Below, one piece after another: positions 1 to 64,000 of a stretch of 64,000 nucleotides of DNA. The notes below the pieces were generated by a model, which was not told where the DNA came from, searched no databases, and saw only the letters and a list, made by a program, of their open reading frames with translations. Each line of letters begins with the position of its first letter. Position 1 is the first letter of the stretch. The stretch spans positions 4,197 to 68,196 of the forward strand of contig JAFPWV010000061.1 in assembly GCA_017412675.1 (NCBI GenBank). Direction: 5' to 3'. Source of the DNA: Clostridia bacterium. GTDB taxonomy: Bacteria; Bacillota; Clostridia; Oscillospirales; CAG-272. The position numbers and the translations under genes were made by a program.

Positions 1-846
1 GTCACGGCGGGGAACGGCGTCGAGGCATATTCCGCGGACTCCCCGCTCGGGCTGTGGACCTTCGAGGGCATCGTCGCGTCGATCCCGGAGGGACACGCAT
101 ACTGGGCGCCCTGCATCATCAAGCTCGGCGATACCTATTATCTCTATTTCTCCTGTGACACGCCCGGCACGTTCGAGAACCTGCACGTCATGCAGGCGAA
201 GGCCCCGCTCGGCCCGTTCACCTCGCCCGTCCGCCTCTTCGACCGCTTCTCCATCGACGCGCATGTGGTCGAGACACCCGCCGGTCTCTTCCTCTGGTAC
301 GCGGAGGACAACCGGGAGGCGGAAAACGGACGCATCGGCACGCGCGTGTACGTCGACCGTCTGCTCGATCCCGTCACCCCGGCGCGCACCCCGAAGGAGG
401 CCGTGATCCCGACCTTCGACGAGGAGATCTTCCGGCGTGACCGTTTCGGCGACGGTCGGGACTGGCACACGATCGAAGGCGCGTTCTGGTTCCGTGAGGG
501 CGAGTGGCAATATGTGATGTACTCCGGCGCGTGCTACGAGAACGCCACCTATCACATCGGATATGCCGCGGCGAAATCGGACGAGGACGACCTCACGAAG
601 GTGGATTTCGTCAAGCACACGAAGGACGGCGCGTTCGATCCCATGATGATCAAGAACGGCTTCGAGGAAGGCGTCGGGCATCACTCCGTCCTGAAATGGA
701 AAAGCGCATACTGGGCGATCTATCACGGGCGCGACCTCCGGGAGGAGAACGGCGCGGCATACGTTGAGCGCAGGACCGCCCGCATCTGCCGCCTCCATGT
801 GAAGGACGGAATCATCACGGCGGAGCGGTACGAAGATCATCTTTGA
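1..846 (+). CDS. glycoside hydrolase family 43 protein (5' end cut by window edge)
   Basis: Frame 1 is open from base 1 to the stop at 844-846. Motifs GHAYWAPCIIKLGDTYYLYFS and EGAFWFREGEWQYVMYSG are typical of GH43 beta-propeller xylosidase/arabinofuranosidases. Confidence 0.8.
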   Translation, partial: VTAGNGVEAYSADSPLGLWTFEGIVASIPEGHAYWAPCIIKLGDTYYLYFSCDTPGTFENLHVMQAKAPLGPFTSPVRLFDRFSIDAHVVETPAGLFLWYAEDNREAENGRIGTRVYVDRLLDPVTPARTPKEAVIPTFDEEIFRRDRFGDGRDWHTIEGAFWFREGEWQYVMYSGACYENATYHIGYAAAKSDEDDLTKVDFVKHTKDGAFDPMMIKNGFEEGVGHHSVLKWKSAYWAIYHGRDLREENGAAYVERRTARICRLHVKDGIITAERYEDHL

Positions 847-864
847 ATCAAAGGGCATACAAAA

Positions 865-897
865 AACCGGCATCGCGGAAATGCCGGTTTTCGTTTT
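865..897. terminator. bidirectional intrinsic terminator between convergent genes
   Basis: Stem ACCGGCAT/ATGCCGGT with a 7-nt loop, flanked by an A-run upstream and TTTTCGTTTT downstream. Confidence 0.7.
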
Positions 898-908
898 GGA
901 GGATATTA

Positions 909-2375
909 TCAGCCGTTCTTTTCGTAAGCATTGATGATGCGCTCGAGGGCCTTGTCGATGACCTTCTGGTTTCTCTGCAGCGTCGAGGCGACTTCGGTGG
1001 AACCGGACGCGAGAAGATCCCGGACAAAGTGGACGTACACCTGGTCGTACATGTGGGAGTAGCCGAGGTCGAAGACGCGGTTCTCCATGACCAGATCCAT
1101 CATCCGTGTGGAATCGGCGTCCCGGGAGGATTTTGACTTGGCGGTGATCTCAAAGAGCGCTTCGCGGACGTTGCGCCAGGATTCCGACGCGATCCCTTCG
1201 AGCAGGATGCCCGTGCGCTCCGGATTCTCCACGGATGCCGGGACTGCGACCATGCACGCCGCACCGTTGACGAAGCTCATGTACTGGCTCTGCGCCGCGT
1301 CGAACTTCGGCATCGGGAGCACGCCGTAATCGTCTTCCATTTCACGGAAATCGTCGTCCTTGAAGTGCAGGAGGGATGCCTCGCAGAAGAGGGCGCGCCC
1401 CTGCAGGAAGGTGTTGTAGGCTTCCCGGTAGTTGTTGATGTCCGTGTGATAATTGGACTGATTCTCATAGATGACGCGGTAGATCTTTTCGTAGATCGCG
1501 GTAGCCGATTCGAGGTCCGTGTTGACGACCGGCACACCGTCCGCGTCCTTGGTCACGATGGTGCCGCCCGCGCCGTAGTAGAACGAATACGGGCTGTCGA
1601 GATACCACGAGGTGAGACCGAAGAAGTCGTTCGCTTCGACGATCTTTCCGTCGCCGTCGAGGTCGGTGGTCATGTCCTTCGTGAGCTCATACAGCGCGTC
1701 GAGCGTCCATTCGCCCGCATCCACCGTCCCATACGGATACTCGATCGAATAATCGTCGAAACGGTTCTTGTTGAAGGCGAGGCAGGAGGACCGGAGCATG
1801 GCGTTCGGCAGCGGCATGCCGCAGATCAGCTTCATGTGGCCGGCGACGGTGAACGCGTCCACGCAGTCGGTGTCCCACCACGGCTTGGTCGGATCGACGG
1901 CGTCGAGCTCGTCGAGGGAATAGAAATACCCGGCGGATGCGGCGCCCGCGGCGGAGACCATGTGCAGGAACGCGCAGTCAAAGTCGTTCGTCCCGGCGGT
2001 GACAGCCTGCTTGACTGCGTTGGTCGCCGCGGTGTAATCATCATGGACAACGCCTTCGAGGATGATGTCAAACCGCTCTTCGACGGCCTTATCGCGGCGG
2101 AACAGCGCGTCGTTCAGGACCTCGCCGGTCTCCTCCTCGATGCCGATCTTCTCGGAATAGGATGCGACGCGGTAGGTATAGCCGTCGTACTTGACGTCCG
2201 GGAGATTGTCGGGGACCTCGGTCTCTTCGGTTTCGGGGATCTCACCGGCTTCGTTTTCCGTCCCCGGCGTCGGCGCAGCGGCGTCAGGCCCGGCCTCGGA
2301 GGGCTTCTCGGAGCAGGACGCGAAGGTCATGACGGCGAGCAGCGCGGCGAGAAGAAGACAAATCGTTCGTTTCAT
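909..2375 (-). CDS. extracellular solute-binding lipoprotein (sugar ABC-type SBP family), orphan
   Basis: 488 aa. N-terminus MKRTICLLLAALLAVMTFASC is a signal peptide with lipobox Cys, followed by an acidic linker. GGAGGAAC Shine-Dalgarno sequence lies upstream. Paralogous to 33914-35422 (shared PWWD..C motif region). Confidence 0.7.
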   Translation of the reverse strand: MKRTICLLLAALLAVMTFASCSEKPSEAGPDAAAPTPGTENEAGEIPETEETEVPDNLPDVKYDGYTYRVASYSEKIGIEEETGEVLNDALFRRDKAVEERFDIILEGVVHDDYTAATNAVKQAVTAGTNDFDCAFLHMVSAAGAASAGYFYSLDELDAVDPTKPWWDTDCVDAFTVAGHMKLICGMPLPNAMLRSSCLAFNKNRFDDYSIEYPYGTVDAGEWTLDALYELTKDMTTDLDGDGKIVEANDFFGLTSWYLDSPYSFYYGAGGTIVTKDADGVPVVNTDLESATAIYEKIYRVIYENQSNYHTDINNYREAYNTFLQGRALFCEASLLHFKDDDFREMEDDYGVLPMPKFDAAQSQYMSFVNGAACMVAVPASVENPERTGILLEGIASESWRNVREALFEITAKSKSSRDADSTRMMDLVMENRVFDLGYSHMYDQVYVHFVRDLLASGSTEVASTLQRNQKVIDKALERIINAYEKNG

Positions 2376-2422
2376 GGGTTCCTCCTGTGATCGTATTGAA
2401 TGCGACTGTTCTCATCGTTTCC

Positions 2423-2451
2423 AGTATAGCACAAATCCGGAACAAATGCAA
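2423..2451 (-). promoter_or_regulatory. sigma-70/SigA-type promoter for the SBP gene
   Basis: On the minus strand, TTGCAT, 17 nt, TATACT. Confidence 0.5.
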
Positions 2452-2698
2452 GAGATCGGAGACAGTCGACGCGAAAAAACGGGAAAAAGGGGCTGTCGCA
2501 AATAGGGCAAAAGTTTTCGTCCACCTTTTTCAAAATGGTGTTCCGGGATGCGAAGCATCCCGAGTGTCGAGGGCAACGCCCTGACCCGCACTTCGCAGAG
2601 TGCGGAACACCCAAAACTTCCAGAGAGTTCCTCTTTTTGGTTCTTTTTCTCCTCGATAAAGGAGAAAAAGAACGCCGATAGTGCTATGGAAAGAGAAC

Positions 2699-2745
2699 GG
2701 CTGTCGCATTTCTCCGTTTCTTGGAGTTCATGCGACAGCCCCCGT
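2699..2745 (-). terminator. intrinsic terminator of the symporter gene (member of the GGCTGTCGCAT hairpin family)
   Basis: 11-bp stem GGCTGTCGCAT/ATGCGACAGCC. On the minus strand it is followed by the T-rich GTTCTCTTTCC. A near-identical hairpin in inverse orientation lies at 50343-50383. Confidence 0.6.
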
Positions 2746-2756
2746 ATGTCGGTTTC

Positions 2757-4340
2757 TTACTGTTCGGCATCGGCATCTTCGCCGAGCGCGGTCGCCGCGT
2801 GGACCACGACGGTGCGGTCATAGCACGAGAACATCTCGTCGACCGCCGCCTTGTCCGGCTTCGGCGTCAGAAGGGATACGATCGGCACGAGCACCAGCCC
2901 GCAGACCATGGCGAGCACGCCCGCGTTGATCGGGGAGGCGAAGAAGGAGTTGATGAAGACGCGGCCCGTGAAGTTGCAGAACATATCCGCAGCCATGATG
3001 CCGACGCCGCAGACAAAGCTGACCCACACGGACGCCTTCGTGACCTTTTTCCAGTAGAGGCTGTAGAGGAACGGCGCAAGGAAGGCACCGGCGAGCGCGC
3101 CCCACGAAATGCCCATGAGCTGCGCGATGAAGGTGACGCTGGACTTGACCTGCACGATGGCCAGCGCGGCAGAGACGACGATGAAGAACACGATGAGCAC
3201 GCGGATGAGCAGCATCTGGGACTTCTGCTCGGTCTTCTTTCCATGCTTGTCGCGGACGGGAACGATGAGGTCGAGCGTCAAGGTGGACGAGGAGGTCAGA
3301 ACGAGGGAGGAAAGCGTCGACATGGACGCGGAGAGGACGAGCACGATAACGATCGCGACGACGACGTTCGGGAGGTTCTCGAGCATCTTCGGGACGATGC
3401 TGTCATAGATCGGCGTGGAGCCGTTGTAGTCGATGACGTCGGCGTAGAGTCTGCCGAAGCCGCCGAGGAAGTAGCAGCCGCCCGCGACGATGATCGCAAA
3501 GATCGTGGAGATCAGGGTGCCCTTCGAGATGTCGCCCTCGCTCTTGATGGCGTAGAACTTGCCGACCATCTGCGGCAGGCCCCAGGTCCCGAGGGAGGTG
3601 AGGAGCACGACGCCGAGCAGGGTGAGCGGCTCCGGTCCGAAGAAGGAGGTGAACGCGCCGGACAAACCTTCGTTCGTGGCGGCGGGGATCTGCGAGAGGG
3701 CGCGCTGGGCTTCCATGAAGCCGCCGTTGTCCTTCAGCACCGCGGCGATGACGAGCACGATGCCGACGAGCATGATCAGGCCCTGGATGAAGTCGTTGAT
3801 CGCCGTGGCCATGTAGCCGCCCGCGATGACGTAGATGCCCGTCAGGATGCTCATGATGACGACGCACCAGATATAGTCGATCGAGAACGCGGACTCAAAC
3901 AGACGGGAGAGGCCGTTGTAGAGAGACGCGGTGTAGGGGATCAGGAAGATGAAGACGATCACCGACGCCGCGATCCGGAGGGCGTTCGAGTCAAAGCGGT
4001 TGCCGAAGAAATCGGGCATGGTCTTCGAGTCGAGCTTCTGGGTGAGCAGACGGGTGCGGCGGCCGAGGATGACCCACGCGAGCAGCGAGCCGATGACGGC
4101 GTTGCCGATGCCGACCCATGTGGTCGAGATGCCAAACCGCCAGCCGAACTGACCGGCATACCCGATGAAGATGACGGCGGAGAAATAGGAGGTGCCGTAA
4201 GCAAAGGCGGTGAGCCAGGGCCCGACGTTGCGTCCGCCGAGGACGAAGCCGTGAACGCTCGCGGCCTGACGGCGGCAGGTGAAGCCGACACCGATCATGA
4301 CGGCAAAGAACAGGACGAGAAAGAGAATTTTGAGCAGCAT
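2757..4340 (-). CDS. sodium:solute symporter family (SSF) transporter
   Basis: ORF trimmed to the ATG at 4340, which is preceded by GGAGG. About 13 hydrophobic segments. LGGRNVGPWLTAFAYGTSYFSAVIFIGYAG is typical of PutP/PanF-like SSF proteins. Confidence 0.8.
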   Translation of the reverse strand: MLLKILFLVLFFAVMIGVGFTCRRQAASVHGFVLGGRNVGPWLTAFAYGTSYFSAVIFIGYAGQFGWRFGISTTWVGIGNAVIGSLLAWVILGRRTRLLTQKLDSKTMPDFFGNRFDSNALRIAASVIVFIFLIPYTASLYNGLSRLFESAFSIDYIWCVVIMSILTGIYVIAGGYMATAINDFIQGLIMLVGIVLVIAAVLKDNGGFMEAQRALSQIPAATNEGLSGAFTSFFGPEPLTLLGVVLLTSLGTWGLPQMVGKFYAIKSEGDISKGTLISTIFAIIVAGGCYFLGGFGRLYADVIDYNGSTPIYDSIVPKMLENLPNVVVAIVIVLVLSASMSTLSSLVLTSSSTLTLDLIVPVRDKHGKKTEQKSQMLLIRVLIVFFIVVSAALAIVQVKSSVTFIAQLMGISWGALAGAFLAPFLYSLYWKKVTKASVWVSFVCGVGIMAADMFCNFTGRVFINSFFASPINAGVLAMVCGLVLVPIVSLLTPKPDKAAVDEMFSCYDRTVVVHAATALGEDADAEQ

Positions 4341-4565
4341 AAATGCCTCCGGATTTTCATTCGATCCCGAAAAACGGGGATGGACAGCGGCGATTCCCAA
4401 AAAAGAGGCTGCAACGGGTGTGATTCCGTGCAGCCTTTTCATACAATCAGAAATTCGTCCGGTCAGTCTGCATGTCAAATCACTATTACTTTGTGAGGAA
4501 GTAATAGTAATAATAGACGTATGCAAACGTGAAGCTGTTCATCGCTGTCTCCCGGGTCCGAAATT
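4341..4565 (-). promoter_or_regulatory. long 5' leader with internal intrinsic terminator (candidate attenuator/riboswitch)
   Basis: Lies between the promoter (4572-4600) and the start codon at 4340. Contains an AT-rich hairpin CTATTAC/GTAATAG, then AGGCTGCA/TGCAGCCT followed by CTTTTTTGG on the minus strand (4397-4436). Confidence 0.45.
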
Positions 4566-4571
4566 TGTTAT

Positions 4572-4600
4572 ATTATAGCACCGGCAAACCGCCTTGTCAA
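4572..4600 (-). promoter_or_regulatory. SigA-type promoter for the symporter
   Basis: On the minus strand, TTGACA, 17 nt, TATAAT (perfect consensus). Confidence 0.6.
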
Positions 4601-4701
4601 GGGGAAAACGAAAATTTCCTGAATAAATATGAGGCGCACATGCATTTTCGGGCCATGCGCGCCTCTCGGTCATGCGATATCTGCGGGACCCGCTCCCGTC
4701 A

Positions 4702-6660
4702 TCAGAAGTAGATCGCCGGGATCTCTTCGGCGGGCTCGGCGTCGACGGGACGCTTCCCTTCTGCGATGTCATAGAGCTCGCGGTGCGTCTCGATGATCCC
4801 CGCTTCAAAGTCCTCGTACGGGCGCTGAGTCACGTCCACGATCCCGATCTGGTAGTTCTCGCCGTCGAAGCGTCCGAGATATGCCTGGTCGTTCAGGGTG
4901 AAGTAGTGCGCGCCGAGGCACATCGGATGCGAAGCCGCGCGCTGCATGTAGTAGCGGTAGGCGCGTCCGCGCTCCTTCTGGCTCGTCACGCCGCGGATCC
5001 CCGTCGCGTCGAGACCGCGGTCCAGCGCGCCGAAGTGGAATTCGCCGATCATCACGGGCTTGCCGACGAGGCGCGAGAAGCTCTCGATCGACGGAACAGG
5101 ATCCATCGAATAGCAGTTGAAGCTGAACACATCGGTGAACTCCGCGCCCGCGGCCAGCTCCTTCGAGGAGAGCCACGCGTACCGGATCCCGAGGTTGAGG
5201 TGGTCGGGATCGACCTCCCGGATCGCCTCGGACGGCACCCGGATGTATTCGCGGATCATCACCTCGGAGAACTCGCAGAGCGCCTGCTTCCCCGCCTCGG
5301 TAAAGCCGAAGGTCGACACCGGCCGGTCCATGTCCTCGAACGAGGCGTAATCCGAGCCCCATGCGGCGTTGAGGGCGTCGATCGAGCCGTACTTCTCCCG
5401 CATGAACGCGATGAGCGCGCGGCGGGAATAACTGGACTTCTCGCATTCGAGCGCGTAAGCCGCGATGTTGAGGTTGTTCACGAACGCCCACTGCGGTTCG
5501 TTGCCGAGGAAGTACCCGATGAGGGACGCCTTCCCGCGGTGCCGCTCCATCTGCCGCGCCCACTTCTTCGCGTTCTCCCGGAACTCCGGCGAGAGCGTGT
5601 CCGGGAAGTCGCGGAAGATATAGGTCTCCGTCTCCGGGTAGCCGTACAGGATCGTGACGTGCGGGATGTCGTATTCCTCGGCGAAATCGATGTCCGACCA
5701 GCACGCGACGGTGTTGAAACCCCACCGGATCATACGCCGCGCGGTCATTTCCTTCCATTTCCGGCCGTAGTCCTGCCCGAATACCCGCCAGAGGTTGTGA
5801 CGGTGCCACGAGAAGAAGTCCCGGCGCACCCAGCCGGCGGAGGCGGGATCGAGCTCGCCCGCGAGGGATCGGATCCCCGTGAGGTTGGCGTCGCCGTCGA
5901 TGTTCACGCAGTCGAGCCCCATGGAGAAGAACGCGTATCCGTCGGGATCGGCGAGGAGCCAGCGGTCCCGCCATTTTTCGAGAGTGAAGTATCCCGTGCC
6001 GTCCGTGAGCTTGAGGGAGAGATCCCCGCCCCAACACGAACGGCCGTCGTCCTCGCGTTTCGGTGCCGGCGCGTCGAGAACGGCGTGCATCCGGGCGGCC
6101 ATTTCTTCAAAGGATTTCGTCTTTCCGGGCCAGTCGGCGATGGCCTTCTGTCCCATTTCATCGACGAGGGTCCGCGTCTCGACCGGGAATTCCGGCTCCG
6201 CGTCATACACGCCGAAGGCCGCGATCTCGAAGGTCACGTCGTCCGGGGCGTCCGCGGAGGTGACGGTGAAGCGCACGGCGTCGTGATAATCGATCGGCGC
6301 GCCCTGCGTCACGGATTTCAGCTTGCCCGGCGTCCGCCTCAGGAAAAGGTTCTTTCCTTCCGCCACGGAGATCGGCAGGGCGATTCGGGTCTGGATCCCG
6401 GCGAGGACGCCCATCTTCACACCGCACATCCGGCCGTCGGCGGTCGAGAAGAACCACCCGAACACGGCGGAGCGCGCGCCCGTGCACCTCACGTCCATGG
6501 CGATCCAGCGGTCCCCGTCGAGCGGGATGCCGGAGAGCGCGCCGTCCTTCATCGGGACCGTCAGCCTGCCCTTCCCTTTCGGAAAGGTATAGAGGTTCCC
6601 GGAGACCGTCACGCCGTCCGGGGCGAGGGTTTCGAGGGGAATGGGGGTGTATCCGTTCAT
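4702..6660 (-). CDS. glycoside hydrolase, clan GH-A TIM-barrel (GH42/beta-galactosidase-like) with N-terminal beta-sandwich region
   Basis: 652 aa. LIGYFLGNEPQW (candidate acid/base Glu) and PVMIGEFHFGA (candidate nucleophile Glu) fit clan GH-A. AGGAG Shine-Dalgarno sequence upstream. Confidence 0.6.
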   Translation of the reverse strand: MNGYTPIPLETLAPDGVTVSGNLYTFPKGKGRLTVPMKDGALSGIPLDGDRWIAMDVRCTGARSAVFGWFFSTADGRMCGVKMGVLAGIQTRIALPISVAEGKNLFLRRTPGKLKSVTQGAPIDYHDAVRFTVTSADAPDDVTFEIAAFGVYDAEPEFPVETRTLVDEMGQKAIADWPGKTKSFEEMAARMHAVLDAPAPKREDDGRSCWGGDLSLKLTDGTGYFTLEKWRDRWLLADPDGYAFFSMGLDCVNIDGDANLTGIRSLAGELDPASAGWVRRDFFSWHRHNLWRVFGQDYGRKWKEMTARRMIRWGFNTVACWSDIDFAEEYDIPHVTILYGYPETETYIFRDFPDTLSPEFRENAKKWARQMERHRGKASLIGYFLGNEPQWAFVNNLNIAAYALECEKSSYSRRALIAFMREKYGSIDALNAAWGSDYASFEDMDRPVSTFGFTEAGKQALCEFSEVMIREYIRVPSEAIREVDPDHLNLGIRYAWLSSKELAAGAEFTDVFSFNCYSMDPVPSIESFSRLVGKPVMIGEFHFGALDRGLDATGIRGVTSQKERGRAYRYYMQRAASHPMCLGAHYFTLNDQAYLGRFDGENYQIGIVDVTQRPYEDFEAGIIETHRELYDIAEGKRPVDAEPAEEIPAIYF

Positions 6661-6699
6661 GATGACAGCTCCTTTTCTTCCGCCCGGCTCAGCCGGGGA

Positions 6700-7779
6700 T
6701 TACAGCTCGATCAGTTCCTTCTTCGGGCAGTCGGTGAGGTCGACGTGGCCGTCCTCGGTGACGAGCACCATGTCCTCGATCCGGCAGCCGTATTTGCCTT
6801 CGATGTAGATCCCGGGCTCGGAGGTGACGATCTGGCCCGGAAGCAGGACCATGTCGCCGGTGTGACCGTTCAGGCCCGGATCCTCGTGGATCTCCAGCCC
6901 GACGCCGTGGCCGAGACTGTGGCTGAAGCAGCCCTTGTAGCCGGCGTTGTCAATGATGTCCCGCGCGATCTTGTCCATGTCGGCGTTCTTCTTGCCGGGG
7001 CCGATCGCGTCGATGGCGGCTTCCTGCGCTTCGAGGACCGTGAAGTAGAGGCGCTTCATCTCCTCGTCCGCCTTCCCGATCGACACCGTGCGCGTCATGT
7101 CGGAGTGATAGCCGTTCACCATCGCGCCGTAGTCCATCGTGAGGAAGCCCTTTTCAAGCCGGATCGGGCGCGGCACGCCGTGCGGTCTCGACGACGCGGA
7201 GCCGGACACCGCGATGGTGTCGAACGACGGCTTCTGGCTGCCGTTCTTCTTCATGTAGTATTCGAGCTCCGCCGCGACCTCGGTCTCGGTCATGTCGTGC
7301 GTGAGGACTTTGCAGATATGTTGGAACGCGCCTTCCGCGATGCGCTGGGCGGCGATGATGTTCTCGACCTCGTCGGGCGTCTTGACCGAGCGGATCGATG
7401 TGAAGATGCCGCCGACGGGCACGAATTCCGGCTTTGCCTCGGCGAGCGTTTTTTTCAGGTGCTCGAGTCCCGCGCAGGTCAGTCTGCGGTCTTCATAGCC
7501 GATGACCTTGATGCCGCAGTCCTTCACGATCTCGAGCAGCCCCGGCTGACCGGGCAGGCAGACCGTGCAGAGATCCGTCGCCTCCGCCTTTGCCGCCTCG
7601 ATATAGCGGGAATCGGCGAAGACCCACGCCTTTTCACGGGTGACGAACGCATACCCGTCGGGGTTGTCGAAATCGGTCACATAGAGATGGTTCTCGGGGG
7701 AGCTCACATAGATCGCGTCAAGCCCCGCCTCCTCCATCTTCGCTCTCAGCTTCGCGTAGCGGTTTTCCATTTTGTTCAT
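6700..7779 (-). CDS. Xaa-Pro aminopeptidase/dipeptidase (peptidase M24B)
   Basis: Trimmed to MNKMENRYAKLR. Creatinase-like N-domain plus the HSLGHGVGLEIHEDP and EPGIY metal-ligand motifs of M24B. Confidence 0.85.
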   Translation of the reverse strand: MNKMENRYAKLRAKMEEAGLDAIYVSSPENHLYVTDFDNPDGYAFVTREKAWVFADSRYIEAAKAEATDLCTVCLPGQPGLLEIVKDCGIKVIGYEDRRLTCAGLEHLKKTLAEAKPEFVPVGGIFTSIRSVKTPDEVENIIAAQRIAEGAFQHICKVLTHDMTETEVAAELEYYMKKNGSQKPSFDTIAVSGSASSRPHGVPRPIRLEKGFLTMDYGAMVNGYHSDMTRTVSIGKADEEMKRLYFTVLEAQEAAIDAIGPGKKNADMDKIARDIIDNAGYKGCFSHSLGHGVGLEIHEDPGLNGHTGDMVLLPGQIVTSEPGIYIEGKYGCRIEDMVLVTEDGHVDLTDCPKKELIEL

Positions 7780-7793
7780 GAGATGATGTCCTT

Positions 7794-8639
7794 TCAAAAA
7801 GAAGATGTTCCTTGGATTTCGTCCTGGGTATGCGCGTCGATGTGCACGGACCACGCGGGATAGGGGACGGCCTGATGGGGGACGCGGTAAAACGATTCCC
7901 ACGAGCCGTCCTCCCGCACGATCAGCTCCCGCCAGCCGCGCCAGCAGGCGTACGGATCATGCTCGCCGCTGTAGCTGAAATGCCCGTCGTGCAGGATCGG
8001 CAGATCCCCCACGTCCGGACCGGTGCTGCCGACGAAGGACCGGTGGTCGTGGCCGCAGAAGAGCGCCCGGATCCGGGGATTTTCGCAGAGCACCGCCCGG
8101 AATTCGCCGCTTTCCCGCTCCATGTCGAACCAATGGGCGAGGAGAAAGATTGGCTGCTCCCCGGGCAGAGCGAGCGCCTCGCGGATGAGGGAGACGTTCA
8201 CCGGGAGATAGGTCCCGTCGCTGTTTTCCGTCGGTCCGAGATCGCCCGAGAACGCGTCGAGGAGCACGAACAAGGCCCAGTCCGTCCGGACGATCTGCTC
8301 CCGCGGCTGACGGGTGATCCGGAGCCAGTCCCCGGGCGCGTACTGCTCGTGGTTGCCGGGGGTGATGTAAAACGGCTGCGGGAAGGCGGGCATCACCTGT
8401 TCGATGAATTCCGCCGTGCGGCTGACGGGCGGGTCCCAGAGGTACGAGCCCCCCTCGTTGAACGCCCAGAAATCGAGCGAGACGTCCCCGAGGCAGAGGG
8501 TGAGATCGTAGTCCCGCGCGGCCTTCGCCTCCTCGAGGCAGCGGATGAGGTCGGCCATGCGCTCGCCGTTTGTCATCCGATACCAGGCCGCATGGCAGTT
8601 GTGAATGTCGGAGACGATCATAACGCGGTGTTCCTGCAT
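7794..8639 (-). CDS. metallophosphoesterase (calcineurin-like)
   Basis: Start MQEHRVMIVSDIH is preceded by AAAGGA. Motifs DIH, GDVSLD, GNHE and GHDH. Confidence 0.75.
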   Translation of the reverse strand: MQEHRVMIVSDIHNCHAAWYRMTNGERMADLIRCLEEAKAARDYDLTLCLGDVSLDFWAFNEGGSYLWDPPVSRTAEFIEQVMPAFPQPFYITPGNHEQYAPGDWLRITRQPREQIVRTDWALFVLLDAFSGDLGPTENSDGTYLPVNVSLIREALALPGEQPIFLLAHWFDMERESGEFRAVLCENPRIRALFCGHDHRSFVGSTGPDVGDLPILHDGHFSYSGEHDPYACWRGWRELIVREDGSWESFYRVPHQAVPYPAWSVHIDAHTQDEIQGTSSF

Positions 8640-8643
8640 CGTT

Positions 8644-9183
8644 TCATCCTTTCGTCGCCTCATTGCCGAGGCTGCGCGCCGTCCGGCGCTTCTCGTATTC
8701 TCTGACGTACGGCCGCTCGATGAGCCGCTTCGCGCGGAAGAACAAGGTCGTCTTGTCCTTGATCGGCGGGACGATGTAGACCCGCATCCCGGCGCGTCGT
8801 CCGGCGGCGCAGTCCGTGAGGAGCTGATCGCCGAGCAGGAGCGATTCGTCCGGGTCCGCGCCCGCGTCTTCCATCGCTTGCCGGAGCACGCCGATCAGGG
8901 GCTTCCGCGCTTTCGGATAGGCCGGGCATCCGAGCGGTGCGGCGAATCTCTCGACCCGGGAGGCGTCGTTGTTCGAGACGAAGATCACCCGGATCCCCGC
9001 CTCCTCCATCGCCCGGATCCAGGCGGTGACGTTGTCCGGCGGCTCGGGATCGTCGTAAGTCGCGAGGGTGTTGTCGATGTCCGAGAAGATGAACCGGATC
9101 CCGGCTTCCCGGAGCGCTTCGGGCGTCACGTCCCGGAACGAAGGGAACATGATGTCCGGGAGGAGCCAATGCTCGAAGATCAT
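8644..9183 (-). CDS. YqeG-family HAD-IIIA phosphatase
   Basis: 179 aa. SDIDNTL (DxDxT), VSNN and GDQLLTD motifs. Its start overlaps the upstream stop (ATGA). Confidence 0.75.
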   Translation of the reverse strand: MIFEHWLLPDIMFPSFRDVTPEALREAGIRFIFSDIDNTLATYDDPEPPDNVTAWIRAMEEAGIRVIFVSNNDASRVERFAAPLGCPAYPKARKPLIGVLRQAMEDAGADPDESLLLGDQLLTDCAAGRRAGMRVYIVPPIKDKTTLFFRAKRLIERPYVREYEKRRTARSLGNEATKG

Positions 9184-10409
9184 GCGCCCTCCCGTCTGCG
9201 GATCGCGCGGATCCTCTCTGCCGTCGTCGGATGATCGTATTCGAGAGCGACGATCACGGGGTGCGGATTCAGATCGCTGAAATTGTCCTTCGAGAGCTTT
9301 TTCAGCGCGGAGATCAGCTCTTCCCCATAGCCCGCTTCCGCCGCGTTTGTGTCCGCTTTGTATTCAAACGCCCTCGCCATCGCCGCGCGGGGGATCATCA
9401 AGACCGCCGTCACGGGTCCGAGGATCACCGCCTGCATCGCAAGGAGGCCGAAGATCACGCTCACCCCGTCGAAGCCGTATTCCACGGACAGCGCGGGCGT
9501 CGCGGCGAACCAGACAATGAGCCCGGTGACCGCCGCCATGAGCAGGATGCTGTACGCCGTGCTCTTCAGCGTGTCGCGGCGCTTGTAGTGACCGAGCTCG
9601 TGGGCGAAGACCGCCGTGATCTCGCGGGGCGTATAGCCGTTCACGAGATTGTCGTACAGCACGATCTTCTTGAACCGTCCAAGCCCGGAGCAGAAGGCGT
9701 TGACCTTGGTCGTCCGCCGCGAGGCGTCCATGACGTAGATGTTTTCGAGCTCATACCCGGACGCCCGGAAGAGCGCGGTCAGGCCGTCCCGCAGCTCGCC
9801 GTCCTCCAGCACGGTGAACTTGTTGTACAGCCGCTGGAAGGTCGTCGCCAGCATCGAGATGACGAGCACGAACGCCGAGAGCGCGAGAAAGACGATCCAG
9901 AAGCCCCTGACCCCGAACCGGCCGTAGACGAACGCGACGCAGAAATAGAAGAGAGCGTTCAAAACGAGGTTCACGAGGAAATCCGTGATCTCGTCGCGGA
10001 GAAAGGTCCCCGCGGTGCTCTTGTTGAAGCCGTACTTCCCTTCGATCCTGATCGAGCGGATCCAGTCGAAGGGGACGGAGAGGATGCTCGTCAGCGCGGT
10101 GAAGAGGAGCAAAAGGAGCAGGGATTTCACGATCTCGCCGCCCGGGAGACCGGCATGGACCTTCGAGAGGACGTTCGTGCCGAAGAGACCGCAGAGCACG
10201 GCGAAATCGAAGACGCGCTCGATCACGCCGACGGTCCGTTTTTCGGCGGAGTAGTCGAGCCACCGGGCGTATTCGTCCGCGTCGTAGATGTCCGAGACCT
10301 CGGCTGGCAGGGGCTTTCCCCGCTGGGACGCCGCGAGGATCGAGAGGATGAGATCGTAGAGCAGATGGATCGTCAAGACGGCGATAAAAAGATAGTGATA
10401 CATTTTCAT
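9180..10409 (-). CDS. M48 family zinc metallopeptidase (Ste24/HtpX-like), membrane
   Basis: Multi-pass N-terminal half, HELGHYKRRD (HExxH) and a C-terminal DHPTTAERI motif. Confidence 0.8.
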   Translation of the reverse strand: MKMYHYLFIAVLTIHLLYDLILSILAASQRGKPLPAEVSDIYDADEYARWLDYSAEKRTVGVIERVFDFAVLCGLFGTNVLSKVHAGLPGGEIVKSLLLLLLFTALTSILSVPFDWIRSIRIEGKYGFNKSTAGTFLRDEITDFLVNLVLNALFYFCVAFVYGRFGVRGFWIVFLALSAFVLVISMLATTFQRLYNKFTVLEDGELRDGLTALFRASGYELENIYVMDASRRTTKVNAFCSGLGRFKKIVLYDNLVNGYTPREITAVFAHELGHYKRRDTLKSTAYSILLMAAVTGLIVWFAATPALSVEYGFDGVSVIFGLLAMQAVILGPVTAVLMIPRAAMARAFEYKADTNAAEAGYGEELISALKKLSKDNFSDLNPHPVIVALEYDHPTTAERIRAIRRREGA

Positions 10410-10515
10410 CAAAAATCAGAGATCGGAGGTGCGGCAACAATCGCCACTCGGATCGCAAAAACAAGCAGGGACGGAACGGATCGTTCGTCCGCCCCGCCCC
10501 CGCGGATGGTCACGC

Positions 10516-11502
10516 TTATTCGATGACTTCGATTTCGTTGTTCTCGTCGCCCTTGTAGGCGTTTTCGAGCAGCTCGGTGAGCGCGATGGCGTCGTCAATG
10601 CCGAGATCTGCGGGAGAGCCGGTCCCGTTCGCAACGGCATCGAGGAACTGCATCAGCGGCGCGGGCTTGCCTTCCGGGAGATTGGGCTTGAAGAAGCCGT
10701 TGTGGATGTCGCGGTACTTCGCGCTCTGGAACTGGACGTCCTCGCCGTGGGAGATCAGGGAGCCTTCGGTGCCGTAGATCTCGAGGGTCTGCGGGGAGCC
10801 TGCGGAGATGAAGCCGGTTTCCGCCACGCCGAGCGCACCGTCCGCGAATTCCGCGATGGCGACCGCGTTCTCGTCGACGGGCTTGCCGTACGGCGCGGTG
10901 AACATGCCGGTGACTCTCTTCGGCTTGCCGAGGAAGTACGCGAGCAGGTACATCGGATGGCAGCCGAGGTCCATCATCGCACCGCCTGCCGCCGCGCTCT
11001 TATCGAACCAGTAGTCCGGGAGCCAGTTGCCGGAGACGCCGTTGTGCGCGTCGCGGGTGCGGACCAGCGTGATCTTGCCGAACGCGCCTTCTTCGATCAT
11101 TTTCTTTGCGAAGCGGACCGACGGGCGGCCTCTCTGCGGGTAGCTGATGACGAAGGTGACGCCCGCTTCTTCGACGGCCTTTTTGACGTCAAGGCATTCC
11201 GCCACAGTCGGCGCGAGCGCCTTTTCCGTGAAGATGTGCTTGCCTGCCTTTGCTGCTTTGACGAGGATGTCGCGGTGTGCGGTGGTGGGCGCGTCGCAGA
11301 TCACGGCGTCGATGTCGTCTCTTGCGAGAAGAGCGTCAAGATCGGCGATGAATTCCGCGCCGAGCTCCTTGGCCCACGCTTCGCCGCGCGCTTTGTCGTC
11401 ATCCCAGACGGCGACGATTTCGGCCTTGCCGCTGCCCTTGACCATGCCGGCATATCCGCCCGCATGTACGTGCCACTTGGAAAGCATTGCAACTCTTACC
11501 AT
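10516..11502 (-). CDS. Gfo/Idh/MocA family oxidoreductase
   Basis: 328 aa. N-terminal Rossmann segment, EKALAPT motif, GGAGGA Shine-Dalgarno sequence. Confidence 0.75.
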   Translation of the reverse strand: MVRVAMLSKWHVHAGGYAGMVKGSGKAEIVAVWDDDKARGEAWAKELGAEFIADLDALLARDDIDAVICDAPTTAHRDILVKAAKAGKHIFTEKALAPTVAECLDVKKAVEEAGVTFVISYPQRGRPSVRFAKKMIEEGAFGKITLVRTRDAHNGVSGNWLPDYWFDKSAAAGGAMMDLGCHPMYLLAYFLGKPKRVTGMFTAPYGKPVDENAVAIAEFADGALGVAETGFISAGSPQTLEIYGTEGSLISHGEDVQFQSAKYRDIHNGFFKPNLPEGKPAPLMQFLDAVANGTGSPADLGIDDAIALTELLENAYKGDENNEIEVIE

Positions 11503-11548
11503 GGTGAGATCCTCCGTATATGTGATTTAAAATGCGTTCGATTTTCCG

Positions 11549-12289
11549 TCACCGGGCGTTCGCCTCGATGAAGTCGGCGAAGCGGGCCGGGTTCTTCGGG
11601 CCGTGCGGATGATGGCCCTGACCGGGCTTGCCTTCTACCCAGAGCGGGATGCCCGCCTCCCGGTAGGCCCTCTCCAGCGCGATCCCGTTCTCCGCGTACG
11701 GCACCGTGAGGTCGTCGAGACCGTAGATCAGCGCCGCAGGGATGCGTTCCCGCACGAGGACCGGGATCATGTCGATCGGGTGCTTCCGGTAGAGGAGCAG
11801 CTCGGAGACGCTCCCGAACCCGAAGGCGTCGACCAGTTCCTTCCAGCCGTTCTCCCCGCCGAGCGCCTCGCCGATCCCGAAGCCCATCGGGCAGGAGTAG
11901 AGATTCATCACCGGCGCATCGAGATCGAGGAAGGAGACCTTGTCCGGGTATTTCGCTGCAAACGAGACCGAGCAGATCCCGCCGCAGCTCATGCCGACGC
12001 ACGCGAAGCGGTCCTCGAGGCCGAATTCGGCAGCCATGAAATCCGCGAAGCGCGCCTTGGCGTCCGAGTCGACGTCGGTGCCCCAGCGGTTGACGTTTCT
12101 CAGATATGCGAGGCACCACCCGCGGGAGAGGAGCTCGAGCTCCAGATCGGGAAACGCCCCGAAGTACTCCATTTTCACGGCCCAGCGCCCACATTGCTCC
12201 CCCTTCGGAAGGACGACGAGCGCGTCGCGGTCCTCGAAGCGGAAGTCCCGGCGGGGATAGCCGAACCATTCAGAAGACGTGAATTCCAT
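11549..12289 (-). CDS. alpha/beta hydrolase (esterase)
   Basis: 246 aa. Nucleophile elbow GMSCGG (GxSxG). C-terminal GQGHHPH region. Confidence 0.65.
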   Translation of the reverse strand: MEFTSSEWFGYPRRDFRFEDRDALVVLPKGEQCGRWAVKMEYFGAFPDLELELLSRGWCLAYLRNVNRWGTDVDSDAKARFADFMAAEFGLEDRFACVGMSCGGICSVSFAAKYPDKVSFLDLDAPVMNLYSCPMGFGIGEALGGENGWKELVDAFGFGSVSELLLYRKHPIDMIPVLVRERIPAALIYGLDDLTVPYAENGIALERAYREAGIPLWVEGKPGQGHHPHGPKNPARFADFIEANAR

Positions 12290-12373
12290 AAACCCCTCCG
12301 CGTTCTTTTTCCGGATACAGTATAGCAGTTTTCAGAGGCGAAGTCAAGAGATTCCCGTGAATTTCAGGGATCC

Positions 12374-12410
12374 GAAAAAAGAGAAATCCGCCCCCGAAGG
12401 AACGGATTCT
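12374..12410 (-). terminator. intrinsic terminator after the SPFH gene
   Basis: On the minus strand, stem AGAATCCG/CGGATTTCT followed by CTTTTTTCGG. Confidence 0.65.
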
Positions 12411-12423
12411 GCTTGCTTCTGCC

Positions 12424-13452
12424 TTATTTGCCGAGCTTCTCGTCGGTCGCGCGGCGGATCGCGTCGTAGTTGTTGCCCGCGTAGTCGCCGGGCTCCTTCG
12501 TCTTGTCGAAGCACCCGGATTCGGGAGCGGGATCGACGTGCGCTTCGGGTTCCGTGACCGCGCCGCCGAGGGACGCCGTTTCGGAGAAGGTCACGGACTT
12601 CTTGACCATATCGACCATATCAGTGGGGATGATAATCTTGGCCGCGCGGCCGTCCGCGATCTTCTGCATGGCCTCGAACTGCTTCAGGCGCAGGACCGCG
12701 TCGTCGACACCGGCCGCCATCAGCTCTCTGAGACCGTCCGCCTCCGCCTTCTTTGCGAGGTACACGGCGCGCGCTTCGCCTTCAGCCCGTGCGATCCGGG
12801 CGTCGCGTTCGCCTTCCGCCTCGAGGACGACGGCGAGCTTGTGGCCTTCGGCTTCCTTGATGTCCGCTTCCTTGTGCGCTTCTGCGAGCAGGAGGGTCTC
12901 ACGCTTTTCGCGCTCCGCCTTCATCTGCTTTTCCATCGATTCCTGAATGCCCTTCGGCGGGATGATGTTTTTCAGCTCCACGCGGATGACCTTGATGCCC
13001 CACGGGTCGGTCGCGTCGTCGAGGATCAGCGCCATCTTCGAGTTGATCGCGTCGCGGGAGGTGAGCGTTTCGTCGAGCTCGAGCTCGCCCACCACGTTGC
13101 GCAGCGTCGTCGCGTTGAGGTTGTCGAGCGCGTTGACCGGGTTGATCGCGCCGTAGGTGAAGAGCATCGGGTTGAACACGCGGAAGTACACCACCGCGTC
13201 GATCTGCATGGTGACGTTGTCCTTCGTGATGACGGGCTGCGGCGGGGCGTCGAGGACCTGCTCCTTCAGGGTCACGCGCTTGGCGATGCGCTCGAGGAGC
13301 GGGATCTTCAAGTGGATGCCGGCCTCCCATGTGGTCTTGTATTTGCCGAGGAATTCGATGACGTATGCCTCGCTCTGGGGGACAATGCGCAGGTTCGCGG
13401 CGATGAGCCAGACGATGAGCGCGCCGAGGATGATCCAGGGAAGATATTGCAT
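12424..13452 (-). CDS. SPFH/band-7 (stomatin/prohibitin-like) membrane protein
   Basis: 342 aa. N-terminal TM helix, SPFH core and a charged coiled-coil EA-rich region. Confidence 0.85.
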   Translation of the reverse strand: MQYLPWIILGALIVWLIAANLRIVPQSEAYVIEFLGKYKTTWEAGIHLKIPLLERIAKRVTLKEQVLDAPPQPVITKDNVTMQIDAVVYFRVFNPMLFTYGAINPVNALDNLNATTLRNVVGELELDETLTSRDAINSKMALILDDATDPWGIKVIRVELKNIIPPKGIQESMEKQMKAEREKRETLLLAEAHKEADIKEAEGHKLAVVLEAEGERDARIARAEGEARAVYLAKKAEADGLRELMAAGVDDAVLRLKQFEAMQKIADGRAAKIIIPTDMVDMVKKSVTFSETASLGGAVTEPEAHVDPAPESGCFDKTKEPGDYAGNNYDAIRRATDEKLGK

Positions 13453-13555
13453 GATACTCTCCTTTCGTTTTTCAAAAGGGCCGTATGCTTACCGGAAACA
13501 GTATACCACAAACGGCCCGCGTACACAAGGGTTCTCACGGATTTTTCATGGGGAT

Positions 13556-14092
13556 TTAATCTGATACGGTCACCGTCAGCAACTCGCTACCCTCCGCGTC
13601 GAGAAACGTAAATGCCGTGCAGCCCGCATCGTATTCGCGCAGGAACGGATAGGCGCTGTATGGAATCTGTTCATAAGAATTGCAATGCTCCGTCCCGTCC
13701 GCATCCGTCCAGCGCATGCCCCGCACATCGGTATTGTTGATGCAGAACACGACCCGCCCGTCCCATTCGAGCATCGCAACATCCTTCATACATATGATCG
13801 CCTGATAGCTCCGAGAATATGTATATTTCCATGCCGGCCCCACCCGTTCGCACTCCATCGGGAAGTAGGTATGGTCCTCGTGCTCATCCCCGGATACGAC
13901 CCAATGCAGGGCGGCAGTCGAAGATCCGCGTATACATCCGGCATACTGCATCACGGCACGGTCGGCGTTCTCAATCGGCATGACCTCCCGCGCTTTCCGG
14001 ATGAAATCCGCGTCGCTTTTCAATGTTTTCTGACAGCCGACGAGGGCTGCTGCCATGAGAATGACGAGCAAAAGAGCGATCGTTTTTTTCAC
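13556..14092 (-). CDS. hypothetical lipoprotein
   Basis: GTG start preceded by AAAGGAG. VKKTIALLLVILMAAALVGCQ is a lipoprotein signal. The longer ORF in the track has an implausible Arg/His-rich N-terminus. Confidence 0.55.
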   Translation of the reverse strand: MKKTIALLLVILMAAALVGCQKTLKSDADFIRKAREVMPIENADRAVMQYAGCIRGSSTAALHWVVSGDEHEDHTYFPMECERVGPAWKYTYSRSYQAIICMKDVAMLEWDGRVVFCINNTDVRGMRWTDADGTEHCNSYEQIPYSAYPFLREYDAGCTAFTFLDAEGSELLTVTVSD

Positions 14093-14202
14093 AGAGCGTT
14101 CTCCTTTCCCGTTATAGATTGTCACAGTCGTTCCGTCATGATTGACTTCTCGATTTCCTCGAAAAGATCGCTCCCCTCCGCTCCGTGCGGGACGGTGCTC
14201 TT

Positions 14203-15165
14203 TCATGTACCGCTCCCCGCCCCGGCATGTCGGATGCGTGACCAGACGAGATCGGACACCTGCGAGAAGACGATCGCCGTGAACATCAGGGCGCAGCCGA
14301 GCGTCTCCCGTCCGCTCATGCGGTCGCCGAGGATGATGGCCGCGGAGATGACGCCGAAGACCGATTCCATGCACATCGCGAGGGACGCGACGGTCGCTTC
14401 GGCGTATTTCTGCCCGATCACCTGAAGCGTGAACGCGATGCCGCAGCTCATGACGCCCGAATAGAGGAGCGGAAAGATGACGGCGTTGATGTCCGTGAGG
14501 TTCGGGGACTCGAAGAGAAACATCATGAGGCAGGAGACCACACCGCTCACGGTGAACTGCGTGAAGGAGAGCGTGATCCCGTCCGTGTCCGCGGCAAAGT
14601 GCTCGACCGTCAGAATGTGGACGGCGTAGGCGATGGCGCAGAGGAGGGCGAGGAAGTCCCCGCGGTTGATGTTCCAGGGCTCGGCAGGATCGATCGAGAG
14701 GAAGTACAGGCCGATGAAGCCGACGGAGACGCAGATCCAGACGAGCGGGTTCGGCCTCTTGCCGATCACCAGCCCGAAGAGCGGGACGAAAAACATGTAG
14801 AGCGCCGTGATGAAGGCGATCTTCCCGGCGGTCGTGTCGTTGAACGCAAACTGCTGGAGATTGCTCGCGATGAAGAGGAGCACCCCGACGATGAGCCCGC
14901 TCTTCACGGACCGGACGGTCTTCGCGCGGCGCGCCGCTCTTTCATCGTCGTCGAGGCCGCGGCCGAAGAGTGTGCGGCGGAGGAAGAGATAGATGAGCAG
15001 CACCCCCGCGCCCATGAGCGTGCGGATGCCGTTGAAGGTGAAGGCTTCGATCCGCTCCATTCCCTGGCTCTGGGCGACGAAGGACGTTCCCCAGATCGTG
15101 GAAGCAAACAGCAGAATCAGCGCTCCCTTGACGTTGGAGCGCGCTTTTTCGGATCCCGATGACAT
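14203..15165 (-). CDS. DMT superfamily (EamA) transporter
   Basis: Trimmed to MSSGSEKARS. About 10 TM segments in two EamA-like halves. Confidence 0.75.
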   Translation of the reverse strand: MSSGSEKARSNVKGALILLFASTIWGTSFVAQSQGMERIEAFTFNGIRTLMGAGVLLIYLFLRRTLFGRGLDDDERAARRAKTVRSVKSGLIVGVLLFIASNLQQFAFNDTTAGKIAFITALYMFFVPLFGLVIGKRPNPLVWICVSVGFIGLYFLSIDPAEPWNINRGDFLALLCAIAYAVHILTVEHFAADTDGITLSFTQFTVSGVVSCLMMFLFESPNLTDINAVIFPLLYSGVMSCGIAFTLQVIGQKYAEATVASLAMCMESVFGVISAAIILGDRMSGRETLGCALMFTAIVFSQVSDLVWSRIRHAGAGSGT

Positions 15166-15202
15166 AGATACCTCGTGTGGTTTTTTGGATGAAAACCGGA
15201 TT

Positions 15203-15829
15203 TCAAACGAACGAATCAAGATACGGACCGATCTCGAACGCCTCGAGCTTCGCGTCCTTTTTCAGATAGAGCGGATGATGCGGGTGGCCGCCGTTCTTCG
15301 AGCGCGCGCCGCAGGTGAACCATCTCGCCCCCCGCGCCTCGCCGATTTTGGCCATGTCCCGCACGCAGTCCGCGAGATACGCGCGTTTTTTGATGATCGT
15401 GCCCCAGGCCGCCCAGACGTCGGGAGGATTTCCCCCGGCTGACGCGAGGTCGCAGAGATAGGCGAAAGCCTTCATGTTCTCCCGGTGCAGGCGGAGGTTG
15501 CACACCCGCTCCATGTCGTCCGGGTCCGTCGCGCGCTCGGCGTAGACGTTGAACATGAGAAAGCTGTCGTACCCGTTGCCGCGGGCGATCCGTTCGACGG
15601 ACTGCAGCGTGTTGTCGAGGGCGTCCGGCGCGGCGGTCGAGGGGTTGATCCCCACGGCGATGAGCGGATGGCTGCCGCGCGTGCCGAGGATGTACCGGTA
15701 CTCCGAATAGAAATCCGGGACGTAGAGCCATTTCCGGCGGTCATAAGCGGCGCTCTCGGACGTCACGAGCGCGTCCTCAAAGGTCAAGACCTCGATCGCG
15801 GAGGTGGGAGCGGCGGGAATATGGGGCAT
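15203..15829 (-). CDS. DUF1643 domain protein
   Basis: Start MPHIPAAP is preceded by GAGGAGG. AVGINPSTA...DNTL...YDSFLMFNVYA resembles the DUF1643 family. Function unknown. Confidence 0.55.
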   Translation of the reverse strand: MPHIPAAPTSAIEVLTFEDALVTSESAAYDRRKWLYVPDFYSEYRYILGTRGSHPLIAVGINPSTAAPDALDNTLQSVERIARGNGYDSFLMFNVYAERATDPDDMERVCNLRLHRENMKAFAYLCDLASAGGNPPDVWAAWGTIIKKRAYLADCVRDMAKIGEARGARWFTCGARSKNGGHPHHPLYLKKDAKLEAFEIGPYLDSFV

Positions 15830-15934
15830 GTCGGCCTCCTCAGTCGGAATTTGGAAAACCACACGATATTATAGCCGATTTCGGCGGATTTTGCAAGTCC
15901 GGCGCGTTTTTTCATCGGGATTTTTCTTTTTCTC

Positions 15935-15963
15935 TTGCCAAACGGCCGATTCTGTGCTATGAT
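15935..15963 (+). promoter_or_regulatory. SigA-type promoter
   Basis: TTGCCA, 17 nt, TATGAT. Confidence 0.5.
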
Positions 15964-15993
15964 AGAGAAAACAAATCCACAGGAGGATTGAAT

Positions 15994-16785
15994 ATGAAGA
16001 AAATCGCCCTCATCGTGCTGGTTCTTGCCGCCGCGATGCTGTTTACCGCACATGCCGCAGCGGACGCGCCCGTCGCACCCGCCGAGGTTGCCGCGGAACC
16101 TGCCGCCATCGTCTCGGAGGTCGGCCTCCGCCGTCTGCCCGTCACCTCCGCCATGGTCGAAGGCGCCGATGCCGGCCCGGTCACCGTTCTCTTCGACGGC
16201 CGCTCGGAACCCGCCATGGTCGTGGATCTGAAGGATTCCCCGGACCGCGTCTTCACCCTCACCACCTCCTCCGGCGTCCCGCAGACCCTCGCGGCCTTCG
16301 GCATCCTGACGGACGGTGCGCCCGGCGCCAAGATTACCCTCCGCGTCTTCGGCTCAAACGACAGCCTCCTCAAGGAGTGGACGCCCCTGCCGCTGATCCA
16401 GAGCGTCGGCGAACAGAACGGCTTCAAGATGTTCCACCTCGAAAAGACCGCGGCCGACTGGAAGGACGTCCCCGCCTACGCGTTCTACCGCTTTGAATTC
16501 ACCGCGGACTTCGGCGACGGTTCGGAGGCAACGTCCTACAACCTGCGCGAAGTGATCCTGCTCCGCCCGGAATCCGACGAACCCGACATGGTCTACGCGG
16601 TCGTGGACGCCGTCGAGCCCGGTGAGCTCCCGCCGCTCGTTCCGGCATCGGCTGCCGAAGAGGAAGCGCCCGCCGAAGAAGCTGAACCCGCCGAGGAACC
16701 CGCCCCGGCTCCCAGGTCCTGGAACAACTACAAGGACCGCGTCTACTTCGGTTCGCATATCTGCGGACTCGGAATGTTCCATTGA
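15994..16785 (+). CDS. secreted hypothetical protein
   Basis: ATG lies 7 nt after AGGAGG. Signal peptide MKKIALIVLVLAAAMLFTAHA. The central domain has no motif I recognise. Acidic Pro/Ala/Glu tail. Confidence 0.6.
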   Translation: MKKIALIVLVLAAAMLFTAHAAADAPVAPAEVAAEPAAIVSEVGLRRLPVTSAMVEGADAGPVTVLFDGRSEPAMVVDLKDSPDRVFTLTTSSGVPQTLAAFGILTDGAPGAKITLRVFGSNDSLLKEWTPLPLIQSVGEQNGFKMFHLEKTAADWKDVPAYAFYRFEFTADFGDGSEATSYNLREVILLRPESDEPDMVYAVVDAVEPGELPPLVPASAAEEEAPAEEAEPAEEPAPAPRSWNNYKDRVYFGSHICGLGMFH

Positions 16786-16824
16786 AGCGAACAGAAAAAA
16801 GTGAACCGTGAACGGTTGATGCTG

Positions 16825-16860
16825 AAAACCGCCCCTCGAAAAAGGGACGGTTTTCTTTCT
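16825..16860 (+). terminator. intrinsic terminator
   Basis: Stem ACCGCCCCT/AGGGACGGT (one mismatch) followed by TTTTCTTTCTT. Confidence 0.55.
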
Positions 16861-16884
16861 TCACGATTCACGATTCGTTGTTCT

Positions 16885-18228
16885 TTATTCGTTCTCTTCT
16901 TCCCTCTCCGGCCTCGTCACCAGCACGGTGAGCTTCGTGACGCGCATGTCGTCCATGGCGGAGACGACGACCGTGAGCGTGGTCGCGGGATCCTCCGGGT
17001 CCTCTTCTTCGCCCTCCTCGAGCGGGATGTCCCGGTACGTGTAGCTGTCGCCGACGTGCGGATCCGCGTCGAGCATTTCGATCGCCCAGCCGCCGACGGT
17101 GGAGTATTCGCACTCGAATTCCCGGGGCTCGAACTCGATCTCCGCGAAGAAATCGTCGATGTTCATGTCGCCCGAGACCTCGTACGTGTTCTCGCCCGTC
17201 TTGACGCAGGGATGGACGATCTCGTCCGATTCGTCCCAGATGTCGCCGACCAGCTCCTCGAGGATGTCCTCCATCGTGACCAGCCCGAGCGTGCCGCCGA
17301 ATTCGTCCACCACGATCGCGAGGTGGGTCTTGCGCTCGCGGAGCAGGGACAGTGCGGCGGGCAGCTTCATGGTCTTGTGGATGAACGAGGGCTTCATGAG
17401 GATCTCGCGCAGATCGAAGGGCGCGCCGTCGGCGGTGACTTTTTTGTAGTAGTGATTGAGGTACAGGATGCCGATGATGTTGTCGATGGAATCCTCGTAG
17501 ACCGGAAGGCGCGAATAGCGGGATTCGTCCACGAGCTTCTCGATCTCCTCCGGGCTGTCCGCGATGTCGAACGCCAGCATGTCGATGCGAGGCGTCATGA
17601 TCTCCTCGACGGTGGTGTCCCGGAAATCGATGGCGGACTGGAGCAGCTCGCTCTTTTCCTCGTCGATGACGCCCTCCTCCTCGACGGTCTCGATGATGGA
17701 GGAAAGCTCCTCCTCCGTGACGGTCGGCGCGTCCTCATCGTCCTTTCCCCAGAGACCGGAGAGCAGGTTGATGAGGCGCATGACGAGCCAGACGAGCGGA
17801 TAGAGGATCCAGGTCAGGATGCGGGTCGGCCAGGCGAAGATCCTGACGGCGGCGTCCGCGTTGTTGCGCGCGATGATCTTCGGCACGATCTCGCCGAAAA
17901 TCAGGATGATGAGCGTCATCACCACCGTCGACACGAGCGATGCCATGCCGTCGCTGTTCAGCGTCTTGAGCGAGAGAAGCAAATTCATCGCGATGACGGT
18001 CGCGGCGGTCGAGGCGGCGATGTTCGCGAGGTTGTTGCCGATGAGGATCGCGGAGAGCGCGGTCGTGAAGTCCTCGCTGATCTTGTAGGCCAGCGCGGCC
18101 GAACGGCTTCCGCCCTCTTCGGCGGCTTTCTTCAGGCGCAGCTTGTTCGAGGCGTTGAAGGAAATCTCCGACGCGGAAAAAAACGCGGAGAAGAGCACCA
18201 TCAGAATGATGATCAGAACATATCTCAT
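16885..18228 (-). CDS. CNNM/CorC-type transporter (DUF21-CBS pair-CorC_HlyC; 'hemolysin family')
   Basis: 447 aa. N-terminal 4-TM DUF21, a CBS pair and a C-terminal CorC domain. ATGA overlap with the upstream paralogue. Confidence 0.8.
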   Translation of the reverse strand: MRYVLIIILMVLFSAFFSASEISFNASNKLRLKKAAEEGGSRSAALAYKISEDFTTALSAILIGNNLANIAASTAATVIAMNLLLSLKTLNSDGMASLVSTVVMTLIILIFGEIVPKIIARNNADAAVRIFAWPTRILTWILYPLVWLVMRLINLLSGLWGKDDEDAPTVTEEELSSIIETVEEEGVIDEEKSELLQSAIDFRDTTVEEIMTPRIDMLAFDIADSPEEIEKLVDESRYSRLPVYEDSIDNIIGILYLNHYYKKVTADGAPFDLREILMKPSFIHKTMKLPAALSLLRERKTHLAIVVDEFGGTLGLVTMEDILEELVGDIWDESDEIVHPCVKTGENTYEVSGDMNIDDFFAEIEFEPREFECEYSTVGGWAIEMLDADPHVGDSYTYRDIPLEEGEEEDPEDPATTLTVVVSAMDDMRVTKLTVLVTRPEREEENE

Positions 18229-19658
18229 TCGGACGCCGCCTCCTCTCCCGTGTCCCCGGCAAGCCGGGCTTCGAGCTCTTCATCGGACAACAGATGGACG
18301 TCGACGGTCCCGACGCGTCCGTTTTCCACGGGTCCGACGGTGATCTCGAGACGGTCGAAGAGGAACGCGTCGTCCTCCTCGGGGATCTTGCCGAAATGCT
18401 CGAGAAGGAGCGCGAGCAGCGGTTTGTCGGCGGAGGCCGGGGCTTCGATGCCGAGACGGCCCGCCAGCTCGCCGAGCGTCATGCGGGTGCTGACGCGGAA
18501 GCGGTTCCCGCCGAGCTTGATGAAGTCGCGGTCCACAACGTCGTCCTCGTCCCAGATCTCGCCGACGAGCTCTTCGAGGAAGTCCTCGATCGTGACGAGC
18601 CCCACGGTCTTCCCCTCCGCGTCGGAGACGATGGCGAGGTAGAACTTGTGCTGGCGCATCTCCGTCAGAAGCTCGTCGATCATGGCGTCCGGGGAGACGT
18701 GGTAGGCCGGGATGAGCAGCGTGCGGATGCCGACCTTCGGATTCTTCCGGTATTCGCGGATGAAGGAGCGGATGTGGATGAGCCCGATGACGTGGTCGAG
18801 GTCCCCCGCGTATACGGGCAGGCGGGAGTGGATCGAGTCGCGCACCCGGGCGAGGATCTCTTCGTTCGGCAGGGATGCGTCGATCGCGACGATGTCCTGC
18901 CGCATGGTCATCACGTCCGCGGCGTGCGTGTCCGAGAAGTCGAGGGCGGACTTGATGAGATCGCCCTGCTCCTCGTCCATGACGCCTTCTTCTTCAATGG
19001 TGTCGATGATGTCGTAAAGCTCCTCCTCGGTGATGGAGGGCTCCTCCTCGCGGTGCACGAAGCGGTCCGCGATCCGCGTGAACACGGACGAGATCAGCCC
19101 GAAGAACGCCGAGAGCGGGGCCAGCAGCTTCATGAGGAAGCGCAGGGATCCCGCGGCAAAGAGCGCTGCCGTTTCGCTGCGGTCGTTCGCAAACGCCTTC
19201 GGGATCATCTCGGAAAAGAGGAAGACCGTGAGCGTCGTGACGACGGTGCAGATAAGGGTCACCCGGTCGGACGCGCCGAAGAGACGGGTCGCGATGACGG
19301 TGGCCACGGAAGCCGCCGCGATGTGGGTGAGGTTGTTGCCGATGAGGAGGGTGGTGAGAGCGCGGTCGAAATTCGAGGCGATGAACACGGCGTTTTTCGC
19401 CCGCCGGTCGCCGTCATCGGCCTTCGCCTTCACGCGGATGCGGTTCATGGCGGAAAACGCGCTCTCCGCGCCGCCGAAATACGCGCCGAGGATCACGAAG
19501 ATCGCAAACAGGATGACGAGTCCGAGGACGCGCGATGGGGGAGGGTCGGCAGATGCCGCGGATGCAAGAGAGGACGGATCGCCGTCCGCCATGGTCAGGA
19601 ATATGCGGGGCAGGCTCATCACCGCCCCGATCGTTCGGTTACAACCGTCTGTGTCCAT
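18225..19658 (-). CDS. CNNM/CorC-type transporter, paralogue (start uncertain)
   Basis: 477 aa with the same architecture. Alternative starts at Met14 or Met23. Confidence 0.75.
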   Translation of the reverse strand: MDTDGCNRTIGAVMSLPRIFLTMADGDPSSLASAASADPPPSRVLGLVILFAIFVILGAYFGGAESAFSAMNRIRVKAKADDGDRRAKNAVFIASNFDRALTTLLIGNNLTHIAAASVATVIATRLFGASDRVTLICTVVTTLTVFLFSEMIPKAFANDRSETAALFAAGSLRFLMKLLAPLSAFFGLISSVFTRIADRFVHREEEPSITEEELYDIIDTIEEEGVMDEEQGDLIKSALDFSDTHAADVMTMRQDIVAIDASLPNEEILARVRDSIHSRLPVYAGDLDHVIGLIHIRSFIREYRKNPKVGIRTLLIPAYHVSPDAMIDELLTEMRQHKFYLAIVSDAEGKTVGLVTIEDFLEELVGEIWDEDDVVDRDFIKLGGNRFRVSTRMTLGELAGRLGIEAPASADKPLLALLLEHFGKIPEEDDAFLFDRLEITVGPVENGRVGTVDVHLLSDEELEARLAGDTGEEAASE

Positions 19659-19751
19659 AAAATGAGGGGAGTCTCCTTTGGTTATAAAATGACAGAATAA
19701 TCATACCATACCGCGCGCGGATTGTCAAGACGGAATCGGGACTTTGTATGC

Positions 19752-20348
19752 TCACGGGTCGTGACGGGGGATTTCGCCGGTCTGACGCATCCGGTCGAGG
19801 ACTTTCATGCAGGCGGCGGTATGGGGATTGCCGTATTTTTCGAGCATTTCCGGGGTGTTCCAGTACCGCTCGATGTCGGCGGCAGAAAGGACGGTCATCC
19901 GCTGCCAGGTGGTCCCGTCGGCGCCGTCGTCTTCAAAATCATAGAAATAAAGCAGCAGGTACGGCGCGCCGTCCGGGTTTCCGGTGATCCTGCCCGCCTC
20001 ATCGAGGACGCTGCCTTCGGGGGCCTTCGCGGGATCGGCGGGCGTCAGGGCATAGGCGAGCTCGTACATGTTCACGCCGTCCCAGAGCCCCGCGGTCCCG
20101 GTGTTCATCTGGGTCATCCCCGTGATCGCGGCCTCCGTCACCGGGCAGCCCGCTTCGGCGAACGCGTCGATCAGGGCCTTCACATAGTCCTTTGCATAGT
20201 CGAGCGCGGCCTCGGGGATGTTCTCCGCGGCGTTCTGCGCGATCCCGACGGGGGTCTCCGTTTTGTCGGTCTTCACGATCCCGAAGCAGCCCGACAGGAG
20301 AACGAGCAGGACGGCGGCAAGCGCAGGGATCCCTCTGTTGTTTTTCAT
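19752..20348 (-). CDS. hypothetical lipoprotein
   Basis: MKNNRGIPALAAVLLVLLSGC lipobox, preceded by GGAGGAAAT. The upstream part of the 358-aa ORF is an Arg/Gly-rich artefact. Confidence 0.6.
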   Translation of the reverse strand: MKNNRGIPALAAVLLVLLSGCFGIVKTDKTETPVGIAQNAAENIPEAALDYAKDYVKALIDAFAEAGCPVTEAAITGMTQMNTGTAGLWDGVNMYELAYALTPADPAKAPEGSVLDEAGRITGNPDGAPYLLLYFYDFEDDGADGTTWQRMTVLSAADIERYWNTPEMLEKYGNPHTAACMKVLDRMRQTGEIPRHDP

Positions 20349-20395
20349 GGATATTTCCTCCTTTTCCGGCTTTCTCCGGATCGAATCGGTTCCCG

Positions 20396-20965
20396 TCATC
20401 CCTGACCGGCGAGGCCCAGCTCGTCGGCGTGGACGCGCATCCCTTCGATGACGATGGCGGCGATGTCCGCGACCTCCATGCCGAGCATGGCGCAGCCCTT
20501 CGCGATCAGCTCCCGGTCGCACTTCGCCGCGAACTTCTTGTCCTTCCACTTCTTCATGAAGCTCTTTACCTCGAGGTCCGTGATCCCGGCGGGTCTCATC
20601 CGGGCGGCGGCCTGCACGATCCCGGTCAGCTCGTCGACGGTGAAGAGGCTCTTCTCCATCGGCGAAAGAGGCTCGACGTCCGAGCAGATCCCCCAGCCGT
20701 GGGACAGGATCGCGCGGATGTCCTCCTCCGGCACGCCGAATGCGCGGAGCTCCTCTTCCGTATGCGCGAGGTGCTCCTCCGGGTATGCCTCGTAGTCGAA
20801 GTCGTGCAGCCAGCCGACCGCCTCCCACCGCTCCCGGTCCTCGCCGAAATGCTCCGCCATCGCGCCCATCGCGGCCGACACGTTCGCGGCGTGCAGAAGC
20901 AGGTGTTCCTCGTGCACCGCCGTCGCGTTGATTCTCTTCGCTTCTTCGAGCGTCAGCTTTTCCAT
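20396..20965 (-). CDS. HD-domain metal-dependent phosphohydrolase
   Basis: 189 aa. The HD motif lies in WLHDFDYE. It is the only plausible coding part of the 947-aa ORF listed in the track. Confidence 0.65.
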   Translation of the reverse strand: MEKLTLEEAKRINATAVHEEHLLLHAANVSAAMGAMAEHFGEDRERWEAVGWLHDFDYEAYPEEHLAHTEEELRAFGVPEEDIRAILSHGWGICSDVEPLSPMEKSLFTVDELTGIVQAAARMRPAGITDLEVKSFMKKWKDKKFAAKCDRELIAKGCAMLGMEVADIAAIVIEGMRVHADELGLAGQG

Positions 20966-20991
20966 CGTATCATTCCTTTCGTGATTGTGAT

Positions 20992-21738
20992 TCAGTCCAT
21001 GATCTTCTCGGGCATCCAGCGGAGATAATCCCCCGAGACGAGGCGGTAGAAAACGCCGTTCTTCATGCCCTCGACGCTGTCGTGGAACCGCGATTCCCCG
21101 TGGCTGTGGGCGTAGATCACCTGCGACGCGCCGTATTCCTCCGCCATCCGGGTAAAGCCGCTCTCGTTCTCGATCACGCTCGTCGGCGGATAGTGCAGGA
21201 ACACGAGGTACTTGCGGTATCCCGCCGCCTTCGCCGCCTCGAAGGAGATCCGGAGGCGTTCCAGCTCGCGGTCCACGAGCTTTACGGCGTGCTCCTCGGC
21301 CTCCTCGTCCCATCCGGCGATGCGGCCCCGGCGGTCGATCCAGAACGGCCCCTCGAACGTGAAGCCCTTCGTCCCGACAAGCGCGAAATCCCGGTACGCG
21401 AAGAAATTGTTCTGCAGAAATTTCAGCCGCCCGCCGAAGCGCTCGTTCAGGCTCCCGGTCTTCTTCGCGTCCCAGAACATGTCGTGGTTCCCGCGCAGAA
21501 GGATCTTCTCCCCCGGCAGCGCCGCGATGAAGTCGAAATCCGGCCGGCATTCGTCCTCGTTTTTCCCCCAGCTGTGATCCCCGACGAGCACCAGCGTGTC
21601 GTCCTCCCGGAGCACCCGGAGGCAGTTCTCCCGAAAGCGCGCCTCGTGGTCCTTCCAGATCCTGCCCGTGCGCTGGCCGGCGGCCTTGAGCTCCGAGCCG
21701 AAATGCAGATGCAGATCGCCGATGGCAAAGAGGGACAT
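20992..21738 (-). CDS. metallophosphoesterase
   Basis: Start MSLFAIGDLHLHFG is preceded by AAAGGAG. Motifs GDH, GNHD and HSHG. Confidence 0.75.
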   Translation of the reverse strand: MSLFAIGDLHLHFGSELKAAGQRTGRIWKDHEARFRENCLRVLREDDTLVLVGDHSWGKNEDECRPDFDFIAALPGEKILLRGNHDMFWDAKKTGSLNERFGGRLKFLQNNFFAYRDFALVGTKGFTFEGPFWIDRRGRIAGWDEEAEEHAVKLVDRELERLRISFEAAKAAGYRKYLVFLHYPPTSVIENESGFTRMAEEYGASQVIYAHSHGESRFHDSVEGMKNGVFYRLVSGDYLRWMPEKIMD

Positions 21739-21867
21739 GGCACGCTCCTTTCCCGGTACCCCGTCCTCCGGGGTCCGGCATGATGCCTCCATTATAGCAC
21801 ACGTTCCGCGGGAATTCAATAGAATAAAAACGAATCGAAACACGAGGCGCAAAAATCGGTCCGGGTG

Positions 21868-21896
21868 TTGACAAATCGCCGCCGATCCTGTATGAT
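21868..21896 (+). promoter_or_regulatory. SigA-type promoter
   Basis: TTGACA, 17 nt, TATGAT. Confidence 0.55.
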
Positions 21897-21928
21897 AGAA
21901 GACAGAATAACAGGGAGGTGAATCCAGC

Positions 21929-23077
21929 ATGAAAAAGACACTCTTGTACGGTCAGGTCGGCGGGTCGCTCGGCGCGTTCATCGGCGGCGTGCACCGCGTC
22001 GGCATCGCGTTCGACGGAAGGGCAAGCCTTGCGGCGGGCTGTTTCAGCCGCAGCGAAGAAGCCAACCGGGAGACCGGCGAATTCTACGGACTCGACCCCG
22101 CCCGCATCTACGGGGACTTTGAGACGATGGCGAAGGCCGAGGGCGCGCGGGAGGACGGGATCGATTTCGTCGTCATCACCACGCCGAACAACGCCCACTA
22201 TGCGGCGGCTAAAGCGTTTCTCGAAAACGGCATCCACGTGCTCTGCGAAAAGCCCCTGTGCTTCACGGTCGCCGAGGCCGAAGAGCTCTGCCGGCTGGCG
22301 GAGGAGCGGGGCCTCCTCTTCGGCGTCAACTACTCCTATTCCGGCAACGTCATGGTGAAGGAGGCGCGCGCGATCATCCGCCGGGGCGACATCGGCGAGA
22401 TCATCAACGTCAACGCGGAGTATCTCCAGGAATATCTCGTCGACGACGTCGGCAAGAGCGGCGACGCGATGCTGAAGCTGTCCTCGTGGCGCAAGGATCC
22501 CGCGGTCGCTGGCATCTCGAACTGCGTCGGCGACATCGGCTCCCACATCGAGCACACGGTCGCCTACATGACCGGCCTGAAGCTGAAACGGGTCGCCGCG
22601 ATGCTCGACCGCTTCGGCCAGCCGCTCGATCTCAACGCGAACATCCTCGTCGAATATGAAAACGGCGCGCACGGCGTCTACAGCTGCTCGCAGGTCTGCG
22701 TCGGCCACATGAACGGCCTCGTCACGCGCATTTACGGCACCGAGGGCGCGATCGAATGGGTGCAGGAGAACCCGAACATCCTCTATGTGACAAAGAAGGG
22801 CCAGCCCACCGAGATCCATCACCGCGGCATGGGCTACGTCAGCGAAGAGGCCGCCGCGTTCAGCCGCCTGCCCTCCGGCCATCCCGAAGGACTGTTCGTG
22901 GCGTTCGCAAACATCTACAAGGCCTTTCTCTCGGCCGTGTTGAAGAAGGCGAACGGCGAGCCCCTCACGGCCGCGGACCTCGATTTCCCGACGGCAAAAG
23001 ACGGTCTCGACGGCGTGCGCTTCGTCCATGCCTGCGTGGAGAGCGGTGCCCGGGACGCCGCATGGGTCGAGGTGTGA
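21929..23077 (+). CDS. Gfo/Idh/MocA family oxidoreductase
   Basis: 382 aa. VVITTPNNAHY and LCEKPL motifs. GGGAGG Shine-Dalgarno sequence. Confidence 0.75.
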   Translation: MKKTLLYGQVGGSLGAFIGGVHRVGIAFDGRASLAAGCFSRSEEANRETGEFYGLDPARIYGDFETMAKAEGAREDGIDFVVITTPNNAHYAAAKAFLENGIHVLCEKPLCFTVAEAEELCRLAEERGLLFGVNYSYSGNVMVKEARAIIRRGDIGEIINVNAEYLQEYLVDDVGKSGDAMLKLSSWRKDPAVAGISNCVGDIGSHIEHTVAYMTGLKLKRVAAMLDRFGQPLDLNANILVEYENGAHGVYSCSQVCVGHMNGLVTRIYGTEGAIEWVQENPNILYVTKKGQPTEIHHRGMGYVSEEAAAFSRLPSGHPEGLFVAFANIYKAFLSAVLKKANGEPLTAADLDFPTAKDGLDGVRFVHACVESGARDAAWVEV

Positions 23078-23097
23078 GCCCTCCCCCTCGAAAAGAT

Positions 23098-23128
23098 CCG
23101 GCGTGTTTTCGGAATGCGCCGGTTTTTT
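23098..23128 (+). terminator. intrinsic terminator
   Basis: Stem CCGGCG/CGCCGG followed by TTTTTT. Confidence 0.6.
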
Positions 23129-23179
23129 CGGCAAAGGCGCGAAAATCCCGCAGTTTTTCAACAAATCTCTCGTAATTGG

Positions 23180-23208
23180 TTGACACCTGTTTACAGTTCT
23201 GATATAAT
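23180..23208 (+). promoter_or_regulatory. SigA-type promoter
   Basis: TTGACA, 17 nt, TATAAT (perfect consensus). Confidence 0.6.
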
Positions 23209-23253
23209 TATATTTAAAGCACCTGACAAACGCTGTCACAGGAGGACGTTCCC

Positions 23254-25005
23254 ATGAAGGAACTCAAGAATTATCCCCTTTACGAAGTCACCCCCGTTCA
23301 TTCCGTCCGCGAGCTTCTGAAGATCGCCGGGGACGAGGCCGCCGACAAGATCGCGTTCCGCTACCGCGTCGACGCCTCCACCATCCGCGACATCACCTAC
23401 CGCGAATTCATCCGCGACGTGCACGCCCTCGGCTCCGCACTGACCGAAAAGGGCCTGATCGACGGTCACATCGCGCAGATCGGCGAAAACAGCTACCGCT
23501 GGATCACCGTCTATCTCGCCGCGCTCGCCGGGGACGGCGTCTATGTCCCGGTCGACAAGGATCTCCCCGAGGCGGACATCCTCAACATCCTGAACCACAG
23601 CGACTCCACCGTTCTCTTCTATTCCGAGACCTACGACGACATCGTAAAGCGGAACGCCGACGGCGCGCTCTCCCGCATCAAGCTCTTCGTGCGCGTGGTC
23701 AACGACGATCTGAAATCGGAGGAGGACTGCCGCGCGGACTACTTCGGCGAGGATCCCCGCTTCGTCTCCTACCGCGACTTCATCGCGCACGGCCATGCGC
23801 TCCTCGACGAGGGCTACGACAAGTACGACGCGCACGTCAGCGGGGAATACGATCTCAAGATGATCGTCTACACCTCCGGCACCACGGGCATGGCGAAGGG
23901 CGTCATGCTCTCCGAGCACAACCTCATCTCCATCGTCTATTACGGCCTGCAGGTCTCGACCGTCTACGAAACCTGCCTCTCCGTCCTCCCCTATCACCAC
24001 ACCTACGAGGCGGTCGCGGGGCTGCTCGTATCCCTGCACCACCACTCGACGATCTGCATCAACGAGAACCTCAGCCTCGTTTTGAAGAACCTCAACACCT
24101 ACAAGCCGGATTACATCTACCTCGTTCCCGCGTTCGCCGAGGTCTTCTACCGCAAGATCTGGCAGACCGCCGAGAAATCGGGCAAGGCCGGCGCGCTCCG
24201 TGGGCTCATCAAGACGAGCAACGGTCTCCGTAAGGTCGGCATCGACATGCGGAAGAAATTCTTCAAGACCATCCATCAGAACTTCGGCGGCAACCTGCGC
24301 AAGATCGTGTGCGGCGGCGCGCCCATCCGTCCCGAGATCGGCGAATTCTTCGACGCGATCGGCATCGACCTCATCAACGGCTACGGCATCACCGAATGCT
24401 CGCCCCTCGTCGCCGCGAACCGCGACTATTTCAACGACTGGAACACCGTCGGCAGCGTCCTGCCCTGCGTCGAGCTCCGCTTTGACGACGTCACGCCCGA
24501 GGGCATCGGCGAGATCTGCGTGAAGGGCGACATCGTCATGCTCGGCTATTACAAGCAGCCCGAGGCGACCGCGCAGGTCCTGACCGAGGACGGCTGGTTC
24601 TCCACCGGCGACTACGGCACGATGAACGAGCGCGGACAGCTCATCATCACGGGCCGCAAGAAGAACATCATCGTCCTCGCAAACGGCAAGAACATCTACC
24701 CCGAGGAGATCGAAAATTACATCCAGAACATCCCGTACGTCAAGGAAGTCGTCGTCTATTCGCTCCGCAACGAGCACGGCGAGGAAGTCAAGCTCTGCGC
24801 CGAGGTCTTCCTCAACGACGAGAAGGTTGAGGAGATGGCGCTCACCGATCCCGCGGCGTCCCTGAAGGACGACATCGCAAAGGCCACCGCCGCCCTGCCC
24901 TCCTACAAGCAGATCGCGAAGATCGTCATCCGCCAGAAGGAATTCGAGAAGACCACCACGAACAAGATCAAGCGCCAGAGCATCACGGGCTCCACGCAGG
25001 CGTGA
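23254..25005 (+). CDS. AMP-dependent synthetase/ligase (long-chain acyl-CoA synthetase-like)
   Basis: 583 aa. AMP-binding signature IVYTSGTTGMAKGV, plus TGD and GRKK motifs. Confidence 0.85.
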   Translation: MKELKNYPLYEVTPVHSVRELLKIAGDEAADKIAFRYRVDASTIRDITYREFIRDVHALGSALTEKGLIDGHIAQIGENSYRWITVYLAALAGDGVYVPVDKDLPEADILNILNHSDSTVLFYSETYDDIVKRNADGALSRIKLFVRVVNDDLKSEEDCRADYFGEDPRFVSYRDFIAHGHALLDEGYDKYDAHVSGEYDLKMIVYTSGTTGMAKGVMLSEHNLISIVYYGLQVSTVYETCLSVLPYHHTYEAVAGLLVSLHHHSTICINENLSLVLKNLNTYKPDYIYLVPAFAEVFYRKIWQTAEKSGKAGALRGLIKTSNGLRKVGIDMRKKFFKTIHQNFGGNLRKIVCGGAPIRPEIGEFFDAIGIDLINGYGITECSPLVAANRDYFNDWNTVGSVLPCVELRFDDVTPEGIGEICVKGDIVMLGYYKQPEATAQVLTEDGWFSTGDYGTMNERGQLIITGRKKNIIVLANGKNIYPEEIENYIQNIPYVKEVVVYSLRNEHGEEVKLCAEVFLNDEKVEEMALTDPAASLKDDIAKATAALPSYKQIAKIVIRQKEFEKTTTNKIKRQSITGSTQA

Positions 25006-25025
25006 CGATCGAAGCCGCATCCCGT

Positions 25026-25065
25026 ACAGAGGCACCCGTTTCCCGCGGGCAGCCTCTGTTTTTTG
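25026..25065 (+). terminator. intrinsic terminator
   Basis: Stem ACAGAGGC/GCCTCTGT followed by TTTTTTG. Confidence 0.7.
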
Positions 25066-25076
25066 TATCCCCCGCC

Positions 25077-25105
25077 CTTGCAAATCCCCGGCGTCTCGTG
25101 TATAA
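25077..25105 (+). promoter_or_regulatory. SigA-type promoter
   Basis: TTGCAA, 17 nt, TATAAT. Confidence 0.55.
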
Positions 25106-25136
25106 TAGCGGCAGAATCACATCACGGGAGGACACC

Positions 25137-26666
25137 ATGGAAAAGACGATCCCCATGCTCGAAGGAGAGTACTGGTACGGCCTGTGCGCCGCGCATGGGA
25201 CCCGCATGCCCTTCGGACCGGCATCCGTTTACGCGCATCACGCGACCGATCCCGAAGCCTATACCGGCAATCAGGAAGCCCCGCTTCTCCTCTCCTCGAA
25301 GGGGCGGTATCTCTGGAGCGATTTCCCCTATGACACCGTCATCCGGGACGGCGTGATCCGCATTACGAACGCAGCGGACGACCTGTTGCTCAGCGACGGG
25401 CACGAAACCCTGCGAGGCGCGTATCTCGCCGCATGCCGGACGCATTTCCCGCCGTCGGGCAAGCTCCCGCCGGAGAATTTCTTCCGGAAGCCGCAGTACA
25501 ACACCTGGGCTGAGCTCATTTACGATCAGGATCAGGCTTCGATCCTCGCATACGCACGCGGCATCCTTGAACACGGCCTGCCCGCCGGGATCCTCATGAT
25601 CGACGACGGTTGGATGTGCGCCTACGGCAGCCGTCTCTTCCGCCCGGACCGCTTCCCCGATCCGGAAGCCATGTTCCGCGAGCTGCACGCGATGGGCTTC
25701 GAGGTCATGCTCTGGGTCTGCCCGTTCATCTCGCCCGATTCGCCCGAATTCCGCACGCTGTCGGCGAAGGACTGCCTCGTGAAGAACCAAGACGGCTCCA
25801 CGGCGATCCGGAACTGGTGGAACGGCTACTCCGCGATCCTCGACCTCTCCCATCCCGACGCGGCCGCCTGGCTCGACGAGACCCTCGGCGCGCTCCTCGC
25901 GATGGGATGCGACGGCTTCAAGTTCGACGCGGGCGACGTGCGCTATTACCGCGACGACGACCGGACATGGGGGAACGTCCCGGCGCACGAGCAATGCCGT
26001 CTCTGGGCAAAGCTCGGGCTGAAATATCTCTACAACGAATACCGCGCCTCGTGGGGGAGCGCTTCCCTGCCCCTCGTCGAGCGTCTCTGCGACAAGGCGC
26101 ACCGCTGGGAATCCGTCCCGCGGCTTCTTCCGGACGCGCTGATCGACGGTCTGCTCGGCTATCCCTTCTGCTGTCCCGACATGATCGGCGGCGGCTCCTT
26201 CACCGATTTCCTCCCCGGCGCGCCGTCCCTCAAGCCAGAGCTCTTCGCGCGCTATGCCGAGGCTGCCGCCCTGATGCCGATGATGCAGTATTCCGCGGCG
26301 CCGTGGCGCGTTCTCGACGCATTCCACGCCGAAGTCTGCCGGAACATGGGACGCCTGCACGCAGCGTACGCCGACCGGATCGTCACCCTGGCCCGGCACG
26401 CCGCCGAAACCGGGGAACCGATCATGCGCATGCTCGCCTACGAATTCCCGGACGAGGGCTATGAGGAGACCTTCGACTGTTTCCTCGTCGGGTCCGATCT
26501 CCTCGTCGCCCCGGTGCTCCGCGACGGCGAACGAGAGCGCACCGTCCGGCTGCCGAAGGGCGGGGGATACTGCTGGCGATACACGGACGGTACCGTCTAT
26601 GAAGGCGGCCGAACCGTCACCGTTCCCGCGCCCGTCGAGGTCCTGCCGCGCTTCGAGCGAGTCTGA
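25137..26666 (+). CDS. glycoside hydrolase, GH31-like (clan GH-D alpha-glycosidase)
   Basis: Start MEKTIPML follows GGGAGG. MIDDGWM, LWVCPFISPDSPEF and GCDGFKFDAGD resemble GH31 (YicI-like) catalytic-barrel motifs. Confidence 0.6.
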   Translation: MEKTIPMLEGEYWYGLCAAHGTRMPFGPASVYAHHATDPEAYTGNQEAPLLLSSKGRYLWSDFPYDTVIRDGVIRITNAADDLLLSDGHETLRGAYLAACRTHFPPSGKLPPENFFRKPQYNTWAELIYDQDQASILAYARGILEHGLPAGILMIDDGWMCAYGSRLFRPDRFPDPEAMFRELHAMGFEVMLWVCPFISPDSPEFRTLSAKDCLVKNQDGSTAIRNWWNGYSAILDLSHPDAAAWLDETLGALLAMGCDGFKFDAGDVRYYRDDDRTWGNVPAHEQCRLWAKLGLKYLYNEYRASWGSASLPLVERLCDKAHRWESVPRLLPDALIDGLLGYPFCCPDMIGGGSFTDFLPGAPSLKPELFARYAEAAALMPMMQYSAAPWRVLDAFHAEVCRNMGRLHAAYADRIVTLARHAAETGEPIMRMLAYEFPDEGYEETFDCFLVGSDLLVAPVLRDGERERTVRLPKGGGYCWRYTDGTVYEGGRTVTVPAPVEVLPRFERV

Positions 26667-26783
26667 AAGGCGCTGGGATTGCGGTGGATTAAAAACGATC
26701 GAAAAAAAACCTCCGGTTCCGGGAACTTTTTCCCGCGCCGCGGCGTCTAACGGGCAGAAAACAAAAACACCGAGAGGCCGACC

Positions 26784-27431
26784 ATGACCGGAAAACAGAA
26801 ATGCGCGATCCTCAAGGAGATCCGCCGCGACATCGCCGCGAAGAACGATATTTCCATCCGCATCGAGGAATGCACCCATAAGGGCGAATGCCGGGGGACC
26901 TGTCCGCGCTGCGAATCCGAGGTGAGGATCCTCGAGCGCGCGCTCGCCGAAAAGAAAAAGCGCGGGATCAAGACCGCGGTGGCCGGGATCTCCGCCGGGC
27001 TCCTCGCCGCCTCCCTCGCCTCCTGCGTCCCCGTTTCGGGCGAGCAGTTCGCGGGCGGCGGTCCCGAGACGGAAGGTCATGAGCTCGCGGGCGACATCGC
27101 GCCGGAGACGCTCGAAGCCGAACGCCTCGAGGGCGAGATCGCGATCGAGGATCCGATCATCGATCCGGACGACGGGACCTGCACGCCGCTCGAAGGAGAC
27201 GTCCTCGCGGATGATTACGAGGACTTCGAGCCGCTGATGGGCGAGCCGCCGGTCACGGATTACGAGGCCGAAGAGGAAGCGGATGTCGAATACGCGGGCG
27301 TACCGATGATCGAGGAGTATGAAGAGGACCTCGTCCCCTTCCACGACGAGTTCACCGACGCCAACGGGGAGCTTGCGGTGGTCGAGGGCATGATGGTCGC
27401 GCCCGACTGGACGGAAGAGGTCGAGCCGTGA
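26784..27431 (+). CDS. Cys-rich single-pass membrane protein with a highly acidic C-terminal region (unknown function)
   Basis: 215 aa. N-terminal C30-x5-C36-x3-C40-x2-C43 (plus C7 and H32). One TM helix (IKTAVAGISAGLLAASLASCV). The tail of ~130 aa is very rich in D/E. Its stop overlaps the downstream GTG start. Confidence 0.6.
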   Translation: MTGKQKCAILKEIRRDIAAKNDISIRIEECTHKGECRGTCPRCESEVRILERALAEKKKRGIKTAVAGISAGLLAASLASCVPVSGEQFAGGGPETEGHELAGDIAPETLEAERLEGEIAIEDPIIDPDDGTCTPLEGDVLADDYEDFEPLMGEPPVTDYEAEEEADVEYAGVPMIEEYEEDLVPFHDEFTDANGELAVVEGMMVAPDWTEEVEP

Positions 27432-28099
27432 CGAACGATGTGCCGACCTTCCGGGCGTTCGCGGTCTCGCGGCACCGGCTGATGTTCGACGGCGAAGGCG
27501 TGACGACCCTCGTCGGCGGGTACGGATGCCCGCTCGCCTGCCGGTGGTGCATCAACGGCGTCTGCACCGACCCGTCCTTCCGCCCGAAGATCTATACGGT
27601 TCCCTCGCTCTACGACACGTTGAAGATCGACAGCCTCTACTTCGAGGCGACGGGCGGGGGCGTGACCTTCGGCGGCGGCGAACCGCTCCTGCAGGCCCCG
27701 TTTCTCGCGGCGTTCATCCGGTACGCGAAGGAGATGGACGCCCCGTGGCGGTTCAATCTCGAGACCTCGCTCGCCGTGCCGCCCGCCCTCTTCGACGCGC
27801 TCATCCCCGAGGGGATCGCGGAGGCGGACTGCCCGATCGACGGATTCATCGTCGACGTCAAGGACATGGATCCCGCGATCTACGAGCGGTACACGAAGAG
27901 GCCGCAGGACGCGATGCGCCGGAATCTCAGCCGTCTCGCCGCGCTCTGTCCGGACCGCGTGACTGCGCGCGTGCCGCTCATCCCGGAGTACAACACGGAA
28001 GAGGACTGCGACCGCTCGGAGGCCGAACTCCGCGCGATTGGCTTTTCACACATCGACCGGTTCCGGTATGTGACGGAGCGTCCGTCCATGAAAAAATGA
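27428..28099 (+). CDS. radical SAM protein, PflA/NrdG-like activase family (small)
   Basis: 223 aa. CPLACRWC (Cx3Cx2C) near the N-terminus and the GGGEPLL SAM-binding motif. The GTG start lies inside a GTGA overlap with the upstream gene. Confidence 0.75.
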   Translation: MTNDVPTFRAFAVSRHRLMFDGEGVTTLVGGYGCPLACRWCINGVCTDPSFRPKIYTVPSLYDTLKIDSLYFEATGGGVTFGGGEPLLQAPFLAAFIRYAKEMDAPWRFNLETSLAVPPALFDALIPEGIAEADCPIDGFIVDVKDMDPAIYERYTKRPQDAMRRNLSRLAALCPDRVTARVPLIPEYNTEEDCDRSEAELRAIGFSHIDRFRYVTERPSMKK

Positions 28100-28160
28100 A
28101 CGGTCGTGCGGCTGTACACAGACACAGCTTCACGGCCGTTTTTCATTGGAAACCGGAGGT
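28100..28160 (+). repeat. dispersed hairpin repeat, copy A (also the rSAM gene terminator)
   Basis: ACGGTCGTGCGGCTGT-loop-ACAGCTTCACGGCCGT, then TTTTTCATTGGAAACCGGAGG. The inner stem and loop are inverted relative to copies B and D. Confidence 0.8.
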
Positions 28161-28233
28161 TTTCGCCCTCAACGGTTCCCTTTTCCCTCTTCGTTGTTCG
28201 TTTTCTCCATTCCGCCATCCGCAGGACGCTTGT

Positions 28234-29151
28234 TCAGTTGAACAGCCCCGGTTCGTCCGTCCACTCGATGAACGGCTCACCGTCCGGCGTGAATTGTATC
28301 TCGAGGACAACGTAGGTCGATTCAAAATACTTCGGTTCCCCGCCCATCCACCGGTCGCCGACGTACCAGGTTCGCCCACCGTCCCGGTACACGAACGCGC
28401 TCTGCGAGCCGAAGGTCGTCCTGTCGCCGAAATCCCGGAGCAGGCTCCACCGACCCGTCACGTAGTCCGCCGAGCACCACTTCCCCTGATTCGGCGCCCA
28501 GCCGGTGCAGTACGACGAGATCATGTACGTCCGCCCGCCGCGCTCGAACAGGGCCGGAGCCTCGCGGTACTCGTGATTGTAGATCGACTTCACCCACTCG
28601 TCGACGTTGAGATAGTCCTCCGTCAGGCGGTAGATGTGCAGATCCGCGTTGTCCCGCGACGCCGAGACGAAATAGGCGTCCCCCGCCCGATCGACGTGCA
28701 CGGTGCAGTCCCGCGACATCTCGCCGAAGGGATTGAACGAGCCGTGATAGACGAACCCCCTGTCCGGCTCCTCCGACGAGGCGATGCAGGCGCGGGCTTC
28801 GCGGTAGTCCTCGCCGTTCTCGTAGTGCGCCCAGAGGACGAATCTCTTCGTCTTTTCGTTGTAGAGGACCTTCGGGCGCTCGATGTTGACCTTGTGCCGC
28901 ACGCCGTCCCGCTCCCATGAGAGCTTCGGATCGAAGCGTCCCGAGGTCGGCCGGTACGGGGTGTCCGCCGAGAGAATGTGCCCGCGGAATTCCCAGTTTT
29001 TTAAGTCCGCAGAGCGGTAAACCGCAACATAGTGATTCTCCCGCCGGTCCTCGCCGTACCAGTAGGTATAGCCGTCATGATCCAGCATCCAGCCGCCGTG
29101 CGCGTGGATGGGATTGCCTTGCGTGTCGAGATAGGGCTCTCCGTTTCGCAT
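28234..29151 (-). CDS. glycoside hydrolase family 43 protein
   Basis: Start MRNGEPYL follows GGAGGAG. ERPKVLYNEKTKRFVLWAH and YREAPALFERGGRTYMISSYCTGWAPNQ are GH43-type blade motifs. Confidence 0.7.
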   Translation of the reverse strand: MRNGEPYLDTQGNPIHAHGGWMLDHDGYTYWYGEDRRENHYVAVYRSADLKNWEFRGHILSADTPYRPTSGRFDPKLSWERDGVRHKVNIERPKVLYNEKTKRFVLWAHYENGEDYREARACIASSEEPDRGFVYHGSFNPFGEMSRDCTVHVDRAGDAYFVSASRDNADLHIYRLTEDYLNVDEWVKSIYNHEYREAPALFERGGRTYMISSYCTGWAPNQGKWCSADYVTGRWSLLRDFGDRTTFGSQSAFVYRDGGRTWYVGDRWMGGEPKYFESTYVVLEIQFTPDGEPFIEWTDEPGLFN

Positions 29152-29305
29152 GTTTCGCTCCTCCGTCTGTATTTTCTCACCGCCCATTATAGCCGAAATC
29201 CGGCCCCCTGTCAAGCGGGAGGAGGCCGTCCGGCCGTCGATCTGCCGAAAAACCGTCCCTCCCTCAGCCCTTTGTTGGCAAAAGCGAAGAATTTCTCCCG
29301 GCCTC

Positions 29306-29334
29306 TTGACAACGGCGTCCGCGGGTGGTATAAT
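29306..29334 (+). promoter_or_regulatory. SigA-type promoter of the ylxM-ffh operon
   Basis: TTGACA, 17 nt, TATAAT (perfect consensus). Confidence 0.6.
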
Positions 29335-29366
29335 GTGTAAAGCAAATTACTTTACAGCATGGCGCG

Positions 29367-29729
29367 GTGATCGATATTTTTGTGAAAGACATGCGCTTCC
29401 CGCTTCTTCTTGACGCCTACGGCGCGCTTCTCACGGAGCGGAAGCGGGATCTGCTCGATTATTACTACAACGAGGACTATTCCCTCTCCGAGATCGCGGA
29501 GCTCACCGGACTCTCGCGTCAGGGCGTGCGGGACGGGATCAAGAAGGCCGAGGAGGAGCTGTACACCCTCGAGGAGACGCTCTCCCTCGTGTCGATGACC
29601 GAAGCCGTCGCCGAGATCGCCGAAGCCCTCGCCGCCCTCGCGGAGAAGACGACGGACGAAGACGCCGGCCGTGAGATCCGGGAAGCCGCCCGCCGCCTCG
29701 CCTCCCTCCGCCAGTCAGACCTCACGTAG
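29367..29729 (+). CDS. ylxM: YlxM/UPF0122 putative DNA-binding protein (start uncertain: GTG 29367, GTG 29382 or ATG 29391)
   Basis: LLLDAYGALLTERKRDLLDYYYNEDYSLSEIAE, a helix-turn-helix, and its position directly upstream of ffh. Confidence 0.8.
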   Translation: MIDIFVKDMRFPLLLDAYGALLTERKRDLLDYYYNEDYSLSEIAELTGLSRQGVRDGIKKAEEELYTLEETLSLVSMTEAVAEIAEALAALAEKTTDEDAGREIREAARRLASLRQSDLT

Positions 29730-29737
29730 GAGGAATC

Positions 29738-31081
29738 ATGTTCGACAGCTTATCCGAAAAGCTCAACAACGCCTTCCGCAAATTCCGCAACAAAGGCAAG
29801 CTGACCGAGGCGGACGTGCGCGAGGGGATGCGCGAAGTGAAGCTCGCCCTGCTCGAAGCGGACGTGAACTTCAAGGTCGTGCGCGACTTCGTCAAAACCG
29901 TCACCGAGCGCGCCATCGGCAGCGAAGTGATGGAAAGCCTCCTTCCCGGCCAGCAGATCATCAAGATCGTCCACGAAGAGCTGATCCGCCTCATGGGCGA
30001 GGCCAACAGCAAGCTCGTCATCAGCCCCAAGCCCCCGACCGTCGTACTGATGGTGGGTCTGCAGGGATCCGGCAAGACCACGCACGCCGCCAAGCTCGCC
30101 GGGATGTACAAGCGCCAGGGCAAGCGTCCCCTCCTCGTGGCCTGCGACGTCTACCGTCCCGCCGCCATCGACCAGCTCAAGGTCGTCGGCGCGCAGGTCG
30201 ACGTGCCGGTGTTCGAGATGGGACAGGGCAACCCCGTCGAGATCGCGAAGGCCGGGCTCGATCACGCCGCGCGTCACGGGCACGACATGGTGTTCATCGA
30301 CACCGCGGGCCGTCTCCAGGTCGACGAGGTCCTCATGCAGGAGCTCGAGGACATCAAGGCGGCGACGGATCCGACCGAGATCCTGCTCGTCATCGACGCG
30401 ATGATCGGCCAGGAATCCGTCAACGTGGCCTCGGCGTTCAATGAAAAGCTCGACATCACGGGCGTCATCCTCTCGAAGCTCGACGGCGACACGAGGGGCG
30501 GCGCGGCGCTCTCCGTCCGGTACGTCACCGGAAAGCCGATCAAGTTCGTCGGCGTGGGCGAGAAGCTCGACGCGATCGAACCCTTCTACCCGGACCGCAT
30601 GGCCTCCCGCATCCTCGGCATGGGCGACGTGCTCACCCTGATCGAGAAGGCCCAGCAGGCGATCGACGACAAGAAGGCGGCAGAGCTCGAAAAGAAGCTC
30701 CGGGAGAACACCTTCACCCTCTCGGATTACCTCGACCAGTTCCGGCAGATCAAGAGCATGGGCTCCCTCGACCAGCTCGCGGGCATGATCCCGGGGATGA
30801 AGCCGGGCGCGCTCAAGGACGCGAAGGTCGACGAAAAGGCCCTCGCGCACACCGAGGCGATCATCCTCGCGATGACGGTCTACGAGCGGGAGCACCCGGA
30901 CGTCATCAACGGCAGCAGACGGCGCCGCATCGCGGCCGGAAGCGGCACCACGGTCGAGGAGGTCAACCGCCTCATGAAGCAGTACGATCAGATGAACAAG
31001 ATGATCAAGCAGTTCACGTCCCAGATGTCCGGCAAGCGAGGCCGGATGAACAAGATGAAAATGCCGTTCCCGCTCGGCTGA
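29738..31081 (+). CDS. ffh: signal recognition particle protein Ffh
   Basis: 447 aa. NG domain with GLQGSGKTT, DTAGR and KLDGD motifs, plus a Met-rich M domain. Confidence 0.97.
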   Translation: MFDSLSEKLNNAFRKFRNKGKLTEADVREGMREVKLALLEADVNFKVVRDFVKTVTERAIGSEVMESLLPGQQIIKIVHEELIRLMGEANSKLVISPKPPTVVLMVGLQGSGKTTHAAKLAGMYKRQGKRPLLVACDVYRPAAIDQLKVVGAQVDVPVFEMGQGNPVEIAKAGLDHAARHGHDMVFIDTAGRLQVDEVLMQELEDIKAATDPTEILLVIDAMIGQESVNVASAFNEKLDITGVILSKLDGDTRGGAALSVRYVTGKPIKFVGVGEKLDAIEPFYPDRMASRILGMGDVLTLIEKAQQAIDDKKAAELEKKLRENTFTLSDYLDQFRQIKSMGSLDQLAGMIPGMKPGALKDAKVDEKALAHTEAIILAMTVYEREHPDVINGSRRRRIAAGSGTTVEEVNRLMKQYDQMNKMIKQFTSQMSGKRGRMNKMKMPFPLG

Positions 31082-31137
31082 GCGGCGTCGGATTTTTATA
31101 AAAACACATCAGAAAACAAAACATTTCGGAGGAAATC

Positions 31138-31383
31138 ATGGTTAAGATCAGACTCAGAAGAATGGGCGCGAAGAAGGCTCCCTTTTACCGCATCGTTGTG
31201 GCAGACTCCCGTTATCCCCGCGACGGCCGTTTCATTGAAGAAGTCGGCTACTACGATCCGATGAAGGAGCCCGTCGTCCTCAAGGTGGACGAAGACAAGG
31301 TCAAGGATTGGCTCTCCAAGGGCGCTCAGCCCACCGAGACCGTGAAGGCCCTGCTCGTGAAGAACGGTGTGATCGGGAAATAA
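31138..31383 (+). CDS. rpsP: 30S ribosomal protein S16
   Basis: [25 protein letters not shown] is the canonical S16 N-terminus. Confidence 0.97.
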
Positions 31384-31652
31384 TGGATAACGGAAGCGCA
31401 CAGGTCAGCTATCGTGACATCGACATCGCCGCGGTCCTCGCCGACATGGCGCGCGCCATCGTGGACGAACCCGACGCAGTCTCGGTCACCGTCGAAGAAG
31501 CGGATGACGGCACGGTCTACACCCTCAAGGTCGCGGAAAACGACATGGGGATGATCATCGGAAAGCACGGCAAGATCGCCCGCGCGCTCCGCACCGTCGC
31601 CAAGGCAGCCGCCAAGATCGCGGACAAAAAGATCACGGTAGAGATCAAATAA
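31383..31652 (+). CDS. KH-domain RNA-binding protein (YlqC/UPF0109)
   Basis: ATG overlaps the rpsP stop (TAATG). GMIIGKHGKIARALRTV is the KH GxxG motif. Conserved position after rpsP. Confidence 0.85.
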   Translation: MDNGSAQVSYRDIDIAAVLADMARAIVDEPDAVSVTVEEADDGTVYTLKVAENDMGMIIGKHGKIARALRTVAKAAAKIADKKITVEIK

Positions 31653-31664
31653 TTCACGCGGGAA

Positions 31665-31712
31665 AAACCGCCGGACAATCTTCTCAAAAGGATCCGGCGG
31701 TTTCTGTTGTTC
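31665..31712. terminator. bidirectional intrinsic terminator
   Basis: 11-bp stem AAACCGCCGGA/TCCGGCGGTTT, A-rich before and T-rich after. It separates the convergent KH-protein and activase genes. Confidence 0.7.
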
Positions 31713-31716
31713 TTTT

Positions 31717-32553
31717 CTATTTTCTCACCCTTGCGCGGCGGAAGAGGGATGCCATGTCGGCGAGCGCGTCGGAGGTCTGCTTCCCAAGCGGGGGGAGGCC
31801 GAATTCCCGTCCGACGGAGGCGTATTTCGCGCCAGCCATCGCGTTGTAGGGTAAGAGCTCCACGGGCGAATCCCCCGCGAAATCGGCGATCGCCGCAAGG
31901 TTTTCGGGCGTGTCGGTGATGCCGGGGATGAGGGGCACGCGCAGCAGATACGGCTTGCCGCTCTCCATGAGCCAACGGAGATTCTCGAGGATCGTGCCGT
32001 TGTCCGCGCCGCAGAATTCCCGGTGCTGTGCCGCGTCGATGAACTTGACGTCCGCCATCACAAAAGCCATCGGCTCCACGGTCCGGCGGTAGACGTCCGG
32101 CGCGGCAAAGGAGGAGGTCTCGAGGGCCGAGGCGATCCCTCGTTCCCGGAGGAGTTCTGCCGTCTCCCGCACGAAATCCGCCTGCAAGAGCGGTTCCCCG
32201 CCGGAGAAGGTCGCCCCGCCGTCCTCCCCGAAGACGTCGGCATCCTGCGCGATCCGATCGGCCAGATCGGCGGACGTCCAGCGCTTCCCCGCGACGGAGA
32301 GGCATCCGTTCGGGCAGACGTGGAGGCAGCGTCCGAAGGGGCGGCATTCCGGGTGGGAGCACGGCTCGAAGCAGCGTCCGCAATGCGCGCAGCGGACGGT
32401 TTTGACACAGAGCTCGGGCTCCGGGGAGAGGCCTTCGGGATTGTGGCACCAGCGGCAGCGCAGCGGGCAGCCCTTGAGGAAGACGGTGGTGCGGATCCCC
32501 GGCCCGTCGTTTAGCGCGAAGCCCTTGATATCGAAGACCGTCCCGGATTCCAT
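31717..32553 (-). CDS. glycyl-radical enzyme activating protein (radical SAM with ferredoxin-like insert)
   Basis: 278 aa. CPLRCRWCHNPE (Cx3Cx2C), two extra Cys clusters (CAHCGRCFEPC, CLHVCPNGC) and GGEPLL. No GRE gene is adjacent. Confidence 0.85.
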   Translation of the reverse strand: MESGTVFDIKGFALNDGPGIRTTVFLKGCPLRCRWCHNPEGLSPEPELCVKTVRCAHCGRCFEPCSHPECRPFGRCLHVCPNGCLSVAGKRWTSADLADRIAQDADVFGEDGGATFSGGEPLLQADFVRETAELLRERGIASALETSSFAAPDVYRRTVEPMAFVMADVKFIDAAQHREFCGADNGTILENLRWLMESGKPYLLRVPLIPGITDTPENLAAIADFAGDSPVELLPYNAMAGAKYASVGREFGLPPLGKQTSDALADMASLFRRARVRK

Positions 32554-32675
32554 GCGTCCACCTCCGTTTCCCGCCTCGCGGGATTCCCGTTTGCCTCATT
32601 ATAGCAGATTTCGCGGAGGATGGCAAGAGTTCTGCGGGAACGAATAAAAAGTTCAGATTTCTTTCCGGAAACCTC

Positions 32676-32704
32676 TTGACAAACCCGAACCGGTGTGCTA
32701 TAAT
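32676..32704 (+). promoter_or_regulatory. SigA-type promoter of tRNA-Tyr
   Basis: TTGACA, 17 nt, TATAAT (perfect consensus), ~38 nt upstream of the tRNA 5' end. Confidence 0.6.
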
Positions 32705-32742
32705 AACCAAGCGTCCGGCGAGAGCCGATGCGAACCGAATAA

Positions 32743-32824
32743 GGGGGAATTCCCGAGTGGCCAAAGGGGACAGACTGTAAATCTGCTGGCACCGCCTTCG
32801 GTGGTTCGAATCCACCTTCCCCCA
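32743..32824 (+). tRNA. tRNA-Tyr (anticodon GTA at 32777-32779), type II with long variable arm, no encoded CCA
   Basis: Acceptor GGGGGAA/TTCCCCC, D-arm CCCGAGTGGCCAAAGGG, anticodon loop CTGTAAA, variable stem GGC/GCC, T-arm GGTGG-TTCGAAT-CCACC. Closely parallels E. coli tRNA-Tyr. Confidence 0.9.
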
Positions 32825-32828
32825 TCCA

Positions 32829-32967
32829 GAAAGAGAGACACCTTGCGTGTCTCTTTTTTCGTTGGCATCCGAGGGTGGATTCGAAGGGCGCGGGAGTGAA
32901 TGACAGCCCGGTGGGCTGCGCCGCGCCCTGGCCGACCGGAGTCGGCGAATCCACCTTCCCCCATCCA
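32829..32967 (+). repeat. tRNA-Tyr-tail tandem repeat, unit 1 (139 bp)
   Basis: Terminator hairpin plus a ~95-nt multi-helix segment. Ends with a 22/22 copy of tRNA positions 32807-32828 (CGAATCCACCTTCCCCCATCCA). Confidence 0.85.
32833..32859 (+). terminator. intrinsic terminator directly after tRNA-Tyr (first part of repeat unit 1)
   Basis: Stem GAGAGACAC/GTGTCTCTT, 5-nt loop, T-run. Confidence 0.7.
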
Positions 32968-33130
32968 ACGAAAGAGAGACACCTTGCGTGTCTTTTTTTT
33001 CGTTGGCATCCAAGGGTGGATTCGATGCCGCGGGAGTGAATGACAGCCCGGTGGGCTGCGCCGCGCCCCGGCCGATCCGCAGATCGGCGAATCCACCTTC
33101 CCCTCGAAAAGACACCGCGTGTCCGTTGTT
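32968..33130 (+). repeat. tRNA-Tyr-tail tandem repeat, unit 2 (142 bp plus degenerate hairpin)
   Basis: About 90% identical to unit 1 by eye. Ends with a 16-nt truncated tRNA-tail copy (33088-33103), then GACAC-CGC-GTGTC. Confidence 0.85.
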
Positions 33131-33213
33131 CCTTTCCGCGTTCGCATATTGCCCCCATAAACATGTCAAAAGAAACCGATCGATTCAAATCTCCTATACG
33201 ACGATATCGTGAC

Positions 33214-33741
33214 TCATCTCTCCCCCACCTCGATCCAGTACCGCTCGAGTTCGACGCCTTCGTCCGGCTCATACACCGTGGATTCATAGACGCCGCCGTT
33301 CTTGAGGATCGTTCTCCGGCTGCCCTCGTTGCCGCGGATGCAGGTGATCAGCACGCGGTCGAGCCCCAGTTCCCGGCACTTCGGGAGCACCGCCCCGAGC
33401 ATCCCGGCCGCGTAGCCCTTCCGCCGCTCGCTCGGCGCCACGGAATAGCCGATGTGACCGCCGTAGTTCGCCAGATACTCGTTGAGCGTATGCCGCACGT
33501 CGATCATCCCGACGATCTTGCCGTCCTCTTCCCGCACATAGAGATACTGCGTCGACGGGACGCGCCCCTCGGGAACCGCCGCGGGATCCCGGTGCAGATT
33601 CAGATAGTCGATCCATTCCCGCGGGTCCTCAAAGCGCCGGAGCCCGCCCGTGCCGTCCATCGAATCCCCGCAGTCGAGGAATTCCTGCCGGTAGGCGCGG
33701 ATCTCGCGTTCGTATGCCATGGTCGGTTCGATGAGCTTCAT
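33214..33741 (-). CDS. GNAT family N-acetyltransferase
   Basis: Start MKLIEPTMAYE follows GAGGAGGG. RRKGYAAGMLGAVL is the acetyl-CoA-binding motif A region. Confidence 0.75.
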   Translation of the reverse strand: MKLIEPTMAYEREIRAYRQEFLDCGDSMDGTGGLRRFEDPREWIDYLNLHRDPAAVPEGRVPSTQYLYVREEDGKIVGMIDVRHTLNEYLANYGGHIGYSVAPSERRKGYAAGMLGAVLPKCRELGLDRVLITCIRGNEGSRRTILKNGGVYESTVYEPDEGVELERYWIEVGER

Positions 33742-33842
33742 CCTGTGATCCCTCCTCAAGCATCATCTGTATCACGGATTATACACCAAAACGAGGAAAC
33801 TTGCAAGCCCCGGGCAGGATTCCACGAAAACCGGGCGCATTC

Positions 33843-33871
33843 TTGACAAAGCCGGAAAAGTGTGCTATACT
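33843..33871 (+). promoter_or_regulatory. SigA-type promoter
   Basis: TTGACA, 17 nt, TATACT. Confidence 0.55.
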
Positions 33872-33913
33872 GCTGACGGCAGAATTTACAATTCATACAA
33901 GAAGGTGATCGAA

Positions 33914-35422
33914 ATGAAAAAAACCGCAGCGAGACTTGCGGCGCTCCTCCTCGCGCTTTTGATGCTCGCTCTGACGGCGTGCTCCGAGAGCGGGACCAAC
34001 CCCGAGACGCCCGCAGCTCCCGACAGCGCCGCGGAAGCGAATCCCTCCGGCGGCGACGAAGCGACCGAGGCAGAAGAGCCCGAACGCCTGAAGCCGAACA
34101 TCCCCGAGACCGGCGATTACGGCGGAGACGAGATCTACTTCCTCGTCTGGGAGCATCCGGACTGGGCTTCGACCGTGCGCGAATACCGCGACATCTACGC
34201 GGAAGGTCTGACGGGCGAGGCGATCAACGACGCGGTGTACAACCGGAACGCGCTGATCGAATCGCGGTACAACGTGAAGATCGCGCAGGAGCGGATGCAC
34301 CTCTCGAACATCGACTCCGCGATCAACAAGGCCGTGACCTCCGGCGACACGACCTACGACGTGGTCTACCCGCGCCTGTATGAAGCGGCGGGCATGTACC
34401 AGAAGAACTACTTCCAGAACCTCATGAACGTCCCGCACCTCGACTTCGACATGCCGTGGTGGGATTCCAACTGCGTGAATTCCCTCTCCACAAACGGCAT
34501 CCTCCCCGCCGTCGCGACGTCGATCAACGTCAACGACAAGGACGCGACCGCAGCCGTGGCCTTCTCCAAGCCGGGCGCGGAGGACAACGGTCTCGAGGAT
34601 CTCTACACCGCCGTCCGCGAGGGCCGCTGGACCTTTGATCTCGTGGCGTCCCTGTCCGAGCAGTGCAACCGGGACCTGAACGGCGACGGCACCGTCACCT
34701 ACGACGACTACTACGGCTTCCTCGGCAAGAACGACGTGATGACCTCCTTCTGGCACGGCGGCGGCGGTCTGCTCTGCACGAAGGACGAAGAGGATCAGTT
34801 CACGTTCAGCTTCGGCACCGAATACGACCTCGACGTCGCGGTCAAGATCGTCAACATGATGCAGCAGCCGTGGTTCTTCAACCAGCATCTGCACGGCGAG
34901 ATCGACGACACGAAGTTCACCGAGCTATTCGAGACGGGTCACGGGCTCTTCTTCTGGATGCGCCTCGACGAAGTCACGAACATGCGCAACGGCGACACGG
35001 ATTTCGGCATCCTCCCGACCCCGAAGTACAGCGAGACGCAGGACAAGTATTTCAGTTTCGTCTCCCAGCACACCACGGGCCTCTTGTCCATCCCGCTGAC
35101 GATCGCGGGCGACGCGCTGGATGAGCTCGGCATCATCCTCGAAGCGCTCGCGGCGGAATCGCAGTACACCCTGATCCCCGAGTACATCGAATCCTCCCTG
35201 AAGACCAAGTACGCCCGCGACGAACAGAGCGCGGACATGCTCGACATCATCATCAACAACCGCGTCTTCGACCCGATGGAGATCTACAACTTCGGCGGCT
35301 TCGCGAGCACCTTCATGGGCTACGGGCCGAACAACACGACGGACATCGCGTCGAACGTGCAGAAGCAGTCCAAGATCGTCAACAAGTCGATCGAAAAGTT
35401 CCTCAAGGCGCTGAACGACTGA
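33914..35422 (+). CDS. extracellular solute-binding lipoprotein (paralogue of 909-2375), orphan
   Basis: MKKTAARLAALLLALLMLALTAC lipobox, an acidic linker and the shared MPWWDSNC region. Confidence 0.7.
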   Translation: MKKTAARLAALLLALLMLALTACSESGTNPETPAAPDSAAEANPSGGDEATEAEEPERLKPNIPETGDYGGDEIYFLVWEHPDWASTVREYRDIYAEGLTGEAINDAVYNRNALIESRYNVKIAQERMHLSNIDSAINKAVTSGDTTYDVVYPRLYEAAGMYQKNYFQNLMNVPHLDFDMPWWDSNCVNSLSTNGILPAVATSINVNDKDATAAVAFSKPGAEDNGLEDLYTAVREGRWTFDLVASLSEQCNRDLNGDGTVTYDDYYGFLGKNDVMTSFWHGGGGLLCTKDEEDQFTFSFGTEYDLDVAVKIVNMMQQPWFFNQHLHGEIDDTKFTELFETGHGLFFWMRLDEVTNMRNGDTDFGILPTPKYSETQDKYFSFVSQHTTGLLSIPLTIAGDALDELGIILEALAAESQYTLIPEYIESSLKTKYARDEQSADMLDIIINNRVFDPMEIYNFGGFASTFMGYGPNNTTDIASNVQKQSKIVNKSIEKFLKALND

Positions 35423-35488
35423 CGGGGCTGGGAAAGAGATCATCAGCAACCGTGCGGCAGCAGTCCGCAAATTGATTACAAAAAAATA

Positions 35489-35556
35489 ACGGTCGTGAAG
35501 CGGTATGTTCGGTACCGCCGCACGGCCGTTTATTCTTCATTGGAAACCGGCAGGAG
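35489..35556 (+). repeat. dispersed hairpin repeat, copy B
   Basis: ACGGTCGTGAAGCGGTAT-GTTCG-GTACCGCCGCACGGCCGT, then TTATTCTTCATTGGAAACCGGCAGG. Confidence 0.8.
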
Positions 35557-35575
35557 TTCCCACCGCATATCGTCC

Positions 35576-36757
35576 TCACGCCTCGATATCGCACAGCGGG
35601 AGGATCTCATATCCCTGCTCGCGGATCCAGTCGATCGCCAAGGGGATGAGCTTCGCGTTCGTCGAGGAGACCGTGTGGAACAGATAGATGCAGCCGGGGT
35701 GGAGCCGGACCTTCAGATTGGCAAGTGATTTGTCGAGATCCGGCTGATTGGTCGTCTCCCAGTCGTTGTACGCGAACGAATAGAGGGCGGTGATGTACCC
35801 GAGCTTTTCGGCGTAGGTCAGCACCCAGTTGTTGCAGTTCCCTGCCGGGGGACGGAAGTACAGCATCGGCGGCGCGTCCGGGAAGGCCTTGAAGTACTTC
35901 TCCTCGAGCCCGATGACCTCGTCGTAGAAGGTCTGGACCGAGACGCCCGTGAGCATTTCGTGGTTCAGCGCGTGGTTCGCCACGATGTGTCCCTCGTCGA
36001 GCATCCGGCGGATATAGTCTGCGGCGGAATCGACGTAGTAGCCGTTGATGAAGAAGGTACCCGAGACGTGCTTCTCCTTCAGGGTGTCGAGGATGATGCC
36101 CGTCAGGCCGTCCTGCTCGAAGCCGCAGTCGAAGGTGAAGTACACCACCTTGCGTCCCTCGTCGCCCCGGTAGAAGGCGCGGTGATCCGACAGGGACTTG
36201 AGGGTCGTGGCGGAGCGCTCGAACGCCGCCATCAGCTCGCCGGTCGCCGGATTGTAGAGGCTCGAGACCGTCTGTCCGGTCGTCTCGTCATACAGTTTCC
36301 TGCCCGCGAACCAGTCCTGCTCCGCGATACCCGTGTTCGGATCGACATAGACGTCGTCGAAGGGCACGTTCGGGATATCGTACATGGTATCGAGCTTCTT
36401 CTCCCCGCTCCGGTCCCGCTCGGGGAAGTCGAAGACGTAGGTCCCGTCCTCGAATTTCCACCAATGGCCCGCGGTGATCGTCGGGTGCTCGCCGGCCTCT
36501 TCGCGCGCGGGATCCGGCTGACCGTCCGGGAGCTCCGTTCCGGGCTCGTCCGGCTCCTCGGGCTCGACGGTCTCCCCGGTGACGGGGCCCGGATCGTCGG
36601 AGTGCGGCAGCCGTACGGTTTCGGCGGGCTCCGGATCGACCGTCTTCACCGGGTCCGCCGTGGGATCCGCCGGGCGAAGGGTGCAGCCGGTGATGAAGAG
36701 CGCCGCGAGGAGGAGGGCCATGCCGCGCCGGGATGCGTTTCTCTCTTTTTTCATCAT
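35576..36757 (-). CDS. polysaccharide deacetylase (CE4/NodB, PdaA-like) lipoprotein
   Basis: Start MMKKERN. Lipobox LFITGC, a Pro/Glu/Asp linker and the NodB motifs FTFDCG and HALNH. Confidence 0.75.
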   Translation of the reverse strand: MMKKERNASRRGMALLLAALFITGCTLRPADPTADPVKTVDPEPAETVRLPHSDDPGPVTGETVEPEEPDEPGTELPDGQPDPAREEAGEHPTITAGHWWKFEDGTYVFDFPERDRSGEKKLDTMYDIPNVPFDDVYVDPNTGIAEQDWFAGRKLYDETTGQTVSSLYNPATGELMAAFERSATTLKSLSDHRAFYRGDEGRKVVYFTFDCGFEQDGLTGIILDTLKEKHVSGTFFINGYYVDSAADYIRRMLDEGHIVANHALNHEMLTGVSVQTFYDEVIGLEEKYFKAFPDAPPMLYFRPPAGNCNNWVLTYAEKLGYITALYSFAYNDWETTNQPDLDKSLANLKVRLHPGCIYLFHTVSSTNAKLIPLAIDWIREQGYEILPLCDIEA

Positions 36758-36774
36758 GTTATCCGTTTGAATCG

Positions 36775-38058
36775 TCAGTTGACATGCTGGATCGCGTCCA
36801 GCTCTTTTGTTTTTGCGAGAAGCGGTTTCCGCCCGGCGAAGCACACGATCACGCCGAGCAGAGCCGCGCCGAGGAATCCGGCAAAGACGCCTTCCCAGCC
36901 GAAGGTGTCGGAAATCGCCCCCGTCACCGCACCCGAGACCGCCGCCGCCGCATAGGAGAAGCAGTTGAGCACCCCGGTCACGAACGCCGCGCGTCCGACC
37001 TTGCCGAAGTGCAGGGGAATGAAGGTGAGGAGCATCGTGTTCGCCCCGAGCATCGCCGCGGAGGAGCAGGCCAAGAGGATCGTCGCGATCACCGCCTGCA
37101 CCGCGCCGCCGTCCGAGTGACGAAGGAAGACGAGGAAGAGCCCGAGGGTCACGACGCTCACGCCGAACATGACCGCGCAGGTGCCGAGCTCCCCGATCTT
37201 GAACTTCCGCATGACGAACTTCGCGGCATAGGCGCCGAAGATGTTCACGAGCGGCAAAATCGTGCAAATCAGCGAGACCGTCGAGGAATCGGAGATGAAG
37301 CGTTCGTTGAGCGCCGTCGGGATCCAGAGATCGAGGCCGTCCTTGAGCATCCCGTTGAAGAGGATGCCGCCTGCCGCCGCGAGCAAGCCGAGGCAGAGGA
37401 GCGTCTTCACGGGGGCCGCGCCGGTGGATTTCCGCCCGTCCTCGCCGACCGTCGCCTCGGGCTCCTTCGTGAAGTCCTTCAGCGTGGCGAAGAGGATGTA
37501 GAGCAGCACGCCCATGACGACGAGGACCGAGCCGCATGCCGCGAACGAAGCGCGCCAGCCGAAGTGCTTCAGCATGACGGCGCAGATCAGGTAGCAGAGC
37601 ACCGTTCCGACGGGGATGGTCGCCGAGAGGGACGCCGCGCTCGCCTGCGCCACCTCTTCCGTCGTCCAGGTGGAGACCGCGCGGATGACGGGCGCCCAGA
37701 GCATGGAGCAGAAGAAGCCGCAGAGGCCCCAGAACACGACGAAGAGCGGCACGGAGGACGACACGCTCATCGCGAGGTTCATCCCGCCCGCGAGGACGAG
37801 CCCGGCGGGGATCATGAAGCGCGGATGCAGGCGGTCGCCGAACCAGCCGTTGATGAGCTGACCGGCCGCGTAGGCCGCGAGGAAGCAGGTCCCGATGACG
37901 CCGCCCGCCGCCTTGTCGCAGACGCCGTCCGCGATCATGTCCGCGAGGCAGACCGACAGGGTCTTCTTCCCGATGTAAACGGTCGTGTAGGAGATCCAGC
38001 AGAGGATCACCAGCCGATAGGCAAGTTTTGTTTTCAGTTTTTCATCCATCCGATCCAT
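36775..38058 (-). CDS. MFS transporter (organophosphate:Pi antiporter-like)
   Basis: Start MDRMDEK follows GGGAGG. 12 predicted TM segments and a GQLINGWFGDR motif between TM2 and TM3. Confidence 0.75.
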   Translation of the reverse strand: MDRMDEKLKTKLAYRLVILCWISYTTVYIGKKTLSVCLADMIADGVCDKAAGGVIGTCFLAAYAAGQLINGWFGDRLHPRFMIPAGLVLAGGMNLAMSVSSSVPLFVVFWGLCGFFCSMLWAPVIRAVSTWTTEEVAQASAASLSATIPVGTVLCYLICAVMLKHFGWRASFAACGSVLVVMGVLLYILFATLKDFTKEPEATVGEDGRKSTGAAPVKTLLCLGLLAAAGGILFNGMLKDGLDLWIPTALNERFISDSSTVSLICTILPLVNIFGAYAAKFVMRKFKIGELGTCAVMFGVSVVTLGLFLVFLRHSDGGAVQAVIATILLACSSAAMLGANTMLLTFIPLHFGKVGRAAFVTGVLNCFSYAAAAVSGAVTGAISDTFGWEGVFAGFLGAALLGVIVCFAGRKPLLAKTKELDAIQHVN

Positions 38059-38071
38059 GATGCCGCCTCCC

Positions 38072-38848
38072 TCAGAGAATCCGATACGCAGAGGAGTCGT
38101 ACAGGCAGACCTCGGCGTCCGCGAGGATGCGCGCCAGTTCGCAGAGCCTCGGCAGGACCGGCGCTTCCGTGTGGTAATGCCCGGCCTCGACGGTGAAGAG
38201 TCCGTCCTCCGCCGCATCCTCGGCCATGTTGTATCCGGCGTCGCCCGTCAGATAGGCGTCGAATCCGCCCGCGAGCGCTTCGGGGATATAGTCCTTCCCG
38301 TCCCCGCCGCAGACCGCGATCCGCCGGATGAGTTTTGCGGGATCCCCCGTCACCCGGACCGCGTCGCACCCGAGCGCCTGTTTCACCAGCTTTGCGAAGC
38401 TCTCCCCGGTCATCGGGGCGGTCTCCGTCCAGCGTCCGAGCAGATGGCCGTCCGACGCCTCGGAGACGCCGAAGCCGCCGCGGACCTCGAAGCCCAGCGC
38501 GCGCAGCAGGCAGTCGTTCACGCCGCCCTCCCCCGCGTCCAGCCGGGTGTGGAGCGAGATCACCGAGACGCCCGCCGCGGCAGCCATGAGGATCCGACGC
38601 CCGCCCGGGGTGTCCGGGACCGCCGCCTTCACGCCGCGGAACAGCATGGGGTGATGGGTCAGCACGCAGTCGAAGCCGTTCTCCGCCGCGAAGCCGATCA
38701 CCCGGGAGGTCGCGTCGAGGGCGACGAGCACCCGCTTCACGGCGGCGTCGGGATCGGATGAAACCATGATCCCGTCGTTGTCCCACGGTTCGGACAGAGT
38801 CTTCGGATAGAGCGTGCTGAGATGTTCGTGGAATTCGCGCACGGTCAT
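38072..38848 (-). CDS. Nif3-like dinuclear metal centre protein
   Basis: Start MTVREFHEHL overlaps the trmK stop (ATGA). WDNDG and HHP motifs. Conserved pairing with trmK. Confidence 0.8.
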   Translation of the reverse strand: MTVREFHEHLSTLYPKTLSEPWDNDGIMVSSDPDAAVKRVLVALDATSRVIGFAAENGFDCVLTHHPMLFRGVKAAVPDTPGGRRILMAAAAGVSVISLHTRLDAGEGGVNDCLLRALGFEVRGGFGVSEASDGHLLGRWTETAPMTGESFAKLVKQALGCDAVRVTGDPAKLIRRIAVCGGDGKDYIPEALAGGFDAYLTGDAGYNMAEDAAEDGLFTVEAGHYHTEAPVLPRLCELARILADAEVCLYDSSAYRIL

Positions 38849-39540
38849 GGCGTGACCTCCAGAATGCGGATGATTTCGTCCCGCAGCCCCTCTTCGGCCG
38901 CGGTATTGAGCCCCCCTGCCCGCCGTCCCGCGATCTGCGTCGCAAGCCGCGCGAGCCATTCTCCGGCAAAGTCCCGGAACAGGGGTTCTTTCTTTTCGAT
39001 GTTCGCGCACCCGAGCAAGAGCTCCGCCGGGGTGAATTCCCGGACGACGCCGTCCCAGGCGCAGTTCATGGCGGTGTAGATCTTCCCCGCCGCACGGCAG
39101 AGCCTCTCTTCGAGGATGACGAATCCGGCGGCGCAGAGGAACCTCCGCAGCTCCTCCGGGGAGGACATCGGCTGCAAAATGAGCCGCACGTCCGGCCGTC
39201 TCGTGTAGTCCGACGCGCCGACGATCCGGGCGATGAGCTCGCCGCCCATGCCGCAGATGCAGATATCGCCGACGCGGTCCCGCTCCGGTTCGAGGCCGCA
39301 GAGGCCGTCCGCGCGCACGAAGCGCATCTTCCCGGCGACACCGTACTTTTCGGCGTTCGCCTTCGCCCGCAGAAGCGGTCCCTCGTTCACGTCGGAGGCA
39401 ACGGCAAAGGGCGCGCGCCCCGCGAGGAGCAGGGAGATCGGCAGATAGGCGTGATCCGTGCCGATGTCGGCGATGACCGCGCCCGCTCTCGCAAAGGAAG
39501 CCGCCGCGGCGAGCCGGGGATCGAGCGGTGGTGAAATCAT
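38845..39540 (-). CDS. trmK: tRNA (adenine22-N1)-methyltransferase TrmK
   Basis: 231 aa. ADIGTDHAYLP SAM-binding motif and ICGMGG. Confidence 0.8.
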   Translation of the reverse strand: MISPPLDPRLAAAASFARAGAVIADIGTDHAYLPISLLLAGRAPFAVASDVNEGPLLRAKANAEKYGVAGKMRFVRADGLCGLEPERDRVGDICICGMGGELIARIVGASDYTRRPDVRLILQPMSSPEELRRFLCAAGFVILEERLCRAAGKIYTAMNCAWDGVVREFTPAELLLGCANIEKKEPLFRDFAGEWLARLATQIAGRRAGGLNTAAEEGLRDEIIRILEVTP

Positions 39541-39584
39541 GGCTCCTCCCGGGAAAAAAGGCAGGTTCGTGCCCGCCTTCTCCG

Positions 39585-39800
39585 TTATTCTTCGTCTTCT
39601 TTTTTGGCTTTCAGAAAATCGTTAAGCTGCTCGATCAGCTCGTCGGGGTCGACGCCGTGCACCATGCAGGCCTCCTCGACGGTCTCCATCCGGGAGACGG
39701 GGCAGTCGATGCAGTGCATCCCGGCGGAGAGGAAAACCTCGGCGGTGTCCTCGTCGTAGTCCACGATATCGCCGATCAGGGTTTCAAGCGTTATTTCCAT
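39585..39800 (-). CDS. DUF1858 small protein (hybrid-cluster-protein-associated redox disulfide type)
   Basis: 71 aa. GMHCIDCPVSRMETVEEAC with the Cys pair typical of DUF1858. Confidence 0.65.
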   Translation of the reverse strand: MEITLETLIGDIVDYDEDTAEVFLSAGMHCIDCPVSRMETVEEACMVHGVDPDELIEQLNDFLKAKKEDEE

Positions 39801-39852
39801 CGTTCAGAGAATCCTCGCTTTCGGAGTGATAACCGGTCGTCCCGGCCCGCCG

Positions 39853-41139
39853 TTAGTTTGCCTGCGGGAGCGGGATTTCATCCGGGACCGTGATCTTTTT
39901 GATGTCCGCGCCGAGCGAACGCAGCTTTGCGCAGATGTCGTCGTAGCCGCGCTCGATGAGGCGGATCTGTCCGATCTCCGTGGTGCCGGGGCAGGTCAGC
40001 GCCGCGATCATCACGGCGACGCCGCCGCGCAGATCCGTCGCGATCACCGGGGCTGCCGTGAGGGGCGTGCCGCCCTCGATCACGACGATGCGTCCGTCGA
40101 CCTTGATCTTCGCGCCCATGCGGCGGAGCTCTTCCACATAGCGGAACCGGTTTTCAAAGATGCTTTCGTTGATGTAGCTCGTGCCCTCGGCGGTACAGAG
40201 AAGCGCCGCCATCTGGGGGTGCATGTCGGTCGGGAAGCCGGGGTACGGGAGGGTCTTGACGGAGGTGCGGCGGATATGCTCGCCGGAGGTGACCATGACG
40301 GCATCGTCGAATTCCTCGACGTCCGCGCCGATCTCGATGAGCTTCGCCGTGACGGATTCGAGGTGCTTCGGGATGACGTTCGTGATCTTGACCGCGCCGC
40401 GCGTCGCGACCGTCGCCACCATGAAGGATCCGGCCTCGATCATATCGGGGATGATGGCGTAGGTGCAGCCGTGCAGCTCCTTCACGCCCTTGATCTTGAT
40501 AACGTCCGAGCCCGCGCCGCTGATCTGTGCGCCGCAGGTGTTGAGGAAGTTCGCGCAGTCGACGACGTGCGGTTCTCTCGCCGCGTTGTCGATCACGGTC
40601 ACGCCGTCCGCCGTTGCCGCCGCGATCATGACGTTGAGCGTCGCGCCGACGGAGGAGAGGTCGAAGAAGATGTTCGCGCCGACGGCTCCCTCGGATTCGA
40701 TCTCGACGTAACCGCCTTCGGTCGACACGCGGCCGCCGAGCGCCTCGAAGCCCTTGATGTGCTGGTCGATCGGACGGACGCCGAAGTTGCAGCCGCCGGG
40801 CAGCCCGACCTTCGCGTGGCCGAAGCGTCCGAACTCGGAGCCGAGCAGATAGTACGACCCGCGGATGCTGCGTACAAGCTCGTAATCGCTCTCGCCGCAG
40901 ATGACGTCGGTGCAGTCGATCTCCCAGGTGCCCCGGGAGAGCATCTTCACGCGCGCGCCGATCCCGCGCAGGATCTCAAACGACGTGCGGATATCGGAGA
41001 CGTCCGGGATATTCTCGAGGACGCATTTTCCCTTGACGAGGACGGATGCATATATGATGGGGAGCGCGGCGTTCTTCGAGCCGGATATCTCCACCTGTCC
41101 AAACAGGGGATTTCCCCCGTTGATGACGATCTTTTCCAT
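39853..41139 (-). CDS. murA: UDP-N-acetylglucosamine 1-carboxyvinyltransferase
   Basis: 428 aa. MEKIVINGGNPLFGQVEISGSKNAALPI and LPGGCNFGVRPIDQH (active-site Cys loop). Confidence 0.95.
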   Translation of the reverse strand: MEKIVINGGNPLFGQVEISGSKNAALPIIYASVLVKGKCVLENIPDVSDIRTSFEILRGIGARVKMLSRGTWEIDCTDVICGESDYELVRSIRGSYYLLGSEFGRFGHAKVGLPGGCNFGVRPIDQHIKGFEALGGRVSTEGGYVEIESEGAVGANIFFDLSSVGATLNVMIAAATADGVTVIDNAAREPHVVDCANFLNTCGAQISGAGSDVIKIKGVKELHGCTYAIIPDMIEAGSFMVATVATRGAVKITNVIPKHLESVTAKLIEIGADVEEFDDAVMVTSGEHIRRTSVKTLPYPGFPTDMHPQMAALLCTAEGTSYINESIFENRFRYVEELRRMGAKIKVDGRIVVIEGGTPLTAAPVIATDLRGGVAVMIAALTCPGTTEIGQIRLIERGYDDICAKLRSLGADIKKITVPDEIPLPQAN

Positions 41140-41317
41140 AGATTTGTTTACCGGACCTTTCTGATGTGCGGTAATACTTTTTGGGGATGGGGATGCATGA
41201 TACCATAACCTTATATATTATAGCAGGTTCGGTGTCGGAATGGAAGAGGAAGGTCGAAGGATTTTCATAAAATTAAAAACTCATGGAAGAAATCAACAGA
41301 AAATGCGACAATTTCCG

Positions 41318-42229
41318 TCAGGTTCTCGTATAAAGCGCACCATCCAGGGCGTTGAAAATGAAACTTCCCATCGTATCCGTCACCACCTGCCAGCAGGGGA
41401 TCAGGCAGAAATCCTCCTCTTCGCCGTAGAAGAACAGCGAATAGCAGAGCGACACCGACTCCACGCGCACCTCCCCGTCGGCCGCGCCGATCTCCTTCTT
41501 CATATTGAACAGTATATTGAAGAGGTCCGTAAGTTGTGCGGTGTACGGGACGGCGGGGGTCAGAAAGCACCAGTTCCCCCACGCGCCGACGACCCGCTCC
41601 CCCTCGACGGCGCAGAGCACGCGGTTGCCGGTGACCTGCACTCCGTCGATCGTGCGGGAACAGAGCGCATAGCACATCCGCCCGTCCTCCCAGACGTTTT
41701 CGACGACCGTTTCGACCTCCATCGATCCGATCCCCTCGAAGGTCTGGCTCCCGCGGTCGAGAAAGCCCGACGCTGCCCCGGCGACGCGTCCCCGCCGCTC
41801 ACCGCTGACGGCGCGGGAGGAGAGCGTCGGCCCGAGGACGTCCCGTTCGGCGGGGGTCGTGCCGTCCGCGCTGTACCGGAAGGAGAAATCGCCGAAGAAC
41901 TCCATCCGCTCGCCGCTCTCCGTGACGAGGATCTCCCCGTCCGGGACGATGTAGGTGCGGGCCGGTGCGCTTCCGGTCAGGAGCCCGGCGACGGTCGCGG
42001 CGTAATCGCCGGAGTTGCAGACATAGACCGCGGCGCTCTGCCGCTTGTTCATGACGATCGCCGGGTCGACCTCGATCCCGCTCTCCGCGAGCACGGCGAC
42101 GAGGTCCGCGGTCTCCGATTCGGGGAGATACTCCCGGGCGCGGGTGAGGCGCAGAAGCAGGACGGCGAGGATGATGCAGGCGGCGGCGAGGATCGCCGAA
42201 AGCACGCCCATGACGCGATGCTGTTCCAT
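41318..42229 (-). CDS. YycI-like two-component accessory membrane protein (tentative)
   Basis: 303 aa with a single N-terminal TM helix. GAGGAGG Shine-Dalgarno sequence. Size, topology and position after the YycH-like gene match YycI. Confidence 0.45.
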   Translation of the reverse strand: MEQHRVMGVLSAILAAACIILAVLLLRLTRAREYLPESETADLVAVLAESGIEVDPAIVMNKRQSAAVYVCNSGDYAATVAGLLTGSAPARTYIVPDGEILVTESGERMEFFGDFSFRYSADGTTPAERDVLGPTLSSRAVSGERRGRVAGAASGFLDRGSQTFEGIGSMEVETVVENVWEDGRMCYALCSRTIDGVQVTGNRVLCAVEGERVVGAWGNWCFLTPAVPYTAQLTDLFNILFNMKKEIGAADGEVRVESVSLCYSLFFYGEEEDFCLIPCWQVVTDTMGSFIFNALDGALYTRT

Positions 42230-42230
42230 G

Positions 42231-43595
42231 CTATCCCCTCCTCTCCTCGGCGCGCCACTCCGCCGGGACCTGATCGGAGACATAGTCCGCACGGTAGACG
42301 AGCGAGATCCGGTCCCCCGCAGCGCGTTCACCGGTCTTCGACGTGAGCCAGCCGAGGAACCACTCCTCCGAATACGTCCCAACGCGTCTTCCCGTGCTCT
42401 GCGCCGTCAGGGTGTAGAGCGAGGCCTCGCGCAGGACGCCGTTCTCGAAGGTGGCGGTGAGCGCGGGCGGGATGTCGGCGATGCGAATGTTGTCGAAAAC
42501 GTAATAGAAAGTCAGACTGACCGTGCCGCCGTCCGCCCAGACCCCGCCGAGCAGGAGCTTCGCGTCGCCGCCCGCATAGTGACGGTTGACGGCCTTGACC
42601 TCGCCCGCGAGGATGAGACAGGCGCGGATGTATTCCGCGATGCCCGAATCCGCGGCGTATCCGGCGAGATCGGAGAGCCCGATGCCGCCCTCGGAGCTGG
42701 AGCGGTACGCGAACGAGGAGGCATGGACGTCGAACGCGCCCTGTGTGCCGATATAGCTCTGCGAGCCGTCCTCCTCCTCGTGGAAGCTGAGGAGCTTGTC
42801 GGGGTTGAGCCCGAACACGCCGAGCATACGGCTGACCTCCTCGAAGTTTTCCCGGAGGATGCCCGCCGTGTTGTTCGCCATGAAGATGCCGCGCGATGTG
42901 ACGGGATCCGTGCAGACCGCGGCGACCGTCCCGTTTGTCTTGATGAAGTCAAAGGAAACGAGGTACATCTCGTAGGCGCGGACGAACTGCTCGAGGTCCT
43001 GCGTCGAGAGGATCTCCCGGGGCATGGACACCGTGATGAGCTTCACGGATCCGTCCGCCTGCCGGAACGCCGATGCCGCCGCGTTCTCGCCGTTGACGTA
43101 GGGGATGAGGACGGCTTCGGAGAGATAGAAGTCGAGGCCGGAGCGGGACGGGGTGACGTCGCGCGCGAGATCGGCGAAGAGAGCGACCACCGCCGCCGGC
43201 ATTTCGGTGTGATACCGGATATAGACGGCGTGATCCGTGGCGAGCAGGCGCTCCCAGTCGGCCTCGGTCCCCCCGCGGACATCCCCGCTGTCGAGCGCTT
43301 CGGACAGGGCGGGCGAGAGCATGGCATAGAGCTCGGCCATCGTCCGCTCCCCTCCGATCAGCGCGGACCGTTCGCCGCCGATCGTCACGCCGAGGAATGC
43401 CGGGAGGAAGCAGTCGGAGATATCCGTCGCGTCCACGGTCTTATCTGCGGTAATCTCGCCGAGATCGAAGGGGACCGTGTCGACGGAGCTCTGCCGGTAG
43501 GCGAGGAAGAGGGCGGTGAGGAGGACGAGGAGCGCGACAAAAAGAAGGGCGGTCAGCGCGGAGAGAAGCCGCTCCCGGAGCCGTCTGTTTTTCAT
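42231..43595 (-). CDS. YycH-like two-component accessory membrane protein (tentative)
   Basis: 454 aa with an N-terminal TM helix and a large extracytoplasmic part. Position downstream of the WalK-like kinase. Confidence 0.45.
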   Translation of the reverse strand: MKNRRLRERLLSALTALLFVALLVLLTALFLAYRQSSVDTVPFDLGEITADKTVDATDISDCFLPAFLGVTIGGERSALIGGERTMAELYAMLSPALSEALDSGDVRGGTEADWERLLATDHAVYIRYHTEMPAAVVALFADLARDVTPSRSGLDFYLSEAVLIPYVNGENAAASAFRQADGSVKLITVSMPREILSTQDLEQFVRAYEMYLVSFDFIKTNGTVAAVCTDPVTSRGIFMANNTAGILRENFEEVSRMLGVFGLNPDKLLSFHEEEDGSQSYIGTQGAFDVHASSFAYRSSSEGGIGLSDLAGYAADSGIAEYIRACLILAGEVKAVNRHYAGGDAKLLLGGVWADGGTVSLTFYYVFDNIRIADIPPALTATFENGVLREASLYTLTAQSTGRRVGTYSEEWFLGWLTSKTGERAAGDRISLVYRADYVSDQVPAEWRAEERRG

Positions 43596-43724
43596 AGGCC
43601 CGCCTCCTTCCTCTTAAAAGTCCATCGATCTCTTCCCGCGCATCGTGGCGATGATGCACCGGCACGTCGTGAGCCTCCCCCTCGGGGGGAGGTGACCGCC
43701 GGATTCGTCAACGGATCGGGCGGT

Positions 43725-43793
43725 CGGAAGGGGTGAAAATCAACGGTTTTCTCTGTGAAGAACGTAAAGATCCTCATCCATTCACCCCTTCCG
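43725..43793. repeat. 13-bp perfect inverted repeat enclosing 43 nt
   Basis: CGGAAGGGGTGAA (43725-43737) and TTCACCCCTTCCG (43781-43793), inside the walK/yycH-like spacer. Confidence 0.8.
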
Positions 43794-43850
43794 GCTCGCG
43801 GATCTGCGGAGCAAATCGCTCGCCACCTTCCCCAGAGGGGCAGGCAAGGG

Positions 43851-43947
43851 GTGCAGCGGCATATCCTATACAGCCGCACGAGCGTTGATTGATTTGAAAC
43901 CGCTTGCGGTTTCTTCCTCAATTCTGAATTCTTAATTCTGAATTCTT
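43851..43947 (-). repeat. degenerate composite repeat, copy E (hairpin remnant + TTGATTGA..CCGCTTG + GAATTCT array)
   Basis: TACAGCCGCACGAGCGTTGATTGATTTGAAACCGCTTG parallels copy C. The array CAATTCTGAATTCTTAATTCTGAATTCTTT lies at 43919-43947. Confidence 0.6.
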
Positions 43948-43980
43948 TCCGCAACGGTTAACTGTTCACTTACCCTTGTT

Positions 43981-45804
43981 TCATTCCGTCTTGAGCCTGC
44001 ATTCGATCGGCAGCTCGATCCGCACGGTCGTGCCCTCGGAGAGGACCGAGTCGATGGAGATCGTGCCGCCGTGCGCCTCGACGAGCTCCTTCGCAATCGC
44101 AAGGCCGAGACCTGTTCCGCCCGCGTCCTGCGTTCTCGATTTCTCCACGCGGTAGAACCGCTCGAAGAGGTGCTCGAGGTCCTCCTTCGGGATCCCGACG
44201 CCGTTGTCGCGGATCGTCAGCAGCAAACTCTTCTTCGCCCGGCTGTGCTTCAGCTCGATGTCGATGCGTCCGCCGTCCGGGGTATATTTCACGGCGTTCG
44301 AGAGGATGTTGATGATGACCTGCTCGATGCGCTGGCGGTCCGCCGTGATCGGGGGAACCTCCTTCGGCGAGCCGAACGTCACGCGATGGCGGTGCGCTTC
44401 GATGTCGGGCCGCATCACCTCGCACAGGTGGCGCACGGACTGCTTCAGATCGAAGGTCTCGATGTTCCACTTCGTGCGCTTGTTGTCCAGGCGCGAGAGC
44501 ACGAGCAGATCGGACACGATGCGCGTCATCCGGTCGCTCTCCGAGAGGACCATGTCGAGGAAGTAATCCCGCGTCGCCTCATCCATGCCCTCGTCCATGC
44601 GCACCGTCTCCGTCGCACCCTTGATGGACGTGAGCGGCGTGCGCAGCTCGTGGGAGACGTTCGCCACGAATTCCCGGCGGCTCTCGTCGAGCTCGTAGCG
44701 GCTCGTGACGTCGTGGATGATGAAGAGGTAACCGTCGAGCGTGACTTCGCCGTCCGAGATCGGCGTGAGCTTCGCAAAGCTGACGTCGTAGACCCGGCCG
44801 TCCACGCTGCGGTCGCGGAAGATGTAGCCGTCGCGCGTGACCTCGGCGTCCTCGGACGTGAGCTTCACGCCGTCCTTCGTCTCGATGAGAGGCAAGTCGA
44901 GCTTCTCGAAGCAGGCCTCGAGGGTGACGGCATTGCGTCTCAGCGCATCGCCGAAGAGCTCCTCTGCGCTGTTGTTCGAGTGCAGGACCGTCCCGTCCGC
45001 GAGGAACGCAAGCACGCCGTCGCGCATACAGGAAAGCACGGTGTCGAGCTTCTTCCGCTCACCGTCGACCTCGTCAAGCGTCGAGCGGAGCCGCTCCTTC
45101 ATATAGTTGAAATTCTCCGCGAGAACGCCGATCTCGTCCTCGGAGTTGACCTCGATCTCATGCGAGAATTCCCCCGACGCCACCCGCTGCGTGTCGCTCG
45201 TCAGGCTCTGCAGGGGCGAGGAGATGGATTTTGCGAGGAAGAACGAGAGGAGCACCGCGATGAGCACGCCGATGAGCAGGGCCTGGAGAACGATCGAGAA
45301 GAGCATCGAATTGAGGCGCCGCATCTCGTCGAGCGAGTCCTTGACGTAGACGATGCAGTCCTCGCCGTCCTCTACCGGGATGCGCACGGCCCAGTCCGCG
45401 TAGTCCATGCCGCCCGTGCGGATGTTGGTCTCGGTCCCGCTGATGGCGGAGAGGAGGTTCGGGGTGACGGCAAGGGAGGCCCCGAGGTCGGTGTCGGAGC
45501 CGTGGAGCATTTCGCCGTCCAGATTGAGGACGTAGTAGTTGCGGTACTCATCGATCCCCAGCACGCTCCGGTAGTTGGAGAGGATGTTTTTCATCTCGTA
45601 GGCGTAGTTCGGCTCGTCCGACGCCGCGAGCAGGTCCCGCATGATGAAGCCGTCCGGATCGAAGCATTCCTTCATCTGATCGGTGAAGTCGTCCATGTAG
45701 AACGACGCCACGCCGTTCATGAGGATCGCGCCGACCGCGGCCATGACGGTGATGATGAAGATGAGCAGGATCAGGACGATTTTGAAGTACAGGCTTTTCA
45801 GCAT
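43981..45804 (-). CDS. sensor histidine kinase, WalK-like (TM-extracellular-TM-HAMP-PAS-HisKA-HATPase)
   Basis: 607 aa. H-box SHELRTPLTSI. N, G1 and G2 boxes (NAVKYT, DNGVGI, GGTGLGLAI). Confidence 0.85.
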   Translation of the reverse strand: MLKSLYFKIVLILLIFIITVMAAVGAILMNGVASFYMDDFTDQMKECFDPDGFIMRDLLAASDEPNYAYEMKNILSNYRSVLGIDEYRNYYVLNLDGEMLHGSDTDLGASLAVTPNLLSAISGTETNIRTGGMDYADWAVRIPVEDGEDCIVYVKDSLDEMRRLNSMLFSIVLQALLIGVLIAVLLSFFLAKSISSPLQSLTSDTQRVASGEFSHEIEVNSEDEIGVLAENFNYMKERLRSTLDEVDGERKKLDTVLSCMRDGVLAFLADGTVLHSNNSAEELFGDALRRNAVTLEACFEKLDLPLIETKDGVKLTSEDAEVTRDGYIFRDRSVDGRVYDVSFAKLTPISDGEVTLDGYLFIIHDVTSRYELDESRREFVANVSHELRTPLTSIKGATETVRMDEGMDEATRDYFLDMVLSESDRMTRIVSDLLVLSRLDNKRTKWNIETFDLKQSVRHLCEVMRPDIEAHRHRVTFGSPKEVPPITADRQRIEQVIINILSNAVKYTPDGGRIDIELKHSRAKKSLLLTIRDNGVGIPKEDLEHLFERFYRVEKSRTQDAGGTGLGLAIAKELVEAHGGTISIDSVLSEGTTVRIELPIECRLKTE

Positions 45805-45805
45805 A

Positions 45806-46528
45806 TCACCGGTTGCAGAGGAAGTACCCGACGCCCCGCTTCGTCATGAGATATTCGGGGTGGGAGGAATCCTTCTCGATCTTCTTGCGGATGCGGGTGA
45901 TGGTGACGTCCACCGTGCGGATGTCGCCGTAATAGTCGTCGTAGCCCCAGATCTTCTCGAGGAGCTCCTCGCGGGTGAAAGCCACCCCGACGTTCTCGGC
46001 GAGGAAGGCGATGAGGTCGTAGTCCTTCTTCGAGAGCTCGATCACCTCCCCGCCCTTGGTGACGGAGTAGTGCTCGCGGTCGATGACGAGATCGCCGACG
46101 CGGATGGGCTCGACGGTCTTTTCGGGCTCCGCGCGCTTCACGACCTCCCCGGAGGAGCGGCGGATGTTCGCCCGGACCCGCGCCATGAGTTCCTTGAAGG
46201 AGAAGGGCTTCGTGACGTAGTCGTCCGCCCCGGTCTCGAGCCCGAGGATGCGGTCCTTTTCCTCCTCGCGGGCCGTGACGAAGATGATCGGGACCTGGCT
46301 CTTCATCCGGACCTGATCGCAGATCTCAAACCCCGTCATCTTCGGGAGCATGATGTCGAGCAGCAGAAGATCGTAGGCGTCCGTGAGCGCCATCTCGAGC
46401 CCCTTTTCCCCGTCGTACGCGACGTCGCACTCATATCCTTCCTTGCGGATGTTGTAGGCGAGGACCGCGGCGATGTTGCGCTCGTCCTCGACGACCAGAA
46501 TCCTCTTTGCGCGTTCTTTTTCTTCCAT
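45806..46528 (-). CDS. OmpR-family response regulator, WalR-like
   Basis: 240 aa. Receiver domain with the LLLDIMLP phospho-Asp region and a winged-helix C-terminus (RTVDVTITRIRKKIE). Confidence 0.9.
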   Translation of the reverse strand: MEEKERAKRILVVEDERNIAAVLAYNIRKEGYECDVAYDGEKGLEMALTDAYDLLLLDIMLPKMTGFEICDQVRMKSQVPIIFVTAREEEKDRILGLETGADDYVTKPFSFKELMARVRANIRRSSGEVVKRAEPEKTVEPIRVGDLVIDREHYSVTKGGEVIELSKKDYDLIAFLAENVGVAFTREELLEKIWGYDDYYGDIRTVDVTITRIRKKIEKDSSHPEYLMTKRGVGYFLCNR

Positions 46529-46618
46529 GTCTACCTCCGCGCGGGCAGCGTGCCCGCCATGAACCGTTCCAAAGCTTTATCGTTTCCATCTCGGCTGAAA
46601 ATATAATATTCCGAGTAT

Positions 46619-46647
46619 ATTTTAGCACAAAACCTTCTTTCATGCAA
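46619..46647 (-). promoter_or_regulatory. SigA-type promoter of the two-component operon
   Basis: On the minus strand, TTGCAT, 17 nt, TAAAAT. Confidence 0.5.
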
Positions 46648-46748
46648 GAAGAAATTGGAAATTGGGGAAAAAGGGAGATTGCACAAAGCGGCGGGGGCCC
46701 GGAGCCGTGAGAATTTACACTTTCCCGGGCGTTTTTTTCGAAAACCTG

Positions 46749-46777
46749 TTGATTAAATCCGGAAAATATGGTATCAT
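46749..46777 (+). promoter_or_regulatory. SigA-type promoter of pgk-tpiA
   Basis: TTGATT, 17 nt, TATCAT. Confidence 0.5.
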
Positions 46778-46821
46778 ATCCTTCGGCAATCTATTAAAAA
46801 ATCTCAAAGAAGAGGTATTCC

Positions 46822-48018
46822 ATGACTTACAACAAGAAATCCGTAGAAGACATCGACGTCGCCGGCAGAAAAGCCCTTGTCCGCTGCGACTTCAACGTCC
46901 CGCTCAAGGACGGCGTCATCACCGATGAAAACCGCATCACCGGCGCGCTCCCGACGATCAACTATCTCCGCGAGCACGGCGCGAAGGTCATCCTCTGCTC
47001 CCACCTCGGCAGACCGAAGGGCGAATTCAACATGAAGTACTCCCTCGCTCCCGTGGCGAAGAGACTCTCCGAGCGCCTCGGCGTCGAGGTCCCGCTGGCT
47101 GCCGACGTCATCGGCGAAGACGCGAAGGCAAAGGCTGCCGCGCTCCGTGACGGCGACGTGATGCTCATCGAGAACGTCCGCTTCCACGCCGAAGAAGAGA
47201 AGAACGATCCCGCGTTCGCGAAGGCCCTGGCGGATCTCGCGGGCGAAGGCGGCATCTTCGTCAACGACGCGTTCGGCACGGCGCACAGAGCGCACGCTTC
47301 CACCGCCGGCGTGGCCGATTATCTCCCGGCCGTCTGCGGCTTCCTGATCCAGAAGGAAATCTCCATCATGGGCAAGGCTCTCGAGGATCCGGCCCGTCCG
47401 TTCGTCGCCATCCTCGGCGGCGCGAAGGTCTCCGACAAGATCGGCGTCATCAACAACCTCATCGAAAAGGTCGACACCCTCATCATCGGCGGCGGCATGG
47501 CGTACACCTTCTTCCGCGCGCTCGGCAACACCACCGGCTCCTCCCTCTGCGAAGTGGATAAGCTCGACCTCGCCCGCGAACTCATCGCGAAGGCCAGAGC
47601 GAAGGGCGTCTCCTTCATCCTCCCCGTCGACAACGTGATCGGCCGCGAGTACAAGGAAGACACGACCTTCATGCGCATCTACTCCGACTCCATTCCGGAC
47701 GGCTGGATGGGCCTCGACATCGGCGAGAAGACGCAGGAGCTCTTCTCCAAGTCCATCATCGGCGCAGGCACCGTGGTCTGGAACGGCCCGATGGGCGTCT
47801 CCGAATGGGAAAACTTCGCGTCCGGTACCCGTGCCGTGGCGAAGGCTGTTGCGGAAAGCGGCGCGATCTCCATCATCGGCGGCGGTGACTCCGCTGCGGC
47901 GGTCGAGCAGCTCGGCTTCGGCGACAAGATGACCCACATCTCCACCGGCGGCGGCGCGTCCCTCGAGTTCCTCGAAGGCCTCGAGCTTCCCGGCATCGCC
48001 TGCCTCGAAGACAAATAA
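46822..48018 (+). CDS. pgk: phosphoglycerate kinase
   Basis: 398 aa. [16 protein letters not shown] and [10 protein letters not shown] motifs. Confidence 0.97.
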
Positions 48019-48083
48019 GATCAGAATACACGGCGGGAGGGCGATTCACCCTCCCTTCCCGATTGATAGAGGAGATTTCCATC

Positions 48084-48854
48084 ATGAAAAAAGAATCCCG
48101 CAGCGTCATCATCGCAGGCAACTGGAAGATGAACATGACCCCCTCCGCCGCGAAGGCCGCCGTTGAAAAGACCGCAGCCCTCACCGCAGGCAAGACCGGA
48201 TGCGAGGTCGTCCTCTGCGTCCCCTTCGTCGACATCGCCGTCGCCGTGGAAGCCGCGAAAGGCACGAACGTCAAGATCGGCGCGCAGAACGTCCACTTTG
48301 AAGCAAAAGGCGCGTTCACCGGAGAGATCTCGGCCGATATGCTCCTCGAAAGCGGCGCGGAATACGTCATCGTCGGCCACTCCGAGAGACGGCAGTACTT
48401 CGGCGAGACGGACGAAACCGTCAACAAACGGACCCGCGCTGCCCTCAACGCCGGGCTCAAGGTCATCCTCTGCCTCGGCGAAGTGCTCGCAGAGCGTCAG
48501 GCCGGCATCACCGAGGAGATCGTCTCCATGCAGACGAAGCTCGATCTGGCCGGGATTCCCGCGGAGCAGATGAAGAACGTGATCATCGCCTACGAGCCCG
48601 TCTGGGCCATCGGCACCGGCCTCACCGCGACCCCGGATCAGGCCGAGGAGGTCTGCGCCATCATCCGCTCAGTCGTCGCCGGGCTCTACACCCCCGAGAT
48701 CGCGGAAGCCCTCACGATCCAGTACGGCGGCAGCATGAACGACGGCAACGCCGCGGAGCTGCTCTCCAAGGTCGACGTGGACGGCGGTCTGATCGGCGGC
48801 GCGTCCCTCGTTCCCGAGAAGTTCGCAAAGATCGTCGACGCCGCGCAGGCGTAA
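48084..48854 (+). CDS. tpiA: triosephosphate isomerase
   Basis: Start MKKESRSVIIAGNWKMN. GHSERR and AYEPVWAIGTG motifs. Confidence 0.95.
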   Translation: MKKESRSVIIAGNWKMNMTPSAAKAAVEKTAALTAGKTGCEVVLCVPFVDIAVAVEAAKGTNVKIGAQNVHFEAKGAFTGEISADMLLESGAEYVIVGHSERRQYFGETDETVNKRTRAALNAGLKVILCLGEVLAERQAGITEEIVSMQTKLDLAGIPAEQMKNVIIAYEPVWAIGTGLTATPDQAEEVCAIIRSVVAGLYTPEIAEALTIQYGGSMNDGNAAELLSKVDVDGGLIGGASLVPEKFAKIVDAAQA

Positions 48855-48870
48855 ACGAAACAATCAGGCA

Positions 48871-48896
48871 AACGGCAGTCCCACCTGCCGTTTTCT
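48871..48896 (+). terminator. intrinsic terminator after tpiA
   Basis: Stem AACGGCAG/CTGCCGTT followed by TTCTT. Confidence 0.65.
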
Positions 48897-48912
48897 TGAC
48901 ACGGAGGAAAGC

Positions 48913-50319
48913 ATGAAACACACACCGTTTGATTTCGATTCCCTCTCCCTGCTCGCGGTCGGCCTGCCCGAATCGCTCCGGTCGCTCCGCTATGCCGGGC
49001 GCTTCGAGGAGGAGCTCACCGAGATCGACCGCCTGCTTTCGGATCAGTCCCACCCGGTCTACGAGCCGATCCTGAGAGCCCGTCTCGAGCTCGAGAAGAT
49101 CCTCGCCGCGGGCGTCTCCTACGATTTTTCCGTGACGTGGGAGGATATGCTCGCCAAGTTCCGCGCGGACTACCCTGGCTTCGAGGAGAAGGACCTCTTC
49201 GCGCTCATCGATTCCGGCCACGCGGACACCCTCATCGGGCCGGAACCCCTCCCCGCCGGGTACCGCTTCCAGGTGGACGCCTACGACAACCTGACGGACT
49301 GCTGCGAGGGCTATCTCTATGAGCTCACCCATCCGGGCGAGACCTATCAGCCGACGAAGAACGCCCTCCGCCACGGGGCGATGGAACACATCAAAAAGCA
49401 CGGCAAAATGTCGGTCCGCTTCACCCTGACGGAGTCGATCGCGCCGAAGGAGGATTTCCTCTTCCCGGGCAAGCGCTTCCGTGCATGGCTCCCCTTCCCC
49501 GCCGTCACGCCGGAGCAGAGCGGCATCGAGCTCCTCTCGTCGAACCGCCCCGTCCAGACCGACGACCATCCGATCCGCACGGCCTACGCGGAATTCGACA
49601 TGGCGCCGGGGGAGAAACTCGAGATCCGGTTCCGCTTCACGAACACGGCAACCTATCACGACCTCTCGGACGAAGCCGCGCGCGAGGGTTATCCGGATTC
49701 GGTGAAGCCCTATCTCGAAGAGCAGTACCCCCACATCCGCTTCACGCCCTACCTCACCATGCTGGCGAAGGAGCTCACCAGCGGGATCACGAACCCGCTC
49801 GCGAAGGCCCGCGCCATTTACAACTATGTGACGACGCACGTCCGTTACTCCTACATGCGGGAATACCGCTGGATGGACAACCTCCCCGAATACCCGGCGA
49901 TGAACGGGCGCGGCGACTGCGGGGTGCAGGCCCTGTTGTTCATCACGCTCTGCCGTCTGGCGGGCGTACCGGCGCGCTGGCAGTCCGGCAACTCCTGCCG
50001 TCCGACGGGCGTGGGCAGTCACGACTGGGCGCTGTTCTATGTGGAGCCGTGGGGCTGGATGCCGTGCGATCCGTCCTTCGGCGGCGGGATGCTCCGGAAC
50101 GGGGACGAGGAAGGCCACGCGTGGTACTTCGGCAACCTCGACCCGTACCGCTTCGTCGCCTGCACGGAATTCCAGAAGCAGCTCTCCCCCGCGAAGACGT
50201 ATTTCCGTTTCGACCCCTACGACAACCAGAGCGGCGAGGCGGAATACGAGGATCTGCGCCTCGACCCGTGGGAAACGGTGCGGATCAAGCGCGTGGAGGA
50301 AGCGGAGACGGTGGAATAA
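48913..50319 (+). CDS. transglutaminase-like domain protein
   Basis: 468 aa. GDCGVQALLFITLCRLAGVPARW (catalytic Cys), then HDWALFY (His) and CDPS (Asp). Confidence 0.75.
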   Translation: MKHTPFDFDSLSLLAVGLPESLRSLRYAGRFEEELTEIDRLLSDQSHPVYEPILRARLELEKILAAGVSYDFSVTWEDMLAKFRADYPGFEEKDLFALIDSGHADTLIGPEPLPAGYRFQVDAYDNLTDCCEGYLYELTHPGETYQPTKNALRHGAMEHIKKHGKMSVRFTLTESIAPKEDFLFPGKRFRAWLPFPAVTPEQSGIELLSSNRPVQTDDHPIRTAYAEFDMAPGEKLEIRFRFTNTATYHDLSDEAAREGYPDSVKPYLEEQYPHIRFTPYLTMLAKELTSGITNPLAKARAIYNYVTTHVRYSYMREYRWMDNLPEYPAMNGRGDCGVQALLFITLCRLAGVPARWQSGNSCRPTGVGSHDWALFYVEPWGWMPCDPSFGGGMLRNGDEEGHAWYFGNLDPYRFVACTEFQKQLSPAKTYFRFDPYDNQSGEAEYEDLRLDPWETVRIKRVEEAETVE

Positions 50320-50342
50320 GGGAATCGCTCATCCTGACGAGA

Positions 50343-50390
50343 GGCTGTCGCATCGTCTCCTGAAACGGAGAAATGCAACAGCCTTTTCGC
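50343..50390 (+). terminator. intrinsic terminator (GGCTGTCGCAT hairpin family, inverse copy)
   Basis: Stem GGCTGTCGCAT/ATGCAACAGCC followed by TTTTCGC. The loop CGTCTCCTGAAACGGAGAA mirrors the loop at 2710-2729. Confidence 0.6.
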
Positions 50391-50440
50391 AGAGAAAATC
50401 CGCGTTGAAACCGGGTTCCAGATGCGGCAATGCCGCCGCT

Positions 50441-50640
50441 GCACATTGTCATTCCGAGGAAGGCGTCCCGAGACGCCTGACGTGGGAATCTCTCCGATAT
50501 TGAGGAGCACGACGAAAACCGGGTGCCAATTTCGGGTCGCTGTACATGACATTGTCACCAATTCTCTGCCTGCATCTTCCGGTTTGGAGAGATTGCCACG
50601 TCGCGATTCTTGGGAATCGCTCCTCGCAATGACAAGCTGA
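50441..50640. repeat. inverted pair of ~50-nt palindromic elements (X1 50450-50490, X2 50591-50631) around a ~95-bp core
   Basis: CATTGTCATTCCGAGGA-AGGCGTC-CCGA-GACGCCT-GACGTGGGAATCTCTCC against the reverse complement CTTGTCATTGCGAGGA-GCGATTC-CCAA-GAATCGC-GACGTGGCAATCTCTCC. Confidence 0.8.
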
Positions 50641-50749
50641 AGTTGGATAGTGCAGAAAACCAGCACCCATTCCGTGTTTGCACCTCCCTCTCATTGCGCG
50701 CATTTTTCCGCCCAAAATTGTTAAATTTCTCCCCTCTCCCGTTTCCCTC

Positions 50750-50778
50750 TTGCATCCGGCGGCGATTTCCGTTATAAT
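50750..50778 (+). promoter_or_regulatory. SigA-type promoter of the ECF S-component gene
   Basis: TTGCAT, 17 nt, TATAAT. Confidence 0.55.
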
Positions 50779-50894
50779 GGGCTTGTCGGCCGAAGCCGTC
50801 GCTGCGATATCACGAAGATATCCGTGTTTTTCCCCATCCGAGGGGAGGAATGCGGATTTTTTGATCCCACATCACATCCACCGGAGGTCCTCCC

Positions 50895-51452
50895 ATGAGC
50901 AATTCCACTGGCAAATCCAAAACCGGAAACAAAACCGTGCGGCAGATGGTGTTCGCCGCGCTCTTCCTCGCGATCGGACAGGTCCTGCCCCTTGTCACCG
51001 CCCACATCCCCGTCATCGCAAAGATGATCTCCCCGATGCACATCCCCGCCTTCCTCTGCGGCTTCGTCTGCGGTCCGATCTGGGGCGCGGTCGTCGGCTT
51101 CGTCTGCCCCCTGCTCCGGATGCTGCTCTTCGGTATGCCCGCGTTCCCGATGTCCCTCTACATGGCGTTCGAGCTCTGCACCTACGGTCTCATGGCGGGG
51201 CTTCTCTACCGCGTCTTCCCGAAGAAGGTCCCGTATCTCTATCTCAACCTCGTGATCTCGATGATCGTCGGGCGGATCGTCTACTGCATCATCTTCGCGC
51301 TGTTCAGTGGCAACGTCGTCGGCGTCCCCGCGTTCTTCGCGCTCTTCGGCACGCAGTTCGTGAACACCTGGGCGGGCATCCTCATCCATCTTGCGATCAT
51401 CCCGCCGATCGTGCTGGCCCTCAAAAAGGCCGAGCTGATGGCGAACGAATAA
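50895..51452 (+). CDS. ECF transporter S component (substrate unknown)
   Basis: 185 aa with 5-6 TM segments. TVRQMVFAALFLAIGQVLP and PMHIPAFLCGFVCGPIWG are typical of ECF substrate-capture subunits. No ecfA/ecfT genes nearby. Confidence 0.7.
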   Translation: MSNSTGKSKTGNKTVRQMVFAALFLAIGQVLPLVTAHIPVIAKMISPMHIPAFLCGFVCGPIWGAVVGFVCPLLRMLLFGMPAFPMSLYMAFELCTYGLMAGLLYRVFPKKVPYLYLNLVISMIVGRIVYCIIFALFSGNVVGVPAFFALFGTQFVNTWAGILIHLAIIPPIVLALKKAELMANE

Positions 51453-51549
51453 GCAAGGGTTTGAGGGCATTCTCCGAGTATTTACACTTGTGTTTTAACA
51501 GAACCGCAACATCCTTGAAGCAAGGTTGCTTTTCCCTTCTCAAGCCACG

Positions 51550-51595
51550 GATTGCCGCGTCACAGGTCGAGGGACCTGCCTGCTCCTCGCAATCC
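51550..51595. repeat. third, more degenerate copy of the ATTGC...GCAAT palindromic element (X3)
   Basis: GATTGCCGCGTCA-CAGGTC-GAGG-GACCTG-CCTGCTCCTCGCAATCC. Confidence 0.6.
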
Positions 51596-51651
51596 ATATT
51601 CCCGACACAAAAATCCCGGACCCTTTTGGGCATCCGGGACTTTTTTGTTTC

Positions 51652-51669
51652 ATTCTGAATTCTGAATTC
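51652..51669. repeat. GAATTCT heptamer array (short)
   Basis: ATTCTGAATTCTGAATTC, directly after a terminator hairpin (TCCCGGA/TCCGGGA + TTTTTT). Confidence 0.7.
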
Positions 51670-51677
51670 CTCGTTCC

Positions 51678-52625
51678 TCATTTGATCAGCAGGTTCACCG
51701 CGCCGATAACGGCACCGATGAGCGCGCCGAGGTTGATGACGGCCTGGAGCTCGTGCTTCATGACCGACATGACGAGCCCTTCGAGCTCCGCCGGATTCAT
51801 CGATTCGATCTTCTCGCGCACGATGCCCGCGATGTCGGTTTTCTCGGAAAAGGACGCGCCGAACTGCTCGATGAAGCGGTCGAGGATCCGGCCGATCGCC
51901 TCCGCTGCCGCCTCTTTTTCGAGGTGCAGCTCCCCGGCGAGATCCCGAAACGGCGTCTCTCTGAGGGTCTCGGCCTCCTCCGTCACGAGCCGCCGGATGA
52001 GCGCGCGGCCGTCCCCGGCGAGATAGGAGCGCAGGGCCCCCTCCACCTTGTCGATGATCGCGTCCACCGCCGAGGCGTTCAGAAACATGGCGATCATCGG
52101 GTTGCGGCGGTAATCCTGCACGCCCTCCCAGACGAGGTCCTCGATCGGGGTGTGAAGATCCGCCGCGGCCATTTTCTCGACCACGCGGTCCGTCACGAAG
52201 GCCCCGATCCGTCCGGCGATCCCCTCGTCCTCTTTGGGCACGAGCGCACCGATCTCGTCCTCTTCTTCGGATCGCGCTTCATCGGGCACCTTTGCAGGCT
52301 CGTCCTCCGAGAGGCTTGCGAGGGAGAGCTCGGTCTCGAAAACGGCGTCGGCGATGCGTCCTGCGATCTCCGCCTTCGCGCCGCTGTTTTTCAGCTGATC
52401 GACCAGGTCGGTCTCCGTGAAGAGCTGGGTGCTGACGGCGCCGCCCACGGCCTTTGCGATGCGGCTCTGATTCTTCGGGATGATCCCCGGCGTGAACGGG
52501 AGCTGCCATTTCCCGAGCATTATCGGCTTGTGCGGGTGGAAGAGCATCCGGATGGCGAGGTCGTTCGTGAAATACCCGATCAGCGCGCCGAGCAGGATCG
52601 GGAGGAGGATTCTCAAAATGGGCAT
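51678..52625 (-). CDS. DUF445 family membrane protein
   Basis: 315 aa. LIGYFTNDLAIRMLFHPHKP and LPFTPGIIPKNQ are DUF445 hallmarks. GAGGAG Shine-Dalgarno sequence. Confidence 0.7.
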   Translation of the reverse strand: MPILRILLPILLGALIGYFTNDLAIRMLFHPHKPIMLGKWQLPFTPGIIPKNQSRIAKAVGGAVSTQLFTETDLVDQLKNSGAKAEIAGRIADAVFETELSLASLSEDEPAKVPDEARSEEEDEIGALVPKEDEGIAGRIGAFVTDRVVEKMAAADLHTPIEDLVWEGVQDYRRNPMIAMFLNASAVDAIIDKVEGALRSYLAGDGRALIRRLVTEEAETLRETPFRDLAGELHLEKEAAAEAIGRILDRFIEQFGASFSEKTDIAGIVREKIESMNPAELEGLVMSVMKHELQAVINLGALIGAVIGAVNLLIK

Positions 52626-52655
52626 GGTGTCTCCTCGGAAAAGTGGATTCTGTCG

Positions 52656-53657
52656 TCAGTCTCTGACGAACGGCTTCACGCCTTCGACCGCCTTCTTCGG
52701 GCTGATCACGGCGTCTCCGTTGTCGATGTCGACGAGGAAGTACCGGTCGTTGCCCATGCCGAGCTCCTTCATGTAGGAGAGCTGGCGGTAGCCGTGGCGG
52801 CTCTCGATCCGCTCGATGAAGTCGCGGTGGTCGCGCTCGCTCATCGCAGCGATGAGATCGACCGAGGCCTGATCGACGGCGAGGATGTCGGTCGAGGCGA
52901 GGATCCCGACGTTCGGCGTGACTACGGGCTGGGCCGCGACCCCTTCGCAGTCGCACGACACGGACATGTTGCGCATCACGTTGACGTAGGTGATCCGCCG
53001 CCCGAAGAAGTCGACCGTCGCCTTCGCGGATTCGGTCATCTTCTCCATGAACTCCTCTTCGTTGACGCCCCACTGCGCCGCGCCCTTCTGGTGGATCATC
53101 TTCTTCCCGATCCGGCCGTCCGCGCATCCGATGCCGATGTTCTTGTTCGAGCCGCCGAAGCCGCCCATGGTGTGGCCCTTGAAGTGCGTGAGGACCACGA
53201 GGGAATCGTAGGTCAGAAGGGATTTCCCGACACTCATCGCGTCGAACCACTTGCCGCCCTTCACGGGGAGCTCCGCCGTCCCGTGCTCGTCCATGATGTC
53301 GACCGGGCAGAAATTCCAGCCGTTGACGGCGAGCGTCTTCCGGTGCTGCTCCGTCGTATAGCGATCGCCCTCATAGAAGGTGTTGGTCTCGACGATCACG
53401 GCATCCGGGAGCTCCTTCTCGAGGAATACCTTCACCCATGCCGGGGGGATGATGTTCGGGCCGTGCTGCTCGCCGGTGTGGAGCTTGACGGCGACCTTGC
53501 CCGTGGTGTTCCCGTTCACGCGCTCGTAGATCGTCTCGATGCCCGCGGGGGAGAGATCGCGGGTGAAATACACAAGGGATTCGTTTCCGCACCGCTCCTC
53601 ATAGGGAACGTAGCGGGTCCCGCCGCCTCCGGGAACTGCTTTTCTGATGTTCAGCAT
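52656..53657 (-). CDS. DUF362 domain protein
   Basis: 333 aa. VAVKLHTGE, LTHFKGH and GGFGGSNKNIGIG resemble DUF362. Confidence 0.65.
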   Translation of the reverse strand: MLNIRKAVPGGGGTRYVPYEERCGNESLVYFTRDLSPAGIETIYERVNGNTTGKVAVKLHTGEQHGPNIIPPAWVKVFLEKELPDAVIVETNTFYEGDRYTTEQHRKTLAVNGWNFCPVDIMDEHGTAELPVKGGKWFDAMSVGKSLLTYDSLVVLTHFKGHTMGGFGGSNKNIGIGCADGRIGKKMIHQKGAAQWGVNEEEFMEKMTESAKATVDFFGRRITYVNVMRNMSVSCDCEGVAAQPVVTPNVGILASTDILAVDQASVDLIAAMSERDHRDFIERIESRHGYRQLSYMKELGMGNDRYFLVDIDNGDAVISPKKAVEGVKPFVRD

Positions 53658-53821
53658 AATGGGTCACCTCTTCGTGAGTGAATGCCGGCTTCCTGCCGTC
53701 CTGCTTCTGATTATAGCACACCGCGCGGCGGCGAATCAATTCTTTTTGCGCAAATTCGTCCGCGGATTTGTAAGTTTATTTTGAACGCGGGCCCCCGCGC
53801 GTCAATCTTCGCCCCCGCCCC

Positions 53822-53850
53822 TTGACAAACCGGCAAAAAAAGGGTATCAT
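53822..53850 (+). promoter_or_regulatory. SigA-type promoter
   Basis: TTGACA, 17 nt, TATCAT. Confidence 0.55.
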
Positions 53851-53890
53851 AGAGGGCGAACATCAAATCCAACCCCGAAAGGAAACGTCC

Positions 53891-56842
53891 ATGGCTGAAA
53901 TCAAATGCTACGCGGATCTCGCGCCGAACAAGGCCTACGAGCTCCTCTACGAGGAAACCCTCGACGACATCAAGTCCGCCGGGATCGTGCTGCGGCACAA
54001 AAAATCCGGCGCGCGCGTCTGCATCCTCCCGAACGACGACGAAAACAAGCTCTTCTGCGCCGCCTTCCGCACCCCGCCGGAGGATTCCACGGGCGTGTGC
54101 CACATCATCGAGCACACCGTCCTCTGCGGCTCGAAGAACTTCCCCTCCCGCGATCCCTTCATGCAGCTCGCGAAGGGCTCCCTCAACACCTTCCTCAACG
54201 CGATGACCTACCCGGACAAGACCCTCTATCCGGTGGCGTCCTGCAACGACAAGGACTTCAAGAACCTGATGAACGTCTACATGGACGCGGTCTTCTATCC
54301 GAACATCTACAAGTACCGCCAGATCTTCATGCAGGAGGGCTGGCACTACGAGCTCGACAACCCGGAGGACGCGCTCAAGATCAACGGCGTCGTGTATTCC
54401 GAGATGAAGGGCGCGATGTCCTCTCCCGACCGGGCCGTGTGGGACGAGCTCAGCACCGCGCTCCTCCCCGACACGACCTACGGCGTCAACTCCGGCGGCG
54501 ATCCAGACGTCATCCCGGACCTGACCTACGAATACTACCTGAACTTCCACCGGAACCACTACCATCCGTCCAACGCCTACATCTTCCTCTACGGCAACTG
54601 CGACATGAACGAGCGCCTTGCCTGGATGGACGAGAACTATCTCTCCTCCTTCGACGCGATCGAGCCGCACTCCGAGGTGAAGCCCCAGCCGCGCTTCGGC
54701 TCGAAGGAACCGCGCCGCGTCGTATCGCACTATTCCGTGGGCGTGAACGACGAGACCGAGGGCAAGGCGTTCCTCGCGTATGGCGCACTCGGCGGATCGA
54801 ACCTCGACGTCCTCGACTGCCGCGCCTGGAACATCCTCTCCTCCGTGCTCCTGAACGACGACGGCGCGCCCGTGAAGAAGGCGCTGACCGACGCGGGCAT
54901 CGGCGAGGACATCTACGGCGGGTACGACTCCCACATGATCGAGGACGCCTTCGCCGTCATCGCAAAGAACGCGAAGGCCGAGGACCTCGACCGGTTCTAC
55001 ACGATCATCCTCGACACCCTCCGCGCCGAGGTGGAAAAGGGCATCAACGAAAAGGCCCTGCTCGCGGCGATCAACATCCGCGAATTCCACTTCCGTGAAG
55101 CCGATTACGGCGGATATCCGCGCGGCCTCGACGTGGCGTCCGACATGCTCCAGTCCTGGCTCTACGACGAAGACGGCGCCTTCACCTATATGCACGTCCT
55201 CGACGACTTCGCGGAACTGAAGCGCCGCATCGGCACGGGCTACTACGAGGACCTCGTGCGCCGCGTGATCCTCGATTCCGAGCACGCCGTTCTCTTGACT
55301 CTTCTCCCCGAGCCGGGCCTCGTCGACCGCAAGAACGAAGAACTCGCCGAAAAGCTCGCCGCCTACAAGGCCTCCCTCACGCCCGCCGAGGTGGACGCGA
55401 TCGTCGAGGATACGACGGCGCTCCGGGAATACCAGTCCCATGAGCCGACGGAAGAGGAGCTGAACTGCATCCCGTCGCTGAAGCGCGAGGATATCTCGAA
55501 GGACACCATCCCCTTCTACAACGAAGAGCGCACCGTCGGCGGCGTGAAGACGGTCTTCCACCCGGTCGAGACCAACGGCATCACCTACGCCGGTCTCTAC
55601 TTCGACATCGGCAAGCTCCCGCACCGGTATGTCCCGTACCTCGGGCTGCTCGGCCACATCCTCGGCCGCGTCGATACGGACGAACACACCTATGACGAGC
55701 TGACGATCAACATCCGCCTCAACCTCGGCAGCCTGTCCTTCTGGCCGTCGACGCCGCGGAAGTTCGGCACCCTCGACGACTACCGCCCGATGTTTGCGAT
55801 CCACACGAAGGCCCTCGCCGAGAACATCCCGTTCGCGCTCGAGACCGCCCTCGAGATCGCCCGCGGAACGAAGTTCACCGACACCGCGCGGCTGAAGACC
55901 ATCATCGCCGAGCTGAAATCCGACCGTCAGCGCGCCATCATGTCGAACGGCAACTCCGTGGCGTCGGCCCGCGCGCGTTCCTACTACTCGAAATACGACT
56001 GCTATGATCAGGCCCTGAACGGCCTCGACTTCTACTTCTTCGTCAAGGACCTCGCGGACAACTTCGACGAGAGGAAGGCAGCCCTCTCCGAGAACCTCGC
56101 GAAGGTCGCGGCGGCCGTCTTCGATCCGAAGAACGTCGTGCTCTCCCTCGCGGCGGACGAAGCGGGCATCGAAGCGATCGACAAAAACCTCCCCGCGCTC
56201 ATCGAAGGGCTCCGTGCCATCCCGCGCGAACCTCTCGGCGAGGCGGAGGAATACGTCCCCGTCAAGAAGAACGAGGGCATCCTCATCCCGTCGCAGGTGC
56301 AGTACGTCGCCCGCGTCGGCAACCTCGGCTTCGACGGTCTCGCCTACAACGGCGCGCTGCAGGTCGTCAAGACGGCGGTCAACACCGACTGGCTTTACCA
56401 GCAGATCCGCGTCAAGGGCGGCGCGTACGGCTGCGGATGCGGCTTCGGCGGCGCGACCGGCAACGTGACCTTCTCCTCCTACCGCGACCCGAAGCTGACG
56501 GAGACCGACGAGGTCTACAAGGGCACCGGGAACTGGGTGAAGAACGCGAAGTTCGACGAGGCGGAGCTGACGAAGTACATCATCGGCACGTTCTCGGGCT
56601 ACGAGCGTCCCATGTCCCCCGCGGGCAAGGCGAGCCGTTCCTTCGACGCATGGCTCACGGGCCGCACCTATGCGGATGTCGTGAAGGAGCGCGAACAGAT
56701 GCTCTCGATCACCGCGGAAGAGTTCCACGCGTCCGCCGAGATCTTCGACAAGATCTGCGCGCAGGGCTATCTCTGCGCCGTCGGCAGTGAAAAGACCCTC
56801 CGGGACCATGCCGAGATGTTTGACAACCTTGTGAATATCTGA
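53891..56842 (+). CDS. M16C insulinase-family metallopeptidase (PreP/Cym1-like)
   Basis: 983 aa from MAEIKCYADL. Inverted zinc motif HIIEHTVLCGS (HxxEH). Four-domain length typical of M16C. Confidence 0.85.
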   Translation: MAEIKCYADLAPNKAYELLYEETLDDIKSAGIVLRHKKSGARVCILPNDDENKLFCAAFRTPPEDSTGVCHIIEHTVLCGSKNFPSRDPFMQLAKGSLNTFLNAMTYPDKTLYPVASCNDKDFKNLMNVYMDAVFYPNIYKYRQIFMQEGWHYELDNPEDALKINGVVYSEMKGAMSSPDRAVWDELSTALLPDTTYGVNSGGDPDVIPDLTYEYYLNFHRNHYHPSNAYIFLYGNCDMNERLAWMDENYLSSFDAIEPHSEVKPQPRFGSKEPRRVVSHYSVGVNDETEGKAFLAYGALGGSNLDVLDCRAWNILSSVLLNDDGAPVKKALTDAGIGEDIYGGYDSHMIEDAFAVIAKNAKAEDLDRFYTIILDTLRAEVEKGINEKALLAAINIREFHFREADYGGYPRGLDVASDMLQSWLYDEDGAFTYMHVLDDFAELKRRIGTGYYEDLVRRVILDSEHAVLLTLLPEPGLVDRKNEELAEKLAAYKASLTPAEVDAIVEDTTALREYQSHEPTEEELNCIPSLKREDISKDTIPFYNEERTVGGVKTVFHPVETNGITYAGLYFDIGKLPHRYVPYLGLLGHILGRVDTDEHTYDELTINIRLNLGSLSFWPSTPRKFGTLDDYRPMFAIHTKALAENIPFALETALEIARGTKFTDTARLKTIIAELKSDRQRAIMSNGNSVASARARSYYSKYDCYDQALNGLDFYFFVKDLADNFDERKAALSENLAKVAAAVFDPKNVVLSLAADEAGIEAIDKNLPALIEGLRAIPREPLGEAEEYVPVKKNEGILIPSQVQYVARVGNLGFDGLAYNGALQVVKTAVNTDWLYQQIRVKGGAYGCGCGFGGATGNVTFSSYRDPKLTETDEVYKGTGNWVKNAKFDEAELTKYIIGTFSGYERPMSPAGKASRSFDAWLTGRTYADVVKEREQMLSITAEEFHASAEIFDKICAQGYLCAVGSEKTLRDHAEMFDNLVNI

Positions 56843-56876
56843 TGCGCGCGTGAAAAATCAGGAATGAGGTATAAAC

Positions 56877-57031
56877 CTCCCGTTTCCCATGATCATACGG
56901 TCGTGCGGCTGTACCAAACCTACAGCTTCACGACCGTTATTGATTGAAAGCCCGCTTGATTACTGTCTCAGTGATTCATTGTTCGTTGTTCACTCAGAAT
57001 TCTGCATTCTGAATTCTGAATTCTGAATTCT
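56877..57031 (-). repeat. composite repeat, copy C (flank + hairpin + TTATTGATTGAAAGCCCGCTTG + GAATTCT array 56996-57031)
   Basis: CCTCCCGTTTCCCATGATCAT-ACGGTCGTGCGGCTGTA..TACAGCTTCACGACCGT...CAGAATTCTGCATTCTGAATTCTGAATTCTGAATTC. Confidence 0.8.
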
Positions 57032-57113
57032 TGTTGTTCCCTCGTCCCTCAACGCTGTTCGTTTTCTTCATCCCCTCGCCTTTCTTTTTTTACAAATTCT
57101 GTTCTCTTCCCCG

Positions 57114-57142
57114 TTGCATTCCGCGGGGAAATCATGTATAAT
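57114..57142 (+). promoter_or_regulatory. SigA-type promoter
   Basis: TTGCAT, 17 nt, TATAAT. Confidence 0.55.
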
Positions 57143-57195
57143 AAGAAAAAATCCATCATTCTCCGGCAGATGCCGGCAAAGGAGGCGGACGACGC

Positions 57196-58596
57196 ATGAC
57201 CAAACAGAGTGGGAGAATCCTCGCAGCAGTCCTCGCGGGACTTTTCTTGACGGGATGTTCCCTGTTCAAGGGCGCTGAGCCAAACGACCCGGATCCCGTC
57301 GATCCGAACGCCGGCACCGGTATCGAAGAGCCCGCGGGATCCGTCGATCCGGTCACGCCGCCCGAAGGCGATCCGGCCGACGCGGTGGATCCCTCCGGCA
57401 CAGCGGCGGAAACCCCGACCGAGGGCCAGCCGGACGCATCGGCAAACGATCCCGGTGCGATCACCACACCCGAGCTGCCGACGCCGGTCGTACCCGATCC
57501 CGGGACCTCCTCTCCGGGCGAGGACGCGGGGACGGGCGACGGGCTTCACGTGACGGACATCCGGCTCGACAAGTACATTGTGGCGGTCGAGGTCGGGAAA
57601 TCCGACATGCCGCTCGTGACGATGCTTCCTTCCACCGCGCTCGATGTGGGCGAGATCTGGACCTCTGACGACACCGCGGTCGCCTCGGTCAGCACCTGGG
57701 GCAAGATCACGGGCATTTCCCCCGGCGAGTGCCGCGTGACGGTCCGCTCGACGGACAACCCGGACGTGAAGGCGGTCGTGGAGGTCATGGTCGTCGAGAG
57801 CACGGACGTCATCCATGTCAAGCAGATCTCCCTCGATAAATATGAGACCACCATCCACGTCGGTCTGATGGACATGCCGTGGGTGACGATGTATCCCACC
57901 AACGCCAAGGACAAGGGCGAGATCTGGACCTCCGACGACACCGCCGTTGCGACGGTCGACCAGTACGGTCGCATCACGGGCGTCGGTCCCGGCACCTGCA
58001 CGGTTACGGTCCGCTCGAAGGACAACCAGGACGTGACGGCGAAGATCACGGTCCATGTCAAGATCGGCGAGGACGCCAAGGAACCGACCTACATCGACGG
58101 CACGCTCATCGTCAACCGGACCTACGGCCTGCCGCGGACCTATAATCCCGGCGTCAGCGCGGAGGCAAAGACGGCGCTCGACGAGCTGATCGCAGGCGCT
58201 TCGGAGGACGGCCTCGAATTCTGGGTCGAATCCGGGTTCCGCTCCTACGACCAGCAGCTTTCGCTGTACAACACCTACGTCGGACGCGAGGGCAAGGATG
58301 CCGCGGACCGGTATTCGGCGCGTCCCGGCCATTCCGAGCATCAGTCGGGGCTGGCCTTCGACCTCAACTCCTTCGACGACAACTTCGATCAGACGCCGGA
58401 GGGCAAATGGCTCGCCGCGCACGCATGGGAATACGGCTTCACGCTCCGTTATCCGAAGGACAAGGAGGACATCACGGGCTTCATGTACGAGCCGTGGCAC
58501 GTCCGCTACATCGGCAAGACGCTCGCGCAGAAGCTGCATGACAGCGGGCAGGTGCTGGAGGAGTACTTCGACATCACCTCGGTCTACGCGGACTGA
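57196..58596 (+). CDS. lipoprotein with two Big_2 Ig-like domains and a C-terminal M15B (VanY-type) D-Ala-D-Ala carboxypeptidase domain
   Basis: Lipobox LFLTGC. Two ~85-aa internal repeats (...GEIWTSDDTAVA.V...GRITG..PG.C.VTVRS.DN.DV). SxHxxGxAxD-type motif GHSEHQSGLAFDL and EPWHVRY. Confidence 0.8.
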   Translation: MTKQSGRILAAVLAGLFLTGCSLFKGAEPNDPDPVDPNAGTGIEEPAGSVDPVTPPEGDPADAVDPSGTAAETPTEGQPDASANDPGAITTPELPTPVVPDPGTSSPGEDAGTGDGLHVTDIRLDKYIVAVEVGKSDMPLVTMLPSTALDVGEIWTSDDTAVASVSTWGKITGISPGECRVTVRSTDNPDVKAVVEVMVVESTDVIHVKQISLDKYETTIHVGLMDMPWVTMYPTNAKDKGEIWTSDDTAVATVDQYGRITGVGPGTCTVTVRSKDNQDVTAKITVHVKIGEDAKEPTYIDGTLIVNRTYGLPRTYNPGVSAEAKTALDELIAGASEDGLEFWVESGFRSYDQQLSLYNTYVGREGKDAADRYSARPGHSEHQSGLAFDLNSFDDNFDQTPEGKWLAAHAWEYGFTLRYPKDKEDITGFMYEPWHVRYIGKTLAQKLHDSGQVLEEYFDITSVYAD

Positions 58597-58607
58597 GTTC
58601 ATCCGAG

Positions 58608-58635
58608 ACAGAGCCTGAACGGGCTCTGTTTCTTA
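58608..58635 (+). terminator. intrinsic terminator
   Basis: Stem ACAGAGCC/GGCTCTGT followed by TTCTTATCC. Confidence 0.6.
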
Positions 58636-58682
58636 TCCTCCGTTTCGTCACAAAATGTTTATCGTTTTTCGATAAAAAGTTA

Positions 58683-58711
58683 TTGACAATCATTTTCATT
58701 CGTGCTATAAT
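58683..58711 (+). promoter_or_regulatory. SigA-type promoter of the ABC pair
   Basis: TTGACA, 17 nt, TATAAT (perfect consensus). Confidence 0.6.
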
Positions 58712-58746
58712 GGCATCGCACAGCAACAGAGAAAGGACATACGATT

Positions 58747-59709
58747 TTGGAATCCACATTTCTTCATCCCGAAACGGGCGAAGAGGCCGAAAAGACCGCG
58801 CTGACCGGCGAAACGGGCATAGCGGGCGAAGCGGAAGAGACGCCTGAAGAGTCGGAAGCTCTCCCGGCAGAGGTCCCCGCGGAGCCGGAAGAGAAGGCAG
58901 AGGATCCGGCAGAGGCATCCGCACCCGAGGCCGAGATCACCTTCGGTCCCGAAACAGCGGCTCCGGCACAGCCCGGCTCCCAGTCCGGTTCTCAGCCGAT
59001 CGGCCGTCCGATGGCGGCGGTGGCGTGCTACGGCCTGACCAAGCGCTACGGCCCGACGCCCGCACTCACGGACGTTTCCCTCGAGCTCCCCGCGGGCAAG
59101 ATCATCGGTCTGCTCGGTCCGAACGGGAGCGGCAAAACCACCTTCATCAAGATCCTCGCAGGGCTTCTCCAGCCCACGGGCGGCACGGTCCTCATCCACG
59201 GCGAGGAGCCCGGCGTACGCACCAAAGCGATGGTCTCCTACCTCCCCGAGCGCATGGTCTTCGATCCCGGGATGCGCGTGAGCGACTGCATCGGCCTGTT
59301 CCGCGACTTCTACGCGGACTTCGACGAGCGGCGCGCGCGGGAGATGCTCTCGATCCTCGGCGTACCGGTCGACGGAAAGCTGAAAACGTTCTCGAAGGGC
59401 ACGCGGGAGAAGGTGCAGCTCGTGCTCGTGATGGCGCGGCGCGCGAAGCTCTATCTCCTCGACGAACCCATCGGCGGTGTCGACCCCGCTGCCCGCGACT
59501 TCATCCTGCACACCATCGTGACGGCGTACGAACCGGGCGCGACGGTGATCCTCTCGACCCATCTGATCCGCGACGTGGAGCCGATCCTCGACGGATTCGT
59601 CTTCCTCGGCTCCGGCTCGGTCATCATGAGCGGCGAGGCGGAGACGATCCGCGCGGACACCGGCAAATCCCTTGACGAGCTCTTCCGGGAGGTGTTCCGA
59701 TGCTGGTAA
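58747..59709 (+). CDS. ABC transporter ATP-binding protein, possibly with an 88-aa acidic N-terminal extension (TTG start; alternative ATG at 59011)
   Basis: Walker A GPNGSGKTT, Q-loop, signature FSKGTREK and Walker B LYLLDEP. The TTG start lies 9 nt after AAAGGA. The internal ATG has no Shine-Dalgarno sequence. Confidence 0.8.
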   Translation: MESTFLHPETGEEAEKTALTGETGIAGEAEETPEESEALPAEVPAEPEEKAEDPAEASAPEAEITFGPETAAPAQPGSQSGSQPIGRPMAAVACYGLTKRYGPTPALTDVSLELPAGKIIGLLGPNGSGKTTFIKILAGLLQPTGGTVLIHGEEPGVRTKAMVSYLPERMVFDPGMRVSDCIGLFRDFYADFDERRAREMLSILGVPVDGKLKTFSKGTREKVQLVLVMARRAKLYLLDEPIGGVDPAARDFILHTIVTAYEPGATVILSTHLIRDVEPILDGFVFLGSGSVIMSGEAETIRADTGKSLDELFREVFRCW

Positions 59710-60542
59710 AACTCTTCAGACATGATTTCCGCGCGCACAGCCGGATGCAGATCCCGGTGCTCATCGCCATCGCGGCGGCCGCGGTCCTCGGTTTCTTCAA
59801 CATGCTCTTCCTCGCGGGCACCGGCAGCGGTCAGCTCATCTCCGAGGAGAGCGACGGTTACGTTCTGATGCTCGGCGCGGCGATCAGCGGGACCTTCCTC
59901 ATCTTCCTCGCCCTCGGCATCGCCATGGCCGTCATGTCCGTCTTGATCTTCGTCCGCTTTTACCGCTCGATGGTGACGGACGAGGCGTATCTCACCTTCA
60001 CCCTCCCCGTGACTGCCGGTCAGCTCATCGGGGCGAAGTTCCTCGCGTCGGCGGTGTGGTTCCTCATCGGCAGCGCAGCTCTCGCGATCGCGGGCGGCCT
60101 GATCTACTCCGGCGCAATCCTGGCGGGCGGCGGGGACTTCCGCGAAGCGATGGTGGATCTCTGGCAGGAGGTCTTCGAGCTGCTCGCGGAGAACCCGCTC
60201 ACGACCTTTCTGTTGATCCTCTGCGCCGTCGCGGCTGCCGTCCGCTGGTATTTCCAGATCACGGGCGCGATCCTCTTCGGCGCATCGGTCGTGCGCAAGA
60301 ACAAGGCGCTCGCCGCGGTCGGGATGATCTTCGCCGTGAACTTCCTCGTGAATCTCATCACCTCGATCTTCCCCACCCTCGGCATCTTCGGATTCGGCGT
60401 CCTGTTCACGGGCATGGTCGAATTCTACGACTTCAACCTGAACACATGGCTGCTCGTGCAGACGGGCATCAGCGTGATCCTCGCGGCGATGTTCTGGTGG
60501 CTCAGCGTCCGGATCGCAAAGAAAAGCGTAAACATCGAATGA
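59700..60542 (+). CDS. ABC-2-type transporter permease (6 TM)
   Basis: 280 aa. 10-nt overlap with the ATPase gene. GGGAGGTG Shine-Dalgarno sequence. Hydrophobic throughout. Confidence 0.65.
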   Translation: MLVKLFRHDFRAHSRMQIPVLIAIAAAAVLGFFNMLFLAGTGSGQLISEESDGYVLMLGAAISGTFLIFLALGIAMAVMSVLIFVRFYRSMVTDEAYLTFTLPVTAGQLIGAKFLASAVWFLIGSAALAIAGGLIYSGAILAGGGDFREAMVDLWQEVFELLAENPLTTFLLILCAVAAAVRWYFQITGAILFGASVVRKNKALAAVGMIFAVNFLVNLITSIFPTLGIFGFGVLFTGMVEFYDFNLNTWLLVQTGISVILAAMFWWLSVRIAKKSVNIE

Positions 60543-60681
60543 AAAATTCAGAATTAAGAATTTAAGAATGCAGAATTTTAAATGAATCGCTGAGGAAGCA
60601 AGCAAATTAAAAATCAATAACGGTCGTGAAGCGGTATATTCGGTACCGCCGCACGACCGTTTTATCATGGGAAACCGGAGG
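60541..60681 (+). repeat. composite repeat, copy D (inverse orientation to C: GAATTCT-type array 60544-60578, linker, hairpin 60620-60660, flank)
   Basis: The reverse complement aligns with copy C across array, CAG(T/C)GATTCATT, GCTTG, TTATTGAT and the hairpin. The hairpin ACGGTCGTGAAGCGGTAT-ATTCG-GTACCGCCGCACGACCGT is followed by TTTATCATGGGAAACCGGAGG. Confidence 0.8.
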
Positions 60682-60690
60682 TCTGTATCT

Positions 60691-60737
60691 AATTCTGAAT
60701 TCTTAATTCTGAATTCTTAATTCTGAATTCTGAATTC
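60691..60737. repeat. GAATTCT/GAATTCTTA heptamer-octamer array (longest copy)
   Basis: AATTCTGAATTCTTAATTCTGAATTCTTAATTCTGAATTCTGAATTC. It overlaps the last 7 codons and the stop of the kinase-like gene. Confidence 0.85.
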
Positions 60738-61541
60738 CTCCCTTTCGATTGCCGCTTTCATGTGCTTTTTCCCCATTCCGAGCACGAAGGGATAGGGCAG
60801 GCAGGTTTTGTATGCCCACGCGTACCAAAAACCCATGACGAAGGCGGCGAGCGGCGCGTACCGGTCCCGGCTCTCCCGTCCGGCGAGCAGGAGGGCAAGC
60901 GCTTCGTCGAGCGGCGCCGGACCGCGCATCGGCCTCTGCCAGTCGATCAGGATCGGGCCGTTATCCCGCGGGATGACGTTCTCGCCCTTCAGATCGCCGT
61001 GCAGAAGGACGACGGGCGCATCCCAGAGCAGCGGTGCGTCGCACTCGGCCCAGTCGAGGAGGCGGGCGAGCTCCTCCGCCGTCATCCCGGCCTCTTCGAG
61101 CGTCGGCAGGATCGAGACGCAGGCGCGGGCGAGCAGCTCCGGCGAGGAGAAATCGAAGAACACCGGGACCTCGTCGCCGTCAATCCGGCAAATGATCCGG
61201 CTGAGCGCCCGCACCCGGTCCCGGATCGCCTCGTCCGTGAGGCCGCTCCAGTCCTCGTGCGCCTCGCCGAGATCGGGGAGCAGCATCCAGTCGCAGCCGT
61301 CCTCCTCCCCGTCCGCGAGCGGCTCGAGGATCGACGGGTCCCACACGGCGCGGTAAAACGCACGCTCCGTGCTCGCCACCCTCAGCTGGGTCTTGAGGAT
61401 CGCCGTCCGGCCGTCGTCGAAGGAAATCCGCTCGACGCGGGACAGCGGCCATTCGTGCAGCACGGCGCGTTCCCGGATAACCCGGCCCCACATCGCCGCG
61501 ATCGTCCCGTCTTCGGGGATCGTGAGCAGTCCGTTTTTCAT
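60717..61541 (-). CDS. aminoglycoside/choline-kinase-type phosphotransferase (APH fold)
   Basis: Start MKNGLLTIPE follows GGAGGA. Catalytic loop LLHGDLKGENVI and the IDWQ motif. Confidence 0.7.
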   Translation of the reverse strand: MKNGLLTIPEDGTIAAMWGRVIRERAVLHEWPLSRVERISFDDGRTAILKTQLRVASTERAFYRAVWDPSILEPLADGEEDGCDWMLLPDLGEAHEDWSGLTDEAIRDRVRALSRIICRIDGDEVPVFFDFSSPELLARACVSILPTLEEAGMTAEELARLLDWAECDAPLLWDAPVVLLHGDLKGENVIPRDNGPILIDWQRPMRGPAPLDEALALLLAGRESRDRYAPLAAFVMGFWYAWAYKTCLPYPFVLGMGKKHMKAAIEREEFRIQN

Positions 61542-61554
61542 CGGCGATCCTCCT

Positions 61555-63726
61555 TCATCCGACCGCGTGTTCTTCAAGCCAGGCCTCGAGGTCGTAATTC
61601 TCGCGGAAATAGTCGAGCGTATAGTCCGGGTTGAGGGTCTCCTCCCAGACGCAGACCGTCTCGTCCCCGATCGAGGAGAAAGCCTCCCGGAGACAGGCCG
61701 CGAGATACGCCGCCTTGCGCTGTATCGGTTCCCCGGCGAAGTACCCTGGCAGATCGTATTTCCACGCGGTGGCGAGGTTCTCGAAGATCCGGGCCATGTC
61801 CTCGGTCGGGTAGGTCATCGAATACCCGTCGACGAAGTAGATGCCGTCGGGATCGCTGCCCTCTTCCCAGTACTGCCCGTTGAGCCCGTTGTCATCCCAG
61901 TTGTAGGTATTCCCGTCCTCGTCCGTGTAGACGTAGCGGTATTCAAAATCGTCGGGGTTGAACATGCTCCAGCGGCTGAACTCTTCGAGATCGCGCTCCC
62001 AGCCGATATGGTACACCGTGTTCTCGAAGACGTGCATGAACTCGTGCGCGACGGTCTTGTCGATCCCGCTCTGGTTGATGTCGAAGACGGCCAGCTCGAT
62101 CCCGTTCGTCTCCGTCGTGAACGCGGTCGCGTCGCTGATGGAATTGCGGTTGTCGCGCTCGGGGATGATCCGCCCGGTCAGGCAGATGTCGAGGCTCGAA
62201 TAATACGACACGACCTCCTTCATGAAGCCCTCCGGGAGATGGGCGAAGAACGCCCCGAGCTCCTCGAGCGCGCGGTGGATCAGGCTCTCGTCCGTCTCCG
62301 GCAGGACCGCGTATCCGACCATGTACCGCACGGCATCGGTCCCCGTGTAGACCGTGACGCCGTATTCCTCGTACAGCGCCTCGATCAGGGCCTGATTCTC
62401 CTGTTCGCCGCCGTCGCGTTCGAGCAGATCGAAGCCGATCCGCCCGTCGCCCTCTTCATCCGCCTCCCAGCGGCAGAAGGACGACACCCCTTCTCTCTCG
62501 TAGAAGAAATACGCGTCGCCGTTCCAGTCCCGGACACCGTACACATAAGCGTAGCTGTCCTCCGGCACGGGCAGGCTGACCGCATCGACGCGCAGTCCGC
62601 TGTCCGGGTCGAACCGGAAGATGGAGATGTGATCCTCGGTGTCGTTCAGGAAATAGAGGTGGGACGAATCGGGATCCGGCCAGCTGAGGTAGCAGGCTTC
62701 CGGCACCGCGATCGAGAGGCAGGCTTCCGGCCGCGCGGGATCGTAGAGACGGACCTCCGCCTTCGTGTAATCGCTCTCGATCAGATAACCGCCGCAGACG
62801 CTCAGGTTGTAGCCGGGCCCGTTGAACAGCGTGACGCTTCCGTCCGTGAGGGAGTAGACCCCGCAGCAGGAGTCGTAGGTCTCGCTCGAATAGCAGGACA
62901 CGAGCAGGAGATCGTCGCTGAGCGCCGCGGAGATATCGATCTCGTCACAGCGGTCGGGCAGCGAAACGGGGAGCGCGTGGAACGAAAACGTGCCGTCCTC
63001 GGCGAGCACCGCGTCCCGGAAGCCGGTCAGACCGCCCGAGAAGGCGAGCCGGTCCGGAGCAAGGAGGGTCGCGCCGTAGATCGAGTCGTCCGGCAGGGGG
63101 GTGAGCGTCCCGGTACAGAGCGTCTCGTCGAGCGCGCAGAGTGCATGACGGCCGCAGTCGAAGATCACGGGGCGCCCGTCCATCAGAAAGAGCAAAAACC
63201 CGTATCCGTAGTAATCCTCCTCGTCGCCGTACTCGAAATCATACCGCCCCACGGTGACGGTGCGGGTCTCCAGATCGACGAGCGCGAGGTCCGCGCAGAG
63301 GGGATCCTCCCAGGTGCTGCCGACGAGGACATACCCGTTTTCGATGTTCGACACAGTCTCCGGCATGAACGGGAGGCAGATCGCCCGGACATCCTCGGTC
63401 AGCGGGGTATAGAATTCCTCCTCGGCATACACCCGGACGTTGTCGGGCAGCGCGGGCTCCGGCGGCTCCGTCTCAGGCGCTTCCGTTTCTGGGATCTCGG
63501 TCTCGGGGATCTCGGTCTCCGGCGGCTCCGTCTCAGGCGCTTCCGTTTCTGGGATCTCGGTCTCGGGGATCTCGGTCTCCGGGGTCTCGGTCTCGGACGC
63601 TTCCGTCTCCGGCCGCTCTGGGACCGTCACCGGTTCGATCCTCCGGATATGGGGGATGCCGCAGCCCGTCACCGCGGTGAGCAGCGCAAGCAGGACGGCG
63701 GCCCGTCCGATGTGCCGTTTCATCAT
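61555..63726 (-). CDS. large lipoprotein with PETE-repeat linker and a C-terminal HExxH (putative zinc metallopeptidase) domain
   Basis: Start MMKRHIGR follows GGAGGAAC. Lipobox AVTGC. Contains (PETEx)n, a Cys-rich central region and VAHEFMHVFEN. Confidence 0.65.
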   Translation of the reverse strand: MMKRHIGRAAVLLALLTAVTGCGIPHIRRIEPVTVPERPETEASETETPETEIPETEIPETEAPETEPPETEIPETEIPETEAPETEPPEPALPDNVRVYAEEEFYTPLTEDVRAICLPFMPETVSNIENGYVLVGSTWEDPLCADLALVDLETRTVTVGRYDFEYGDEEDYYGYGFLLFLMDGRPVIFDCGRHALCALDETLCTGTLTPLPDDSIYGATLLAPDRLAFSGGLTGFRDAVLAEDGTFSFHALPVSLPDRCDEIDISAALSDDLLLVSCYSSETYDSCCGVYSLTDGSVTLFNGPGYNLSVCGGYLIESDYTKAEVRLYDPARPEACLSIAVPEACYLSWPDPDSSHLYFLNDTEDHISIFRFDPDSGLRVDAVSLPVPEDSYAYVYGVRDWNGDAYFFYEREGVSSFCRWEADEEGDGRIGFDLLERDGGEQENQALIEALYEEYGVTVYTGTDAVRYMVGYAVLPETDESLIHRALEELGAFFAHLPEGFMKEVVSYYSSLDICLTGRIIPERDNRNSISDATAFTTETNGIELAVFDINQSGIDKTVAHEFMHVFENTVYHIGWERDLEEFSRWSMFNPDDFEYRYVYTDEDGNTYNWDDNGLNGQYWEEGSDPDGIYFVDGYSMTYPTEDMARIFENLATAWKYDLPGYFAGEPIQRKAAYLAACLREAFSSIGDETVCVWEETLNPDYTLDYFRENYDLEAWLEEHAVG
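63457..63576. repeat. perfect 60-bp tandem duplication inside the lipoprotein gene
   Basis: 63457-63516 and 63517-63576 are identical by eye. Each encodes PETEIPETEIPETEAPETEP and is built from 12-bp subrepeats. Confidence 0.85.
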
Positions 63727-63855
63727 CGTTCCTCCGTTTTTTCTCATCTTGTTGCTTCTATCATACCACATCCCGGCGGTTTTTCCATCGCTAATCTTAG
63801 CATAAAACGCCGGATCCGCCGCGGCAAAAGGAAAAACAGGGCTGGAACCCTGTTC

Positions 63856-64000
63856 TCAATGAAGGAAAAACCACGCGAGGGCGATGATGCCCGCGAGCAC
63901 GAGAAAGATCGGCCCGAAAACGAGCAGCGCGGAGAGGATCATCGCCGAGACGTCCCCTTTTTCGAGCGGGACATTCTCTTCCCGGTGGAATTCCCGTGCC
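63856..64000 (-). CDS. C-terminal end of a membrane protein (gene continues beyond the window)
   Basis: The minus-strand frame is open to the window edge and ends ...MILSALLVFGPIFLVLAGIIALAWFFLH*. It is not in the ORF track because no start codon lies inside the window. Confidence 0.35.
   Translation of the reverse strand, partial: AREFHREENVPLEKGDVSAMILSALLVFGPIFLVLAGIIALAWFFLH

Follow-up and report, generated by a model that had tools for sequence, protein, structure and literature searches.

To our knowledge, minimal radical SAM enzymes of the PflA type have hardly been described in any role other than the activation of glycyl radical enzymes, and these activases carry an N-terminal DGxGxR loop. 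NrdG is a small activase that acts on a glycine loop of NrdD, the class III ribonucleotide reductase, where the loop lies beside a Cys4 metal site in the terminal domain. The known radical SAM enzymes that form thioethers have auxiliary clusters. Among exported proteins that undergo modification, bufferins and oxazolins are Cys-containing precursors that are modified by MNIO enzymes and have Sec signal peptides; some of them are protein-sized, and approximately 16% of the Buf2 bufferins are predicted to possess lipoprotein signal peptides (PMC12452194).

Here we describe a pair of genes from a Clostridia bacterium, located in a 64,000-nucleotide window (the whole stretch of DNA that was analyzed), in which a minimal PflA-like radical SAM enzyme (ORF B) is encoded next to an acidic protein with a small Cys-rich N-terminal domain, hereinafter the head (ORF A). 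We found no description of the A-B system in the literature and no match to the head in Pfam, NCBIfam or PDB, in agreement with the view of the first-pass annotation that the architecture had not been described.

The gene pair

The features of the locus are listed in Table 1. The GTG start of ORF B is supported by the location of R15 and R17, which are conserved among the homologues, upstream of the next Met. The scan for promoters and terminators around the pair was uninformative, and a search for a riboswitch upstream of ORF A yielded none. The principal features that the first-pass annotation had read from the sequence hold up: the coordinates and letters bear out the coupling of the two genes through GTGA; Cys7 and the C-x5-C-x3-C-x2-C pattern of ORF A correspond to C7, C30, C36, C40 and C43; the D/E-rich tail indeed consists of these residues by one third (33% D+E); and the CPLACRWC and GGGEPLL motifs of ORF B are found at residues 34-41 and 82-88, respectively.

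Table 1. Features of the A-B locus; positions are counted from the first letter of the window
Feature	Coordinates	Strand	Basis
Shine-Dalgarno-like GAGAGG, 6 nt 5' of the ORF A ATG	26772..26777	+	read from sequence
ORF A (ATG start, 215 aa): Cys-rich head, then a core with lipobox that resembles a signal peptide, then a disordered acidic tail	26784..27431	+	sequence, homologues
Head, residues 1-63, basic, predicted cytoplasmic	26784..26972	+	AF2, profile search
Cys/Gly loop C30-THKG34E-C36-RG38T-C40-PR-C43	26871..26912	+	alignment of 148 members
Hydrophobic core, residues 64-80, with small-xxx-small (G68...G72) and lipobox L-A-S-C81	26973..27026	+	alignment, PROSITE pattern
Disordered tail (residues 82-215), acidic and with Pro, predicted to be extracytoplasmic	27027..27428	+	composition, AF2
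First copy of the repeated [LIVMF]xG[DE][LIVMP], L101-A-G103-D-I105	27084..27098	+	alignment, motif count
Shine-Dalgarno-like GGAAGAGG within the 3' end of ORF A, 7 nt 5' of the ORF B GTG	27413..27420	+	read from sequence
GTGA start/stop overlap (ORF A stop, ORF B start)	27428..27431	+	read from sequence
ORF B (GTG start, 223 aa): minimal PflA-like radical SAM enzyme	27428..28099	+	Pfam, PDB profile, AF2/Foldseek
D21-G-E-G-V-T26, counterpart of the activase N-terminal DGxGxR loop	27488..27505	+	53 homologues; aligned to PflA VDGPGIR
Radical SAM [4Fe-4S] motif C34-PLA-C38-RW-C41	27527..27550	+	invariant in 53 homologues
Glycine-rich G82-GGEPLL88	27671..27691	+	G82-E85 invariant; aligned to PflA GGGVTASGGEA / SGGEAIL segment

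A minimal PflA-like radical SAM enzyme

ORF B is homologous to E. coli PflA along its entire length and is a minimal, single-cluster radical SAM enzyme. It matches the Pfam families PF04055 (47.1 bits, with a cut-off of 29.5) and PF13353, and in the search of PDB profiles, residues 16-201 align with E. coli PflA (3c8f) with an E-value of 8.8e-25. The AF2 model (pLDDT 93.5) retrieves 3cb8_A as the best Foldseek match (E 3.5e-14, TM 0.77, rmsd 2.6 Å), so that the closest structure is that of PflA with a bound peptide substrate. Together with the invariant cluster cysteines, the PF04055 match and the PflA fold substantiate the PflA-like radical SAM identity that was assigned to ORF B originally. 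The segment G82-GGEPLL88 presumably binds SAM, as general knowledge of the superfamily predicts. In the counterpart of the activase loop, none of 53 homologues deviates at D21, G22, G24 or T26, so that Thr stands in place of the activase Arg in every one of them.

ORF B scores 102.7 bits with TIGR02494 (cut-off 174.35) and 63.7 bits with TIGR02493 (cut-off 231.75), that is, below every NCBIfam activase cut-off, and it does not group with the SPASM/twitch maturases, for which PapB, QhpD and other models give E-values of 0.004-0.6. The members of the ORF B family are 200-240 aa long and share only three conserved Cys; because these are limited to the cluster motif, an auxiliary cluster is not expected.

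The first-pass annotation had stated that no glycyl radical enzyme was encoded in the 64 kb. Indeed, the large ORFs of the window that were scanned contain no Gly_radical or PFL-like domain and no convincing fingerprint, but a canonical glycyl-radical activase was overlooked at 31717..32553 on the minus strand, 3.6 kb from the pair. This protein, for comparison with ORF B, scores 248.1 bits and has a ferredoxin-like insert that ORF B lacks. Beside ORF B and its homologues, no glycyl radical enzyme was detected in the loci whose neighbors were examined; the neighbor is A.

A Cys-rich head upstream of a predicted signal-peptide core

In the AF2 model, the head consists of a helix (residues 3-20), a Cys/Gly loop (21-40) and a second helix from residue 41 on, with pLDDT of 83-94 across residues 1-60; combined with the alignment, the model places invariant C and G residues in an exposed loop of 20 residues. 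The essentially invariant positions of the head are G3, C7, L10, N21, C30, G34, G38, C40, P41, C43 and E51. Among 148 family members, C30, C40, C43, G34 and G38 are present in all 148 and C36 in 147. The five cysteines probably hold a metal or Fe-S center, and we propose the Cys/Gly loop as the candidate metal site and the candidate target of ORF B. His32, which the first-pass annotation had pointed out together with Cys7, is not a conserved ligand (H in 108 members, Y in 30 and F in 10). The head is basic (pI ~9.2-9.5) and ORF B is acidic (pI ~5.7), a charge contrast that lends weak support to an interaction between A and B.

The head defines a large family, which comprises 2,887 clusters at 50% identity (profile search, E<=1e-3), nearly always begins at residue 1 of the protein and is represented in at least 587 species genomes, from Clostridia and Bacteroidales of the rumen, animal gut and human gut. 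The 294 homologues of ORF A in the word index are all unnamed or "hypothetical". Profile searches, which had been recommended as a check of the initial interpretation, matched ORF A to no characterized family: neither Pfam nor NCBIfam gives a hit at E<=1, and there is no PDB match for the head and no PADLOC match for ORF A. One source labels a close homologue of ORF A "ferredoxin". We rejected a ferredoxin identity of the head, which contains Cx5Cx3CPxC rather than CxxCxxCxxxCP and has no Pfam, NCBIfam or PDB match.

In the 148 aligned family members, the head is followed by a K/R-rich stretch and a hydrophobic core with a median length of 17 aa. A lipobox Cys is present in 147 of the 148 members, and 121 satisfy the PROSITE lipobox core pattern, which we applied as {DERK}(6)-[LIVMFWSTAG](2)-[LIVMFYSTAGCQ]-[AGS]-C after a K/R-containing n-region (PS51257-type); ORF A fits it as AGLLAA-SL-A-S-C81. 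In Clostridia, the core ends in an invariant lipobox Cys, and in the Bacteroidales paralogues, in a lipobox or an AxA site. In lipoproteins, the lipobox Cys falls within about the first 35 residues, a positional rule that is not obeyed by C81 of ORF A; the Cys is so far from the N-terminus because the 60-residue head precedes it, which is an unusual feature. The segment that the first-pass annotation took for one TM helix shows the characteristics of a lipoprotein signal-peptide core. Most likely, it is not a plain membrane anchor but the core of a Sec/lipoprotein signal peptide that can be cleaved, in which case the head would be an N-terminal extension of the signal peptide. Cleavage and lipidation of ORF A are predicted from the sequence pattern. 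The K/R-rich residues before the core and the acidic tail after it place the head, by prediction, in the cytoplasm and the tail outside; the TonB_C domains of Bacteroidales members (see below) lie across the core from the head.

The tail of ORF A (residues 82-215) includes 10% Pro and has a net charge of -43 and a pI of 4.05; the block-mean pLDDT is 47-74, with no helix or strand called in the AF2 model. Among the homologues, the length and sequence of the tail are poorly conserved. The head, however, is not the sole constrained element, given that the LxG[DE][VIM] motif of the extracytoplasmic part is conserved as well. ORF A contains four copies of the motif, counted by script in the form [LIVMF]xG[DE][LIVMP] (LAGDI, LEGEI, LEGDV and LMGEP), and G103 of the first copy is retained in 141 of the 148 members. 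In 120 tails, the motif occurs 191 times compared to 22.4 occurrences expected from shuffles (8.5-fold enrichment); it is found in 101 of these tails, in both phyla, and is missing from 19, including B-linked array paralogues (for example, L043:3459 and L042:5992). The tail is a variable linker with a conserved LxG[DE][VIM] motif; in Bacteroidales, TonB_C domains replace or extend this tail.

Conservation of the pair in two phyla

The pairing of A and B goes far beyond chance and spans hundreds of gut and rumen bacteria of two phyla. Among species-genome loci found through the head, a B homologue is located within 6 kb in 68 of 80; conversely, in 66 of 80 metagenome loci found through B, a head adjoins B on the same strand. 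The co-occurrence of the two genes as neighbors, on which the initial interpretation had been made contingent, is therefore conserved, and so it is despite the different gene orders: A precedes B in Clostridia, whereas in Bacteroidales, B precedes an array of one to seven head-bearing genes. A 4-nt overlap of A and B is present in 18 of the 48 loci with the A-then-B order, with the two genes separated by a few to ~60 nt in the remainder. The same overlap was found in all four further loci, those of the A homologues P0107 and P0054 and of the B homologues P0172 and P0179, and also in the P0212 locus, with an A-family gene upstream. The linkage is not universal: 14 of the 80 B loci contain no head within 3 kb and ~11 A loci contain no B. 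These unlinked loci are mostly from Bacteroidales, plus one from Clostridia (L028).

All-against-all clustering of the neighbors revealed no third gene that is kept across lineages and only lineage-specific synteny, namely DUF5723 together with a 510-aa lipoprotein in one group of Bacteroidales. In several loci from Clostridia, B is followed by a ThiT gene. We rejected ThiT as a part of the module because a separate TPP riboswitch precedes it and because neither the window nor the majority of the loci contains this gene. At one locus (L068), an ECF sigma factor gene is located nearby, on the opposite strand, with one other gene in between.

The Bacteroidales arrays consist of one B gene followed by the tandem head-bearing genes, mostly with TonB_C domains. 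The genes of an array have in common only the head and the signal-peptide core; the C-terminal regions differ in length and domains. The heads within arrays show pS of 0.40-0.69 and pN of about 0.05, and this low pN relative to pS indicates that every copy of the head is subject to purifying selection. The TonB_C domain (PF03544) was detected above the cut-off in six of the nine tested members, with a seventh just below it, all seven being Bacteroidales paralogues (best E-values down to 1e-21), and in only two of the 148 mostly Clostridia members; ORF A of the window has neither TonB_C nor any other Pfam match.

A putative enzyme-substrate module and competing explanations

The explanation that we favor, although we would give it slightly less than an even chance of being correct, is that A and B constitute a self-sufficient module of two genes, B being the dedicated enzyme and A the protein substrate, with B acting on the loop of the head before or during export. 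Under this scenario, the pre-protein A would comprise a folded, basic cytoplasmic domain of ~60 residues, followed by a Sec-type core with the lipobox Cys and by the acidic segment. B would dock onto the head in the cytoplasm, and its 5'-deoxyadenosyl radical would abstract hydrogen from the loop that C30 and C43 clamp at either end, with G34, C36 and G38 as the candidate abstraction sites; the outcome could be a radical on the protein or a single covalent modification, for instance a crosslink. The acidic disordered segment would be exported and probably lipid-anchored, and the modified head would stay on the cytoplasmic face of the membrane, in the pre-protein or as a remnant after signal peptidase cleavage. 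In Bacteroidales, the same head would front the families of TonB_C proteins, with one B gene serving all of them. The role of the head as the substrate, the binding of metal, the site of modification and the chemistry are all conjectural.

This enzyme-substrate explanation is favored by the adjacency maintained in two phyla despite the differing gene order and by the arrays in which a single B gene accompanies many heads, each under purifying selection. In its full-length homology to PflA, the match to 3cb8, the DGxG loop and the lack of any additional domain or additional conserved Cys, B is similar to an enzyme whose target is a loop of a protein; the predicted cytoplasmic placement of the head and the exposed loop with invariant C and G in the AF2 model would make it accessible to B. 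Of the two roles that were initially suggested for the head, that of a partner or substrate gains from the neighborhood in two phyla and the arrays, whereas that of a membrane tether fits poorly with up to seven heads per enzyme. Several observations speak against a substrate role: a helical hairpin of 60 residues would be a poor shelter for a stable glycyl radical, and the loop does not fit the glycyl-radical fingerprint R-[IVT]-[CSA]-G-[YFW]; B lacks the auxiliary clusters of thioether-forming enzymes; the activase Arg is replaced by Thr in 53 of 53 B homologues; the linkage of the two genes is not absolute; and constraint is found also outside the head, in the LxG[DE][VIM] motif of the extracytoplasmic part.

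Two alternatives retain a catalytic connection between the proteins, and we consider each of them improbable, although not negligible. The head could be only a leader-like docking domain, with B modifying the glycine of the tail motif before translocation and signal peptidase subsequently removing the leader, in a RiPP-like manner. The enrichment and spread of the motif in both phyla and the retention of G103 are compatible with this possibility, as is the centering of the motif on an invariant Gly, the type of residue that is attacked by PflA-like enzymes, and bufferins provide a precedent for RiPP precursors with Sec signal peptides (PMC12452194). However, the copies that lack the motif include some from B-linked arrays, the motif might be a mere repeat unit of an acidic Pro-rich linker, and the five invariant Cys would go unexplained in a docking domain. 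Alternatively, the head could be a metal or Fe-S domain that aids B as a tether, an electron donor or an auxiliary cluster provided in trans, the substrate of B being another protein, a lipid or a small molecule. The invariant Cx3Cx2C and the two additional Cys could bind a [4Fe-4S] cluster, B is devoid of the ferredoxin-like insert that is present in the canonical activase of the window, the 4-nt overlap is of the kind often seen between genes for subunits of a complex, and there is the single "ferredoxin" label. Such a helper function is hard to reconcile with up to seven heads on different exported proteins per B gene, and neither a conserved gene for a third-party substrate nor the CxxCxxCxxxCP motif in the head was found.

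The remaining explanations disconnect the two genes, and both appear highly implausible. If B were an ordinary activase with a target encoded elsewhere, the adjacency to A would be meaningless; activase models are the best NCBIfam matches of B (led by TIGR02494) and the fold is PflA-like, but this interpretation is disfavored by the scores below all curated cut-offs, the lack of a glycyl radical enzyme next to B in the examined loci, the canonical activase already present in the window and the preservation of the A-B adjacency in two phyla through changes of gene order. A could also be a zinc-binding anti-sigma factor, the kind of characterized family that was initially named as one that would refute a link with B, or another membrane-tethered regulator subject to intramembrane proteolysis and unrelated to the chemistry of B. 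The likeness is superficial and consists in a small cytoplasmic Cys-rich N-terminal domain, a single hydrophobic stretch and an ectodomain that varies; the remnant of a signal peptide could be cleaved by a site-2 protease. We rejected the anti-sigma identity of A given that the head matches neither zf-HC2 (PF13490) nor any other Pfam profile at E<=1, the His expected of an Hx3Cx2C motif is replaced by Y or F in many members, and no conserved sigma factor gene is located beside the pair.

Extending the enzyme-substrate explanation, the head might represent a new N-terminal processing signal, that is, a folded, metal-binding extension of Sec/lipoprotein signal peptides that is common to many unrelated exported proteins and is modified or radical-activated by a dedicated minimal radical SAM enzyme; this broader proposal is speculative and, in our assessment, rather unlikely. 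Should it be true, cytoplasmic radical chemistry would be tied to the export, anchoring or fate of surface proteins in strict anaerobes, and the modified remnant of the signal peptide may itself be the functional product. More generally, a large, cross-phylum subfamily of PflA-type enzymes associated with one small Cys-rich domain would bring in a new class of substrates and probably new chemistry, and the presence of the head before the signal peptide of lipoproteins and TonB_C proteins suggests that radical or metal chemistry in the cytoplasm is connected to envelope protein biogenesis in a way that has gone unrecognized. Because only two genes are involved, the system is directly testable by co-expression.

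Comparison with known systems

Most of the tested Bacteroidales members resemble TonB proteins in the succession of an N-terminal membrane segment, an acidic Pro-rich linker and a C-terminal TonB_C domain, but they possess, in addition, the Cys-rich head of 60 residues on the cytoplasmic side and, behind the hydrophobic segment, a lipobox or AxA site. ORF A of the window, together with other Clostridia members, lacks TonB_C. The zf-HC2 anti-sigma factors similarly possess a small cytoplasmic Cys-containing N-terminal domain followed by one membrane segment; the conserved partner of the head, however, is a radical SAM enzyme and not a sigma factor. Bufferins and oxazolins share with the A-B pair the association of a cytoplasmic enzyme with precursors that carry Sec signal peptides and differ in that they depend on an MNIO with a DUF2063 partner and in the location of the modified Cys, which belong to the exported part rather than to a region before the signal peptide (PMC12452194).

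Among radical SAM systems, SCIFF/ranthipeptides, sactipeptides and QhpD-QhpC are similar in having the enzyme gene beside one or more genes for Cys-rich substrates, with tandem substrates per enzyme. Those maturases, however, are proteins of 320-450 aa with SPASM/twitch auxiliary clusters, in contrast to the single-cluster B of 205-223 aa, and they act on short peptides composed of a conserved leader and a Cys-rich core, whereas here the Cys-rich part is itself the conserved N-terminal domain of exported proteins of 120-450 aa. The NrdG-NrdD pair is a precedent for a metal-clamped loop offered to a PflA-like enzyme, but the loop of NrdD is part of a large catalytic barrel, in which the radical is sheltered, and the head, which shows no sequence similarity to it, is a free-standing unit of 60 residues on a signal peptide. 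With PflA (3c8f/3cb8) and the activases of TIGR02493 and TIGR02494, B shares the partial TIM-barrel fold, CX3CX2C, GGGE and DGxG; B is similarly small and, like PflA, has no domain for substrate recognition, which implies that it would act directly on a loop of a protein substrate. It differs from the activases in the sub-threshold scores, the Arg-to-Thr replacement in DGxGxR, the missing ferredoxin-like insert of TIGR02494 and the identity of its neighbor, which is a Cys-rich domain of ~60 residues instead of a glycyl radical enzyme with an RVxG[YF] loop.

Organization and conservation of the gene pair

The two overlapping genes in the window (G+C content of about 62%), ORF A for a Cys-rich protein and ORF B for a PflA-like radical SAM enzyme, are exactly as the first-pass annotation had them, GTGA overlap included. 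The GTG start of B is correct, given that R15 and R17, which are conserved among the homologues, are located 5' of the next methionine. An identical A sequence, from a Clostridia MAG, is already deposited under the label hypothetical protein.

Features of the window and of homologous loci elsewhere (L handles)
Feature	Sequence	Position	Strand	Remarks
ORF A	window	26784..27431	+	215 aa, ATG start; Cys-rich head, hydrophobic stretch, acidic tail
ORF B	window	27428..28099	+	223 aa, GTG start; PF04055 and PF13353 matches
A/B overlap	window	27428-27431		GTGA
Shine-Dalgarno-like purine-rich run ahead of A	window	26772-26777		GAGAGG
Shine-Dalgarno-like purine-rich run ahead of B	window	27413-27420		GGAAGAGG
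Second radical SAM gene	window	31717-32553	-	278 aa; TIGR02494, 248 bits versus cut-off of 174
tRNA-Tyr	window	32743-32824
Candidate very long ORF	window	4672-7863	+	1063 aa
Candidate very long ORF	window	53711-56809	-	1032 aa
Candidate very long ORF	window	61555-63771	-	738 aa
ThiT locus	L001	9131-9866
ThiT locus	L004	9238-10069
ThiT locus	L090	4732-5524
ThiT locus	L088	4950-5513
Gene 5' of A	L004	7426-7893	+	155 aa
Shorter head-bearing gene	L001	7668-7982	+	104 aa; Clostridia MAG
Lipoprotein and DUF5723 genes	L019	1455-4411
Locus of extended B homologue	L139	1175-3804	+	310 aa

With each species represented by one genome, the head of A (its Cys-rich N-terminal part) was detected in at least 587 genomes, mostly rumen and gut MAGs, from Clostridia (Ruminococcus, Flemingiibacterium, Lachnospiraceae, Oscillospiraceae and Acutalibacteraceae) and Bacteroidales (Paludibacteraceae, Limimorpha and others). 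The check proposed in the first-pass annotation, whether the two genes are neighbors across genomes, yields a consistent answer: a B homologue is found within 6 kb in 68 of the 80 best head loci and, in the reverse search from B, a same-strand head adjoins B in 66 of the 80 best metagenome loci, human-gut contigs included, with no head within 3 kb in the other 14. Look-ups of five independent contigs recovered the pair, with the 4-nt overlap, in all five, and clustering of all neighboring ORFs showed that A and B alone are common to different lineages. About 11 A loci, several of which lie at contig ends, lack B, with one clear case in Clostridia (L028); in Bacteroidales, A and B evidently can lie apart. 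Clostridia always have A followed by B, overlapping by 4 nt as in the window in 18 of 48 loci and otherwise within a few tens of nucleotides; the order in Bacteroidales is B followed by one to seven tandem head-bearing genes. Duplication of A is not limited to Bacteroidales, given the shorter head-bearing gene directly 5' of A in L001 and the two A copies likewise present in L047 and L148. Identity to B of the window is 43-47% for Bacteroidales and 40-47% for Lachnospiraceae homologues, and heads are 55-64% identical between the two phyla, a sequence pattern that points to exchange of the module between phyla of the gut.

Several other genes occur in these neighborhoods. A gene for the thiamine transporter ThiT (Thia_YuaJ), which is not found in the window, is found just 3' of B in several lineages of Clostridia that differ in their other neighbors; a TPP riboswitch separates it from B in all three Rfam-scanned loci (L001, L004 and L090), so that ThiT is separately regulated. 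Flemingiibacterium-type loci carry, directly 5' of A, a gene for a 155-aa protein without a Pfam match (the family occurs in six loci) and ending in an extremely Cys- and Asp-rich run, DCLDECDCDDDDCDCCCDDDDCDCCCDE, that may bind metal. In L139, with no head nearby, an N-terminally extended B homologue lies 3' of several uncharacterized small ORFs and another radical SAM gene (422 aa; CNLRCSYC motif), and may represent a divergent use of the enzyme. The three very long ORFs in the window match no Pfam family at E<=1e-5; this high-GC sequence contains overlapping opposite-strand ORFs, and either strand may be coding at the long ones.

B is a distinct minimal PflA-like enzyme

B contains the motifs CPLACRWC and GGGEPLL and no extra domain. 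A profile of 53 B homologues matched E. coli PflA over residues 16-201 (E 8.8e-25), and the top structural match of the AF2 model of B (pLDDT 93.5) is 3cb8, PflA with bound SAM and peptide substrate (TM 0.77, rmsd 2.6 A); QueE and viperin-like enzymes are far weaker matches. B scores below every curated NCBIfam cut-off (TIGR02494, 102.7 versus 174.35; TIGR02493, 63.7 versus 231.75). Among the 53 homologues, no cysteines other than the three of the cluster are conserved, which implies that there is no auxiliary cluster and rules out a SPASM/twitch maturase. The N-terminal loop reads DGxGxT rather than DGxGxR. Taken together, the fold, the sub-threshold scores, the lack of additional cysteines and this loop place B in a subfamily of its own among the minimal, PflA-like radical SAM enzymes. 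The second radical SAM gene of the window, on which the first-pass annotation was silent, lies 3.6 kb from B and encodes a canonical glycyl-radical-enzyme activase with a Cys-rich ferredoxin-like insert; no glycyl radical enzyme is encoded beside it.

A combines a conserved head with signal-peptide features

A has no match in Pfam, NCBIfam or PADLOC even at permissive thresholds, and neither a sequence nor a fold match in the PDB; a ferredoxin is thus ruled out. Nevertheless, its first approximately 85 residues are strongly conserved: the head profile retrieved 2,887 clusters at E<=1e-3 (2,409 at E<=1e-10) from 1.84 billion representative proteins, with matches beginning, nearly without exception, at residue 1. 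The cysteines of A are C7, C30-x5-C36-x3-C40-x2-C43 and, following hydrophobic residues 64-80, C81. The residues invariant among 148 diverse members are G3, C7, L10, N21, C30, G34, G38, C40, P41, C43 and E51; C36 is kept in 147. Residue 32 is H, Y or F, so that His32, singled out in the first-pass annotation, is not a conserved ligand. The AF2 model of the head (pLDDT 83-94) consists of a helix (residues 3-20), a 20-residue Cys/Gly loop, and a helix that starts at residue 41 and extends into the hydrophobic segment. A disordered tail follows.

The hydrophobic segment, previously taken for a plain transmembrane anchor, looks more like a signal-peptide core, judging from its sequence: it is short (median of 17 residues), immediately preceded by a K/R-rich stretch, and ends in a cysteine in 147 of 148 members, 121 of which fit the PROSITE lipobox core pattern. 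Bacteroidales paralogues have a lipobox or an AxA-type site (e.g. VALA-QQ) at the same position, and a small-xxx-small motif (G68 and G72) is conserved within the segment. Cleavage and lipidation of A are thus probable. The tail (33% D+E, 10% Pro, net charge of -43 in the window protein) varies in length and sequence, with a short motif, [LIVMF]xG[DE][LIVMP], common to most members (101 of 120 copies; 191 occurrences versus 22.4 in shuffles, an 8.5-fold enrichment); G103, in the first motif copy, is kept in 141 of 148.

In most Bacteroidales members, the shared head and hydrophobic core are followed by a TonB_C domain, and some have an additional CarboxypepD_reg-like domain. Within an array, the heads are near-identical as proteins, with synonymous sites near saturation (pS 0.40-0.69, pN about 0.05), indicative of purifying selection on each copy and not of recent gene conversion. 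Directly 5' of B in 18 of 20 Bacteroidales B-then-A loci is a gene for a 510-aa lipoprotein without a Pfam match, followed, with a 4-nt overlap, by that for a DUF5723 outer-membrane beta-barrel protein (e.g. L019, L024, L042 and L054); this arrangement suggests a single operon with the TonB_C-bearing arrays. Two loci, L068 and L078, have neither gene, and the neighborhood may be lineage-specific synteny.

A proposed reaction and its alternatives

Radical SAM enzymes must work in the cytoplasm. The head would be located there as well, judging from the K/R residues ahead of the core, the acidity of the tail and the periplasmic position of the TonB_C domains. To our knowledge, a single well-studied class of radical SAM enzymes takes as its direct target a loop in a folded protein, and it is this class that B resembles. 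The Cys-clamped head loop, with its invariant G34, C36 and G38, is accordingly our proposed target: B would abstract a hydrogen atom from the loop, which would thereby become a protein radical or be left with a single covalent alteration, either ahead of export of the remainder of A or while that export is under way. We hold this reading tentatively, at somewhat short of an even chance. Many genes that have only the N-terminal module in common, behind a single B gene, are what one expects of substrates and their processing enzyme. Of the first-pass suggestions, the main one, the head as partner or substrate of B, stands, corrected for His32 and the plain anchor.

Alternatively, the head could be a leader-like docking domain, with a glycine of the tail motif as the target of B, which we deem unlikely. 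The same low probability attaches to a head that is a metal-cluster partner or tether for a B acting on a substrate elsewhere, but the layout of one B gene and many head-bearing genes fits neither a tether nor a redox partner. That B is an ordinary activase is highly improbable: it falls outside the activase families by score, and in the loci examined no glycyl radical enzyme is encoded beside it; the Arg of the activase N-terminal loop is replaced as well. Equally remote is an anti-sigma-type role for A; a zf-HC2 anti-sigma factor in particular is ruled out by the lack of a Pfam match and the variable residue 32. The remaining probability belongs to mechanisms other than these.

Relationship to known systems

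We consider the A-B pairing, of which full-text literature searches yielded no description, a real and non-trivial finding; it would represent a radical SAM enzyme paired with a protein substrate of its own. B would work in the manner of PflA and NrdG. The context of the substrate would be unprecedented, the folded Cys-rich domain being an extension of a signal peptide. The closest conceptual analogue is the bufferin/MNIO system, in which Sec-exported, Cys-containing precursors are modified in the cytoplasm (PMC12452194); there, however, it is cysteines of the exported part that are modified, by an enzyme of a different class.

Follow-up and report, generated by a model that had tools for sequence, protein, structure and literature searches.

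A tandem array of structured repeats behind tRNA-Tyr in a Clostridia bacterium, probably tRNA-linked repeats of the RtT type

The tRNA-Tyr locus and its tandem array

The window analysed here is a stretch of 64,000 nucleotides from a Clostridia bacterium (contig JAFPWV010000061.1). On its + strand, a tRNA-Tyr(GTA) gene called by both ARAGORN and Rfam (32743-32824) is followed by a tandem array in which each unit consists of an intrinsic-terminator hairpin, then a ~95-nt three-way-junction element, here called X, and then a copy of the tRNA 3' end. The locus has the following features, in which R1 denotes a covariance model of the X family.

31717..32553, - strand: radical-SAM enzyme gene, upstream flank, divergent from tRNA-Tyr
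32676..32704, + strand: consensus sigma-70 promoter (TTGACA, 17-nt spacer, TGnTATAAT; 12/12 matches, with TG extension)
32743..32824, + strand: tRNA-Tyr, anticodon GTA (ARAGORN; Rfam 51.6 bits)
32807..32828, + strand: tail copy 1, tRNA positions 56-73 plus 4 nt of trailer
32830..32859, + strand: T1, intrinsic-terminator hairpin, AAAGAGAGACAC / GTGTCTCTTT, then a T-run
32868..32967, + strand: X unit 1, three-way junction (R1 74.1 bits, E=7.5e-14)
32871-32883 with 32946-32958, + strand: P1 of X unit 1
32886-32893 with 32921-32928, + strand: P2 of X unit 1
32904-32909 with 32913-32918, + strand: P3 of X unit 1
32931-32936 with 32941-32946, + strand: P4 of X unit 1
32946-32967, + strand: tail copy 2, inside X unit 1
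32959-32967, + strand: unpaired tail of X unit 1, CCCCA+TCCA
32971..33000, + strand: T2, second terminator hairpin, a duplicate of T1 (96%)
33009..33109, + strand: X unit 2 (R1 79.5 bits, E=4.4e-15)
33013-33024 with 33088-33099, + strand: P1 of X unit 2
33088-33103, + strand: tail copy 3, truncated, inside X unit 2
33111..33135, + strand: T3, degenerate third terminator copy (74%; GACAC-CGC-GTGTC, weak T-rich tail)
33214..33759, - strand: GNAT acetyltransferase gene, downstream flank, convergent on the array

The site at 32676..32704 is the only promoter-like site upstream of the array on the + strand, and is the predicted promoter that drives tRNA-Tyr. The tRNA gene does not encode CCA, its trailer being TCCA; tail copy 1 comprises the 3' part of the T-loop, the 3' strands of the T-stem and acceptor stem, the discriminator and the 4-nt trailer. 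X1 starts 44 nt past tRNA-Tyr on the + strand with no promoter between the two, and no promoter for X itself was seen on either strand. T1 is preceded by an A-run and followed by a T-run, and is therefore bidirectional in form. The radical-SAM gene is housekeeping context, and neither flanking gene belongs to the element. Between the direct repeats in the window there are no mobile genes or remnants, a unit being terminator and X only, and the locus has housekeeping genes at its flanks.

The 22-mer CGAATCCACCTTCCCCCATCCA at 32807-32828 recurs exactly at 32946-32967, and a 16-nt copy of the tRNA tail lies at 33088-33103, just where the original prediction had placed them. The units, claimed to be 139 and 142 bp long and ~90% identical, are spaced 139-142 in a repeat search, and Tandem Repeats Finder returned a single array (32807-33103, period 141, 2.1 copies, 93% matches, score 511). 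A 27-nt interior motif has two occurrences, against 0 expected in shuffles. The terminator-like hairpin expected in each unit is present at 32830-32859 and at 32971-33000, and each ~104-nt segment indeed folds into the long arm that had been drawn, with -59.1 kcal/mol (z = -4.0) for unit 1 and -49.7 kcal/mol (z = -2.0) for unit 2.

Differences between the units had been described as preserving pairing, which is correct in part. P4 passes from GCCGAC-CGGA-GTCGGC to GCCGATC-CGCA-GATCGGC, a compensatory change, but the supposed closing-stem exchange of G.U for A-U is in reality a G-to-A difference (32871 versus 33012) by which a G-C pair is lost to an A.C mismatch; unit 2 shares the G.U pair G32873.T32956. 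A natural SNP, C32891T in L126, keeps its P2 pair as U.G on the + strand. The same two-unit array, with 0-2 SNPs, was found in three independent metagenome assemblies (L122-L124) and is therefore no assembly artefact. With regard to copy number between strains, a comparison that had also been suggested, all three full-length independent assemblies carry two units, and four others break inside the repeat.

Conservation of X in Clostridia

X forms a family that is conserved in Oscillospiraceae and related Clostridia and folds as a three-way junction. It is present in the genomes of at least 31 species: R1 matches at >=70 bits amount to about 40 X copies in at least 31 GTDB species genomes, and in the 64-kb window R1 finds the two X copies and no others. 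X lies downstream of tRNA-Tyr in all carriers but L050 and always shares the orientation of the tRNA, with one or two copies per locus in relatives and sometimes partial extra units. Among unselected tRNA-Tyr loci sharing the T-stem, the architecture occurs in 12 of 111, and R1 matches just 4 of those 12.

Alignment of the relatives' loci had been proposed as a check for covariation, and both conservation and compensatory changes were found. RNAalifold on a MAFFT alignment (A1) gave 29 pairs, and compensatory double changes affect 15 of these. Across 42 distinct X sequences, 98% of cells are paired and double changes occur in 17 of the 29 pairs, the 10-bp core of P1 being invariant merely since the search pattern demanded it. 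The covariation score of X is 0.42; sliding the partners lowers it to 0.04-0.07, and shuffling to 0.13. Unpaired interior positions of X have a mean top-residue frequency of 0.82, against 0.54 in the 5' flank, and the most conserved loops are those of P3 (GG) and P4 (CGCA), at 0.93-0.97. Pairwise identity falls from 0.92 in the tRNA to 0.74 in X, 0.57 in the spacer with the terminator and 0.49 downstream, where the shuffled baseline is 0.495.

This distribution of conservation bears on whether X could be a transcription insulator, in which doubled terminators and a stable GC-rich junction shield the downstream gene from the tRNA promoter by acting as a pause or roadblock, with no free RNA. Terminators on both sides of the units, bidirectional in form, would suit such a role, as would the very stable fold of X (-59 kcal/mol per 104 nt) and the convergent orientation of the next gene in the window; moreover, neighbouring genes differ among species, so that any function must be local. 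However, it is the terminator sequences that are unconserved and the X loops that are conserved, and a roadblock needs neither a copy of the tRNA tail nor arms that follow the acceptor. Most tRNA-Tyr loci do without X, and several loci have no second terminator after it (L064, L096). We consider an insulator quite improbable.

The closing helix P1 of X is formed by an inverted and a direct copy of tRNA positions 56-68, and its extension tracks the acceptor sequence of the species (TTC/GAA, ATC/GAT, CTC/GAG, CGC/GCG). The remainder of the acceptor strand is single-stranded in X and is followed by the discriminator and CCA (TCCA in the window). This tRNA-like tail is intact through discriminator A73 in 14 of 30 copies and through CCA in 13, which makes a weak case for an essential processing signal. 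At L200, elements with homologous interiors follow tRNA-Thr and tRNA-Tyr, the arms of each fitting its own tRNA. In the X alignment, G.U pairs occupy 9 of about 1190 cells, versus 6 for A.C; since G.U is about as frequent as A.C, the paired strand could be either, and the structure of X may form at the DNA level.

Several other identities were considered and rejected. A tRNA pseudogene would have a 5' acceptor strand, which X lacks; the junction strands misfit a hammerhead or other ribozyme, for which Rfam was also negative; and a retron or other reverse-transcriptase-linked RNA is contradicted by variable neighbours and by the lack of a reverse transcriptase gene. X is single-locus, which does not suit REP or REPIN elements, and its position is wrong for a T-box. 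Of the 119 genome matches to the arm pattern, most (Desulfobacterales and others) were unrelated multi-copy nested palindromes away from tRNAs, scoring <=31 bits with R1.

tRNA-Tyr as an integration site

The same tRNA serves as attB in relatives, and attL/attR repeats of tRNA-integrating prophages and islands are direct repeats of the tRNA 3' segment starting in the T-loop, as in X. The segment from the T-loop to the 3' end of tRNA-Tyr is a live attB in these bacteria: at L120, the gene of a tyrosine integrase (PF00589) is 135 bp away from a junction cttgTTCGAATCCACC...CCA; at L066, an excisionase-type HTH_17 gene adjoins a junction of the same cttgTTCGAATCCACC...CCA type; and L023 carries a 2.6-kb island with a recombinase fragment and a KilA-N domain. 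X units could be att-site scars, or a tiny non-autonomous integrative element at the tRNA-Tyr attB, whose hairpins are kept perfect by template-switch ('quasipalindrome') correction and not by RNA selection. The direct copy in X begins in the T-loop, like att cores, and the TTCGAA overlap is palindromic, so that inverted joins could follow. The near absence of G.U pairs, offset by A.C, would also fit, as would the one long imperfect palindrome that takes in the tRNA tail, T1 and the 5' arm of X.

The position of the actual insertions argues against this. At L120, L066, L023, L091 and L025, foreign DNA separates the tRNA from a new tail copy, and integrated elements in relatives are always upstream of an intact T1-X unit, with X on the bacterial side. 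Since X stays intact downstream of the prophages and islands that enter the T-loop of tRNA-Tyr, it is no scar of theirs, and the att-site alternative weighed in the original prediction is left unsupported for the X units. Integrase genes, ORFs and remnants are absent from within the units. BLAST of 32825-33140 found no match in phage or plasmid collections, and an arm-pattern scan found X in 1 of 2.9 million viral contigs, there on the host flank of a prophage. Unlike attL/attR, X is located outside integrated elements, with an extra inverted copy, a conserved and covarying interior and no mobile genes between the repeats. Its orientation is fixed, and neutral scars would not show conserved loops and junctions next to flanks at the random baseline, as X does. 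An origin of X in recombination at the att site is, in our view, unlikely. In contig CAMJPK010000003, where 17.6 kb lie between two X-bearing sites, no integrase was present in the parts examined and the genes are ordinary.

Likeness to tRNA-linked repeats and proposed expression

The tRNA-linked repeats (TLRs) described by Egan & Landy 1978 and Rudd 1999, as summarised in PMC8144298, have been known since 1978, have no known function in E. coli, and number 22 at 10 loci in E. coli K-12 (PMC8144298). They are a described class, and the E. coli tyrT locus is thus not the sole parallel that it had been taken for. To our knowledge, descriptions of TLRs are confined to Enterobacteria, and they are seen as an enterobacterial peculiarity. 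Like X, the TLRs of E. coli come directly after the gene in a stable-RNA operon, on the same strand, and over their last ~18-19 bp they repeat the 3' end of the upstream gene exactly; in the window, this identity covers 18 nt of tRNA plus 4 nt of trailer at 32946-32967 and 16 nt at 33088-33103. TLR copy number is one to five per locus, into which the 2.1 copies of the window array fit. In position, 3'-end identity and copy number, the array in the window matches the TLRs. As at L200, related interiors with matching arms follow different tRNAs among E. coli TLRs; the Clostridial family differs in having a conserved interior of its own.

The closest counterpart is the RtT RNA of the 178-bp tyrT repeats of E. 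coli (Rfam RF00391; rttR), which likewise stand in tandem after tRNA-Tyr. The comparison with tyrT made in the original prediction is borne out and is closer than claimed, as both have the inverted/direct closing pair and the unpaired tail. In a tyrT unit, the T-arm and acceptor start of the tRNA recur in inverted form, the interior is rich in hairpins, and the tRNA 3' end is repeated directly; in both systems the tRNA 3' end stands at the end of the unit. The RF00391 consensus closes on the inverted/direct pair and leaves ccaCCACCA unpaired, the same arrangement as in P1 of X. The closing helix of E. coli RtT, like that of most X copies, takes in ~3 nt of the acceptor strand and stops near position 68; the acceptor rest and ACCA beyond it are unpaired. 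Both interiors are multi-hairpin and include a hairpin with a C-GCAG-type loop.

There are also differences. RtT is built as P1-P2 around two hairpins, whereas X has P1 with a P2-P3 arm and P4. RtT contains an internal loop GAUGAGAA / GAGUAAUCC, where X has Watson-Crick TCGAA / (G)CGAAT; in the window the GAUGAGAA ... GAGUAAUCC loop is missing and GGATTCGAA ... GGCGAATCC stands there instead, fully paired. The RtT-type loop motif does occur in related Clostridial elements (L246: GGATGAGAAC...GCGTAATCC) and in L156. At E. coli tyrT the repeat follows the tRNA without an intervening intrinsic terminator, while X loci have T1, and E. coli RtT and Clostridial X belong to different phyla.

At the level of sequence models, the two remain apart. 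The Rfam scan that had been suggested confirmed tRNA-Tyr; the RtT model gave no match at E<=10 to window 32600-33250 or to X in L005, with a gathering threshold of 45 bits for RF00391 and positive controls of 133-137 bits (E. coli) and 46.8 bits (L156). No family other than the tRNA was matched in the window or the L005 X, either at gathering or at E<=10, and R1 gave no score in E. coli. The earlier disclaimer of sequence homology to E. coli tyrT is therefore formally right. Intermediate forms between X and RtT exist (L246, L130, L143, L052). A second model built from them, R2, matches major-type X weakly and, owing to the different hairpin order, often just as well on the other strand; it finds none of E. 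coli RtT, L156 and L172. A simple inversion of the interior in type B relative to major-type X was rejected, the P3 apical loop (CC-GGT-GG) having the same orientation in both. The likeness of X to RtT is one of design, none of the models RF00391, R1 and R2 linking X to E. coli RtT.

RrA, RrB and RrF of E. coli offer a further parallel. The order in rrnB is 5S 3' end, T1, RrB, 5S 3'-end copy, T2; in the window it is T1 (32830-32859), X1, T2 (32971-33000), X2 and a weak T3, so that RrB and X both lie between two terminators. In RrA/RrB/RrF and in X, the direct repeat runs from the stable RNA's 3' end over the trailer into the beginning of the terminator, the difference being that the former follow 5S rRNA and X follows a tRNA. 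RrA/B/F are transcribed by T1 read-through from rrn operons, the repeat has been proposed as a processing signal, and the RNAs bind Hfq and CsrA via GGA loops (PMC8144298). X has no consistent GGA loops, its P3 loop being GGU and its P4 loop CGCA. Hfq and CsrA biology differs in Clostridia. T1 read-through expression has been shown for RrB; for X we infer it.

We conclude that this rumen or gut member of the Clostridia probably carries a TLR array of the RtT type, which gives rise to a putative trailer RNA by terminator read-through. X would most likely be transcribed from the tRNA promoter, since that promoter matches the consensus perfectly and none can be placed between the tRNA and X; the location of X behind a strong-looking terminator counts against a trailer RNA. 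Judging from the layout and the E. coli precedent (PMC8144298), X would be transcribed with the operon and excised from the primary transcript, and its tRNA-derived 3' segment may serve as the signal for end processing and stability, a role also proposed in E. coli TLRs. On this view, one discrete RNA of ~100-140 nt would come from each unit, in amounts following transcription of the tRNA operon. Candidate roles for the putative RNA are protein titration, base-pairing and an influence on the 3' maturation of tRNA-Tyr. The array could grow and shrink by unequal crossing-over between direct repeats of >=22 nt (tRNA tail, trailer, terminator).

X might alternatively act in cis on the tRNA-Tyr precursor, its 5' arm pairing with the tRNA 3' half while the X tail competes, so that read-through is coupled to tRNA folding or 3' maturation. 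The 15-nt 5' arm of X is 93% complementary to the T-loop, T-stem and acceptor start of the tRNA (inverted repeat I3, 32805-32819 with 32871-32885, 93%), and at minimum free energy the whole 398-nt transcript is predicted to fold with the 5' arm of X1 paired to the tRNA 3' half and that of X2 to the X1 tail. Rfam lists RtT as 'Cis-reg', and in L107, L088 and L116 the 5' arm fits the tRNA better than its own decayed X tail. Yet tRNA folding precedes transcription of X, and the folds of isolated units are strong and supported by covariation. We regard action in cis as very unlikely.

Set against the enterobacterial TLRs, the array belongs to a distinct, strongly covarying family of TLR design that many Clostridia of gut and rumen carry. 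Other metagenomic lineages have RtT-like and bridging forms as well; together with the X family, these indicate that the architecture is widespread, under selection and no accident of E. coli. A broader proposal, which we make tentatively and hold to be possible rather than probable, is that RtT, TLRs and X are one ancient cross-phylum class of structured RNAs on stable-RNA operons, their arms re-templated on the upstream tRNA. If so, either the palindromic T-loop (TTCGAA) would be the target of active copying, or the elements would be conserved mimics of a tRNA 3' half without its 5' partner, and such a mimic might, for example, titrate enzymes of 3'-end processing and decay or factors targeting tRNA-Tyr. 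Resources for studying the expression and the binding partners of X are the alignment of 42 distinct sequences, the two covariance models and carriers that can be cultured, among them the Intestinimonas isolate of L077. Finally, tRNA-Tyr is an active integration site for prophages and islands in these genomes, which is relevant to the annotation of genomic islands in Oscillospiraceae.

The tRNA-Tyr locus and its tandem array

The tRNA-Tyr gene of the window is followed by two tandem units, each composed of a terminator hairpin and X, a ~95-nt segment in which a closing helix (P1) and inner helices (P2-P4) are predicted to form a three-way junction. ARAGORN and Rfam agree on the gene, Tandem Repeats Finder and a separate repeat search on the units; the arrangement described in the original prediction is real. 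Tandem Repeats Finder reports a single array at 32807-33103 (period 141, 2.1 copies, 93% matches, score 511), and the separate repeat search recovered the same units. The features of the locus are as follows.

32676-32704, plus strand: perfect consensus promoter of tRNA-Tyr (TTGACA, 17 nt, TGnTATAAT)
32743-32824, plus strand: tRNA-Tyr(GTA), by ARAGORN; Rfam tRNA 51.6 bits
32807-32828: 22-mer CGAATCCACCTTCCCCCATCCA, tRNA positions 56-73 plus four trailer bases
32830-32859: terminator hairpin T1
32971-33000: terminator hairpin T2
33111-33135: T3, a degenerate terminator copy

The 22-mer has an exact second copy at 32946-32967, and a 16-nt copy of the tRNA-Tyr tail lies at 33088-33103. The predicted fold reaches -59.1 kcal/mol (z = -4.0) in unit 1 and -49.7 kcal/mol (z = -2.0) in unit 2. 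One difference between the units had been read as a closing-stem G.U replaced by A-U; this was mistaken, as the G-to-A change, which lies at the foot of that stem (32871 versus 33012), loses a G-C pair. Neither ORFs nor mobile genes were found inside the units of the window, and the neighbouring genes (ffh, rpsP and those of a radical-SAM enzyme and a GNAT acetyltransferase) have housekeeping roles. No promoter of X's own was found at this locus. The two-unit array is common to three independent metagenome assemblies, with 0-2 SNPs (L122-L124; L-numbers denote loci in other genomes or metagenomes), and four more contigs end inside its repeat. On the minus strand, at 32598-32626, a near-consensus promoter with TG (TTGCCA, 17 nt, TATAAT) points away from that of the tRNA and is presumably the promoter of the radical-SAM gene at 31717-32553.

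X is a conserved, structured element

X has a fixed position and orientation and is flanked by terminators. When one genome per GTDB species was searched for the arms GGTGGATTCG and, 45-75 nt later, CGAATCCACC, at least 119 loci matched, ~40 of them in Oscillospiraceae and other Clostridia. Oscillibacter, Intestinimonas, Faecousia, Vescimonas and Pelethomonas are among the carriers of X, as are many MAGs from rumen and gut. A covariance model built from 26 copies (R1) scored the Clostridial elements at 70-115 bits, always in the orientation of the tRNA, and across the 64-kb window it returned only the two known copies, at 32868-32967 (74.1 bits) and 33009-33109 (79.5 bits). The tRNA-Tyr gene was seen at 29 X loci; a terminator and then X follow ~45-60 nt past the tRNA 3' end in 26 of these, and X lies farther away in the other three (L077, L088 and L023).

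Several results speak for a conserved structure. RNAalifold predicted 29 pairs on a MAFFT alignment, with compensatory double changes in 15; across 42 distinct sequences 98% of cells are paired and 17 of the 29 pairs show double changes, the 10-bp core of P1 being invariant by construction of the arm search. For the same 42 sequences the covariation score is 0.42, versus 0.04-0.07 for slid controls and a shuffle mean of 0.13. Conservation of the unpaired interior positions is 0.82 versus 0.54 in the 5' flank, and is highest in the P3 apical GG and the P4 loop CGCA (0.93-0.97). Mean pairwise identity falls from 0.92 in the tRNA to 0.74 in X and 0.57 in the spacer and terminator; downstream it is 0.49, which is the shuffled baseline. 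The arms are tRNA-derived, and the P1 extension tracks the acceptor sequence species by species. Only 9 cells hold a G.U pair, a very low count that is close to that of A.C (6 cells), so that the sequence settles neither the transcribed strand nor whether the structure is one of RNA or DNA.

The other loci matching the two-arm pattern (Desulfobacterales etc.) were rejected as X, as they score at most 31 bits with R1 and are unrelated multi-copy palindromes with no tRNA nearby. A ~90-bp nested palindrome, GGTGGATTCG..CTTAATCCACCCTAC..GTAGGGTGGATTAAG..CGAATCCACC, occurs in many copies per genome, none adjoining tRNAs, in MAGs of Desulfobacterales, Syntrophobacterales, Thermodesulfobacteriota and Jettenia (L008 5176-5265; L012 5455-5542; L029 143-234; L031 6213-6303; L034 3709-3799 and 7403-7495; also L007, L004, L046 and L019). 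It looks like a REP/MITE-type family whose ends coincidentally equal tRNA T-arm sequence.

Relation to tRNA-linked repeats

[quoted passage not shown] No function is known for any of them, and an early claim of a stringent-response role for the tyrT element has since been retracted (PMC8144298). The analogy to tyrT/rtT drawn in the original prediction was correct: in each 178-bp repeat of the E. coli K-12 tyrT-tyrV locus, 22 nt that copy the T-arm and acceptor start of tRNA-Tyr in inverted form (86% complementary) are followed by a hairpin-rich interior and then a direct copy, AATCCTTCCCCCACCACCA. The Rfam RtT model (RF00391) scores the four copies there at 133-137 bits; its consensus structure has the closing pair GgGaaGG-A / U-CCuuCcC and leaves ccaCCACCA unpaired. 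The closing helix of E. coli and of L156 takes in ~3 nt of the acceptor 3' strand, which is also the most frequent extent among X copies (12 of 30; range 0-7). The small RNAs RrA, RrB and RrF of the E. coli rrn operons likewise lie between two terminators. Checked directly, rrnB runs from the 5S 3' end through T1 and RrB to a second copy of that 3' end with its trailer, and then to T2; the stretch after T1 is partly complementary to the 5S 3' end. The array in the window has the same layout.

Judged by sequence, X thus has every feature that defines a TLR. Rfam did not recognize X as RtT, R1 found no match in E. coli, and R2, a model built from the type B elements described below, reached major-type X weakly and did not reach RtT. 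X would work like RtT, and the bridging forms make common descent plausible. In an X-independent sample of metagenome tRNA-Tyr genes sharing the same T-stem, 12 of the 111 loci with enough downstream sequence repeat the 3' segment of their own tRNA, first inverted and then direct, with the spacing expected; R1 matches only four of these, and the other eight are different subtypes. L156, in a tRNA-Tyr/Gly/Thr operon, scores 46.8 bits for RtT (gathering score 45), and L172 scores 24.5 bits. The type B elements (L130, L227, L246, L143, L174 and L052) have X-like hairpins and RtT-like helix boundaries, as in L246, GGATGAGAAC...GCGTAATCC, for which the E. coli counterpart is GGATGAGAAG...GAGTAATCC.

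Over all loci examined (413 tRNAs, a sample biased to tRNA-Tyr), the architecture follows 40 of 141 tRNA-Tyr genes and only two other tRNAs, one each in L200 (tRNA-Thr) and L080. The tRNA-Thr and tRNA-Tyr elements of L200 (5782-6308) share homologous interiors (86/134 aligned positions), and the arms of each match its own tRNA; the interior also contains GTTTGCGAAGCAAAC...CGAAGCG, which is similar to sequence in E. coli RrB and RtT (GTTGCGAAGCAACGGCCCGGAGGG). In L080 (1330-1560), from a Candidatus Saccharibacteria MAG, the order after a tRNA whose identity is uncertain is terminator, inverted 3'-end copy, hairpin interior, direct copy, second terminator, which indicates that the same architecture is present in a very distant lineage. 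In L050 (308-532) X follows tRNA-Gln with a tail still of the tRNA-Tyr type (TTCCCCCACCA), suggesting that a rearrangement removed or displaced tRNA-Tyr. The TLR kind itself is not new; X is a new, well-supported Clostridial variant of this functionally unexplained class, extending it across phyla with strong comparative support and in carriers that are testable.

Integration at tRNA-Tyr and possible expression of X

Integration at the tRNA-Tyr gene is active in these bacteria. In L120 (5094-6640; IMG/VR prophage contig UViG_3300029587_000498) the junction cttgTTCGAATCCACCCGCGCCCACCA comes 135 bp after the end of a tyrosine integrase gene (PF00589); this att junction lies in the tRNA-Tyr T-loop and is followed by the host terminator, a type B X and a second terminator, an order indicating that the predicted 'viral' contig includes host flank. 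An excisionase-type HTH_17 gene adjoins the same kind of junction in L066, with two X units after it, and in L023 a 2.6-kb AT-rich island with a recombinase fragment and a KilA-N domain separates tRNA-Tyr from two X units; similar junctions occur in L091 and L025. Had the tail copies been att-site scars, relatives were expected to carry an integrated element between them. In every case, however, the tRNA and a new tail copy enclose the foreign DNA, and an intact terminator-X unit is found downstream of it; X is thus a resident bacterial sequence and no part of the integrated elements. Phage and plasmid collections gave no match to X. The architecture may still be recombinational in origin, since the direct copy begins in the T-loop, like att cores, and the TTCGAA overlap is palindromic, but such an origin leaves the conserved loops and covarying stems unexplained.

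Most likely, a transcript of X would arise from the tRNA promoter by read-through of T1, fold as a three-way junction and have its ends set by the tRNA-like tail, in which case the level of X would read out transcription of the tRNA operon. A weak point of this mechanism is that the tail is intact through A73 in just 14 of 30 copies. A recombination by-product, a transcription insulator and a cis-acting switch on the tRNA precursor are less probable rival readings. The array could have arisen by unequal crossing-over between tail-trailer-terminator repeats; in relatives, partial units accompany one or two full ones (L002, L066, L023, L116, L018 and L067).

Short GC-hairpin arrays, with separators TATATCATCA or ATGATG and then a mirror-image arrangement, lie just downstream of X in several species (L014 ~6460-6650; L030 ~5000-5200, minus strand; L093 ~5320-5500; L200 6344-6420). 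At the gathering threshold Rfam found no family in the L014, L030 and L093 arrays, and the L200 region scores 40.7 bits for Gut-1 RNA (RF01706), under the threshold of 50. Clusters of short direct and inverted TTCACT/TTCAT repeats follow the terminator of X (L045 ~4230-4400, between two copies of that terminator; L036 ~900-1050; L010 ~2660-2760; and downstream of X in L091 and L040), and could be sites of the arm type at which a recombinase binds, or else a further small tandem repeat. Finally, a second set of tRNA tail, terminator and X, oriented like the first and belonging to another X subtype, lies 17.6 kb downstream of tRNA-Tyr-X on contig CAMJPK010000003 (L049/L025; ~13.4 kb and 31.2 kb) and 3.7 kb downstream on contig JAFSUG010000011 (L071/L021); the intervening genes examined are ordinary (LysR, SLH, L-PSP, aminotransferase).
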